From Octopus sinensis (lineage: Eukaryota), in assembly GCF_006345805.1 (NCBI RefSeq), contig NC_043009.1, positions 44,826,001 through 44,890,000 of the forward strand: a stretch of DNA of 64,000 bases, in the 5' to 3' direction. A program made the position numbers and the translations under genes. The notes below the pieces were generated by a model. The model had not been told where the DNA came from, did no database searches, and was given only the letters and a program-made list of their open reading frames with translations. The stretch's first letter is position 1. Each line of letters starts with the position of its first letter. Of the stretch, positions 1 through 64,000 are shown one piece after another.

Positions 1-147
1 TTACATATATACATATACATATATACATATATATATAATACATATATATATATATACATATACATATATATATATACATATATACATATACATATATACA
101 TATACATATATATATATACATATACATATATACATATATATATATAC

Positions 148-180
<33 letters not shown>

Positions 181-270
181 CATATATACATAAACATATA
201 TACATATATACATATATATAATATATATATATATACATATACATATACATATATATATATATATATATAT
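1..270. repeat. Compound (TA)n/(TATACA)n microsatellite
   Basis: Nearly pure alternating TA with interspersed CA; source of the spurious YIYI ORFs. Confidence 0.95.
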
Positions 271-300
271 AAGAGACAGGGTATGTACGCCGCTATATAT

Positions 301-547
301 ATATGTATACAAAATACAAACTGGGACAAGAACGCAAAACATTATGATGACGACACAAAAAACATGGACGGGACATTTGAAGCCTTCAATCTTCGGTCAA
401 GAACTAGATCATCCTCGCACAGCCGAAATTGCGAGGATGACCCGATTCTTGACCGAAGATTGAAGGCTTCGAATGTCCCGTCCGTGTTCTTTGTGTTGTC
501 ATCATAATGTTTTGCGCTCTTGTCCCAGTTTGTATCTTTTATACATA
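301..547. mobile_element. Foldback (long inverted repeat) element embedded in (TA)n, Penelope-type palindrome
   Basis: Arms ~315-419 and ~430-534 are reverse complements with a few mismatches (tacaaactgggacaag...tcatcctcgca / tgcgaggatga...cttgtcccagtttgta), 10-nt loop, TA repeats on both sides. Family assignment is inference. Confidence 0.75.
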
Positions 548-686
548 TATATATATATATATACATATACATACATATATATATGCATATATATATACAT
601 ATATGTATGCATATACATATATATATGCATATACATATACATACATATATATATGCATATACATATACATACATATATATATATGC

Positions 687-727
<41 letters not shown>
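538..727. repeat. (TA)n/(TATATGCATATACA)n compound microsatellite
   Basis: Direct reading. Confidence 0.95.
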
Positions 728-731
<4 letters not shown>

Positions 732-1674
732 TCCAGATTAAAGCTGACAGAAATGTAGAGAGGCTTCTGCTGCATTTCAAACCATCCTGCTCAGGCCCCC
801 AGTTTAGGATCACACAGAAACTATATTGCTATACAAGCAAAAGCCAGCTAAAAGAAGTCAACTTTTGCCAAAAAAAGGTATTAACACCTGTGTGAACAAA
901 GTTTAACCAATCAGATCAGCTGCTGTGAAACTAAATAGTGATAAACTTGAAAGTAAGTTTTGCGAATTTTCTTGCCAAATAGTTTGGCCAAAAGTTCTAG
1001 AAGCACGACTAAGTGTTATAAAAAGCTGAGATACTGAACTCCCAAAGTGAACAACTACACAGAACTCTGTTAAGCAGTTTTGAGATAAGGTGTCCTCATG
1101 ATTTCTACTTGTTCTGTTTTTAATAACCATGAACAGTTTTCACATAAACCACTAAAATATTTCACTCAATGAAGACTTTTAATGTTCACTTTCACTATTT
1201 CTTCTACGAAGTTGCATTCAAATAATTGTTGCACATACATGAATGTAAATGTCCTGGGTAATAAAAAAAATATGGAAACTTATACAAATATTAGAGCAAT
1301 CATTCCTTCCTTCTCACACAACCTACCTTATACTGCAACAACAATGACCCGCTGAATCAATTCTGATTTTTTATGAAAGAATTTATTTGGGTGTGTTTGG
1401 CTGGTTTGGGTGGTGGTTGTTTAAGCCCAGATCAGCCCCATTAAGCAAGTAGGTCTATGATCAAAGATATGCTAACCATGTCTCTCTTATTTTTGTTCAC
1501 AAATAGAACTACATTATCCAAGTGGGTGTGAGCTGAGAGAAATATGGACTACTGTTTCTAACAGATCACATGGCAATGTAGACACTCTGTTGTTTTTTGT
1601 TTTAGATAATGACAGGGAAGACAACAGTATCCATTGATTTACCAGAGTGAGATTAATATAATTATTATTCTAAT

Positions 1675-2185
1675 CCTTTTGTTACCATATTTCTGTTGAA
1701 ATGCATTGCTTTTGTTCCAATTAATTTTTTAAATAATGAAGAATTTAATAAAATAATATGGAAAATAATACAGAATTTAGTAAAATGATTTTGTCAATAT
1801 ATAGCTGGTGTTTGAAACATAATATAAAAAAAAATAAATGCACCCTTTTAAAGCCTAGCCAGGCTCATGGGACCAGTTTCCTGGTTTCAATGGTGTATGT
1901 GTTCCCCAGCTGGATGGGACGCCAGTCCATCGCAGCGTTACTCATTTTTGCCACCTGAGTGGACTGGAGCATTGTGAAATGAAGTGTTTTGCTCAAGAAC
2001 ACAACGTGTCGCCCAGTCCAGAAATCAAAACCACAATCTTACGATCATGATGCCGACACCCTAACCACTAAGCCACGTGCCTCCACATTTGAAACATAAA
2101 TTGACATAAAATTTTGATGGAAAGTTTTAATTTAGTTTGTATGATAGAACCAGGGGTGGTTTCAGGTGGATTGATAACAAAAGGG
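1675..2185. mobile_element. Degenerate TTAA-type (piggyBac-like) MITE interrupted by a SINE
   Basis: Ends ccttttgttac.../...taacaaaaggg near TTAA-like sites; the body motif (aaataatgaagaatttagtaaaat, aaattttgatggaagg) recurs at ~43480-43700, 45880-46100, 46210-46431 and 61940-62170. Confidence 0.55.
1823..2087 (-). mobile_element. tRNA-derived SINE with a Meta/V-like central domain, full length
   Basis: Minus-strand head TGGCTTAGTGG (A box) plus a degenerate B box; central gctgcgatggactggcgtcccatccag; T-rich tail; 12-bp TSD tttgaaacataa at 1811-1822 and 2088-2099. Second copy at 57763-57998. Confidence 0.85.
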
Positions 2186-2916
2186 TTCAGTTAAAATTAT
2201 TTTAACTGGTATAAATGAGAGCAGTTTGGAAATTCTGATGAGGAATAGTTCTGCAGGTAAAGAATTGGGGAAACTGATTTGATATTGGCACTAAAAGGAG
2301 CAAGATAAAGAAGAAGAATATGGAGGAGAAAGCAGTGGGTGGGTTCAGGTTGAGGTAAAAAATATAGTGTCACTAAGTTCAGAGGAGTAGTGGCAGCAGT
2401 AGTAGTGATAGAGATGACAAAGGGAGGACCCTGCATATTTTGTGGGAAGTGATTGTAAATGGCTTAAAAGCCATTTGGAACAAGTGCCACAGGAGGGAAA
2501 TTGTTAGTGAAGGATAGCTTGTCTTTATCTAAGTATATTTTGAAAAAAAAATTCCCGATACCAACACGAGGATATCGGATATCGTATAACTTGGTAACTA
2601 ATTAACTTGGCTCCGCTTTACAACTTCCTCTCTGTCCCTGTTTATACTACTTACCTGCAAGAATTTCAGCTTAACATTAAGTATACATTAACCTCATCTA
2701 GTTCTCAACCAAAAGTAATAAAGCTATATGTACTCTGCCCTTGCTAATCACCAACTAAAAAGATACATATATTATGTTACCCTCTAATTGAAGTATACAC
2801 ACACATGTACATTTGCAGATAGACTCACACCCTACTCAAAATCTTCATCATGCACATCTACTACACCTACACACACTGTTTGTGATGGAAGTAGCAACAG
2901 ATCAGAAAACACTCAC

Positions 2917-3115
2917 CTCTGTAAGTTGGAGTAAATTCCTTCAACTCTGGGGGTAGAGTTTCATAGAAATAACGCTCGCGAGAGGTGAGAGGTTTGCAAA
3001 GGGTTGTATCATTGAAGTGAAGGACTGAGCAATGACCCCCTACTTGGTGATTGTAGGGTTTCAGCTCGACTAGTCCAGACATCGCCAACTCTGTGTCCAT
3101 AACCAGCTCAGGCAT
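2917..3115 (-). CDS. IP6K: Inositol hexakisphosphate kinase, first coding exon (N-terminus; gene continues left of the window)
   Basis: [67 protein letters not shown] matches the conserved IP6K1/2/3 N-terminus (HQVGGH...CKPL..RE..FYE.LP.E.KEFTP.Y.G). Donor G|GTGAGT at 2916 (phase 1, as I recall for vertebrate IP6Ks). Strong acceptor ttttttctctttttcag| puts the exon start at 3151; in-frame TGA just upstream of ATG 3115. Confidence 0.93.
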
Positions 3116-6100
3116 TCTTAACAATCAGTCAAGAACCACGATACAAACAAACTGAAAAAGAGAAAAAACACAGAAATTACTTTAAATATAAAACTAATTA
3201 ATAATACAAATAAGAAAATAAATTTGACAGAGGAGAAATTTCATTGTGAAAAAGAATAAATATGAAATACAATTGAACCTTTTTATTATAAATCTGTAGA
3301 ATTATACTGCCTTTGTCTCAATTAATTTTGAGAAATATGAAGAGTTTAATAAAATAATATTGTCATTAAACTGAAGTTTTCTATTATAGGCTGGTAGAAT
3401 TGTAAGAATGCGATATAAACACCATGACGTATTTCTTCCAGCTCTTTACATCCTGATTTCAAATTTCACAGCAATCAACTTTGGCATTCATCCTATCAAG
3501 GTTGATAAAATAAATTACTAGTAGAGGTGGGTGGTATCAACTAACTCCATCCCTTGAAAAATATTGGCTGTAAGATGAAATTTTGATGGAAGCGTTTAAC
3601 TTAAATCATGTTTAAAACGGAACGTTTCTATCAGAGAACTGGGTGGATTGGTGTAAACCTACTTTTGATATCAACCTACTTGAGACCACCCTTGATTCTA
3701 CGATATAAACATAAGAAATATATGAAAATCCTGTGAATTCATCGAACCATTTTTGAGACAAGTAAAATAAGATGATTAGCTTTTACAAAGATAGCAGCAG
3801 TAAAAACTAAAAATATATCTTATATCATTTGTATAAAAAAAATAAATAACATTGAAGAGAGAAAAACAGAAGAAACTGAAATTACTTATGGATGTATTCA
3901 CATGTTTATGATAAATAAGTGAATGTCTTTTTCAGAATCGTGAGAATATTGTGAAGAGATTACTTTTAAAATTATTTCCTTGTTTCTTTGTGCTCTGGGA
4001 AGCATTCACGAGGAAAAGCTTTTCAACAGACAGAAGGGGAAAAGTAGTAAAACAAGACTTCCACATTCAAATGATCTAACAATGTGGAAGGTTGTTAAGG
4101 ACACTGTGATGAAAAAGTTTAGAATTAATAAACAGATGGTGACTTTGAAATAATGAGGGAGCCTCTACACAACATACTGCATCAACCTGCTAGAAATAAC
4201 AGCCTGATTTTCCTCAAATTACATCCTAATATCTCTTAGCACATCACAATCTGCATAATTTAATATTAGTCTTTCATGCTGGCAGGAATTGGAAGGTTCA
4301 ACAGGAACCACAAGTCAGAAGGCTATATCAAGCTCCAATGTCTGCTGTGATATAGTTTCTATGACTGGATGTTCTTCATAATACCAACCACTTTACAACA
4401 TGTATCAGACACTTTTCTTGTGGCACCATATTAACATATTAAGGAGATCACTATATCAACCTGCAAGACTAAAAAAGCTCCCTAGGCTAAATGAGAGTAT
4501 AGTAGAGGTGGGGCGGCTTTATGTTAAATGTTGAGAGGCTAAAACATGACAGAGGATCATATCAGGTAAAATACAGTCCTAGATACACAGTGCATGAATA
4601 AAAGATATGATCATTACAACTGAAACATTTTGATCAGTGCTAACTTAGAGTCAGACATCCCACCAAAAATACTCTTTGCAGCTCAATCCTGTTTTAGCAA
4701 AAAGTAGAGCATGCGGTGTGAAGTACTGGCTCTGTGCACATTCTCAATGGATATATGCTCGACTAGATTTGCCTAAAAGATGACCTCAACCAGAACTAAC
4801 AGAGACTATACAACCCAAAAGTAGCTGAATGGATAAGCTACTGGATTAGCAGCACATGAGTCACAGATCATATCAGCTGCAATTGTTTCATTGTGTGCAT
4901 ACATGTGTGTGAGGGGGAGAAGAAGGGCATGTTTTGATTGTTTTGCACGCAAAAATATTAAAATGCTTCAGACAGTCATGCTAAAGAAGTTAATAGAGTA
5001 TGTATACACACATACATATATATAGGTATATAAATATATATATATATGTGTATATATATATATATAAATTTCTATACATATATATATATTTATACATGTA
5101 TTAATATGACTTAGCTTATATAGGTTGGCCATTAATATCTCAGGCCATGTCTAAATGTGTGTGTGTGTGTGTGTGCATGTACAATGGCTGTGTTACTGGT
5201 TGTACCCACAGATACTGTCTCAAAAGACAAAGACGATTGGATATTTTGTTTCATTTTCTTTCATGTTTAAATTATAAATCGAAAAAAATTGTTCACAAAT
5301 ACGAACATGTTATATTTCATGATTATTTTTAAAATTGTAACTGCCCTTTCCAATTTTATCCTTTAGCCATAGGGATTGTTTCTGCTCTAGAAACAGAAAT
5401 TTCCTGTAGTCTTTAAGAACTTCTAAATTGAAATGCAGTTTTAAATTGAAATACCACTTTTATATATATCTAAAGAAGAATGTAAAAGGAAAAAAATCTT
5501 CAACCACTTTTTCTATTCATAAGTCTTTATATACTCCAATCCTTCAAGCGTTAATCACCAACTCTGATACATCATCCATCTATACAAAATATCAATGTTT
5601 CTCATATCTGCTAATCTTAGATTCTGACCCAACTTTTACAATAGTTGATATTTCATGAGCATTACTTTTACTATTTAAAACATGGAATACTTAAATGTTA
5701 TAGCTCCCATGGGAGCCATCATCGTCATCATCATTTAATAACCATCTTCCAGACAGGCATGGTTTGGACAGTTCAATAGGATCTAAGAAGTCAAACTCCA
5801 GTGTCTGCTTTGGCATAATTTCTACTGTTGGATGCCCTACTTATTGCCAACCATTTTAGATATTGGACAGTGTTCTTTTTTTTTTGTTTTTGTAACACCA
5901 GCACTAGTGAGGTCACCATGTACCTCAAAAGACAAAAAGTGCTTTCTGAGATACATGGCTAGCCCAACATTATATAAAGTGGGTAAGAATTGCTGGACAG
6001 CAAGTAAAAGAGTGATAGCGATATGTAAGGACGTACCCTCAAGGTACAAGAAGGTGAATAGTGAGAGCAGAGACAGAAGTTCAGAAAGGACAGGGTGGGT

Positions 6101-6724
6101 AACATTGCAAGAGTGTACAAAGATGGGTGACATAAGTTTGGAGATAGGGGTACAGGTCAATGTCATAAATAGTGAACAAGAGTGAACGTCTGACCGATGG
6201 TATATATATCAGTTTGGGATTGGGAGGGTAATAAGAGACAGTACAGAAAGAGTGGAGAATGGCAGAATGATATATTTGTAAACAGGTGAGAAATGTGGTG
6301 GAGATGATGTGAGGGAGGTGGTGTTTAAAGGAGAAGAGCGTGGGAAAGAGAGAGGGAGAGAGAGAGAGAGAGAGAGAGAGCAGTATATTTAACATTAAAA
6401 AAAGATTAAGTGTATATATATATAAATATAATCAAAGGAATGCTTGTAGCAAGTGCTATTAAGTACTAAATGAGCCAATCTAAAGAAAATTAGTTCTGTT
6501 ACTAATTATGAGTAACAAATATGAGAGAATGAAGACAATGCTGTGTTTGTTCATTGTTAACATGTTCCAGCAGAGATGAACGTGAATATAACTTTTCATT
6601 GTGAGACATTCATGTCCAAGTCAATCAAAATGTTTTTAAGAGCGAACAGACACATTGCAAATATTTGGAATCGGTCCCAGACACATTCTCATTAAAACAT
6701 TGCATATATATAACTTTTACTTGA

Positions 6725-7145
6725 TTCAGTCATTGGACGGCGGCCATGCTGGAAGTACCGCCTTGAAGGGTTTAGTCGAACAAATTGACCACAGGACTTA
6801 TGCTTTTATGTTGGGTACTCTTGGTCTCTTTTCTCAAACTGTTAAAGTAGAGAAACATAAACAAACTAACACCAGTAGTCAGGTAGTGGTGGGGAACAAA
6901 CAAACACAAACACATCATCATCATTTAGAATCCGTTTTCCATGCTGACATAGTTTGGACGGTTTAACTGGAACTGGTGATTTACAGAAATATGTATATAT
7001 TTATTATATATAGCAGACTTCTTTCAGTTTCAATCAACCAAATCCACTCACAAAGCCCTGGTCGACCTGAGGCTACAGTAGAAGATACTTGCCCAAGGTG
7101 CCATGTGGTTGGGAAACTAACTCCTTACCACACAGCTCTACCCAT
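6725..7145 (-). mobile_element. tRNA-derived SINE (family A), degraded, with a nested (CAT)n-tailed fragment
   Basis: Reverse complement of the family A consensus seen at 19197-19600 (ttcagtcatt...gcggccatgctgga...; acttgcccaaggtgcc). Confidence 0.75.
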
Positions 7146-7248
7146 AACATATATTATGAATTTGCTTAGGGATAGCGATAACCCATTGTTAGAACTCAAT
7201 GTACTTATGCTTTAGAGTAAAGTGTTAGGTCAGTACAGAGCATTATAT

Positions 7249-7665
7249 GGATCTTTTCGGTTTGAACGGCAGTTTTTTAAAATAATTTCTAGGTAACTAA
7301 AAAATTTGAAACTTCGTATACTGGTAGAATGTGTTTATAAAACATCTTTTTCTCTTGGCTTTATTGAGAAAATTCTATAGTTTGTAAGATATTTGTTGTT
7401 GTTTTTTTTCTTCAATTTCTGCAATTTCAACCAATCACTGACGTCTATTGAGATAGAAAACATTCTGTGCCGTATGAATATGTCCCTCGTTTAAGAAACA
7501 GATTGGGTTTTTTTTACATTTGTGAAGAAAAAAAGATACTCTTCTCCCCACACTCTAACCCTAAAACAGATAGAAATGCAATAGATCGATACTAGGGTCA
7601 TAATTATGGGTGACAATTTCATATGACACAGCTAGAAAAAACTGCCGTTCAAACCGAAAAGATCC
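7249..7665. mobile_element. 417-bp MITE with 30-bp perfect TIRs and 8-bp TSD (Merlin- or MULE-type termini)
   Basis: TIR GGATCTTTTCGGTTTGAACGGCAGTTTTTT at 7249-7278 and its reverse complement at 7636-7665; TSD cattatat at 7241-7248 and 7666-7673. Confidence 0.9.
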
Positions 7666-8181
7666 CATTATATCAATTATTTAATGACAAAAGAACAGGA
7701 GTGACATAGGAGTCACTTGCTTACAGCTCTTTCTACAATAAGAAGTACACTCAAAGTTAAGTGGTTGTACAACATCCTATGTACAGCTATAAGTTAACAG
7801 AGGGGATTATGAACTCTGGTCCTTTTGTCATTCATTAATTGATTGATATATGCAGGCTTCAATCAGGATTGGCCCAATTCCGTGACTAATTTACTAACAC
7901 CACATGGAGAAAGACATTTAATCAGGTTTCGTGTTACAGATTGATTTATTTTTGGGTTCCATAGCACATTTACGTAAAGAGTTAATGTTTGGAGAGATAT
8001 CACTTGACAAGTTGGAGATTATCGTGCATGCGTGACAAGAAAAGTTGACCGCAGTGCAGTTTGATCTCTTTATATGGAGAGCATTGACTGTCGTAAGATT
8101 TAGCGCTCAGAAAACGGGGTCGTCCATATATAAAGATGACAGAGCGTTAATCGTAGTGAATCTACTGGCACCATTGAATAC

Positions 8182-8373
8182 CTGCAATGACTAGACAAGA
8201 CAAAATCTGCTTCCAGCGGGGTTTGCTGTCTAAAAGCACATCTTTCAGGAAGATTTCTCTATCATTCATCAAATAACACTACAAGAATCCGAAGCGCGTG
8301 GTGTAAACTACAACTCGTACTAACCAAAGTAGTCCTTATTATTTCTTGTAGCGAGTAGATAAATAGCAAGATA
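8182..8373 (-). other. Candidate IP6K 5' leader exon (192 nt) carrying the start of a uORF
   Basis: Long polypyrimidine acceptor (...ttctttttcttttcatcag|) before 8373; donor CAG|GTATTC after 8182; unique, CpG-retaining sequence in the same orientation as IP6K. No transcript evidence available. Confidence 0.5.
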
Positions 8374-11300
8374 CTGATGAAAAGAAAAAGAAAAAAAGCG
8401 CCGCCTGTCCCACGCATGTTCACGTGTGATAACACATGATTTCTGAAACCTGTGGTAACTCGAGTCTCTGGCTGTTGTTTTCCCACCACCGTCGCCGAGT
8501 TTTTCGACACGTTTCTCATAATCCACGTGTATAACTATGCTATATCTTAAAATCGTAGATATAATAGATATATGTCATAGGAAACGTAAACACTTATTAT
8601 TGTTATCAAATAAGAATATCCATGCCAATGCCCGCACGCATTACATACATACATACACCCAGTCATAAATAACTGAATCCCGTGTTTTATACGTAATAGC
8701 TCTAATGTGAACAATAAGGTGGGGGGGGGAGATAGAGATAAAGAGAGAGAAACTGGCCTAGATAGGTTACAAAATAGACTAAACCACGTGCTTGAAATGC
8801 AGTCGTAAGGGACGGCGGTGTCGAAATAAGTGTACTTTAATAAACAAATAGAAAACACACACGAGTATGTGTGTGCTTTAGTATAGTTATGAATACGTCA
8901 CTGTTGGCGAGAAGCATAGAATGTAGCTGAATTTTGTAAGCAGCAGATACGAGGGTAATGGTGGAGAGACAAGCTGTATAACATTTACGGTCAGAGCGAG
9001 AGAAGTCACGTGTTTATACATGTGATTCATTAAAGTGTAGAGGCGCGCGCGCGCGTGTATATGGATGTATGCGTGTGTGTGTGTGTGTATGTTTTCTACT
9101 TATTTCAGTCATACTTACGGCCATGGTGGGGCATCACCATGGTAAATTTTTAGTCGAATGAATCGACTCCAATACTTATTTTCTCTGAGCCTGGTAATTA
9201 TTCTATCCCAGTCTCTTTTAACTAACTGCTAAGTTCTATATTATATGTGTGTGTGTGGAGCAATTGACAAGTTGAGTAGGTTGTTTTTTGCCCCCCGTCT
9301 TTTGTTGTCTTTTTATTTTCAAATTACAACCACAAATAAATATTTTACAATTTTATTACTTTTTTTAAAAAAAAATACTTTGTAATGATTAATGTTTCGT
9401 ATTCGGGAATGTCTATTCTGTGAGTTAGAAGAATGTCTTTTGTTACGCGTTGCTTCAAATACCATTTCAAACCAACACATTAATCAACAAACATGCAATA
9501 TATTATCATCATTATTATTATTATTATTATTATTAATTTCATTATTATTACTATTATTATTAAAGAACTCATCATCATTATCATCATTCAGAGTGCACGT
9601 TCATGATAGTAAATATAAAGTATAATTATTATAAATAACAGCCACAAGGTCCTGACATCAAAAGTGTGAAAAGTAAAGGGTGGTGAAACGTGTCGTTCGA
9701 CAATGACAATTCCGTGGAATAACCTGCTGAGTGACTGAATATCTCAGTGACATGTGTACCCTTATAGCATTTCCCAGAATGACACGGCGTGTGACAAGGT
9801 CGTATTTTTTTTTTCTTCTTTAAATTGCAGGTACATTTCACCTGACTGGCTTTTATACAGTCTCCGTCTGCCCAGTTTCACTCACAAGGTATGAGCTGAC
9901 CTGAGGCTACAAAAAAAAAAAAACCCGCATTTGATGAAGGTGTCATGCACCGGAATCGAACACGGGACTTTGTAAGAGAAAAGTTACGCAATGCATGCAG
10001 AAGAGTTTACGTATTCGCTCGAAGCAGGTAATTCACTCCCACGCAGAGTTCCGTCTCGTGCGATCTTTTAGGCAACAAAAATTAATAGTGAAACTTAATG
10101 GTGGGCGGAGGTCTACAGAAGCGGGACGCAATGCCTTCGCGCCCACATGGTGTTCATGAAGTCCTTGTGAAACACACTTCGTGCGCTTGTGTGATTATCA
10201 GAGGCGATATCTGTCTCCGTGAGAAAACTTTAATTACAAAGTCAATTAATGCCATTTTTCAAATTAGATTCACTCGTTTGTGTTATAAATTACAAAGAAG
10301 TAATTAAGGAAAAAGGAAAGCAAAATAAATTAAAAGCCCATGTTTCTAATAATGACGTAGATATTAGAAGATTAACAAACCCAGGGGACGACAAAATTAA
10401 TGATCGGTTGATTGATTTATTTATTGGTAGCGATCGTTTGGTAAATGTTTGTTGGGAAATATTGGTTGAGAGAGAGTAAATAATGTTGACAAGATATGAA
10501 GACAATTAGAAATGGTGGATCGCTTATTGATTGCTTTCGAGGACATTGGGCAAAGAAAGGGAAGTGACAATCACCAGTCGAAGCTTGGCTGCAGACTCGA
10601 CTCAGAGAGAGAAAGAAAGTTAACTATACTGCTGTGGTTGAAAAAGCAACAGACGACTTCATTTGGCAACAGTAAAAGCAGGAGAAAAGTACAAAAAGAA
10701 ATATTAATCATGATTTACAACTGTGATAATTTATTCGACCGCAAACTCTGTGTGTGTGTGTTCCGCCTAAAATGCTATATATTTCCGTTTTGTCTCCTTC
10801 CCACAACCCAACTTGAGTCCCATCTTTTTGAAACTGCTTAGTAAATTTGATAATAGAAACACACTTCCGGTTTGTATTAGTCTCTCCCACCCAAAATCTC
10901 AAATATTCCACCCACGCGTCTCTCTATCAATCTATCTATCTCAATTCCAGAGAGCATCAAAACTATAGCCATAGTTCCACTTTATCTTATATTCCACCTC
11001 TTGTGAATAATGAATATAAAAATAGCACATTAATTCTTCAACTTCAAATAACTCATAAAATTCTGAACTACCACCTGGAAAAAAAAATGGGGTTCTATTT
11101 GTCTTCTGCGCTATGCTATTTATCTGATAGCTAAACCTCATTATCATAATCACACACCTAAAACCTGATTTCTCATAGTGTAGACTGACGCGGCTTACAC
11201 AAACATGCGCGCGCGCGCATCTGTTATCTGACCCACCTTGTCCTATCACTTGTCATTCCCCCAATAAGATCCTGTATTCGTAATTCCAGGATTTCCGGAG

Positions 11301-11495
11301 ACTACATTTTCACTTTGTACAACTAAACCACATTTACACAACCGGTCCTATTTGCCCAATATCACAAGTACGTTTATCTTATGAACACATCACACTGGTT
11401 AATCCTCGAACACCCTTGAAGTTCACATCCTAAAGTCAATGTTTTTTTACGTTCTGCGTTCAAGTGCTACCGAGCTGACTTTTTGCCACACTTAC

Positions 11496-11700
11496 CTCCA
11501 TGGTCGACAGGTGCCAGTTATATTTCTGCCTCAGAACCTTACTAGTGGATGTGATTGCGTTACGCAGCAAAAATGACAGTCACCAACTGTTGAATATGCC
11601 AAGCATTGCTCAATCAAAATGAATTCGTTGAGAGTAACTGTATTAGTAAAGCAATTGCTGACTTAGATATTCCTCAACATTCTTTTGATTTTTAAAAATT
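11496..11700 (-). other. Candidate IP6K first (or internal UTR) exon ending in ATG-GAG|GTAAGT
   Basis: Perfect consensus donor GAG|GTAAGT (intron starts at 11495) preceded by gaccATGG; the 5' boundary is uncertain (possible acceptor near 11638). Confidence 0.4.
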
Positions 11701-11815
11701 TTGTCTCATAGCTGGGGTTGTTGTATTTGGTATAAGTAATTGGGTGGGGTGTTTATTGGGCATTTCCTGGTGACATCACGTTTTTGTTTTACTACGAGGC
11801 AGAAATTGGAAAGCA
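11700..11815 (-). promoter_or_regulatory. Possible IP6K promoter
   Basis: Three ATTGG/CCAAT boxes (~11740, 11756, 11806) and a CRE-like TGACATCA (~11771) just upstream of the candidate exon, in unique CpG-retaining DNA. These short motifs can occur by chance. Confidence 0.3.
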
Positions 11816-12089
11816 AATTTTTATAGAATAGGCGTTCGTGGTATAAGAGTAGGAAAAATTTCTCTTAAATCTAGAAAACTAAAACCAACTGTAATGATTA
11901 AGGCTGTATTTTCCAACACAACAAATATGGAATCAGTTCAGTTAAAAGAGGAAAATACATTTAAAGCGAAATTTTATTACGTCATCAAGAAAGAATTAAA
12001 TTACATTTAACATGTTTTATGAAATGCACATAAAAAAAAGCTAAGTAAAAATAATTATACAACAGAAACTCATTAGTCATTCAGTAATA

Positions 12090-12270
12090 TTGGTTTCAAT
12101 TTTTGGTACAAGACCAGCAGTTTCGGGGGAGTCAAATGCATTGAATCCAGTGCTTAACTGGTATTTACTTTATCAACCCCAAAAGGATGAAAGGCAAAGC
12201 CGACCTCGGCAGAATTTGAACTCAGAACACGAAGACAGGCGAAATACCGCAGTGCCAAGTTCAACGCCCT
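12090..12270 (-). mobile_element. tRNA-derived SINE (family B), partial
   Basis: Shares aaaggatgaaaggcaaagtcgacctcggcggaatttgaactcagaac with full copies at 32894-33124 and 39186-39415. Confidence 0.75.
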
Positions 12271-14177
12271 AAATCATTAATAATATTATAAATAGAGCAT
12301 TGTCTAGCTGTCCACAATTTAAGGAAAGTCGTATTCCTCCACAAAATTAAAGGAATATAAAGATATAACAGAAGAGGGGTAAATATTAACAAAGAAATAT
12401 GTGGATGTGAATATTTTCTGACAGAAACAAAATTAAGTTTCTGTTTGATTACATCCTGACTTCAAGACAGATAAAAGCTGGATCAAAATAATAGAATCAC
12501 AGGACTGATTCATCATCAGAGCAAAGATCTGGTCGTGCTTTGGGAAATCTTAGTCATAAAGTCCATCGCTTGGTTATTGAAGTTGAGGTATAGAAAGAAA
12601 TCGTGAAGACGCAACAAATCTGGTATGGTCCGTGGAGAAGGAATGGTTTCTTTTACTCACAGACATCATAGTTCTCACCCTGGATTAATGGGGGGAATAA
12701 GAAGGGATATTTGATACCTAGGGTCTTCTGATTACTAGTAGATTAAAATGAACTATATAATAGTAGGGATCAGATAGTGTCGTGATTAGAGGAGACCAAT
12801 TTCTTTTCAAATCCGTTTGAGTCATTTCATGAAACTAGCTAATATTTCAGGGAAAGCCATAGGTCCTGCTTCGAAGCTATTTATAGTAAACATTGGCTGT
12901 TTATAGTACGTGGTAGTTTCAAATATAAGATATAAACGGGACTTTAAAACTGGAAGATAAATACAATTATTATACAGGATAGAAGTACGAAAGAGAATTT
13001 ATACTGCTTAACGAAATTTTCACGAAAATCTTTAGCTTTGATAAGCAGACGTAAGGTCGCCTGTCATGGCTACATATTTCTACCTAATGTCATTTTGATT
13101 TCTAAACAAAATTTTCATTAGACTCTCATAGCTAATTTACATATCGACTGTACACACATAATTTAGTCACTTTGTAACTATTTGTCAAACGCATTTTTTT
13201 TTATGTATGAACTATACTAATGTATACAAACGACGTATACAAACCGATATATTGTGCATTCAAGTAACGTCTGTTTAGTTTGAATTTATCAGTTGACCAA
13301 CGTTCTAACAGCGAACGTCCTGTCTTTATTTGGGGAACACACCTACTGCCCCTGACATGGTTTTTATGTTTAAGCTTCTATTTCGAAAACAGGAGGGAGT
13401 TTGTTGAAGAAAAATTTAGTTGCTAAAAATCGAGCAGGCTAGGTATCTACAAAGAATCTCATCTTCCTTGCTGTTTCAATAAAATACTTGTTTGGGTATA
13501 TCTATTTGATGAATGGTGAAATAAACTTTTCTATGGGGAATTTTGTAACAGTTGTCATTCGACCCCCACATACTTCATGAGAACTGAAAAAGGTACACAC
13601 ACACACACACCTTCAGTTTTAGTATTTTTGTATTTCATACAACAGAAATTACGATTGTGGAAAACAAAAAAATTCTAAAATTTTATTTTTTTACTCCTCA
13701 TTTCGGCACCCTTTTCCTTTCCTATTACTTCGAAGGACATCGTTGCTGGAATTTCGTAGCGATTTTGTACAGCTATTCCAATTCAGATTCCTATTGGTAA
13801 TAAAGATACAATATCGTTCAGCTTCAGACCACAATTCTACCAATCATTTCGGTCAAGCTTGCATGTTATGGCGTACGCGCGCGCGCGTTCGTGTGTGTAT
13901 GTGTGTTGTCCTATTCCATATGAAACTCTTCACAATCCACACCATCCAACAAAAACATCCTCCTCAGCAACAAGGGAATACCACAGCCGAAACATTATAA
14001 TTAGCCTTACATTATAGGCGCCGGGGTTCAAACTGCACGTTTAGGTAGGATTTATTTCTAAATCCCTACACCCTTCATCTAGGCGATGATTCAAAAGACA
14101 AAATAAGATTTTTCAACAAAGAAAAAAGTTTTCAACAGAGAAAGGTCGTAGCTGTTTGACAAAATCTCTCAGTAACA

Positions 14178-14582
14178 TAATACTTTGTACTAAAAGCAGT
14201 TGACTTCATCTGATATATATGTATATAAAGTCATACGAATTTACAATTCACTTAAAATGCTTCAAATATTATTCATTGCATTGTAAATTAGAAGCAAAAC
14301 TACTGCAATACGAAAAGGGTTTATAAATACACTCATAAGAGGTCATTGTAATGAAAAAAAAATCACTATTATTGTTGTTTAATACTTTGTACTAAAAGCA
14401 GTTGACTTCATCTGATATATATGAATATAAAAGTCATACGAATTTACAATTCACTTAAAATGCTTCAAATATTATTCATTGCATTTTAAATTAGAAGCAA
14501 AACTACTGCAATATGAAAAGGGTTTATAAATACACTCATAAGAGGTCACTGCAATGAAAAAAAAATCACTATTATTGTTGTT
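14178..14582 (+). repeat. 202-bp tandem duplication (2 copies)
   Basis: taatactttgtactaaaagcagttgac... starts at 14178 and again at 14380; only a few substitutions or indels. Confidence 0.92.
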
Positions 14583-15049
14583 TACAGTAAAAGCAGCGAA
14601 GGAAGGGGCAAGAAGCACAAGATCCTTCTAATCAGACTAAACGAAATTTAAAACGCAGCACATCTTTTCAACAGCTGTGCATTTATTTATATTTTTTCCC
14701 CATGACAAGTAAGTAAACACACAGGCCTAAGCGACACACAAACATATAAAGATCACGTGCTTCGAGTTGATGGGATCTAACATTCGATCTGTAAATAGCT
14801 GTCCAATGTAAATAAAGGTGCGGGATGTTTTTATTCGTAAAGGATTTTCACACGACTCCATTTTTTTTTTTTCTTTCTGTTTTCAAGATGCGTGTTTAGT
14901 TAGACTACTTGAAATTCTTGTTGGTGGTGTTGTTGTTGTTGCTGTTTGCAGCAATGAGAAGCATCATGTCATAGGTGAAGATGAGATGGAACAAGTGCTC
15001 GCCACCTAATTTATGATTTAACCGACAAACGTGCACATACACACGTACG

Positions 15050-15098
<49 letters not shown>

Positions 15099-15203
15099 GC
15101 AGAGAAAGTGAGACGTATATATAGATTCGTATATGCATAGACATGTATACGTATGCCTTTGTGTGTGTGAGCTTGCACGGAGAGAGACGTATTTATAGAT
15201 ACG

Positions 15204-15234
<31 letters not shown>

Positions 15235-15639
15235 ATATATAATATATATATATATAGACATGTATACGTATGTGTATATACACAGCATATACAAGATAAA
15301 GTGTCAAACAAAACCATTGCGTGACAGTTGACACCAAAACACGACACACACACTCCCCACTCGTTTCTCTTTCTCTCTCACACACACAACATAAATACCG
15401 GTGGTGGAGAAGTAGCAACTTATATGTTTACGATTATAACAAAAATAAAATATCAATATAAAAAAAAGTCGAAGAAAATGATGATAAAAAAAAAAACAGA
15501 AGAGAAAGAAATAGGTCGGCAACAGTTGTGCAAGTTTGTAACTAAAAACTGGTTGTTTTGAATGTATGTTTACATATGAAAATTATTTGGTTTTTAAAAG
15601 TGAACGATGCAGCCAAAGGATCTAAAAAGTAAAGGGGTG

Positions 15640-15990
15640 TGTATATGTATCTTTTACTTGTTTCAGTCATTGGACTATATGGGCATGCTTGGGACGCCGC
15701 CTTAACGGGTTTTAGTCGAACGAATCGATCCCAGCGCTTAGTTTTAAAGCATTGGGCTAATTCTATTGAGTTCTTTTGCCGAACCGCATTGTCACAAAAG
15801 CGTAAACAAAGCAACGCCGGCTATCAAGTGGCAGTGGAGGAACAAATACAAACACAAACACATAAATACACATGATCGAGAGGTAAGAAGCTTGTGCCCC
15901 AAATCACATGGTTTCGAGTTCAGCCCCCCTGCCTCGAGCCTTGTGAGTGGATTTAGAAGACGGATACTGAAAGAAGCTCGTCGTGAATGC
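15640..15990. mobile_element. Family A SINE fragments in both orientations
   Basis: Minus-strand tail (cttgtttcagtcattggac...) followed by a plus-strand head (ggtttcgagttcagcccc...ccttgtgagtggattt). Confidence 0.6.
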
Positions 15991-17194
15991 GTGCGTGCGT
16001 GCGTGTGTGTGTGTGTTGTGTGTGTGTGTGTGTGTGTGTGGGTGTGGGTGTGTGTGTGTGTGTGTGTACATTATGTGGTTAAAAAAGGGAGTGCATATTT
16101 GCCCTCGTCTTGTTTTAAGCTCACATCTAATATATGCATTATAGGAATCAAATTTACATAAACGTGTATCGTCAGTGAGCAATGTACTAAAATACCTTGG
16201 GTTTACGAATAGCGTAGGAGATATGCATAAATTAAAAGCTCACATTCATGATAAAAGGAGAATGAAGAAAAATATTGCTACAAATAATAAAAAGGTACGG
16301 CTGGTGACATTGACTATATGCTAAGTTGTAAACGGGGAAAAGAATGGTACCTGGAAGTGAGTAACGACAACCAAGAGGTGAAGATTAATCAGCATGAATA
16401 CAGCAAACCTATGTGCCTTAAGTTGGAAAAGAAAGAAAAACAGGGTCCGAGACATATCAGAAACTTGCTTTTAACTAACTTTCAAACAGTTGTGGAGGAA
16501 TTGTGTCAGTGACCAGGTAGCTGTTGTACGATGGAATTTCGAATTTCACAGTTTTAGTGCTGTTTTGAATGGCCAAAGTGGCTCTTCCACAGTGTAACTC
16601 TCTCTCTGTCTCTCTCTCCCTCTCACACACACAAATGTGATGGCTGCAAGCCAAAATCGAACAATGAAATCGCTCGATTGTTTTCTTAATGATGCAACAA
16701 GGATGTAACTTTTCAATCCTGCTAATGACCTATCCACCCCCTTTTTTTCACAGGTGAGGCAACAATGAGTACCTCTTGCATCAGACATACAGAAAGTTCC
16801 CACTCACGCTGACATTCAATGTTTCGCCATTTTTCGATCACGGTCGTCCGTAGTATGCAGCACATAATCGAGACGTTAGAAATCAAGCGATACCTGTTCT
16901 TGAAACGTTTTAAAGCGAAGAGCAGCCTAGCACATGGGCCAATTCCACACTCTAAACAATGAATGCATGGTCGATCCGTCGGCGACGTACATAAAGTTTT
17001 ATTTAGCTCAGTCGGTCCGACAGAAACCTGTCGTCACAGACTGTCCTTATCGATGGCGTTCCTCCAACGAACCAAATGACTGACGTGATCAAACAATTGA
17101 TCAGTCAATTATCTAGCGAGCTAATTAATAAGTGAAATACAATCAGTGTGTGTAGAAGGTTGAAAAGGAACACACAAGTTGATATATATATATA

Positions 17195-17540
17195 TGGAAA
17201 ACAAGTCAAAGTAGAAAATGTTAAAATAATTTTATAAAAAACATTTCAGTACCGGTTTCGGTTATTGAGACTTCTTCAACTGTAAGTATGGGAAACAATT
17301 AAATTTTGGAAAAATCAAATGATAAGTATTTTTTTAAAATAAGAAACAGAGACAGGCAGAAACAAGGAAAATTCCATTTGTATTTGAATACTATGCAAAT
17401 CTTCTTTTAAAATACTTATCATTTAATTTTTCCAAAATTTGTTTTCCATACTTACAGTTGAAAAAGTCTCAATGACCGAAACCGGTACTGAAATGTTTTT
17501 ATAAAATTATTTTAGCATTTTCTACCTTGACTTTTTTTTT

Positions 17541-17543
<3 letters not shown>
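17195..17543. mobile_element. Foldback element in (TA)n with hammerhead-like motifs in both arms
   Basis: Arms 17195-17339 and 17405-17543 are reverse complements around a ~65-bp spacer; each contains cag-ttgaa(g/a)a-agtctcaat(a/g)acc-gaaaccggta-ctg. Confidence 0.8.
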
Positions 17544-17593
<50 letters not shown>

Positions 17594-17699
17594 AGTTTCG
17601 TTCGCCATATATATATATATATATATATATATGTTCTTATAGAGCGGTGATTAGTTCCGCCGCAGTGAAGGTTTTCCTTTACATTTTTCTTATAATTAT

Positions 17700-18110
17700 A
17701 TACCTATATAGGTGCAGTAGAGGCTGTGTGTTTAAGAAACTTACTCTGCACCAACAGAGTGATTTCAGGTTCAAGTACCACTGCGCAGCATATTGGGCAA
17801 GTTTCTACTTTCGCTCGGATCAATGACTTGTGAATGAATTCGGTAGACGGATAGACGGAGACTATGGAAGTGCGTCGTACATATTGTATGCGCTCACGTG
17901 CGCGTGCACGTGTGAGTGCGCGTGCACGTGTGAGTGCGCGCGCGCGTGTGTACACAGGTCTTTGTCCGCCTCACCGCTTGACAACCAGTGTTGGTTTGTT
18001 TACGGAAATTCACGGTTCAGGATAAGAAACCCATAGACAAAGTATTAGACTTAGATAAATGGGTTTGTTCGATTAAAACCAATGATGGCAGTGTCCCAGC
18101 ATGTGTGCGT
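17700..18110 (+). mobile_element. Family A SINE, diverged, with an internal alternating purine/pyrimidine repeat
   Basis: Head ggttcaagtaccactgcgc, core ttgggcaagtttct, tail ccgcttgacaaccagtgttggtttgtttac. Confidence 0.65.
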
Positions 18111-18393
18111 GTTTAGATAATAACATGCCAATATTGGGGGGGGGGTTGTTAACATGAAGATTACGTCGAGCGAATTAGACATTTCTGTTTATAGGTGAAC
18201 ATGAGCGTGAGCGCGCGCTCTTGCACGAGCTACGTAAACACGATAACCAATCAACACAAATTACGTAATACACAGTAATAATAGTAGCAGAGTGTGTGTG
18301 TGTGGTGTAAGTATGTTAGTGTGGGGGCGCCTTCAGCAGTTTACATTTAGAGAATAACAAGATTAGCGAAATTGTTGTTATTGCAGATATATG

Positions 18394-18431
18394 ATCAAAA
18401 CGGCAATCTTACGTAAGATTGCCATCAAAAC
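18394..18431. mobile_element. 22-bp perfect palindrome flanked by 8-bp direct repeats (TIR-only transposon relic)
   Basis: ATCAAAAC-GGCAATCTTACGTAAGATTGCC-ATCAAAAC; palindrome 18402-18423. Confidence 0.6.
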
Positions 18432-19196
18432 TATTCCACCCAACATGTCCCTTGCCCTCCCACTAAGAACTGTAAGGTGAGACTTGCGAGAGAAATTTCG
18501 TTGCTATTTCTAGCAGGCTGAGTCCTTCCCTAGCTCTTTCGCTATATATCTGCAGTTCTTTGCATTCGATCTGAATTTTCTTCTCTCATCGATACCAACG
18601 AATGAAGACATCAGGTGTACCTTAAAAACAATGAAATACTAATTCATACTTATTGATATTTACATCTATATCAGCCCAGATCGAGCAAATTTGCAATAAA
18701 ACCGTTCCAGCCAGGACTGTCCTTGTTTAATGGGAGTATTGAAGATTACATTTTTTTAATATGATCGGAAATCTTTCCGGAGGTGGTAAATCAAAAGTGA
18801 AACTTCGGCAATTTCCGTAGAATGTTTTTTTATTTCTTTAATTTTTTTTTTCAGCTGAATCGCTTGTGTTTATGTATTTTTTGTATATGTGTGTAAGTTT
18901 ATTTGTATATGTAAGTATATGTATATATACATACATACATGCACTTAAACACAAATACAAAGAAAAAATACAAACGATTCCGTTGAAAAAAAAAAGAAGA
19001 ATGATTCGGTCGGAAATAAAGAAATTGAAGAAATAAAAAAAATTGCTGAACTAGTTTCAGTTTTGATATAAGTAAGATTTCGAGGTAACTGAGTATAAAA
19101 AGTGCGTTAAGCCTCAAATTTAGTGGGCACCGCACCAACATGTAAGAGACTATACATGTGCTACACTTATACATATATATTTATATAAATATTAAT

Positions 19197-19355
19197 GGAG
19201 TGGCTGTGTGGTAAGTAGCTTGTTTACCAACCACATGGTTCCGGGTTCAGTCCCATTGCGTGGCACCTTGGGCAAGTGTCTTCTACTATAGCCTCGGGCC
19301 GACCAAAGCCTTGTGAGTGGATTTGGTAGACGGAAACTGAAAGAAGCCTGTCGTA

Positions 19356-19418
<63 letters not shown>

Positions 19419-19600
19419 TTGTGTGTCTGTGTTTGTCCCCCTAGCATTGCTTGACAACCGATTCTGGTGTGTTTATGTCCCCGTTACTTAGCGGTTCGGC
19501 AAAAATGACCGATAAGAATAAGTCCTGGGGTCGCATTGCTCGATTAAAGGCGTTGCTCCAGCATGGCCGCAGTCAAATGACTGAAACAAGTAAAAGAGTA
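19197..19600 (+). mobile_element. tRNA-derived SINE family A, full length, with an internal (TA)n tract
   Basis: A box TGGCTGTGTGG, B box GGTTCAGTCCC, CORE-like ggcaccttgggcaagtgtctt, tail ...gcatggccgcagtcaaatgactgaaacaagtaaaagag. Many other partial copies (e.g. 42770-43260, 45640-45850, 49480-49720, 53094-53420, 58440-58820, 59640-59820, 60480-60640, 61310-61860, 63050-63230). Confidence 0.88.
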
Positions 19601-20305
19601 ATATATATATATACACATGTATAGAACACACTGGGCCTTTTGGGGCTGGAAGCCCATATATGCGCTGCGGTTTGCTGTCAATAAATACATACTATAGGGT
19701 CCAGTGCGTCTGCACATGGACGGCATACAATGCTTGCTCGGTTGTTTGTCTGCTTCAATGGGTTCGGTTTGAGGTTTGAAAACAAACTAATAAGAATTAC
19801 TATTATCTTTCGAAAACACAAATCGAAGGTGAGGGTATATGTGTGTGTGTGCGCATCTAACCACTCAGCCTGCTAAAGATAGCAGCCACATAAATATTGA
19901 AAATCATACAGCACCACGTTGGATAATGTAGTCCTTGAGATATTTATCAAGAAGGACCTCCTCTAAAAAAAATAGGATTGATGGATACTTTTGGAGTGTT
20001 TTTGATTTTAGATTTGTTTGGTAAGAGAGTATGAGAGCTGGAGCAAAACAGCAATCATCATCATCATCATCATTATTATAGTAACGAAACCAACACAACA
20101 ACAGTGATAATTAGACAAGTAAATTACATACCACCATTTAATTACTACTTAATTGTAGAAAATTTTGTAATGGACGTTAATTATTAACATTGATAAAAAC
20201 AATTATAAATTATTTAGTGTAAAAAAATAAATGCTGGAATGTTTGTATAGTCGATAAGGGTGTATATGATGTAAACAACATATTTGCGTAAAGAGGGAGC
20301 CATCA

Positions 20306-20341
<36 letters not shown>

Positions 20342-20513
20342 GGGAGAATTTACAAAAGAACAAAAGACGAAGACAGTTGGTGTAAACAACAAACATGTAT
20401 TAGTATGACGCTCGGGAAGTGAAAAAGTTTTCAACGTTTCGAGCCTACGCTCTTCCACAGAAAGAAACAAGGAGAGAAAATGAAGAATATGTAGTGGCTA
20501 GCGACCTATCATG
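20342..20513 (-). mobile_element. ~170-bp (TA)n-associated short repeat with a hammerhead-like motif (copy 1)
   Basis: Clearly homologous to 24931-25116; the minus strand carries cttt-ctgtgga-a-gagc-gtag-gctc-gaaacgtt. Confidence 0.75.
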
Positions 20514-22139
20514 ATACACATACATATACATACATATACACACACACATACACAATGCATGCATGCATACATACATACATACATACATACATACATACAT
20601 ACATACATACATACATGAAAAAGGGCTTCATTCTAATAACTAACACTGCTAACATACTCATCATCTTGAAAAAATATAACAGTATAAAGTGTAAACGAGG
20701 GCTGGTGCATCTCCAAGAGCTCCCGGGGCCTACTAGAAATAGCAGCCAAATCTACTTTATATGCCATGACCCAATCGAATCTACTTCGAAAAATCATAGG
20801 TAAATTCCAATTGAAGAAATTCTATATTGTAGAATTGTATTAAAAACGAACATGGTAACAGACAGAGAAAATCTGCCTTTTATCATAAGAGATATATTCT
20901 AAGGGATCGTCCAAAACGTTGCTTTTTCGGAAAACGAAAAAACAGTTTTACCATTCCATAGCAAAACTGTTGTATTTACACATTGACAATTGAAAAAAAA
21001 ATGCATTTGGCCAAATTTGGACATACCACAGTTCAGCATAATAGCAACGAAACACACACACATATATATATAAAGAATATGAGGGGTTTAGTTCACTTGT
21101 GATTTAAACGAATAGGTACGCTGGGTAAGTGCTATTAGTTGGTCGCCCGTTAGATTCCAAGATCATAGGCTGGATCTAGGGGTCCGTGTTAGGGTTCCGT
21201 TAATAGCATGTGTATATTATATTTGAGGAAAAGTCAAAACCAAGGCAGAACGAGTATCTCGAGTCATTTAGAATAATCCAATTAACCTTACTCTAATTAA
21301 ATTATTCTAAATGACTTGAGATACTCGTTCTGCCTTGGTTTTGATTTTTCCTCTAATATAATATATATATACACATACACACGTGCATACATAAATATGG
21401 TTTGTGTGTACACATATAAACGTAGGTATATGCACATATAAACGTAGGTATATGCACATATACCATGTATGTACATACACACACCTGACATGTATATGTA
21501 TGTCATTTAGCAGAACGAAGCTGTGAGAAAAAACAAACTGAAGCGATGTCACCGCCACCTTTTTTCACTTAGCACACCTAACAAAAAAAAGGCTATCTAC
21601 CTGATCACTCAAGATAAGAGAAATAACACCCAAATCTGTCTCAAATCACAACCTATTCATCTAGTGAAAAGAATTACATACAAAAAAAAACAAAAAAAAA
21701 CATGGGATGGTCATGGCTGGAGTGTCTGATCAATTAAGATTTCTTGCTCAGTACCGAGCTGGGCTAAAAAATCAAGAACTTAACCTTTTCACTCTCTCTT
21801 CATTTCTTTCTCTCCATGTTACCCCCCCCCTCTTTTAAATGCAAATCAACATTATTCAAGGTCATGAGCTCCAGTTTAGAAAATCGATGAGAGAGCTAGA
21901 AAAATCAGTTAACCTATCTTACGTAACAATGAATAGTAGTAATAATAACCATGGATAAAAATAGTAACTCTTTCTCCTATAGGCACAAGTGCTGATATTT
22001 TGGAGGAGGAAGCTAATCGATTACATCGGTCCCAATGCTCAACTGGTACTTAAGGATGAAAGACAAATTGACCCCCCAGTGGGATAATAATAACAATAAT
22101 AATCCTTTCTACTAAAGGCACAAGGCATGAAATATCGGG

Positions 22140-22730
22140 GAGGAGACTAGTCGATTACATCGATCCAGCACTTGACTGGTACTTATTTCATCAACCCCGA
22201 AAGGATGAAAAAGCAAAGTCGACCTCGGATGAATATGAACTCAAAGCGTAGCAGCAGACGAAATGCCGGTTTCTTTGCTTACTACCCACAAGGGGCTAAA
22301 TACAGAGGGGGACAAACAATGACAGACATAGGTATTAAGTCGATTATATCGACCCCCAGTGCGTAACTGGTACGTACTTATTTAATCGACCCCGAAAGGA
22401 TGAAAGGCAAAGTCGACCTCGGATGAATTTGAACTCAAAACGTAGCGGCAGACGAAATACCTGTTTCTTTACTTACTACCCACAAGGGGCTAAATACAGA
22501 GGGGGACAAACAATGACAGACAAACGGATTAAGTCGATTATATCGACTCCCCAGTGCGTAACTGGTACGTACTTATTTCATCGACCCCGAAAGGAAGAAA
22601 GGCAAAGTCGACCTCGGAAGAATTTGAACTCAAAACGTAGCTAGCAGCAGACGAAATACCGTTAAAGCAATAATTCGGCCGGTATGCTAACGATTCTGCC
22701 AACTTGCCGCCTAATATAATAACAAGATCA
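22140..22730 (-). repeat. Tandem triplication of a ~194-bp family B SINE-derived unit
   Basis: gtcgacctcgg recurs at 22218, 22412 and 22607; units 2 and 3 share a private ctggtacgtactta variant. Confidence 0.8.
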
Positions 22731-22890
22731 GAAATATTGAGGTGGAGACTACCGACCTCAGTACTTCACCCCCACCACCATACACATTATTTTCAATCTG
22801 ACAAGTTTACTGAATTTTTTTATCCCTAAAATTGGGTCCATTTCATTATTATTATTTTTTTTTTACTTGTTGGGTCTGAAGGAAGGACAC

Positions 22891-22993
22891 TACCCTATAT
22901 AGCCTTCGTAATCCCTTCTATACAAGGAAAACTATTTAACATTACCCTATAGCCTTCGTAATCCCTTCTATACAAGGAAAACTATTCAACATT
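22891..22993 (+). repeat. 50-bp tandem duplication
   Basis: accctat(at)agccttcgtaatcccttctatacaaggaaaactatt occurs twice. Confidence 0.85.
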
Positions 22994-24309
22994 TTGCCGA
23001 GCCTCAACCAGATAAAAATCAAAATCGACCTCGACGGGATTTAAACTGTCTGTCTAGTCACGGCATTTATTTCATCGTTCTACCGATTCTGCTACAATGA
23101 ATTAATCGGTTCAGTTCTTAAGACACAAGGTCACAGAATTCTAGGGTAGATTAAATCTACTCCCACAACATAATCTCAGAGAAAATAAGTTGTGAGGTCC
23201 AACCTCAGGGTTTGAAATTAAAAACACAGACAGACGTAATTAAAACAAATAAACAAATGGCATGCAAGTCGTTGCTCTGCCTATTCAAACCTTTCACCAT
23301 CCACCACCATGATGATAATAATATCGATGGTGATAATGATTTTGCCTCAAGGGCAACAAAGTAAAACTTATATTACAACTGAAACGAATTCAAAATAAAA
23401 ATGAAAGGAGAACCGACCATAAACGATTGTTTGTATATAAATAAATTTTTATATAAAATTCATATTATCATTATTATTATTAGTTCTGATTTAGATACAA
23501 GGCCGGTAGTTTTGATTTTGAGAGATGAGGGTTAGTCGACACGCGCTTCCCCACACACACATGTACTTTTATTTATTTTATCGACCCTCGAAAGATCGAT
23601 GGGGGCAGCTGACCACGTAAAGATAGTAATCGAAAGAATTAAGAAAAAAGAAAAAAAGGTTGAACAATGGAGTTGCTGTCGTGAAGTTCATACCTTTCTC
23701 AATTGGTGGTACCAATCATGAACAGGTATGGGAATGATTTATACGAAGATCGAAACCAAGACTGGCGAATAGTAGTATTTTGGGGGTAGTGGATCGCCGA
23801 AATCATTTTATCAATCACCTACGTAACATGGGCCTAATCGATCAGGGGCCGGCCCACCCAACGTGCGCATTATTATCACCGTACATCAGCCCTTAGCGAG
23901 GACACCCATGACCAAAGAGGTTCGAGCCATGACCAACCAACCAATGCTTTATTCAAACAATGTATATCTAAGTGCATTAATTCCAATGTGTCCTACCCTT
24001 TCTTATATAGACGATAGTGTGTGGTTTGAATGAGATTTATAGCTTCTCTTTCTAGCCCCTTAGTGTAACCGCATCGAAGTTCGATTGTAGAGTCTCATAT
24101 AAGACGTTATTGTTGTTGTTTCAGCTGCCATCGTTAATGCTATCGCAAAATGTATGAACATCACAACTCACATTTCTCAAGAACAAACTTATTTAAATAT
24201 GAAACAGCTGCAACGTAAAGCAGCCATTGTTATTATTTTATCTATTATTGACATCAACAGTAAATCCGAGTTCAGTTCAACAACATAGTAACGTTTACCT
24301 AATATGCAT

Positions 24310-24361
24310 ATACCTATATATATACATATATATATATATATACACACATACATATACGTGC

Positions 24362-24410
<49 letters not shown>

Positions 24411-24840
24411 TAATTGTATAGGGTACAATTATACTTATACCCGATATATATGTATTTTATATCTCTCTATATGTATTTTACCTAAAAGGCGTTTTTTTTT
24501 TTTATATGCTGGCCACTGATAAAATTCATTAGTTTTAATGATTTTATCTTTAAATTACGTGCACATATACATATATATGTATATGCATATATATGTATAT
24601 GCATATATATATGTATATGCATATACATATATATGTATATACACATATATATGTATATACACATATATATATGTATATACATATATATATATATATGTAT
24701 ATATATATGCACATATCTATTTATATACATATATATATGCATATGCATATATGTATATGCATATACATATATATGTATATGCATATACATATATATGTAT
24801 ATGCATATACATATCTATTTATATACATATAAAATATATA
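24310..24840. repeat. Compound (TA)n/(GA)n and (TATGCA/TATACA)n microsatellite blocks
   Basis: Direct reading. Confidence 0.9.
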
Positions 24841-24930
24841 TCATAAAAGAAGCGCACTCTAAAGAATAGAGCAGTCTATATATATATATACACACATATA
24901 TATTTATATACACACACACGCATATATATA

Positions 24931-25115
24931 GGGAGAAGTCATACAAAAACAAAAGGCGAAGACAGGTGGTGTAGACAAAAAACAGATGTATTAGTTTAAC
25001 GTTCGGGAAGTGAAAAAGTCTTTAATGTTTCGAGCCTACGCTCTTCCACAGAAAGGAACACAGAAAGAAACAAGAAGAGAAAATAAAGAATGTGTAGTGG
25101 CTAGCGATCTATCAT

Positions 25116-25116
<1 letters not shown>
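24931..25116 (-). mobile_element. (TA)n-associated short repeat with a hammerhead-like motif (copy 2)
   Basis: Homologous to 20342-20513; followed by a long (TA)n. Confidence 0.75.
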
Positions 25117-25160
<44 letters not shown>

Positions 25161-26317
25161 TATATATATAAAGGACAAAATTTAAATATATACAATAAAT
25201 AAACTGAAGTACTGAAAGATAAGTTGAAATAAGAAACCGAAAAAAAAAACGACAGAAAAAGAGAAATGGTGCCCCGCGGAAGTGATTTTCCATTGAGTAA
25301 ATCCCCCCAAAATAAAGAACTAAAACCAAGAAAATCTCCAATTAATCATTATACACTTTCTAAATGGTTCACAAATCCATTTTGTTTTATGTGAACAATT
25401 CATGTTGACAAATGAAAATGAAGACGGCATATATATATGTGTGTGTTATTTGTTTCAAAATTGGTTTATGTACTTTAAATGTTTGTAGTAAGATCACTTA
25501 TGAATCACCACCACCACAACACAAGCAAGGGAGAAGAATCGTAATATAAATGCAATGACGTTTGTCGATGATGACGAAAACAACCTTCTGTCTACATAGT
25601 TTTGTATGTATACACGATCAGGTCTATTTTTGTGCAAACGATTGCCATTAGTGTTTTGTTTTTTCCATTAGTTTTTATATTCATAAATAGGTCGACATTA
25701 TGGGCATGTACCACCTATGAATGACTAGAAATGAGTCTCCAAGTCGATTCCGATCGAGCAGACATTACAATCAAACATATATTTTATTTTTTCTATTGTT
25801 TTAAGCCCCAGTGTATCCAGAAGTACATTACTTAATGTGTCATTTTACTTTACTTTTAAAACGATGAGTGTGTGGCTTATAAAATACTTGACTGCTATTT
25901 CTAGCATATAGATTTACCACCTAAATGAGGCTCCATTCTCTGGCTTCCAGGTCAAACCCGATAGTGTACAACTAGGATCAAAGGGGTTCCTGTCCTGACC
26001 GATGTTCCCATATGTTTTCAAACAATGCATCAGAACTACATTCCAAATTGTCTTTCTGAAAGGGTAAGAATGCTATTTAAGGACTATTTCATTACTATTT
26101 CTAGCAGACTGTGTGAACACGAAGAGGTTCAGGTGTATGTAGTTGTCTAATCTTTACAGATGGACTTACCTTCCTCCTATGGCAGCACCTCGTCGTCAAA
26201 AATAGAACAGAATAGAATAGAAAGTCTACTCTTAGTGAACGATTTATTTAGTAAATTTCTCCCAATATCTGACTTTTTACAAACGACATTGCCAGAAATC
26301 AATAATGCAAGAGATCG

Positions 26318-26617
26318 AGAGAAAAGAAGAGGGAGGAGATAGAGACAGACAGATAGAGAGTGAAGAGAAATGGATAGACATATAGACATACAAGAGATAA
26401 ATAGACAAACAAATAAATAGGTACAGAGAGAGAGAGAGAAAGAGCTAAATAGACAGATAGAGAGAGAGAGAGAGAGGCAGACATAGACATGCAGATAGAT
26501 AGATAGATAGAGAGATAGATAGAGAGATAGAGAGAGAGAGAGAGGACAGACAGATAGATAGAGAGAGAGAGAGGCAGACATAGACATGCAGATAGATAGA
26601 TATATAGAGAGAGAGGG

Positions 26618-26660
<43 letters not shown>
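26318..26660. repeat. (GATA)n/(GA)n compound microsatellite with an internal duplication
   Basis: Direct reading; gagaggcagacatagacatgcagatagatagata is repeated. Confidence 0.9.
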
Positions 26661-27691
26661 CATTTACCTGAATGTGAGTGCTTTGGTGCTTATGTAGGTG
26701 AGTACGCGTGAGTGTGTGTGTGTATATATATATGTATATACACTATTACACTACACACGAATGATCAATATACCAATATCGTATGGGTAGAAAAAGATCC
26801 GTTTGGAATAAAAAATATGTCCTTGAATGTTCAAAATTTGTGATTTCTTTGTATAATGAAGGATGAAGGAAAATAAACAGTCCGAGGAATTTTGACAAAC
26901 GTTTGCTGCTGTAAGCCAGCAAATGAATTTATATATTTATATAAATATAAAATATGAAATCTACTACATATGCATTAATGAGGGTTGATCGTTAATTAAA
27001 CAGTGAAGACCAATGTAATATGATTGTAAAATATCCAGTGAATTTAAAGCTTGACACTCCTTTTTTTTTTTTTGGTTTTATTATGGATTTCTGTATCTAA
27101 GGTTTTTTAGTTTATTAAAGAAAACGGCTGCTAGCCACCATTTGTAGTAGTAGACATAACGGCAACTTTAATGAATATGAGAGAAAACCAGTGGAAGAGC
27201 GCAGCATATAAAGAAGCAATGCACAATGGGAGGTGTGGTCCGAGGTTAGATAACAGAGTAGTGGGAGTGAGTACGACACAGCAGGGGAGTAAAGAGTGAA
27301 AAGGAAGGGGAGAGAGTGGAAAGCGAGAAAGAAAGGAAGCAAAATAAGAGGAGGAATATATATGTGTATCTGTGTATATATAAATAGTGAGAGAGAGAGA
27401 TAGAAAGAAAGAGTGAGAGAGAGAAAGAGAGTGCTGGGGGGAGAATAGTGGCTTACAAAGCATATATTGTGTAATAGGAGTAATACGGGAGAGGGAGGTG
27501 AGTGTATCCGCAACGAAGGGAAGGTGAAAGAAAAAGGAGTGGCTGTGAGAGTATAGTAAACAAGTGAGAGAGCTGTAGAGAAGGGAGTAAAGATCAATAG
27601 GATGTGTGCGTGTGTGTGTGTAGAAATGCGCCTATCTCTCACCGTTTGACAAACCGTTGTTGCTTTGTTCATGTCTGTAACTTAGGCGATG

Positions 27692-27729
<38 letters not shown>

Positions 27730-27895
27730 ATAAATATTAGGGAATATATCCAAATTTACAGGGAAAAAAAATCAGATTTAGGATTAAATCCAATTTTATA
27801 GTAAAATATTATAAAATATTATTTGAGACTAAATTTTATGTATTGATTAAGTCTTTCCTTGTTTGTTTTGCAAAATAGTGGTTTTGTCTCAAATA

Positions 27896-27944
<49 letters not shown>

Positions 27945-28642
27945 CAGACTTTAAAAATAAGCACTGGGTCGAATTTGAAGGTGGTGCCCCCAGCATGGCC
28001 GCAGACCCATGACTGAAACCAACCAGAGTAACATGTATGTATGTATGCATGCATGTGTGTGTGTGTGTAGGTAGGTAGAGTGAGAGAGAGAGATAGGTAG
28101 GTGCGAGGTCGAGATTAGTATTAATGGGTCGAGAGAATGAAAAATGAAATATTTAAAAGGCGAAAAGGAAGCCGTGCCGTCTTAGGGCAGGGGCACACTG
28201 GGCAATTACCTGAGGGCCTCATGACCCAGGGGCCCGGTTCTAATCTCTATATATACTACGGCTTGCTGTCAATAAATATTACAGGCCCCAGTGCATTGAT
28301 TAGCCTGGTGGCCTATAATGTTTCTGGGGCAACATCTGGGGCGGCGGAGTACAAGACATGATATAAGTCAGTTAGGGACCAGGAATTAGATGAAAAGGGT
28401 CAAGTTCAATAGTTAGTAAATAACACCATAATTTAAATAATCATTTCTTTTATTTGTCATTGGGGCGACTTATTATAATCCTTTCTACTAAAGGCACAGG
28501 CCTGGAATTTGGGGAGAGGGGACTAGTCGATTACATTGACCCCAGTGTTTCACTGGTACTTAATCGACTCCGAAAGAAAAGATAGACATAATGCCTCTAA
28601 GCATTTTGCCCGGTGTGCTAACGATTCAGCCAACTCACTGCC

Positions 28643-28682
<40 letters not shown>

Positions 28683-28686
28683 TAAT

Positions 28687-29010
28687 ATGGGAATGATAGC
28701 AAAAGGGGCTGATTGCTACCTAACTCAAATACCAGGAAACCCAAAAATGGCAGAAATTCAAAAGATAGTGCTCATGGGAACTGCTCATATCCTACGCAAA
28801 ATACTTTCTATGTAATCTCAAGGTTTAAAACAAACATTTTTTTTTTTTTTTTTACTTTTTAAACATCCACTAGTACAACACAAAAAACAACCAAATATAG
28901 GGCACACTAGGCATAACAACAACGTGAACTTCCAACCTGTTGTCTCTTGAGGTCTCTGGGTGAGACTTGGAGCCAACTTGTACTAATATAAAGCAAAAGT
29001 CAAACATATA
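28687..29010 (+). mobile_element. 5'-truncated R4/Dong-like non-LTR retrotransposon 3' end in an (AAT)n array
   Basis: Translates GMIAKGADCYLTQIPGNPKMAEIQKIVLMGTAHILRKILSM* (stop at 28813-28815), resembling the QK..L.GTA.ILR..L C-terminus of RLE-clade ORFs; (TAA)n directly on both sides. Confidence 0.65.
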
Positions 29011-29039
29011 ATAATAACAACAACAACAACAACAACAAT

Positions 29040-29960
29040 CCTTTCTACTATAGGCACAAGGCCTGAAATTTTAGGGTAGGGGGAAAGTCGATCACATCGA
29101 CCGCACTATTTGACTGGTACTTAATTTATCGATCCCGAAAGGATGAAAGGCAAAGTCGACCTCGGCGGAATTTGAACTCAGAACGTGCAGGCGGACGAAA
29201 TGCCGCTAAGCATTTTGCCTGGCGTGCTTAACGATTCTGCCAGCTCGCCGCCAAAATGTTATAGTTAAAAGTTACAAAATAATATTGATTTCAAATTTTG
29301 GCACGAGGCCAGCAATTTCGGGATGAGAGGGTAAATCGATTACATCGATCCCAGTACTCAAGTGGTCTTTATTTTATCAACCCCCGAAGAAGATAAAAGG
29401 CAAAGTCGACCTTGGCGGAATTTGAACCCAGAAATAATAATAATATTAATGATAATGGTTTCAAATTTTGTCACAAGGGCAGCAATTTTGGGGAAGGAAT
29501 TGAGTCGATTACATCGACCCCAGTGTTCAACTGGTACTTATTTTATCGACCCCGAAAGGATAAAAGCAGTGGCGGACTGCCCAGGTTGCCACCTTGCCGA
29601 TGGCAAGTAGGCCCCTACGCCATTTGAATCCATATATGGGAGCCCATGTTAGTATCTAAGGGGCCCATCCCCTCAAGTTTCAGAATTTTTTATTCACTCC
29701 TGGAAGAATGCATTAATTTTTTTCAGTCTGGCTTTGTTTGTAGACAGTTGAAAAGGATACTTTTAACAAAAACAAAAACAAAATAAAAATGATTGCATTG
29801 TGGTTTCGGGTGGGCCCTCTTAGTCTCCTGGCAACCAATATTTTTAGACCCAGTCCGCCACTGGATAAAAGGCAAAGTCGACCTCGGTGGAATTTGCACT
29901 CAGAACGTAACGACTAAGCATTTCATCCAGAGTGCTAACAATTCTGCCAGCTCACTACCT
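29040..29960 (-). mobile_element. Cluster of family B SINE copies
   Basis: At least four partial or full minus-strand copies with intact gtcgac sites. Confidence 0.8.
29567..29863. mobile_element. 297-bp hAT-type MITE inserted in a family B SINE
   Basis: 13-bp perfect TIR CAGTGGCGGACTG; 8-bp TSD gataaaag at 29559-29566 and 29864-29871. Confidence 0.9.
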
Positions 29961-30829
29961 TAAATAATAATAAAGCGACAAGTCGCAATAAATAAAAAGG
30001 GCTTAAATGATAATTACTGGCTAAAATTTGAAAATGTATATTTGTTGAGTTCCGACGAGATTCGATAATTATCAGCTCTTAGTTGAAAAACACCTTAACG
30101 GTTTACATACAAACAGGTATAAAGAAATTACATAAGGTGAGTAAAGTAAGCTGATTATCGAGTGGAAATTTCCTTTGAATATTCGCTTCACGCCAAGTTT
30201 TAAGTTAGAAATAGATGAAGGTGTATGAAAATAAATTAAAAATAGAAACAGGGGAAATGTTATAGAAATAAATGAAAACTATAAAGGGTTTTAGGAAAAC
30301 AGTGATAGTACAAGTACACAATCCTTTATCTGGAAACCTTGGGAACAGTAGTGTTCTGACTTTCGAATTTTTCCGGATATCAGAACAAAAGCCAGTTGCC
30401 CCAGATTGTAAACTAGACATCAAATCAGACGTTCTGCTATAGTAACAAAAGCACATGTATACGTACTCACAATCAGTGTGGGAAATAATTACTTGTAGAG
30501 TAATATACTGGTGAATGAAACAGTGAGATAATTAAGATTACAAATAGCAAAATACATATAGTGGGATAATTTAAAACCAAAATACATGATCCACACGTAC
30601 AGGTATACACATTACCATACTATTGCTGCAGAGAGACGCATAGGTATTCGCACTAATTTGAATAAAGAACGACTATAAATGATATTACTGTTTATTCATA
30701 CGCTAGAGCCATAAATCAGTTCAAACTATGCTAAATATGTAGCTGCAGTTAGGTTGTAGAACAGGGTCCGTCAGTGTCACCAATGTTGTCATCAGCTTGC
30801 AGGCAAACCTCTGATGGTGGACTTAGGAC

Positions 30830-32513
30830 GGGATTCTCAAGTGATGAAGCAGCATTACGAGAGACGGCATTTTAAAAAAACTTCTTCAAGTGTCATCTGT
30901 CTCATTAGCATAGGTCTCTGTCTAAGCAATATATCTTTAATTGAATTAAACTCCCATAATCTGTTGTGCTCAGTGATAAATGCACGTTGCGCAAGGCCAG
31001 CTCAGCTATTAATTGATCACATATTTTCACCATATCGTCTACAGGAATTTTTTCACCTGTGTCCTCTGGAACATCATCACTACTGTCTTCATTCTTATCC
31101 GTAGTTAACACCATTTCAGCAATTTCCCCATCACTCAAGGAATGCAGAACAGGTACATCATTGTCAATGCTTAGCATTTCTTCGATGTCCGCTTCTTCTA
31201 GATCACTAACACTTCCGCACGATAAACTTTTAGCCTAAGTTACGAGTTTTGATATCATCTTCTCATTAGTGACACGAAATCCCCCAAACTAGTTATATAT
31301 ATATATAGGGTCGATTTCATCAAACATCGTTATTGACAAAATTATGTGCCAGGTATTTGTTACTGTTGATTTATCAACTTCATTCCAAGCATTCGCAACT
31401 GAGTAGATGGCATCCTAAACAGTGAACTCTTTCAGATAGTCATGCATTCTTGCTCCTTTGTTGAATGCATCAAGCACACAGCTCGTAAAATTATGTTTAT
31501 AGCTGTTCTTCATGAAGCGTAAAATTCCTTGGTCACAAGGCTGTAAAACAGATGTTACATTGGAAGGCAAGTAAATACCGAAAACATTACTTTTCACAAG
31601 AACTTCGACAGGGAGATGTGCCCAGCAGTTGTCCAGGAACAATAGAATTTTACAGTGTTCTTCCAGTCCAGCTTGCCAGCAATGAGCATATACCGCTGGT
31701 ACAAAGTGATTATTGAACCAGTCAGAAAATATTTCTCAGGTTACACATGCTTTTTTTGTTTGCGTACTTAATGCACAGGTAAATTAACTACGCTTTTCAG
31801 ACGTCTCGGACGTTGGCTTTTTCCAGTGATTGCTAACTTCACCTTGTGTGTACCTACAGCATTAACGCATCCAAGAATAGTTAACCTTTCGTTAGCATCC
31901 TTAAAACCTGCTAGTGCTGTCTCATCTGCCAGTACGAAGCTGTTTCATCAGCATAGTAAATTTGTTCAGGAGAAAGGTTTCCATCAGATGCGATCTTGGC
32001 AAATTCGTGTATGTAATTTTCAGCAGCTTCATAATCAGCAGAAACTTTTTCACCACAGATTTTCAAATATTTTACACTATGACGCTTCTTAAATATTTGC
32101 GGCCAACCTTCTGAATAATGATACTCTCCTTCAATGTTCAATTTTTATGATACATTCTAGCTTGTTTCATGAACAATAAACCATTCAGTGGCATGTGTTC
32201 CCTTTTTCGTTGTCGAATTCATTCTATCATCACAAAGTTAAGATCTTCATTTTTTGCCCTATGAAGTGTTTACATATTTTTTTTTTACTTTGTGATCATC
32301 ACACTCACTATATAACTACAGTAATTCGTCTTTGTTTCCTTAAGTCATACACATTGCTAGTTCTAACACTATATTCTTCAGCGAACCGTCGTACAGACAC
32401 ATCACGATCAAGTTTCTGAAGTAACTTTACTTTCTGCATTATTAATAATGATAAATGCTTTCTTTTCTTTTTCTCACTGTCATCCATCGGGGTATCTGCA
32501 GTTCTTTTACCAT
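30830..32513 (-). pseudogene. Tigger/Jerky-like DDE_1 transposase pseudogene
   Basis: N-terminal HTH (KRKHLSL..QKVKLLQKLDRDVSVRRFAEEY), CENP-B-type HTH (SEGW...FKKRHS), catalytic motifs ADET, LFLDNC and QPCDQGIL; many stops and frameshifts. Confidence 0.9.
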
Positions 32514-32689
32514 TTTCAGGGTAAATCATATACAAAGTCAAAAGAAACAACACGAAGACAGCAAACAGCAAGTGGACGTCTTTTCTCTACGAGTGCTGAG
32601 CCGCAACTGACGCTCGGTGGTAAGTGGCGGCCGACCTTGCCCAAGCATTACCATGTCATGCCTGAGTGAAACGGGTCACGGTGGTCAAC

Positions 32690-33124
32690 AGTGGAGGCGC
32701 AATGGCCCAGTGGTTAGGGCAGTGAACTCGCGGTCGGAGGATCGCGGTTTCGATTCCCAGACCGGGCGTTGTGTGCGTTTATTGAGCGAAAACACCTAAA
32801 GCTCCACAAGACTCCGGCAGTGAGTGGTGGCGACCCCTGTTGTACTCTTTCGCCCCAACTTTCAATCTTTCTGTTAAAAAAAAAAAAAAAAAAGGCAGTG
32901 AGCTGGCGGAAACGTTAGCACGCCGGGCGAAATGCGTAGCCGTATTTCGTCTGCCGCTACGTTCTGAGTTCAAATTCTGCCGAGGTCGACTTTGCCTTTC
33001 ATCCTTTCGGGGTCGATTAAGTAAGTACCAGTTACGCACTGGGGTCGATATAATCGACTTAATCCGTTTGTCTGTCCTTGTTTGTCCCCTCTATGTTTAG
33101 CCCCTTATGGGTAGTAAAGAAATA
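32690..33124 (+). mobile_element. Chimeric (dimeric) SINE nested in the Tigger 5' region
   Basis: tRNA-like head (TGGCCCAGTGG, GGTTTCGATTCCC), body, A18 tract, then a full family B SINE; a single 10-bp TSD ggtggtcaac at 32680-32689 and 33125-33134. Confidence 0.85.
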
Positions 33125-33404
33125 GGTGGTCAACTGTTTGCGCACCAAACGACCCCTGTTATGACGCGCTCCACCCTCCACACAAAAGTTCGGTTTTGGT
33201 GGGGCTTTCTGGACTTTAGATTTCCGGATAAAGGATTGTGTACCTGTAATTAAGTAAGACCCTAAAAAACTTATTGGTTGTCCTGAAATTTGTAGAAAAA
33301 ACTCAGCCCCACTCTGTCACGGTTGATTGATTTCATGAGGGTGAGAGTCTAGAAACAAAATCCCAACTGCCAAATGACATATCCTTTTGGATATATATAT
33401 CATC

Positions 33405-33570
33405 ATCATCATCATCATTTAGCGTCCGTTTTCCATGCTAGCATGGGTTGGACGGTTTAACTGGGGTCTGTGAAGCCGGAAGGCTTCATCAGGCCCAGTC
33501 AGATTTGGCAGTGTTTCTACGGCTGGATGCCCTTCCTAACGCCAACCACTCCGCGAGTGTAGTGGGTGGT
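33405..33570 (-). mobile_element. (ATG)n-tailed short retroposon / LINE 3' end (family C, probably RTE-associated)
   Basis: catcatcat-ttagcgtccgttttccatgctagcatggg...ggatgcccttcctaacgccaacc; relatives at ~4250-4460, 5720-5930, 36780-36900, 38580-38650, 39560-39740, 54930-55170, 55290-55400, 60250-60440, 61060-61230 and 63240-63390. The RTE link is inference. Confidence 0.7.
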
Positions 33571-34547
33571 TATATATATAACCAGCTAAAACGTCTGAGG
33601 TCAGCTGACAAAAACAAGCGTGTTTTGAGAGAGTTAAAGTAAAATGGAAAAGGAAATAGCATGGGAGTAGTTAACCGGAAAGGAAACGGATCAAAATAGT
33701 TCCGCTATTGATAGAATGAGTGCAAAGAACCAGGCGAGAGATGGATATGGTAATGGAAACGAGAGAGAAAAGGAGAGAGAGAGAGGAACAAGTATATCAA
33801 CAGAGTAGATGTATTTAAGAAGAAAGATACACGTGTCTAGGTAACCACGTGCACTTCTGAAAGGAAAAATGAGGAGGGTGAGCAATATGAAGAGTGTCTG
33901 CTGCAAGTCTCACAGCAGTGCTACTACTACAGAACTAGTTGTACTTCTATGTTGCCATGTTGTAAAACAACATTTAGCAATTATTTCTATATTTACTTAT
34001 TTATTTATTTTAACAGTTAAATACGTCCGTTCACCGTCCGCTACCTCATGTTTTGAGGGGTGGGATTTTTTTTTTTTTTTTTTTTCGTTTGTTTTCTCTT
34101 TTTGTCAAATTTTAATTCCCAGCTATGTACGGAATCTAAATCTTACCACAATATTCAGCAGAAATACTGTCATCAGTTCCAGTAATAGTTGTAACAGCAG
34201 CAATGTGTATCTGCACTAACTAACTAACTACTACTGCTACTACTACAACTAGTCTTTCAACAACATCAGCATAGCAGAATTTCTAAGAATCAATGATTAC
34301 ATTCCAGACTTTAGCAAGGCAATTATCATATTTGTATAACTAAACTAAAAACTAGGTTAATCTTCAAAGGAGGTTTAGAATACAAAACTGTGTACAGCTG
34401 GTGCACTCGAAACGTGCTAGCAACTCCACACACATCAGATATGTTCAACAGATACCACCAGACCATTTTGCATATCGATGACTTTCATAACAGTCATAGC
34501 TTTGAATGATTGAGCTCACCCAGAAAATGTATATATATATATATATA

Positions 34548-34826
34548 TCTTTATATATAAAAGTGAAGTTGTGTGCCTGTCTCCTACGATTTAGATTCCT
34601 AACTACTCCCACATTTTGCGGTGCAGTTTAACCAAACGCGGGTATCTTATAGTCGTGATTCATATCAAGCCCTTCTGGGTTTTAGCGTGCGTCTACGATG
34701 AGTCTACGATCATTTTTTCCCATTTTTAATGCATTTTTTGCTATTATATAAGGAAAGTAACTCTCTAAAAATGCTTATATAGTTATTTCCCTTACAAACC
34801 CGAGCAACGCCGGGCGATACTGCTAG
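34548..34826 (+). mobile_element. 279-bp non-autonomous Helitron in (TA)n
   Basis: 5' TC after A; 3' hairpin CCCG-AGCAACGC-CGGG (34799-34814) then CTAG followed by T; no TSD. Confidence 0.85.
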
Positions 34827-35677
34827 TATATATATATATATATATATATGTATTTCACAGTCACTGATATACTGCAGTTATTTAAAACAAGCTTACCATA
34901 GGTTAATGAGCAAATACCATCAAAATGAACCCAAGTTTTGTAAAAGGACATTTGTTAAATTATTTATGGTATATTTTGGTAAGAAATTAAGAAAATATTG
35001 AACCAAGTCACAGAAATATTCAGAAAATGCTTGAAAAAAATGTAGATTAATGATAAACTTCTGTATTGCGGGCAATGATAAAGAAATAAAGATATGATTA
35101 TTTTTAATATTAGACACAATGCCACAAACTGAGATGAAAGGGTACGTCTCTACCACTGACCCCAGTACTTAATTTTATTGCCCCTGAAATGACAAGAGGT
35201 AAAGATGATCTTGGCTGGATTTGAACTCAGGACATAATGAGCAGAAAGAAATACCTTAAAGCATTTTGCCTGATTATTTAATGAGTCTGCCAATCTACTA
35301 CTTTGGTTATAAATATATGAAAAAAGAGATGACAGTCCTTTGTCATCTCCTAGGGTCAGCTGACAACACTTTATCCCATATTTTCCTAAGTTTCCTTCTT
35401 TGACAGTTTCTACTTATTTGGAGCACTCAATACATCTTTATACAACTGGCCATTTCCAGTATCAGCCACCATAGTATTCCCTCTTTTACATTACATCTGA
35501 TTTCTCTTAGAGCCATTTTCGCCCTCAACCCACAAGGACTCTGTTATTCATGCACATTCTCATCACACAGCTAGTAGATCATGTTCACTTCATTTCTTTC
35601 TAGCCTTGTGAGTGTATATGGTAGATGGAAACTGAGTAGAAGCCTATCAGTGAATATATATATATATATATATATAT

Positions 35678-36122
35678 AGTAGTTGTATATTGTCAACTTA
35701 ATGTGACAGTCCCATGAAGGCAATCATACTACTGCTATTTAGCCCTAGGAATCAGCAACGCTTCCTGTTGGCCTTGACACATTTCCTGTGTCCTTATGTT
35801 TGCAAGGGGGAGATAAGCACCTCCACCCAGCTAAGCCTGCATCTAGAGACTAGTTTCTGAGTCTTTGCTCATCCTCAGTCTGGAGTAGCATGGCCCGCTA
35901 GTTGGAGATGCCCATCTAGCCTTTGCAAACATATAAGAATTCTAGTGAAATACATTCACTGATTACAAAAATAGAAATAATACCTTTCTAAATATCTCAG
36001 AGAGATTTATGCAGTAGTATGATTCCCTTCATGGGACTACCACATTAAGTTGACAATATACAACTACTTTATCGTACCACTACTGCATAAATCTCTCTGA
36101 GATATTTAGAAATGTATTATTT
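35678..36122. mobile_element. Penelope-type element with nested inverted repeats and a hammerhead ribozyme
   Basis: IR A 35678-35735 / 36011-36068; IR B 35974-36018 / 36079-36122; short IR tatgtttgcaa flanking the ribozyme-bearing core; (TA)n on both sides. Confidence 0.75.
35843..35883 (-). ncRNA. Minimal type I hammerhead ribozyme, intact core
   Basis: AGA-CUGAGGA-UGAG(CAAAGA)CUCA-GAAAC-UA-GUC-UCU: all conserved core nucleotides, stems I and II paired, palindromic stem III (ACUAGU), GUC cleavage triplet. Confidence 0.8.
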
Positions 36123-36124
36123 AT

Positions 36125-36292
36125 ATATATATAATTAAGGGTTAAGCAACAAGTTGCTTCACCACATACCGACTCCACATATATATGTGAAGTAATATCT
36201 GTAGTATAAAGGAATGAGCTGTCTTTGGCTGCTATTTCTAAATTTTCGGCATGTGGTGAAGCAACTTGTTGCTTAACCGTTAATTATATTCA
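36125..36292. mobile_element. Second foldback element adjacent to the ribozyme-bearing one
   Basis: taattaagggttaagcaacaagttgcttcaccacat / atgtggtgaagcaacttgttgcttaaccgttaatta inverted arms. Confidence 0.7.
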
Positions 36293-36378
36293 TATATAAA
36301 AAAAAAATTTTTGTAAAAGTTCCTACTACTTGGTAAAATTTATTAATTATTAAATTAATAATTCTTTACCCTTATAGT

Positions 36379-36411
<33 letters not shown>

Positions 36412-36688
36412 ACTTAGTGTAGAACTCAATATGCATATGCTTCAGAACGAAGCATTAGTTGATTACAGACTGGTAATAAGAAAATAAGATGACAAAGGAA
36501 TAAACAATTATCTTATGAACTTCATTAGCTTACAGCTGTTTCTGCTATAATTTGTTTCCCAAATAAACTGCACTTAATATTTGAGGCTCCAATAAAACTG
36601 TAAGGCATTACTCAAGCACTCAACTATAAGTCAACTAAATTTTATAAGCTAATGAAGTTCCTAATATCTTATGAATCATTCCTTTGTC

Positions 36689-36731
<43 letters not shown>

Positions 36732-38650
36732 GTATGTATATGTATATATATATGATGTACCCCCATATATATGTTGGGTAGGTGGTGTTAGGAAGAGCAT
36801 CCAGCCATAAAAACCTTGTCAATACAGACACAGAAGTCTGGTGCAGTCTTCTGCCTGGCCAGCTCCTGTCAAACCATCCAACCCATGATGATGATGTACC
36901 CCCATGCGTCATTGGTAACCCACTCCTTTATCACTACATCAACCCCTCAACCATATCCAATCTCTACAGTTGCCACCTACTCTTCCCTACCTCCTTTACT
37001 TATCCCTTAACACTTGTTTTTCACTCATTACATTCACCTCCCCATCCATTCCTCATCTGACACTCTCCAATACACTAATGCAGCCTCTACCCCATCCACA
37101 CACCTGGTTCTTTTTGCCCTTGCTCCCACTCATTTTGTACCTGGAGGTTCCACCCAAACAACTCATTACCACTACTTTTGTTTCTTTCCAGCTCCATTCT
37201 CATCACTTTTGCCATTTCTTGTATAATGTGAGTAACCATGCAGCTCCTCTACAGCAAGAAACCTGTTCTGCTCTGGCTTTTTCTGTCCTATTTTGGCTCC
37301 TCATTTTCTAGCACAGAGATGCTTCTCTCAGGGTTCGTTTACACACCTGTGGATTAGTGGACCAGCAGAAAAGATTGATAGAATTAGAATAAATATTGGG
37401 GTGGATTTGTTTGACTAACCCTACAAGGTGGTGCTCCAGTGTGGCCGTAGTTCAATAACCAAAACAAGTAAAACAGTATTCAAAGCCAACATCTCATTGC
37501 CATGCAATATCACTCTTTGTACACAAATATCACACAATCATTCCAGAACATTGAAATGGCATGAGTACATAGAAAACTTCCTAGAGAATGTTACTATAAC
37601 ACAAATACAATTATCTCCAGAGACATTTTAAAAGCTTTTAAATAATAAAACATTGGTGAGACATTAAAGTTGTCTGAAAATGTTTTAGCACTTTCATGGA
37701 GGGTTGGGAGAATAAAGAGGCAGAGAGCTAAAAATAGATGCAAAATCTGCAGAACTTTTAACCTATGCTAGCATGGAAAAATGAAAAAAAACAATTAGTA
37801 TTTAACAAATTCCTGCTGACTATAGTTTGACCAAATAAAAGCGAAGCTACTGGTTTACAAACTGTGAAGATGAAAGATATTTATAGTTCAACAAAGTAAA
37901 GAGAGGTTTGATTGATCTGTTTGTAATGTTTTGTTTCTGCAACAGAAATTGGTTTCTATGGCAATAATCACTGAAATTATAAGAATTATCAATCATTTTT
38001 GTATCACTTCAAAATACCATATTTGATGACATGTAAGATGCATTTGTCTCAAAAAGTAACCCCAGGTCCTATATGAGAAATTGAGCCTTCCATTAACATT
38101 GATACACAAAAAAACTTTTATTTCCTAACTATGCACTACTGAAATTTAGATGCGTCTAATATGCCCACACATCTTTTATGCCATTAAATATGGCACTTAA
38201 CTCTTTTGTGACTAATTTTAACGAGAAGGCTGCCCATATGTTTTAATTCATTTATAATCTAATCAGGATTTTGGAAGAATTTTAAAAAAACACCTCAAAT
38301 TTTATATTTTAGTTGGTGTTGAGCAACTAAATCTCATAATATCATCCCTGATATTAGATGACTTTAATCTAGGTTTTAATTTTAATTAGGTTTTTGAATT
38401 TCAGAATAATCACAGCCAGTCCTTACTTTTCCTTATACAGTGATTGATTGCAGAATGTGCATTGATCCATTAATAATCACAATCAGGAAGTTTATAGATC
38501 CTTCAAAAGTACAGAAAATGAACAACAAAAGAAATAAAAATAAAAAAAATTGAGGGCAGAAAAATGTTCTGAAATTCTGTTTGTTAAGCAGGATGCCCTT
38601 CCTAACACCAACCACTCCGTGAGTGTAGTGGGTGCTTTTTACGTGACACC

Positions 38651-38861
38651 GGCACAGGTGCCAGACGGGCACAGGTGCCAGACGGGCACAGGTGCCAGAC
38701 GGGCACAGGTGCCAGACGGGCACAGGTGCCAGACGGGCACAAGTGCCAGACGGGCACAGGTGCCAGACGGGCACAGGTGCCAGACGGGCACAGGTGCCAG
38801 ACAGGCACAGGTGCCAGACGGGCACAGGTGCCAGACGGGCACAGGTGCCAGACGGGCACAG
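38651..38861 (+). repeat. 17-bp minisatellite (GGCACAGGTGCCAGACG) x12.4 inside a family C element
   Basis: Units start at 38651, 38668 ... 38855; two single-base variants; no spacers. Confidence 0.95.
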
Positions 38862-39185
38862 TTAATAATAAGTTTTGATTTTTGCATAAGTATAATCATT
38901 CAAAATTGGTTAAAGAAAGTGACATTATCCATAGAAATTATAAGAACTTCCTTCATGTTCTTCCCAAAGAATAAAACCTGAACACTTTATGTCAAAATGA
39001 TAAAAATTTTACTTTTACTTCCAACATTAAATGTCTCTATTGTTTTAGAACAGGTACACCTTACTATGTGTCAGATGTAGTTGAAAGAGTTGGCAAAAGG
39101 AAGAGCACTTGACCATAAAACATCAACCTAACAGAAAAATTTATATAAAAAATTGAACAACCCATGCTAACATGGAGAAGTAGAG

Positions 39186-39415
39186 GGTGCGAGCTGGCAG
39201 AATTGTTAGCATGCCGGGTGAAATGCTTAGCTTTATTTCGTCTGCTGCTACGTTCTGAGTTCAAATTCCGCCGAGGTCGACTTTGCCTTTCATCCTTTCG
39301 GGATCGATAAATTAAGTACCAGTTACGCACTGGGGTCGATATAATCGACTTAATCCGTTTGTCTGTCCTTGTTTGTCCTCTCTGTGTTTAGCCCCTTGTG
39401 GGTAGTAAAGAAATA
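39186..39415 (+). mobile_element. tRNA-derived SINE family B, full length, young
   Basis: A box-like gagctggcagaattg, B box-like gagttcaaattcc, 3' end ...tagtaaagaaata; 12-bp TSD ggagaagtagag at 39174-39185 and 39416-39427. Confidence 0.9.
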
Positions 39416-42400
39416 GGAGAAGTAGAGTATGAAACAATGATGGAGAATTCCAGCATTGTCTAAATACCGGAGAGGGATTATTGTTATGAGATTATATAAT
39501 TTTACAAACTTTTAATCTCATCTATAGATGTCATGGAGAAAAAGTACCCAGTACCCTCTGTAAGGGGGTTTGGCATTAAGAAGGGCATTCAGCAATAGAA
39601 ATCATACCTAAGCAGACATTGGAGCATAGAACAGTCTTCCAACTCATCAAAGCTTATCAAATTGTTCAAATTATTTGACCCATGCCAGCATGGAAGATGG
39701 ATGTTTAAAAGATAACAATGATGATGATGATGATGACTTACAAGTTTTATGTCAGTTGATATACTGTGTTGATATACTGAGGGGTACTTTATCACTACTG
39801 ATGATACAACATTCTTTACTGAATCTCCCTTGGCCATTTTCACAAATGGAATCATGTGAGGTCCCTAAATCTTATATCATGTTCCAAAATGGTGATGAAA
39901 GAGACACAGAAAAAAAATTCTTATCAAAATCCTTCAAAGATGTCTAACCCTGTTTATTAACAGGGATAGACAACATCAACAACAATAACACCAAAAATAT
40001 TTCCAAAGTCATATCAGTTTTTAACCATATGTATTATAGTTTTAACTATCTTAACGGCTGTGAGATGATGAGACACTAAACCAATCAAAGTATTATTAAT
40101 GAATACACACACACACTCATGCACACGCAAAAGGAAAGTTAATAATTTGAACAATATTAAATAATATTCTTAATAATTAATGATAGAAATTTAGACCTAT
40201 AATCAATAAATAAAATGTATCATAATTAATAGTTCATTCAATAAGTGGAATAAATTTTATGCCACGAGGAAGAAAATTTGTATTACTATTTGCTGACACG
40301 GAGCATCACTAGTTGCTAGTTTTCTCGGATTCTAGTGCTTGATTTTACATTCACATGCTACTCATACTGTCTGTTGTAACCTACCTTGAAATCATACCCA
40401 AAAATAGATTTCTCTCTTCTTCTCTCCCAATATAGCTGCTACATTTCCAGACAGTTCCCAGTTGTATTTCTTTCACTTAACTTTAGGGAAGCTAGAATAC
40501 TTTTCATGATAGATGTACAACTATAAACAAGGTACGAAACTAACTGCTACAGGATTTTTGTAGTAATACTCATTAAATTTAATCATTCAAACATGGAAGA
40601 AAGGCAAGATGTTAATTAAACAATTATAAAGAAGCGGTTTTAAATTAAATTTTTAAAAACTGAATATCTTATTATGCTCCTATGCTATAAAAACAACTTC
40701 ATAAACTAACATAGACAAAATATTTGCAAATTCTTTCTCTCTGTGTGGTAAGAGTCAAAAATATACCAACCAAGATATTTTCCTATACTTTAATGTTAGG
40801 TGTGTCCATACTTGTACTTGGCAAAAAATACACAGTGCAATCTGTGTTAGACTTGTAGGATGGCTGACATTGAAAATAATCAGTACAGTGTAAGAAAATA
40901 TCTAAGACTACAGAATTAGAGTCAGCGACATCTGAAGTAAACAACACCATTATTGCCAGCAAGTTGCCAGAGGAATATGAAGAATATCAGACTACAACAT
41001 GCATAATGCGAGATGGATACCAATAATCTGTAGATAGCAAATTTGCAGAGACAGAGCATAATGTTTCAAGGTATTTTATTCCAGTTTCTTATAGCCTGAG
41101 TTCAGTTCTTGCTGAGGTCAACTTTGCCTTTTTTCCTTCTGTGGTTGATAAATAAGAGTTAAAGTCCCAGGCAGTGGAAAAGCAGAATCATCAGAGAATG
41201 TCAGACACTGCAGTATTTGTTCTGACTCTTTGCATTTCGAGTTCAAATCCCACTATGGACTCTTTGCAATTCAAGTTCAAATCCCACCATGGTAGATTCA
41301 ATTTCTCATCAGTTCTAATGCCATTATCACCTGGTCCCTGAGTTCTGTGGAAACATGTTTGGCCACAGGGAAATATTACCTTGCTTGGAAACAGGTGAGG
41401 AATGGCAATAGGAAGGACATCTGGCTATAGAAAATCTGTTTCAATGAATTCCACCTTCCTATGCATGTAAGTAGGGAAAAATTTGACATCAAATTGAAAC
41501 AATGATTATTTACACACACACACACACACATACATCTGCATACACATATGCAGAAACAGAGAATTGTTAGATGATTAAAGATTGCACCAATCAAAGCATT
41601 ATTAATCAAAACAGAAAAAAAAAACTGACATAAATAATTTGAACAATTTTAGTTGTTATTTAATCAATGACAGAAATCTATACCTATAATTAAATTACCC
41701 ATGAACAATAAATTTAAATCTATAATCAATCAATTACTTATTTAAAATGTATCACAATTCATTATTATTGTTCAAGACAAGAACAACCAAACAACGGTAT
41801 CACTATTCACTGTAGCTTGTTGTACCAATGTGGTTACTTGATCTACTAGAGACTGCAGCGAAATCCCTCTCATATCTCACCTTACCATCTTTAAAAAAGG
41901 AATAATATATTAGGTAATCTAATTTTCCAATGTGCTATACTGGAAAAAACATAAACAGACAGATGCTCACAGCTGGAATGCCTTTGTACTTGATGAGGGT
42001 TTAAGTAAGGCTAATAACAACAAACCACAAAAAGTTGAATGGATATTCAGTAGTATAGTCACTGAGCACAATAGGGGGCTGGTGAGAGGAGTGCACTGAT
42101 TAAAAGAGGAAGGCTGGCAGACTATGTAAGACTCCCATTGAAGTCAAGTGGCCAAAAACAAAAGTACTTGGCCAACCCAAAACATGATATTACTAGCTTG
42201 TTGTTATTGGCAGAATACTGGACAAAATAGTTCACAGTACTTAGTTATATCCATTTGTGATCTGAGATCAAGTTCCACTAAGGTTGACATTGTCTTTCGG
42301 GCTTCTAATGCTGATAAAAATTAATATCAGTTGATATAATCCATCACACTCCTCATCTACAATGTGTATTCCAGTGACTCTGCTAGAATCATCATTATAA

Positions 42401-44013
42401 TATTCTTCTGTTTTGAGTGGCTGCAATTAAGAAGTGTTTTGCCAAACCATGCCAGGAATCCCTTTTCCCCATTAACTTTGGTAAGTCCTCAATTTCATAT
42501 TGTGAGTGTCTCTGTCAATAATATCAGTGTACTTGTGTGGTCTTTGTCATAAATTAAGGTGTGGAAAACTTTAGAATATAACTTCCAATATTCAGCACAA
42601 TACCAATAGCCACCAAAGGTCTTTCCTGTTTTGAGCCACAATAGAGATGGGTAGAACATGTCTATAAATCCATAAATCTCTTCTTTGGCCTTGGGCTCAC
42701 ACCATGAGATGTTTTGAACTCTCATGAAAGAATACTTAATCAGTTAATATAATCTTTTAATCATTTATTTCAATCATTAGACTGTGGCCATGCTGGGATC
42801 CTAACTTGAGGAAGCTTAGTCGAATAAATTGACCCCAGGACTTATTTTTTTAGCCTAGTACTCTCCTATCAGTATCTTTTGCTAAACCACCAAGTCATGG
42901 GGACATAAACACACCAACACCAGTTAACAATCAATGTAGTTAACAATCATGCTTTGATGATTTTAAGCATGAAAAACTGTTTTCAAAAGTCATGGGTTCT
43001 TCACCTATTTTTGATTTTATAAGTGTGGTCATGGATGGAAGAAATGATGGACACACACACACTCACTCTCTCCTCCATCACCACTTGACAACCAGTGTTG
43101 GTATGTTTATGTTCCCATAACTTAGTAGTTTGGCAAAAGAAACCAATAGAATAAGTACCAGGCTTCAAAAATAATTACTGAGGTTGATTCATTCAACTAA
43201 AAATTCAAGACGATGCCCCACCATGGCCACAGTCTGATGACTGAAATGGGTAAAAGATAGAGCTTTCAAAGCTGAAATGTCTTTGATCATAGTTCCATTT
43301 GGCCCAGGGGCTGCTCTGGTGGTAAACAGCAACAACAAAACTAGAAACTCAAATATATTGGCACATATTCAAATTCATGTAAGAAACACCATTATCAGTA
43401 AGGAAGTAACATCAAACAAGGACCGCAACATCAAAATTAAATAAAATAATAATTTTCAAAGAAAAATATTATCTAATCCTTTTGATGCTGTTATTGATTC
43501 TATAATACAAATTTTCAGTTTTGAATTAATCTAACATAAAACCTTTCCATCAAAATTTCGTGTTAATTTATATTCTAAACACTAACATCATAATAACAAA
43601 ATTATTTTAGTAAATTTTTCAGATCAATTTAAAAATTAATTGAAACAAAGATAGTATATTTTAACAGAAATATGGTAACAAAAGGATTAAATACATTTAT
43701 CAAAATATAACAGCGAGCAAGTTGGTGAAATACTAGATTGTAACATGGTATGATGATTGTAATTTTAAAAGTAAAGGAAGGAGTAATGTGAAATAATATG
43801 GAGAAAAAAAAAACTAACATAAAAGACAAAAGCAATAATGGCACTAATAGAATTTTCTATGCACATATTGAGAAAAATTCCATTTATAAATAAAGAATGA
43901 ATATCTATAGGAGTGAAACAGTTTCAGTCTTAGCTATGGCTTCCATAAAAAGGAACAGCAAAAATGACAACATAATAATAATAATAATAATGATAATAAT
44001 AATAATAATAATA

Positions 44014-44570
44014 AATGCCCTGATGCAGTACCAGGCAGTGGCTCTCATGGCTTCTGATCTTAACTGATTGGAAGTGTTATCATGTACATTGTTTTGTCTT
44101 GGTATAAAAGAAGGGCTACAGCAAATATTCTGCTCAATACCACAGATTTGCTTGTCAGTTGTTTGACCTTAACCAGTTGAGCATGTCCCTTAGTGGATGA
44201 CGATATGTGCATCTCTGATCACGAGCAGAAGTAGTGGGGGAGCATCATAGCCATGTGTTGAGAAGGATTCTTTGGGGTTTGAATAATTCACCTCTGGAAA
44301 CATGGGTGTTTCGTTCAACATCCTTAAACAACCCTTATTCAGGGACCTTTTGAGCGGGATGGGTTACTCGATCTGAAGAAAATTCTAACTGTGCTCCACC
44401 TGCAAGGTCATGTGCTGTTTATCTTGATATGAGATCACCATGTCGCGCACATATGGTTGTGATGCATGTGCCTGGTGTACCCTTATCAGACGGGTAGTCA
44501 TGATGGGTATAATGGGCTTCGTATATTTTACCCCAGTGTCACTTCGATGGCATGCTCTGCTCGCTCACTC

Positions 44571-44608
<38 letters not shown>

Positions 44609-45156
44609 TGATAAATGCCCTGATGCAGTACCAGACAGTGGTTCTCATGGCTTCTGATGTTAAATAATTGGAAGTGTTATCATGTACATTGTTTTGTCTT
44701 GGTATAAAAGATGGGCTACAGCAAATATTCTGCTCAATACCACAGATTTGCTTGTCAATTGCTTGACCTTAACCAGTTGAGCATGTCCCTTAGTGCCTGA
44801 CGATATGTGCATCTCTGATCGTGAGCAGAAATAGTGGGGGAGCATCATAGCCATGTGTTGAGAGGGATTCTTTGGGGTTTGAATAATTCACCTCTGGAAA
44901 CATGGGCATTTCGCTCAACATCCTTAAACAACCCTTATTCAGGGATGGGTTACTCAACCAGAAGAAAATTCTAACTGGGCCCCACCTGCAAGGTCATGTG
45001 CTGTTTATCTTGATATGAGATCACCATGTTGCAACATATGGTTGTGATGCATGTGCCTAGTGTACCCTTATCAGACGGGTAGTCATGATGGGTATACTGG
45101 GCTTCATATATTTTACCCCAGTGTCACTTTGATGGCATGCACTTACTCTCTCACTC
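44014..45156. mobile_element. Two head-to-tail copies of a ~550-bp interspersed repeat separated and flanked by (AAT)n
   Basis: Copy 1 44014-44570, copy 2 44614-45156; identical termini (aatgccctgatgcagtacc ... tcactc), scattered differences and a ~15-bp deletion in copy 2. Confidence 0.85.
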
Positions 45157-46209
45157 AATAATAATAATAATAATACTTTCATGGTTTAGCAGTAATTTTA
45201 AAGGAAGGAGGCAAGTTGATTACATTGACCATGAAAGGAATGAAAGGCAAAAACCAACATCAGCAGAATTTGAACTCAGAACATAAAGATCTGGAAGAAA
45301 TGCTGATAAGCATTTTGTTTGGCTTGCTAACAACTAAGCCAACTTGCTGCCTTAATAATAATAACAATTTTCTTGTGACTAGGCACGTGAGTAATATATG
45401 TTGAGTGGGAGGGGAGATGTGTAACCAATTTCAACTATCTCTGGTACATGCTAGAGATTTATTTTATCAATCCTAGACAAAGTAAATGCCAAGTGAAATT
45501 CGGTGAGGTTTTCAACTCAAAATATTGTGATTCAGTGACTGCTTTTTATAAGCATCTGACCTTTTGCTCTTTCATCCTTCCCCCTACTCTCCCATCTTAT
45601 AATAACATAAATAATGGACAATTATGATTCCTTCCTGGATGGAACATTAGACATTTGTGTACAGCGCTGGCATAGCTATAGGTACAGGCATTGCTGTATG
45701 ATAAAGCAGTTCACTTCCTAAACATGTGGTTTTGGGTTCAGTCCCACTACACAGCAATGTAAACAAGTGTCTTCTTTGGCAGCCATAAGCCAACCAAAGC
45801 CTTATGAGTAGATTTGGTAGACAGAAACTAAAAGAAACCAACCATATCTACCTAATTTGGTTTTTATTTTCTTTTTCAACCCTTTGGTTACAATATTTCT
45901 GTTGAAATACACTGCTTTTATTTCTTTGAATTTTTAAAATAATGAAGAATTTAGTAAAATAACTTTGCCATCATTAAGCTTGTTTGGAGCATAAATTGAT
46001 ATGAAATTTTAATGGAAGGTTTTAAATTTAGATCACTTTAGAACAGATCATAGAAACAAGGACAGTTTCAGGCAGGTTGATACCAGAAGGATTAACCACA
46101 CTTATCATTATATCCTTTAATAACAAATCTTATAATCCAACCCCTGTAAACTTTCCAAACAATAAAAAAAAAACAAAAGATGTAAACTTATTAAATTGCC
46201 ATATGTTAA

Positions 46210-46431
46210 CCCTTTCATTACCAACCCGGCTGAAACCGGTTGTGGCTCTGTAGTACAAATGTCTTGTTTTCATAAGTTTTGAATTAAAATCTTCCACCAA
46301 ACCTTAGTCACAATTTATGTTCCTAACACTAGCTGAATGATAACTAAGTTATTTTACTAAATTCTTTGTTATATTTTAAATTAATTGAAAGAAACACAGA
46401 AAATCTCAAAATAAATACAGTAACGAAAGGG
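46210..46431. mobile_element. 222-bp piggyBac-type MITE
   Basis: TTAA-CCCTTTCATTAC ... GTAACGAAAGGG-TTAA. Confidence 0.85.
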
Positions 46432-46762
46432 TTAAGGACCTGTGTCAATCTGCTAATTTAACTGCTGCAGTCCACAAACTATTGGTATGCTACGGCAACG
46501 ACATCAGCAATAATATCATCCACAACTTGTGTTATTAACCTTATCTGCTAAACTATATTTTACTAAATTCTTTGTTATATTTTAAATTAAATGAAAGAAA
46601 CACAGAAAATCTCAAAATAAATACAGTAACGAAAGGGTTAAGGACCTGTGTCAATCTTCTAATTTAACTGTTGCAGTCCACAAACTATTGGTATGCTACA
46701 ACAACGACATCAACAATAATAATCATCCACAACTTGTGTTATTAACCTTATCTGCTAAACTA
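46351..46762 (+). repeat. 206-bp tandem duplication covering the MITE right end and its flank
   Basis: tactaaattctttg at 46355 and 46561. Confidence 0.85.
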
Positions 46763-49700
46763 ATTAATAACCTGTCGAAATGTCTAAAAACGTATCTAAT
46801 TAAAACAAAACCTGCTGTTGCTTTTGCTATTTTTCTTGCTTCCATTGTTGGTTGCTTGTCTAGTCTGAACAGCTGTTGCTGTGGCTGCTGCTCTATCTGC
46901 AACAGTTGCTGCATGTCTTCTATTAATTGAAGACCTTCGTATTTAAATGATATAGAAATTATAATCGTTGTTGTTGTTTTGTTGTTAAGGATGGTGGATT
47001 GGCAGAATTGTCAGAGCAAGCAGACAAAAATGGCTTGTGGTATTTGGTTACAGGTGTTAACGTTCTGAGTTCAAATGCCACCAAGGTCAACTTTACCATT
47101 CAACCTTCCAGGGTCAATAAAATAGAGTACCAGTTGAGCACCAAGGTTGATTGTAAATGACTTATCCTCCTCCCTTCAAAGTTGCTGACCTCGTGCCAAA
47201 ATTTGAAACCATAACTATTATTGTTGTTGTTGTTGTTGTTGCTGATTTTATTGTTCTTGTTATATCTGAGGTGATTGCAGATGCTAAGGACACATTCAAA
47301 CACACACACACATAACCATTACTATCAAACTCTTTCTGGAATTTCCTCTCTTGCTGATGCAGCTTATGGCTTACATCTTGCTTCCTTCAGCAACAGACAA
47401 ACACAGACTAAAACACTGCAATGGCAGCATGGAATCATAAAAATCAAAATCCAACAAATAAAATATCTCTCGTTTATGTCAGTTTTATGCCAACACCAAT
47501 TATTCAAAGTAATGATTCTGAGAAACCATTTTGCAAATCCAAGAGAGAAAATAACACCAACAGCAATTCTGGAACTGTTTGAGGTTTGTATATATGCAAG
47601 AAATAGCAGCAAGATTTTACATTTCAATGATACTATATCGTCTTAAAAGATGAAGAACACCATGGGTAGCAGTGGCACAACAATTATATGTAATGTGACT
47701 CTAGATGTCACAAATTAAGACGGGATGTTCACAATTGGAAAGCCTGCTCCATCATGGCTAACCAGAGTTAAATAGCAACAGCAGTTACAAAAACTACAAA
47801 AAGAGCAACGATTTCTTACATAAGTACAGAATCACAATTCTGTAGGATAAAATTAGAGTAGATCCAATACGTACCAAGCCAAGAGGTAAATGATACATAT
47901 TTTAATTGCCTTGCAAGAATAAAAAACAAACAAGAGCCAGGTGTAGTGTTTTCAACATGGATCCATATTCAAAATGGAATGTAAACTGCTTTTTTTACCA
48001 AATTTGCCAAAAGTCCCACAGCCAAATTCTCCTCTGAAGTTATAAACCCCAAGTCAATTCCACTAGAAACCACTCTGCCACTTCAATTTGAATTCCAATA
48101 TTGAACATAAAGGCATAGATATAGTTCCAGGCATGCCAGAACAAATGCTACAAATAGTTTTGTCCAATGTTCTTACGATCCTGCCAATCTACTGCCCTAA
48201 TAATAATAATGAAAATAATAATAATGATAATAATAATAATAGTAATAATAATATTAATAATCATTTCTACTAATGGCAAAAGGCCTAAAATTTGGGAGGA
48301 GAGAACTAGTTGATAATATTGACCCCCAGTGTTTCACTGGTACTTAATTTATCAACCCCAAAAGAATGAAAGGCAAAACTGACTTCAACAGAATTTGAAC
48401 TCAGAATGTAAAATAATAATGATAATAATAATGATAATAATATACATTGCTATAACAGTGTGACTCATTATTAAACAATAAAAGTCAAGTACACAAAAAC
48501 AGAATCTCAAATAAAATTAAGAAATTCTCTCTGTGTTTCTCATGAGTGATTAGAAAAAGATTTGTCACAAAAGAACTATTTTAAATGACATTGTTGCCTT
48601 TAATTTTCCTGGAAATGAAACAAATAAAAAATCCAACCAACACTGTACAGCATTCCTTAAGTGCACTTAAACACACCTGTTTTTCTTGGTAGACTTAACC
48701 AAAATAAAAAAAAGGAAAAGAAAAAAAATTGATCAACAACCAAAAGTTTAGAACTAATCAGATGCTTTCAAATTGCTCCAGATCATGTTTCATCTCTGAT
48801 TTCAGTTAGAGTAGTTGTCATGAGAGACACATTCTCTACTGAAAATGATACTGAAGTAAACTTGTAGTGAACTAGCAGAATCATTACAAGTCAAATCTTG
48901 TGATATCTAATTATTCTGATGTACACTTTATCTGGAAAAAATAAAAGTTGGGATGGCTGCATGGTTAAGAAGCTTTTTTTGCAAGAATGTGGTCCAGAGC
49001 ATTAGGTGTCACCTTGGGCAAATGTCTTTACTGCAGCCCCAGGCTGACCAAATCCTTTATTTCTTTATTGCCCACAAGAGGCTAAACGTAGAGGGGACAA
49101 ACAAAGACAGACAAAGGGATTAAGTCAATTACATCGACCCCAGTGTGTAACTGGTACTTAATTTATTGACCCCGGATGGATGAAAGGCAAAGTCGACCTC
49201 GGCGGAATTTGAACTCAGAACATAATGGCAGATGAAATACCACTAAGCATTTTGCCCAGTGTGCAAACATTTCTGCCAGCTTGCCACCTGACCAAATCTG
49301 CCTGATTTGGCTGACCAAATCCGTGTGAGTGGATTTCATAGATAGAAACTGAGCCCATCGTTGTTGTCGAAAACGAACCTGTTTATAATTTTCAGTTATT
49401 TCTATGATAAAGATAATGAAGATCACGGGTTGACACGGTAAAATATTAACACATTTATTGATTTTTCAAAAATCTACAGTGTGTGTGTCTCGGTGCTCAT
49501 GTTTATCTTCCACTACCACTTGACAACCAGTGCTGGTTTGTTTATGTCCCTGTTGCTTAGCAATTCAGCAAAAGAGATCAATAGATTAAATATCAGACTT
49601 AGGAAAAAACTAAACTACTGGGTGGGGTGGGGTGGGGTGGGGTGGGGTCCATTCAGCTAAAACACTTCAAGGCAGTGCTCCAGCATGGCACCAGTTCAGT

Positions 49701-50166
49701 GACTGAAAAAAGTAAAAGATGAAAGACTGAATGAAGTATTTAACAAAACATTGCTAAAACAGTTGTTGACAAGGTTATTATTGCTGTGAAATCCTTCACA
49801 GTTTGGTAAGATATCCATCTGCGAGAGATGGTATAAATGTATGTTATGTTCAATGCTTTCACTTCAACTTTTGCACAATCAGATTTTATTTTATTTTTTC
49901 ACATTTTCTGCTTCTTTAGCCCTTCATTACCTACCATAATTAAAATCTAAACTTTTATCACAACTATGATTTTTGAACATGGGGCTAAAATGTCCCAATA
50001 GTATTCTAATGAACAAATACTTGAGACTCTCCTATCCCAACAGTATCTCATATGCACGTTGAGCAAGTTCAGAAAATTATGGCAATAAAAATGGAATAAA
50101 TCTTACAGTTTATTTCAAATTCAAAATGAAGCTATAATTGATTTCTCATATAATATACCTATTATA

Positions 50167-50320
50167 TTTCGTTTTTGGATTTGGTTTGCAAGATTCTTTA
50201 TGTGAGTTCATGCGTTGAAGCATATTCTGTTGTGTCTGGGGAGAGTCGTGGAAATTTTACCAGTGAGTGTGTTAAATTATAAGGCACCAAAAGAGAATGA
50301 CTCTCCCCAGATACAACAGA
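50167..50320. mobile_element. Short element with an internal inversion and a 12-bp TSD
   Basis: atacctattata at 50155-50166 and 50321-50332; internal IR attctgttgtgtctggggagagtc / gactctccccagatacaacagaat. Confidence 0.65.
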
Positions 50321-50513
50321 ATACCTATTATAAATTACAATTGTTTTTTCGAATAACACTTATAAAATAATATATATAATGACCCCTTCCAAATAATACT
50401 TATGAAATAATAAACTTCTTTCTTATATAGTTTTTTTCTCTTATATCATACTAACAAATATATTTTTTTCCTCAATAATATTTATGAGAACAACCATGAT
50501 TTATAAATACATA

Positions 50514-51049
50514 CTATGTGTGATATACAGTAAAATATTCATTGATGCATGAAGGAATGTTGCATTTCCGGCAAATGTATTGGGTCCTCCTTTCTTTGTT
50601 CCTCGAAGAATATCTAGTACATTTTCTGCAACTCTTTTGTTTTACTGGCATATGACTACCTACGTTTGAAATCAACTTTGAAGTTTTAGTAGGCCATCCA
50701 AAAGAACCTATTATGTGGAAAATTTGGCCTTCCTGCTTTGATCAAACGTTCAGCTACATTTACTAAGAAAACTATAAATGGTGGTTTCATATGGTGAATT
50801 TCAGAGTGAATAACATAGCTGTTATATATAGCTGTCATTAGAAGCCTGAAGAACACTTTAGTCCACCATTTTCTACTTTTTCAATCCGGTTCATACAGTG
50901 TTACCATTTGATCAGAGCAATCTACTCTACCCATATATTTGTTATAAAAGATAATCGCTTCTGGACAAGTGACCTATTTCTTTTTCCCATCATACTCCTT
51001 ATTAAAAAACTTTTCTTGGGATATATGTGTCCTATTAGGAGCGAAGGGG
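50514..51049 (-). pseudogene. Internally deleted piggyBac transposon: one TIR plus the C-terminal third of the transposase
   Basis: TTAA-CCCCTTCG end at 51049-51053; translates CPEAIIFYNKYMGRVDCSDQM...KSRKWWTKVFFRLLMTAIYNSYVI...CRKC...RRTQYICRKCNIPSCINEYFTVYHT* (third catalytic D region and cysteine-rich domain), with stops and a frameshift. Confidence 0.88.
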
Positions 51050-52003
51050 TTAACATAGAACAGGCTGTCATACATCAACTATGACAACAAAACAACCTTC
51101 ATCAGAATTGAGGGCATCAAAATCCATTGAGACAAACTTAAGAGATAAGCATTTTTTTTGTCTATGGAAACACATTATTAAAATTTATTAAGAGTCTCTG
51201 ATTTAAAACCACAATATCTTCTTATGTAATTAGACTCAGTTTTAATTGTTTTCTTGTGTAGAACATAGTGTATATAAGTATATTATATGAGTTTGATTGT
51301 GTGTATACATATGAGAGTTAATGTGTGAGTCGTTGAATGTGAATCCATTTGTGTGTGCATGAAAGAGGGAAAGAGAGAAAGAGAGAGAGAGAGGGAGAGA
51401 GAGAGAGAGGGAGAGAGAGAAAGAGAGAGAGAGAGAGGGAGAGAGAGAATCTGTAGGCCTCAGTTTCTTTCACATGATTTATGGTTGCATATCCTCCAAG
51501 TTGACAGGGTCATCTCAAAGTAACGTGATGCCTAAGGTCACATTTACTTTCAAAATGAAACTGATTTCTTTCAGCAATATAATATCAACTTTACCTCCTC
51601 CCCGCGTTCCCCACAAAAAACAATTTAAAATTGTGATCTGACACCTTTCAAACACCAAAACCTGCAGCTTATATTTATAAGACTTGTCCCTTCAAGTTTA
51701 TCGTCATAATAGCATGGCTGTGTTTGTGTTTGCATCTGCATGTGCATTATGTATATGCATGCATAACAAAGAGAGAAAGAGAGAAAAATCAAAGAGAGAA
51801 ATCAAGGAAAGCAAGAAAGAGAGAGAGAGAGAAAGAGGGACAGAGGGAGACAGATTTGTACATGCTGAAAAATAACCAACAAAGTTTTCATAAAAAATAC
51901 CAGCTAATTTATCAAAATATAAAAAAAAATTAAATGAAGACTTTCAAATAATGAAATCTCTAAAGGAAATATTATCAAGTGAAGCCAGCACTTTTCCTCA
52001 GCA

Positions 52004-52066
<63 letters not shown>

Positions 52067-52779
52067 TATAATAAACCTGAAGCAAAACAAGTCGAGACTT
52101 AGATTTCTTTAAATATTCCCAACCATTTCACTTGTTTGTTCTAAACAACTAGAACAAACTGTCCTTGACACAAATCTCTCCAAGACAGATTCTAATGTCA
52201 ATAAGTTGGTCAAAAGAAGAAAAACATTCAGAATTCACATAAGGTTTTTGGAGGAACAGAAAAACAGTGTCAGCTAAAACAGTGAAACAACAAGTTTAAA
52301 AGCCATATAATGTATCTAAACTATATATGTACGTGTGTGTGTGTGTGTGTGTGTGTATACATATATATATACATATTTATATACAAGTATGTATGTATGT
52401 ATAAACCATAAAAAGTCAGGAGCTTTGAGAGGTAAATATATTTATTCAACCACTTGACTCGTTAAGATTACAGCTGTTTTGCAGCCACCCTTATGTAATA
52501 AAAATTTCAGTGTATAATAACTTATGTTTAGAAGTGTGTATTAATATGCATGGTATGCATTATACAACTCTGTTTGACCCTTGCATGCATAGAAAAGTGG
52601 TCATTAAAATTATGATGATTTTGCCAAATCTTTTTTATTCCTTTACTTTGCTTTCAACCTGTGCTAATGGAGTGAAAAAATTGTGGTTTTAGAATCATTT
52701 GACGTCTATTTCTAACATTTAGGTGCTGTTTCTCAGCACCCTTAACTTTAATTATATCTATCTATCTATCTATCTCTAT

Positions 52780-53994
52780 CATACACATATGTATGACAGG
52801 ATGATCATTTTATGACCTATATTGTTGACCTCTGTAATACAATTAAATTCAGGTAAAATGTAGAGTAATATGAATTGACAGCCAAGTCCACCATGTTAAA
52901 TCTCTTGTGTTATCATGTTTTCCAATTCCTATTGCATGAATGTTTGAGATTGTTCTTTGATTTCATGTTTATTTCAATAGATTTGTCACTTCTCTAACTC
53001 ATCACCATCTTAAATTCACTTCAATATTCAGTCCCACACACACACACTGTAAGCATATTTGCTGTCATTTTATAATTACAGATAATTTGAGCTTTACTCT
53101 TTTAATTGTTTCAGTCATTTTGACTGCGGCCATGCTGGAGCACCGCCTTTAGTCGAGCAAATCAACCCCAAGGCTTATTCTTTGTAAGCCCAGTACTTAT
53201 TCTATCGGTCTCTTTTGCTGAACCACTAAGTGACGGGGACGTAAACACACCAGCATCAGTTGTCAAGCAATGCTAGGGGGACAAACACAGACACACAAAC
53301 ATATACATACACGTACATATATACATATATACAACGGGCTTCTTTCAGTTTCTGTCTACCAGATCCACTCACAAGGCTTTGGTCGGCCCGGGGATATAGC
53401 AGAAGACACTTGCCCAAGATGCAGCGTAAGGTTGTACAGTAGCAGATGGTTTGGTTGGTAAACTGGAGTTTAGGTTATATAGGAGGAGAAGAAAATGGAT
53501 ATAATAACAAAGGGAAACTCAGGGTTTTCGCAGGTATGTCTTTAATTAAATAGATAACAGAGAAGGAAGAAACAGAGATGAGGGTAGCATTTACGATTGT
53601 TTCAATTTACTGGTTTAAGTAAATCTCTCCAGAATGCGAACATAGATAGAATCATCAGTTAGGATGCGAAAATATTTGATACATATGTGATGGCAATGTA
53701 AACAAAGTGGTAATTCTTACATTAAATTTTTGTTCTTGCGCTGGTAAATTCGCTGGGTAGAGGTTTGCTTGTGGTAGATTGGTTAGTTTCGTTGGGTAAT
53801 TAGGGCGGGGTGAGTAGTATTTAGGCGCAGGTTTCCTGGTTTAGTTAAGCACAGTTTTTTCACACGTGTGTATTCCATTCGTAAATGCTACCCTCATATC
53901 TGCTTCTTCCTTCTTTGTTATCTATTTAATTAAAGACATACCAGCAAAAACCACAAGTTTCCCATTGTTATTATATCCATTTTCTTCCCCTATG

Positions 53995-54065
<71 letters not shown>

Positions 54066-54167
54066 ATATTGCATTACCCTCTATAATTGTATCACATTAA
54101 ATCTATTATGGCAACTGTGACAGCTCAAATTATCTGTAATTATTAAATGACAGCAAATATGCTTGCA

Positions 54168-54201
<34 letters not shown>

Positions 54202-54448
54202 GACTGAATATTGAAGTGAATTTAAGATGGTGATGAGTTAGAGAAGTGACAAATCTATTGAAATAAACATGAAATCAAAGAACAATCTCAAACATTCATG
54301 CAATAGGAATTGGAAAACATGATAACACAAGAGATTTAACATGGTGGACTTGGCTGTCAATTCATATTACTCTACATTTTACCTGAATTTAATTGTATGA
54401 CAGAGGTCAACAATATAGGTCATAAAATGATCATCCTGTCATACATAT

Positions 54449-54455
<7 letters not shown>
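52780..54455. repeat. Near-identical inverted duplication (arms 52780-53093 and 54122-54455) enclosing a SINE and a Penelope-type fragment
   Basis: Arms are reverse complements with only a few differences outside the CA/TG tract. Confidence 0.9.
53425..53990 (-). mobile_element. Penelope-like fragment with inverted terminal segments
   Basis: ~110-bp arms ~53490-53600 / ~53876-53990; the interior gives a degraded FRIL...RILE-type peptide reminiscent of PLE C-termini (weak). Confidence 0.5.
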
Positions 54456-54510
<55 letters not shown>

Positions 54511-54516
<6 letters not shown>

Positions 54517-54642
54517 TATATAGAAGGAGCTTCTACAGGACTAGAACTGTTTCATTCAAGAAAAATCATCAGGAAGCTTCCTGATGATTTCTCTTGAATG
54601 AAACAGTTCTAGTCCTGTAGAAGCTCCTTCTATATAATAAAT
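54511..54642. mobile_element. 132-bp near-perfect palindrome next to (TA)n with hammerhead core motifs in both arms
   Basis: Centre ggaag|cttcc at 54576/54577, one mismatch; CTGATGA at 54581-54587 and GAAAC at 54600-54604, mirrored on the minus strand. Confidence 0.85.
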
Positions 54643-55659
54643 TAATTTTACTCTGCTATGTATTGAGTACCTTATTTACTGTGGTTAACCCCGAATCAAC
54701 CCGGGACCTATATATATATATATATATATTGATTTGAGGTTTGTTCCTGCTGCATGGAAACTTGGAGAAGTGTCTTTTTGGTTTCAGATTCTATCTCCTG
54801 CATGGCACCTTAAACAAGTGTTTCCACTATAACCTCAGGCCAACCAAAGACTTGTGGGTAGATTTAGTCAACAGAAATTGAAAGACGCCAATCGTTTTGT
54901 GTGTGTGTGTGTGTGTGTGTGTTTTACTATTGCCCTAACATTATGTGATGGTTGTAAATGAGCATCACCAATATACAAGCAGTGTTATTCATTTCCAATG
55001 TAATTCTTCCATGAAAACATGTCTGGCCATCGGGTAGTATTACCTTGCTTGGAAACAGGTAAGGGTTGGTGACAGGAAGGACATCCAGTTGTAAAAAACC
55101 TTGCCTCAACAAATTTCGTCTGATGCATGCAAGCACAGAAAATTGAACATAAAATGGTGATGATGATCTAATCAACAGATTTATAAATTAAACCCCAAAT
55201 ACCCAGTACTGAAATGTGAACAAAATCTATCTATTACTTGCTTGTTTTTACCACTAATATGCCACATTAAAAGCACACAGTACACTCTGAAAAATGGCTG
55301 GCATTAGGAAGGGCATCCAGTCATAGAAATCATGGCCAGCTCCCATCAAGCCATCCAACCTAGTCCAGCATGGAAAACAGATGTTAAATGATGATGATGT
55401 AGGAAAGGTATCTGTTCTACATTCTGTCGAGTTAAGTGAAGTGAGCAGAGAGTTAATGCATCTTAGTTACATGTGAAACCCAAAGGTAGCAGGAAGGTCT
55501 GCACTTATGACTTTGTGGTCACTAAATCCAGCACTTTAACCTTGCAACCATTGCATTAACCTAATTAGAAACTGTACCTCATAAATACACATGCTCACAT
55601 ACCATAGACATAGGCACTATATGATTTGGACAGCTTCCATCACTAACAACAGCAACTAT

Positions 55660-55883
55660 ACATGTGTGTGTGTGTGTGTGTGTATGTGTGCATACGTAAG
55701 TATGTATATAAATGTGTCTGAGTGCATATATGTATATAAATGTGTACATGTGCACATATATATACATATGTATATAAATGTGTGTGTGTATGCATGTATA
55801 CATGCATGTGAGTATATATGCATGTATACATGCATGTGTGTATGTATATATATAGTTATATATATATACACACATACATATAC

Positions 55884-55915
<32 letters not shown>

Positions 55916-55970
55916 ATATATATATATGTATATATATGTGTGTATATATATATATATGTATGTATAACTA
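55660..55970. repeat. Compound (TG)n/(TA)n microsatellite
   Basis: Direct reading. Confidence 0.9.
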
Positions 55971-56346
55971 GCACCACCATGACCTCCCAATATGGTTCAC
56001 AATAAGCAACTCCAGAGACACTGAAATTAATGTCATTAATTATTCATATACACCATCACACCAATTCGTTATTTTTCCGTCTCTCATTAATAATGTTTCC
56101 AATTGATTGATAATGCTTCACACGCAATGACACAGCCATACCAAACAGAAGAATCTGAATCAGTGTTCCAAATAGCAGCGATGACATTAATTCTTGGCTA
56201 TCACTTGCTAGTGAAGACTGAGCCGGTTATCCGGTTATCCGCACTCTGACAGATGGTCAGAAAGTTAAGGATCACAGCAACAGCAGTAGCTACAACTGAA
56301 GTCTTTCTCTTGAGCTCATCACAATTTCAACTTCTAATGCTATTCC

Positions 56347-56409
<63 letters not shown>

Positions 56410-56767
56410 CCACAGCTGTTGTTACTTCCATCAATACTGAAAATACTCCAAACTGGAATAACATGTACCAGATGGCAGCAAGCAAGCAAGCAAACTAGAA
56501 TATTGAATGAGCATTGGTGAGATTAATAATGTTCAGCAATTTTTGAAGCCAGGAAGGACAGAAAGTAAGACAACATGAAAAACAGTACGGTGGCAGTGGC
56601 AGTGGTGGTGGTGGTGGTGGTGGCAACAAACCAGAGCCACACCTATGATAATCATCAATAAAATAAACTTGTTTGTTTGATAAATAAACAACAAATAATA
56701 TGACCTATATCTTTCAGAGACATTAATGTAGTAGTAGTGAGTGGTAGAGTTGCTGACAGTGTAAAGG

Positions 56768-57100
56768 TACAAACAAGCCTATAATAAAACAGTTATACAA
56801 ACAAGCCTATAATACAAACAAAGACTATAATAAAGCTGGTACAAAAATAAACATATTAAAGTTGGTATAAACATAGGCATAATGATAAAGCTAGTATAAA
56901 CAACATAAACACTATAATAAAGCTGGTATAAACAACATAAACACTATAATAATGCTTGTATAAACAACATAAACACTATAATAAAGCTGGTATAAACATA
57001 AACATTATAATAAAGCTGGTATAAACAACATAAGCATGATAATAAAGCTAACATAAACACAGTAACAAAGCTGATATAAACAAACATGAATGCTATAATG
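56768..57100 (+). repeat. Degenerate ~33-bp minisatellite (ctataataaagctggtataaacaacataaaca)
   Basis: About 9-10 imperfect units; resumes in degraded form at 57565-57610 after the rRNA-derived insert. Confidence 0.8.
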
Positions 57101-57564
57101 CGGGTGCCGGCAATGTCAACTTGGCTGCATCTGTCCCATTCAGTACGAGAGGAACCGTGGGATCAGAGCAACGTTTTGCATGCTCACTTGATAGAGCGGT
57201 GGTGCCAGGCTGCCTCTGAGCGATAATGGCTAAACGCCTCTAAGCCGGAACCATAGCTGGACCAGAGTTGTTTTCCAAAGGCGTCTCAACCTCAAGTCGC
57301 ATTCCTTAGCTCGGCTTCAGCCGTCCACCCGTCACGTCCACGTGGGGAGTGGCAGCATCGCCAGTGGAATTGACATTTTGGGACGCGGGCGGCGGTGGCA
57401 TCTGTGCTGTTGTAGTTGACGTCCCACCCCGACTTGTTTGAAGAAATCGAGGTGAAAAGGATCGCTTGCATACGACTCGACTTGCCATTCAGAGTGACAT
57501 GCTTAGTAGAGCAGCTACCACACTGTGATCTATTGAGTCTCTTCTTGCAAACGACACGATCTGT
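57101..57564 (+). pseudogene. Retrocopy of the 3'-terminal ~460 nt of a divergent eukaryotic 28S rRNA
   Basis: Sarcin-ricin loop AGTACGAGAGGAAC (57142-57155) in a paired helix; GGCTAAACGCCTCTAAGCC; 3' motif TAGTAGAGCAGC...GATCTATTGA; ends GATCTGT like mature LSU rRNA; TSD tataatg at 57094-57100 and 57564-57570. Confidence 0.85.
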
Positions 57565-57762
57565 ATAATGAGGTTGAAATAACTATAAATACTACAAAAA
57601 ACTGGTACAGTAAAGGATTTCTTATCTGGCTTCTAGAAATCTGCAAATACTATGTAATCATCATGCAATATACTGTACAATGTATTGAGAAAGCAAACTG
57701 TGTTTTTGAAGTTGGATAATTTGCATATCGTGTACCAAAAATAGAGTTGCTCTTTACTTTTT

Positions 57763-57998
57763 ATAAATAAATGCACCCTTTTAAAGCCTAGCCAGGCTCA
57801 TGGGCCCAGTTTCCCAGCATATATGTTCCCCAGCTGGACAGGACGCCAGTCCATCGCAGCATTACTCATTTTTGCCAGCTGAGTGGACTGGAGCAAAGTG
57901 AAATGAAGTGTTTTGCTCAAGAACACAACACGTTGCCCAGTCCAGGAATCGAAACCACAATCTAACGATCATGATGCTGACACCCTAACCACTTAGCT
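57763..57998 (-). mobile_element. Second copy of the Meta/V-like tRNA SINE
   Basis: Homologous to 1823-2087. Confidence 0.85.
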
Positions 57999-58985
57999 AC
58001 TGATAAAGACTAAACATATTCTGCTTTAGAATTGTATTAATTTGTACCTGTATTTGTAAAATAAAATCATGTTCTTTCCTTTTCCTCATTTAATTTTTCA
58101 TCCTATAAACATTATTCTGTATACATGGTACAGCATGATATATTTTAAGAATTTTAAGTGGATTAATATATATCAAACAGATCCTGCTTTATAAATGTAT
58201 TAATTTGAATCTTAAATACAATTCAGTTCTTTACTTTTCGTAGTTTGTTCCATATTTCAGGATAACATTTACTCTCTCTCTCTCTCTCTCACTCCCTCAC
58301 TCTCAGACATCTGAGACACTTCTGGCCTCCAGCTCATCAGATAACTGGTTCACGACTGCATAAACATAAGTACTACAATAAAAATGGTATAAGCATAAAA
58401 CTGTACTAATAGTTGTTTTTTGTTTTTTAGCTCAAGCTCACAAAATTCCATGACACACAAACACAGACACACAAACATATACACACACATATATATACAT
58501 ATATACGACGGGCTTCTTTCAGTTTCTGTCTATCAAATCCACTCACAAGGCTTTGGTCAACCAGAGTATATAGTAGAAGACACTTGCCCAAGGTGCCACA
58601 CAGTGGGACTGAACCCAGAACCATGTGGTAAACAAGCTACTTACCACACAGCCATTCTTACGTCAATATATGTATACATATATGATGGACTTCTATACAG
58701 TTTCTGTCTCCCAAATTCACTCACAAAGCATTGGTCAATCCAGGATTATAGAAGACACCTGCCCAAGGTGCTGCACAGTGGGACTGAACCCAAAACCACA
58801 GGGTTGTAAAGCAATGGTTGCAGTGAGAACAAGGAAAAAGGACTGTAATGCTTATGATGCTGTTACTGATGGCAATGGTAATGATTATGATAATGACGAT
58901 ACTGCTGCTGCTGATGATGATAATGACTTACTTAGAAAGTCGTGCCAAAAGAAAAAGCTAATAAAGTCATTTTAAGTGTGTGTGT

Positions 58986-59020
<35 letters not shown>

Positions 59021-59828
59021 ACAAATTGTACAGTAGACACCAGTTCTATTAACATAACTTGCGAATTTCAATAAAACTGCACCACTGCGACATTAATGCA
59101 ATATCACATCACATATTGAAAGAGAAAAATCAAACAAGAAAAACAACAAAAAAAAACTGAGAGCATTAAAAAAAAATTAAACAACCCCATCACTACCACC
59201 ACCACTACTACCACCACCAAAAAACTAAATAACCTCAAACATATCTCAATAATAAAACAAATGGTTTTATAGAATTGGCAGAGCATCAGATAAACTACCT
59301 TACAGGATTTCTTTTGGCTCATTACATTCTGAGTTCAAATCTCACCCCTGCCCCGCCAAAGTCAACTTCGCCTTTTCAACCCTCTGGGGTCAATAAAATA
59401 AATACCAGTCAAGTGAGGGAATCAATATAATCAACTAACCCCCCCCCACTACTAGATTCATGATTGTGGATCAGTAGCATCACCTTGTATTGTTGCTTCC
59501 AGTTCTTTACATTCTTAGATCAAATCCTACCAATGTCAAGTTTGTTTAACATCCTCTTGGGGTCAATAAAATAAAGTACCATTCAAATAATAAAGTTGAA
59601 TTTGACTGTTCCCCTACACACCATGTATGTGTGCTTGTGTCTCTAGTCTTTTACTTCTCAGTTATTGAACTGTGACCATGCTGGGGCACTGCCTTGTGAG
59701 GTTTGTCGAACAGAACAACTCCAATATTTATTTTAAGTCTGGTACTTAGTCTGTTAGTCTCATTGAACTGCTAAGCTACGGGGACATAAACAAACCAACA
59801 CTGGTCGTCAAGCAGTTGGGAAAGGGTA

Positions 59829-59861
<33 letters not shown>

Positions 59862-59867
59862 CATATA

Positions 59868-60100
59868 TATTATATAAAATCCGTTCTGTCTGTGTGTGTG
59901 TCTTCTAGGATCTCGGGCATCCTCCATCTGATTGCGCTCAAATTTGATATGCAGATACTGACAGTATCAGGGCTTGTATAAGTCTTGAAAAAATTACAAA
60001 AATTGATTCCAGATGAGAATGCGATCGATAAAGCCGTGGGAACGTGCATTTGTACGCGCAAGTACATCAGTCGAAATTTGTCTTTTGCTGGTGTCTCAAA
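59868..60100 (+). mobile_element. Possible Helitron 5' fragment
   Basis: tatataaaa...ctgtctgtgtg...gattgcgctcaaatttgatatg resembles non-autonomous Helitron 5' regions and is CpG-richer than its flanks; no 3' hairpin/CTAG found. Confidence 0.35.
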
Positions 60101-63100
60101 TTTAAGTTAAATCAGTGTTTCTCAAAGGGGAGGCCTATGGGACAGCCAGACAAGTTGTTTTGAGAAAATTTGGTTTAAATGTTTGACAACTCAGCACCAT
60201 CCATTGGACCAGGGGGTGGGGCGTTTTGCTCATATATATATATCCCCATCAACATCAAACATTTAATGTTCACTTTTTGATGCTTGCAGAAGTCAGAGAG
60301 AATTCATTGAGACAGATGCCCTTCCTGTCACCAACCCCTAACCTACTTCAAAGAAAGATAATATTTCTCCATGGCCAGATATGCGTTTTTTGCAGAAGAC
60401 ACAAACAAAGCTCATTTGCAACTATTACATGTCTGGACAAGGGTTTACACACACATACACACACACACACACATACATACACACAACAGGCTTCTTTCAG
60501 TTTTTGTCAGCTAGATCCTTGTTACAAGACTTAGCTTGACTTGGAGCGATAGTAGAAGACACTTTCCCAAGGTGTCGTATAGTGGGACCTAAGCACAAGG
60601 CCGTATGATTAGGAAACGAGTTTTTATACACACAGCCATGTTAGAAATGATTATTATATAAAAAATATAATCAAAAGACTTCCAACTAAAGAGAGAAAGA
60701 AAGCCCGAAAAGTATAAAACTTCTTTGTTTTTTAATTATTGTTTTAACATGTCCAGTGTGATGTAGGTAAGACAAGACTGTTTAATGCATTGATAAATAA
60801 TCAGCTGAAAAGATATCAATGTTTGCCTAGCGGTATTGATTTATGATAGAGCACCATGCAGGGAGGAAAAAAAACAGAAAGGAGGCAGCTGTGTCTGAAA
60901 TAGGACAGTTTTCAACAAACATCTGTAGAAGGAACCAACCAGAGACAGTTTCTATGTAGTTACATGATTTGCAAGAAACAGCAGTCAAATAGTACTCAAA
61001 TCACACCATTACCATCTTAAAAGAGAGAGACATATTCAATAGAGTTACTACACCATATATTCATCATCATCATTGTTTTAATGTCCACTTTTCCATGCTG
61101 GCATGGGTCAGATGGAATTATTTGAGGCAGGCCAGATGCTCTTCCTGATGCCAACCCTCATCTATTTCTAATTAAGACAATGTTTCCCTATGGCTGGACA
61201 GATTTTCAAAGAAGTTTGAAAATGAAAGATCTTGCTTGAATGAGGATAACATCTTTTACATAATGTCACCTTCCTACTCACCTTAAAACATATATTATAT
61301 CTTTTATTTATTTCAGTCACTGAACTGTGGCCATACTGGGGCACTACCTTGAAGGGCTTAGTTAAATAAATCAACCCCAGTACTTTTTTTCTCTCAGACT
61401 GGCACTTATTCTATCATTCTCTTTTTGCCAAACCACTAAGTTACTGGGATGTAAACAAACCAACAATGGTTGTAAAGCAGTGGTGGGGGAACAAACACAA
61501 AGGCAAATATACTCACACACGGATACATACATAATGAATATGACAAGCTTCTCTTAGTTTCCATCAACTAAATCCATTCACAAAGCTTTGGTCAGCCCAG
61601 AGCTATAGTACAAGACACTGTCCAATGTGCCATGCAGTAGGACCAAATCTGGAACCATGTGGCAAACCTTTTACCACACAATTGTGTCTGTGTCTCATTT
61701 ATTCATATGCATGCATCCATCCAGCCATCCATACATCCATCCATCCATACATACATACAACAGGTTTCTTTCAGTTTTCATCTATTAATTCAACTCACAT
61801 GGCTTTGATCTGTTGGGGGTTATGGTAGAAGACATTTATCCAAGGAGCTATATACTAAACCTGAAAAATAATGTGGAATGATCATGGCTGGAACATCCTT
61901 TTGCTTAATAGGTCAGTTTTATTAAGAGTGACCTGTACTTAACCCTTTTGATACCAAACTAGCAAAAACCAACCCTGGTTCTTTGAGACAAACTTCCTGT
62001 TTTAAAATGAGCAATATGAAAATCTTCCACCAAAATTTCGCATTAATTTATATTCTAAACAGCAGCTTAATAATGACGAAGATATTTTACAAAATTCTTC
62101 ATTATTTTCAGACTTAATTGAAACAAAAGCAGTGTTATTTCAAATAGAAATATGGTAACAACAACTTCAAAAGAACTTTAATCTTTCCATCTTTTTCGTC
62201 TTTTTATGTTCCTGGTTTAGAATTCCAACAAAACCAAAACAATCTAAATAATTTGAGCTCATTTCATGTGGCAGGGTATCTGTGTGTGTGTGTGCGTGTG
62301 CATGTGTGTGCGTGTGTGTATGTGTGCATGTGTGTGTGTGTGTGTGTGCGTGTGTGTGTATGGCTTCATAAATATTCCAGCAAACATTGCATTTCTTAAC
62401 AGCCCTTAGAATAAAATCTAAAACACAGCCACAATCAACATTATCATCTGCACCTCCACCATCATCATCATCATCATCATCATCATAACAACCTCATAAT
62501 CACTGGTTTCACATCCATATTGCACCATAGTGGCACAGTTTGTCCTCATCTGAAACCCAACAGTTTCCCCACATACCTCAACCCCCCAATATTCATGGCT
62601 CTGTTGATGAACACTGCGGAGTTTCTCACTACACAAGATCTGCTTGCATAGCAAATATTTACAATTTGCACTAAGCTACAAATACTGGTTTCAAATTTTG
62701 GCACAAGGCCAGCAATTTCGGGGCAGGAAGTAAGTCAATTACATCAACCCCAGTGCTTAACTGGTACTTATTGTTTTGACCCCAAAAGGATGAAAGGCAA
62801 AGTGGACCTCGGTGGAATTTGGACTCAGAACGTGAACATGAATGAAATGCCACTAAGCATTTTGCCCGGCATGCTAACAATTCTGCCAGCTCACTGCTAA
62901 GCTACAATAATGGCATCACTATTGGCAGCTAATCCACAAACAGTGATCCTGCTCCAACTGGTGAGGTTTGGATCCAATGAAGTTTAGGAGTTTAGTATGA
63001 AGGGCACGGTTCGTATGATGGTTGACACTCACAACCATTATGTGATGTCAGAACAAAGACATACATACATGTACAACACGCTTCTTTCAGTTTCCCCTCA

Positions 63101-64000
63101 ACCAAATCTACTCACTAGGCTTTGGCCCAAGATTATTGTAGAAGACATCTACCCAAGGTGTCACACAGTGGGACTGAACCTGAAACCATGCACTAAGGGA
63201 ACAGACTACTCAATCACACAGCCATTCTTACATATCTTCATCGTTATTCAGTATCCGTTTTCCTCACTGGCATAGATTAGATGGTTTGACTGGAACCAGT
63301 AAGCAGGAGAGCTGTACCAGGCTCCAGTGTGGTTTGGCTTGCTTTCTACAGATGGATGCCCTTCCTAATGCCAACCACTCCAAGAGTGTAGTATATAACT
63401 GTATTTACAGATGTTAGCTATACTACAAGCTGTTTATACATTTGGAGCCAAAACTTTAAATCTACCTAGAATCTAATTCTTAATATAAACCACATAGCTC
63501 TAAAGTAAACAAAGGGTATTATTTTCAATTAGATTTCACAAAAATCCTAAAGATCACAACACAACAGCTTTTAGAATGGTTTCAATCCATAACCTCTTGG
63601 TCAATGACACAAAACTAATTAACAACACAGCTTAAGTCAATGTTGAGGAAGAAAAAGTTTATTGAATATCAAAAGGAGAATACTGAATGCATCTGAAGAA
63701 ACTGCACACAACTGGAACAATTCCAGACCAAAGATGAAAAGTAAATTTTCTAAATTCAGCTTCCAATATGGCAGATATATATAATAATTTTTAGTCGAGG
63801 GTAGAGGTGATTCCCACAAGGAATATATTATTGCTGTTGTACAGTTGTTATTTAATACCTTTTCTCTTGCACAATCTCAAATGCAGCCAAATATGCACAA
63901 TTTAAGAAGTCTTTGGAAACATAAATATATGTTTAGTAAGATTAAATCTAATCTCAGATAAACTCTATGGAATATGACTGTATTAGCTGGAGGTAGCGTT

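What the first reader, a model, noticed from the sequence alone, without database searches (positions are those of the whole stretch)
57094..57570. Tail-less, TSD-flanked retrocopy of a strongly divergent 28S rRNA 3' end (SINE28-like)
Seen: a 464-bp GC/CpG-rich island inside an AT-rich minisatellite, bounded by a 7-bp direct repeat (tataatg). It ends exactly at an LSU-type 3' end (GATCTGT) with no poly(A). Divergence from canonical metazoan 28S is large but compensatory: the SRL helix is GTCCCAT/GTGGGAT instead of CCTGC/GCAGG, GGC...GCC closes the AACGCCTCTAA loop, TCAGAG pairs with CTCTGA, and CGTCC/GGACG pairs in the expansion segment. The donor was therefore a functional, highly derived rRNA. 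Established: 28S 3'-end retrocopies (SINE28) are described in mammals, and cephalopod nuclear rRNAs are long-branched. Inference: LINE machinery retroposed mature rRNA. The donor may be the host rDNA, a variant host rDNA class, or a eukaryotic parasite/symbiont.
Basis: partly seen in the sequence, partly recalled or inferred. Interest (0 to 1): 0.75.

Follow-up and report, generated by a model that had tools for sequence, protein, structure and literature searches.

The report
Decayed retrocopy of host 28S rRNA
This is an old, mutated, dead copy of the last ~463 bases of the animal's own large ribosomal RNA, pasted into a repeat by a jumping-gene enzyme; it is a real but ordinary retro-pseudogene, not a trace of a foreign or unusual ribosome.

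Summary
Window 57101-57563 is an LSU rRNA 3' end (Rfam RF02543 positions 3006-3399 of 3401, 71.3 bits). It stops within 1 nt of the mature 28S 3' end, has no A-tail, and is bracketed by TATAATG at 57094-57100 and 57564-57570. It sits at the decaying edge of a 32-bp minisatellite. Read contigs confirm both junctions in two organism labels.

The "strongly divergent but compensated, functional donor" reading fails. The copy is ~85% identical to the genome's own rDNA, including the lineage-specific expansion segment. Of 68 substitutions, 38 are CpG>TpG/CpA. The host segment scores 137.3 bits. Standard pairs fall from 78 to 69 of 88, and the two "compensatory" changes match a neutral simulation (1.7 expected). 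About 10 further differences are an older rDNA state shared with other old copies.

At least 12 other copies in this genome end at the same 28S 3' end with varied 5' ends. Some have A-tails, and some are fused to a SINE.

Best reading: an old LINE-made retro-pseudogene of host 28S rRNA (TPRT). It lacks SINE28's tail and shows no amplifying lineage. This scan has already noted 28S retrocopies and 28S-SINE chimeras elsewhere in this genome. Low interest.

The parts
57094..57100 (+). 5' copy of the 7-bp target-site duplication TATAATG. Its last G could equally be the first 28S-derived base.
57101..57563 (+). 5'-truncated retrocopy of the host 28S rRNA 3' end, covering domain VI with the sarcin-ricin loop, the last expansion segment and the 3' terminal helices. 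About 85% identical to present host rDNA and CpG-decayed.
57142..57155 (+). Intact sarcin-ricin loop motif AGTACGAGAGGAAC inside the copy.
57378..57477 (+). Expansion-segment stretch. About 10 differences from modern rDNA here are shared with 8-12 other old copies, so they reflect an older rDNA state and not decay of this copy.
57564..57570 (+). 3' copy of the TSD TATAATG. It directly follows ...GATCTG, so there is no A-tail. Its first T could be the last rRNA base.
56808..57049 (.). AT-rich 32-bp minisatellite (7.9 units) that forms the target context. Degenerate units continue to 57100 and beyond 57571.

Best explanation
Window 57101-57563 is an old retro-pseudogene of the host's own 28S rRNA.

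Inferred mechanism: a non-LTR retrotransposon endonuclease and reverse transcriptase nicked AT-rich minisatellite DNA. It primed on the native, non-adenylated 3' end of mature 28S rRNA with 1-2 nt of microhomology. It copied about 463 nt and then stopped, which gives the 5' truncation. A second nick 7 bp away produced the TATAATG duplication.

Shown: after insertion the copy decayed neutrally, mainly by deamination of methylated CpG. The rDNA itself also changed at about 10 sites of the expansion segment.

The copy has no evident function. Which LINE family did the work is not known.
For: 1. rRNA identity and an exact 3' end. The Rfam match runs to model position 3399 of 3401. Homology to host rDNA stops at the point where at least 12 other independent copies also stop. 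Their 5' ends vary from ref 750 to ref 1866.
2. A 7-bp TSD with a chance rate of about 0.5-1.5%. The reconstructed empty site reads in register with the minisatellite.
3. The donor is the host. The best genome matches are rDNA units at 83-85% identity, carrying 28S upstream and repeated spacer downstream. The expansion segment also aligns, at 73%. The host consensus letters are the ones carried by very deep rDNA contigs in the reads.
4. The divergence is decay.
   - 38 of 68 substitutions are CpG transitions, CpG count falls from 73 to 29, and CpG observed/expected falls from 1.51 to 0.86.
   - Substitutions are equally dense at paired sites (25 of 176) and unpaired sites (42 of 289).
   - Rfam score is 71.3 bits against 137.3 for the homologous host segment.
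   - Standard pairs number 69 of 88 against 78 in the host, and the neutral simulation gives 68.0 +/- 2.6.
5. Sister copies show retroposition hallmarks. L057 carries A20. In L059 a 17-nt TSD brackets the 28S piece plus a SINE. L062 has a 5' inversion.
6. The junctions are real in contigs from independent runs.
Against: - There is no A-tail and no attached LINE or SINE 3' module, so nothing identifies the reverse transcriptase.
- The TSD is short and lies in repetitive AT-rich DNA, so on its own it is significant only at about the 1% level.
- No empty orthologous site was seen. The one more distant organism did not cover the flanks.
- No LINE ORF lies nearby. That is expected for a trans event, but it gives no help.
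Confidence: 0.9

Rival explanations
1. The donor was a functional but highly derived rRNA: either a variant host rDNA class or the LSU of a parasite or symbiont. Its divergence was maintained by compensatory changes.
For: Two pairs (57129/57258 and 57138/57158) changed G-C to A-T on both sides. About 10 differences are shared with other old copies, so the donor was not identical to today's rDNA.
Against: - Both two-sided changes are CpG opposite CpG. Three of the four combinations of deamination on the two strands keep such a pair, and the simulation expects 1.7 events against 2 observed.
- Nine pairs are newly broken, and a G>A change at 57232 lies in the universally conserved CUGAACGCCUCUAAG loop.
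- The Rfam score is about half that of the host segment.
- The shared differences also occur in long rDNA-plus-spacer fragments of this genome. One of them, T at 57477, is still the rDNA letter of a related organism. They are therefore an older host state.
- The nearest sequence is host rDNA.
Confidence: 0.02
2. A member of a self-propagating SINE28-like family. A master 28S 3'-end element, transcribed by Pol III, was amplified by LINE machinery.
For: It is derived from the 28S 3' end, is under 700 bp, is TSD-flanked, and is one of at least 13 copies ending at the same 3' end. SINE28 is defined on similar features (PMC4994717).
Against: - There is no simple-repeat or A tail.
- 5' ends are scattered, with no shared head.
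- At non-CpG columns the copy is closest to rDNA (7.5%), not to another copy (8.0% or more), which gives a star-like pattern.
- The shared variants are also found in rDNA fragments.
Confidence: 0.04
3. DNA-level origin. A piece of rDNA was captured at a double-strand break, or moved by ectopic recombination or segmental duplication, with no RNA intermediate.
For: The genome holds many dispersed rDNA fragments that do run into the spacer (L022, L023, L026, L028), so rDNA DNA does move. The copy has no A-tail.
Against: The 3' boundary coincides within 1 nt with the mature rRNA end, and no spacer is included. DNA-level fragments in this genome do include spacer. The 7-bp duplication of the target, and sister copies with A-tails or SINE fusion inside one TSD, also argue for an RNA intermediate.
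Confidence: 0.04

Closest known systems
SINE28 of mammals (Longo et al. 2015, PMC4994717)
   Same: Derived from the 3'-most part of 28S rRNA, under 700 bp, flanked by TSDs, dispersed, and sometimes inserted inside other repeats.
   Different: SINE28 copies carry a simple-repeat or A tail and are reported as Pol III-transcribed, with some copies closer to one another than to rDNA. The window copy has no tail, shows no master lineage, and its transcription was not tested.
Tailless retropseudogenes of therian mammals (Schmitz et al. 2004; Noll et al. 2015, PMC5322556)
   Same: Retrocopies of non-polyadenylated cellular RNAs that have TSDs but no A-tail. That paper lists ten 5'-truncated tailless 28S copies in human.
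   Different: The mammalian class is mostly 3'-truncated at internal sites, attributed to internal priming by L1. This copy keeps the complete native 3' end, and it sits in a mollusc whose recently active LINEs are reported as RTE, Dong-R4, CR1 and L1-Tx1 (PMC13282606).
28S rRNA/LINE-1 and U6/LINE-1 chimeric retrocopies (bioRxiv 10.1101/2025.02.02.635956)
   Same: 28S fragments are incorporated by template switching during TPRT. Sister copies in this genome (L059, L062, L064, L065) are 28S 3' ends joined to the 5' end of a SINE. In L059 one TSD encloses both parts.
   Different: The window copy itself is not chimeric: the TSD follows the 28S end directly. In this genome the partner is a SINE, not L1.
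Dispersed rDNA-derived pseudogenes (Robicheau et al. 2017, cited in PMC10946416; reference seen only, paper not read)
   Same: Decayed rRNA gene fragments scattered outside the rDNA arrays.
   Different: Those include DNA-level fragments. This copy has the boundaries of an RNA molecule.

Membership tests
Eukaryotic LSU rRNA-derived sequence (Rfam RF02543) | Covariance-model score above the family's gathering score | tested here: met
   71.3 bits against a gathering score of 50, model positions 3006-3399 of 3401.
Functional rRNA gene or variant rDNA class | Secondary structure kept as well as in the host rRNA, and an rDNA context (upstream 28S, downstream spacer) | tested here: not met
   69 standard pairs of 88 against 78 in the host, and 71.3 bits against 137.3. 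The flanks are a minisatellite, not rDNA.
TPRT retro-pseudogene of a cellular RNA | 3' boundary at the end of the mature RNA | tested here: met
   The copy ends ...GATCTG(T). The most common end among sister copies is ...GATCCGC, which is Rfam position 3401.
TPRT retro-pseudogene of a cellular RNA | Target-site duplication directly flanking the insert | tested here: met
   A 7-bp TATAATG repeat with a chance rate of 0.5-1.5%.
TPRT retro-pseudogene of a cellular RNA | Independent copies with a common 3' end and variable 5' truncation | tested here: met
   At least 13 copies, with 5' ends from ref 750 to ref 1866.
TPRT retro-pseudogene of a cellular RNA | Poly(A) or simple-repeat tail (classical L1-type processed pseudogene) | tested here: not met
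   No tail at 57563/57564. Sister copies L057, L055 and L064 do have A-runs.
SINE28 | Piece of the 28S 3' end under 700 bp, with TSDs | tested here: met
   463 bp with a 7-bp TSD.
SINE28 | Simple-repeat or A tail | tested here: not met
   The criterion is taken from PMC4994717.
SINE28 | Amplifying lineage: copies closer to each other than to the resident rDNA | tested here: not met
   The non-CpG distance is smallest to rDNA (0.075) and is 0.080 or more to every other copy.
SINE28 | Pol III-dependent transcription from internal promoter motifs | not testable with these tools
   Needs nascent-RNA assays with polymerase inhibitors, as in PMC4994717.
Tailless retropseudogenes (mammalian sense) | No A-tail, with TSDs | tested here: met
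Tailless retropseudogenes (mammalian sense) | 3' truncation at internal single-stranded or A-rich sites (internal priming by L1) | tested here: not met
   The 3' end is complete.

The most novel reading that the evidence does not exclude
In this octopus genome, non-L1-type LINE machinery repeatedly takes the native, non-adenylated 3' end of 28S rRNA as a template. It does so either directly, as in the window copy, or after jumping from the 5' end of a SINE RNA, as in the sister copies. On this reading the set of copies is a by-product of close contact between the reverse transcriptase and ribosomes. It would also be a fossil series recording past states of the rDNA and the true RNA ends.
Probability: 0.25. 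Interest if true: 0.4.

Novelty: new member of a known kind. Interest (0 to 1): 0.2.

Why it matters
It matters little on its own, because rRNA retro-pseudogenes and rRNA chimeras are known. Two points are useful.

First, a caution about method. In a CpG-rich RNA gene, CpG lies opposite CpG in helices, so neutral deamination of a dead copy often keeps base pairs. It then mimics compensatory evolution. "Compensatory" changes seen without the host sequence as a reference are not evidence of function.

Second, the family of dated copies preserves older states of the octopus 28S expansion segment. It could be used to follow concerted evolution of rDNA and to map rRNA ends.

Tried and rejected
- **Rfam at gathering threshold over the whole 64-kb window** listed nothing. 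The local E-value scan found the match at 71.3 bits. The blank was therefore not evidence of absence.
- **TSD search for sister copies** was mostly blank or ambiguous.
  - The 10-mer in L064 lies inside the SINE itself, so I rejected it.
  - The 11-mer in L061 resembles a SINE motif, so I rejected it.
  - In L065 the repeat is offset 9 nt from the 5' junction and is only suggestive.
- **A 'second class' of copies ending about 45 nt into the spacer** (L022, L023, L028, L058, L061). I first took these for precursor-RNA ends. They share further spacer-like sequence with each other, so they are DNA-level fragments of a variant rDNA unit, not RNA ends.
- **5' ends clustering at the sarcin-ricin loop** (L024, L025, L027). 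Dropped, because the L025 alignment continues upstream in decayed form.
- **A full tree** was not built. Pairwise non-CpG distances answered the question.
- **Empty allele.** None appears among the listed joints, but 140 joints were not shown, and the more distant organism C did not cover the flanks. Presence or absence in an outgroup therefore remains open.
- **Organism names** are coded in the read tools.

Full report
**1. What is there**

The stretch 57101-57563 stands out in composition. GC is 0.55-0.59 inside it and 0.25 in the left flank. It contains the sarcin-ricin loop motif at 57142-57155.

A local Rfam scan aligns 57114-57562 to the eukaryotic LSU model RF02543, positions 3006-3399 of 3401, at 71.3 bits and E 1.5e-16. 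The whole-window scan at gathering threshold had listed nothing, so that blank meant nothing.

The heptamer TATAATG lies at 57094-57100 and again at 57564-57570, directly after ...GATCTG. There is no A-run.

The left flank is a 32-bp minisatellite of 7.9 units at 56808-57049. With the insert and one heptamer removed, the site reads on in register with the decaying repeat.

A flanking direct repeat of 7 nt or more, allowing 2 nt of slack, is found at 0.5% of positions at this spacing. The rate is 1.5% where flanks are AT-rich, and 9 of 630 for simulated duplication-free insertions into the reconstructed site.

**2. The assembly is sound**

Contigs from four public runs were laid on 56400-58300.
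- The likely source run X1 has exact contigs over 57004-57170 and 57523-57789, which bridge both junctions.
- Run X19, from another organism label and another study, bridges both junctions with 0 and 2 differing letters.
- Run X18 bridges the 5' junction.
- No joint that skips the insert was among those listed.
- The fourth organism, C, did not cover the flanks, so it says nothing about an empty site.

**3. The donor is the host's own 28S**

The genome is 2.72 Gb in 13,516 contigs, and the window is C13:44826001-44890000. It holds at least 41 related places.

Loci L002-L021 are rDNA-like. They carry 28S sequence upstream and a spacer with ~141-bp tandem repeats downstream, and they are 92-97% alike. 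In the homologous 472 nt they are 97-100% alike. Their consensus letters are also the ones carried by extremely deep contigs in the reads, so this consensus is the real high-copy rDNA.

The window copy is 83-85% identical to these loci, and its homology starts at 57100 and ends at 57561-57563. Identity is 88.5% in the two conserved parts and 73% in the lineage-specific expansion segment, which still aligns. A foreign LSU would not share that segment.

These are the TCAGAG/CTCTGA helix, GGC...GCC closing the conserved loop, and the expansion-segment pairings. The host SRL stem is ATCCCG/CGGGAT, and the window's GTCCCAT/GTGGGAT is a mutated form of it.

**4. The divergence is decay, not compensation**

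Against the host consensus there are 68 substitutions and 7 indel columns. The substitutions break down as follows:

| Class | Count |
|---|---|
| CpG>TpG | 22 |
| CpG>CpA | 16 |
| Other transitions | 14 |
| Transversions | 16 |

CpG count falls from 73 to 29, and CpG observed/expected falls from 1.51 to 0.86.

The homologous host segment scores 137.3 bits against 71.3 for the window copy.

I mapped the 88 consensus base pairs of the Rfam alignment onto both sequences. The host forms 78 standard pairs and the window copy 69. Nine pairs are newly broken, and ten changed on one side, mostly to G-U. Only two changed on both sides: 57129/57258 and 57138/57158, both G-C to A-T.

Both two-sided changes are CpG facing CpG. 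In a helix CpG pairs with CpG, and three of the four combinations of deamination on the two strands keep pairing. That follows directly from the pairing geometry.

I ran a simulation that places the same numbers and kinds of substitutions at random eligible sites:

| Measure | Observed | Simulated |
|---|---|---|
| Standard pairs | 69 | 68.0 +/- 2.6 |
| Two-sided pair-keeping changes | 2 | 1.7 |
| Newly broken pairs | 9 | 10.5 |

Substitutions are equally dense at paired sites (25 of 176) and unpaired sites (42 of 289). One substitution (G>A at 57232) lies in the universally conserved CUGAACGCCUCUAAG loop.

So there is no sign that the donor differed functionally from host rRNA.

**5. An older rDNA state**

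Of the 31 non-CpG differences counted in a second alignment, 8 are shared with 8-12 other old copies: 57379, 57394, 57402, 57407, 57415, 57435, 57458 and 57477. Two CpG-class differences, at 57378 and 57417, are shared in the same way. The sharers include long rDNA-plus-spacer fragments such as L022, L023 and L026. Sixteen differences are private.

At 57477 the present rDNA of the more distant organism C still has the window's letter T. These sites therefore record the rDNA as it was. The modern array has since changed in the expansion segment. This is my inference from the sharing pattern, and concerted evolution of rDNA is established knowledge.

At non-CpG columns the copy is 7.5% from modern rDNA and 8.0% or more from every other copy. 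The pattern is star-like, with no master-copy lineage.

For dating I used the repeat time-scale given for Octopus vulgaris, where a JC distance of 0.065 is about 18 My and 0.2 is about 56 My (PMC13282606). That puts the insertion very roughly in the range of 15-40 My. This is only an order-of-magnitude inference, because the element is unusually CpG-rich.

**6. A recurrent process in this genome**

Beside the window copy, at least 12 places end at the mature 28S 3' end. The most common end is ...GATCCGC, which is Rfam position 3401. Their 5' ends lie between reference positions 750 and 1866.

- **A-runs:** L057 is followed by A20, L055 by an A11 run and L064 by A9.
- **SINE fusions:** L059, L062, L064 and L065 are joined through 4-20 A-rich bases to the exact 5' end of a ~228-bp SINE. 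That SINE is a real dispersed repeat, with at least 40 full-length copies at 93-96% identity scored out of 623 candidates.
- **L059:** a 17-nt direct repeat with 15 of 17 matches encloses the 28S piece plus the SINE. This indicates one event with a template jump.
- **L062:** an inverted 28S stretch lies upstream of the direct 28S piece, as in twin priming.

These hallmarks support reverse transcription by LINE machinery for the whole class. For the window copy itself, priming on the bare rRNA 3' end is inferred, and the enzyme is unknown. No LINE ORF lies nearby.

**7. Comparison with what is known**

SINE28 (PMC4994717) shares the source region, the size and the TSDs. It is defined with a tail and with Pol III transcription. 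The window copy has no tail and shows no amplifying lineage, so I do not file it there.

Mammalian tailless retropseudogenes (PMC5322556) include ten 5'-truncated tailless 28S copies in human, but they are typically truncated at the 3' end by internal priming. This copy is complete at its 3' end.

28S/LINE-1 chimeras (bioRxiv 10.1101/2025.02.02.635956) parallel the sister copies here, not the window copy.

Earlier notes of this scan on other parts of this genome already describe octopus 28S retrocopies and 28S-SINE chimeras. My own tests agree with them.

**8. Verdict**

The retrocopy reading is supported. The idea of a divergent, compensated or foreign donor is refuted. This is an ordinary, old rRNA retro-pseudogene, a new member of a known kind, and of low interest.

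The main lesson is that CpG decay in helices can imitate compensatory change.

Noticed in passing
L059:1501-1870 (G000:C17, about 8023486-8023850); also L062, L064, L065: 28S 3'-end pieces of 106-216 nt are joined by a short A-rich linker to the complete 5' end of a ~228-bp tRNA-like SINE. In L059 one 17-nt TSD (15 of 17 matches) encloses both parts, which indicates a template-switch chimera.
   Followed up: partly
L062:1381-1520 (G000:C12, about 57.69 Mb): An inverted stretch of 28S expansion-segment sequence lies directly upstream of the direct 28S piece. The arms are 1381-1395 and 1506-1520, 93% complementary. This is a 5' inversion like the one produced by twin priming.
   Followed up: partly
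L002-L021 (chromosome-scale contigs C1, C2, C3, C4, C8, C10, C11, C14, C18, C19, C28 and two small contigs): rDNA-like units or fragments, with 28S plus a spacer of ~141-bp tandem repeats, are assembled on many chromosomes at 92-97% mutual identity. One subgroup (L017-L020) carries a G>T change inside the sarcin-ricin loop motif (GTACTAGAGG). It is unclear which of these are true arrays, dispersed pseudo-units or assembly placements.
   Followed up: no
L022, L023, L028, L058, L061: Older 28S fragments share a different 3' spacer from about 45 nt after the 28S end. This points to a second, older rDNA spacer variant surviving as dispersed DNA-level fragments.
   Followed up: no
window 57765-57995, minus strand: A very abundant tRNA-like SINE lies about 200 bp downstream of the insert. 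Read contigs pile up to millions in summed depth, with many joints and loose ends. It is unrelated to the 28S copy.
   Followed up: no
window 56590-56623: A (GTGGCA)n/(GTG)n microsatellite lies upstream of the minisatellite. Read contigs break there.
   Followed up: no
window 57477, and the table of other letters: The present rDNA of organism C keeps T where organisms A, B and D have C, and the old retrocopies have T. Retrocopies could therefore be used to polarise rDNA changes between octopus species.
   Followed up: partly
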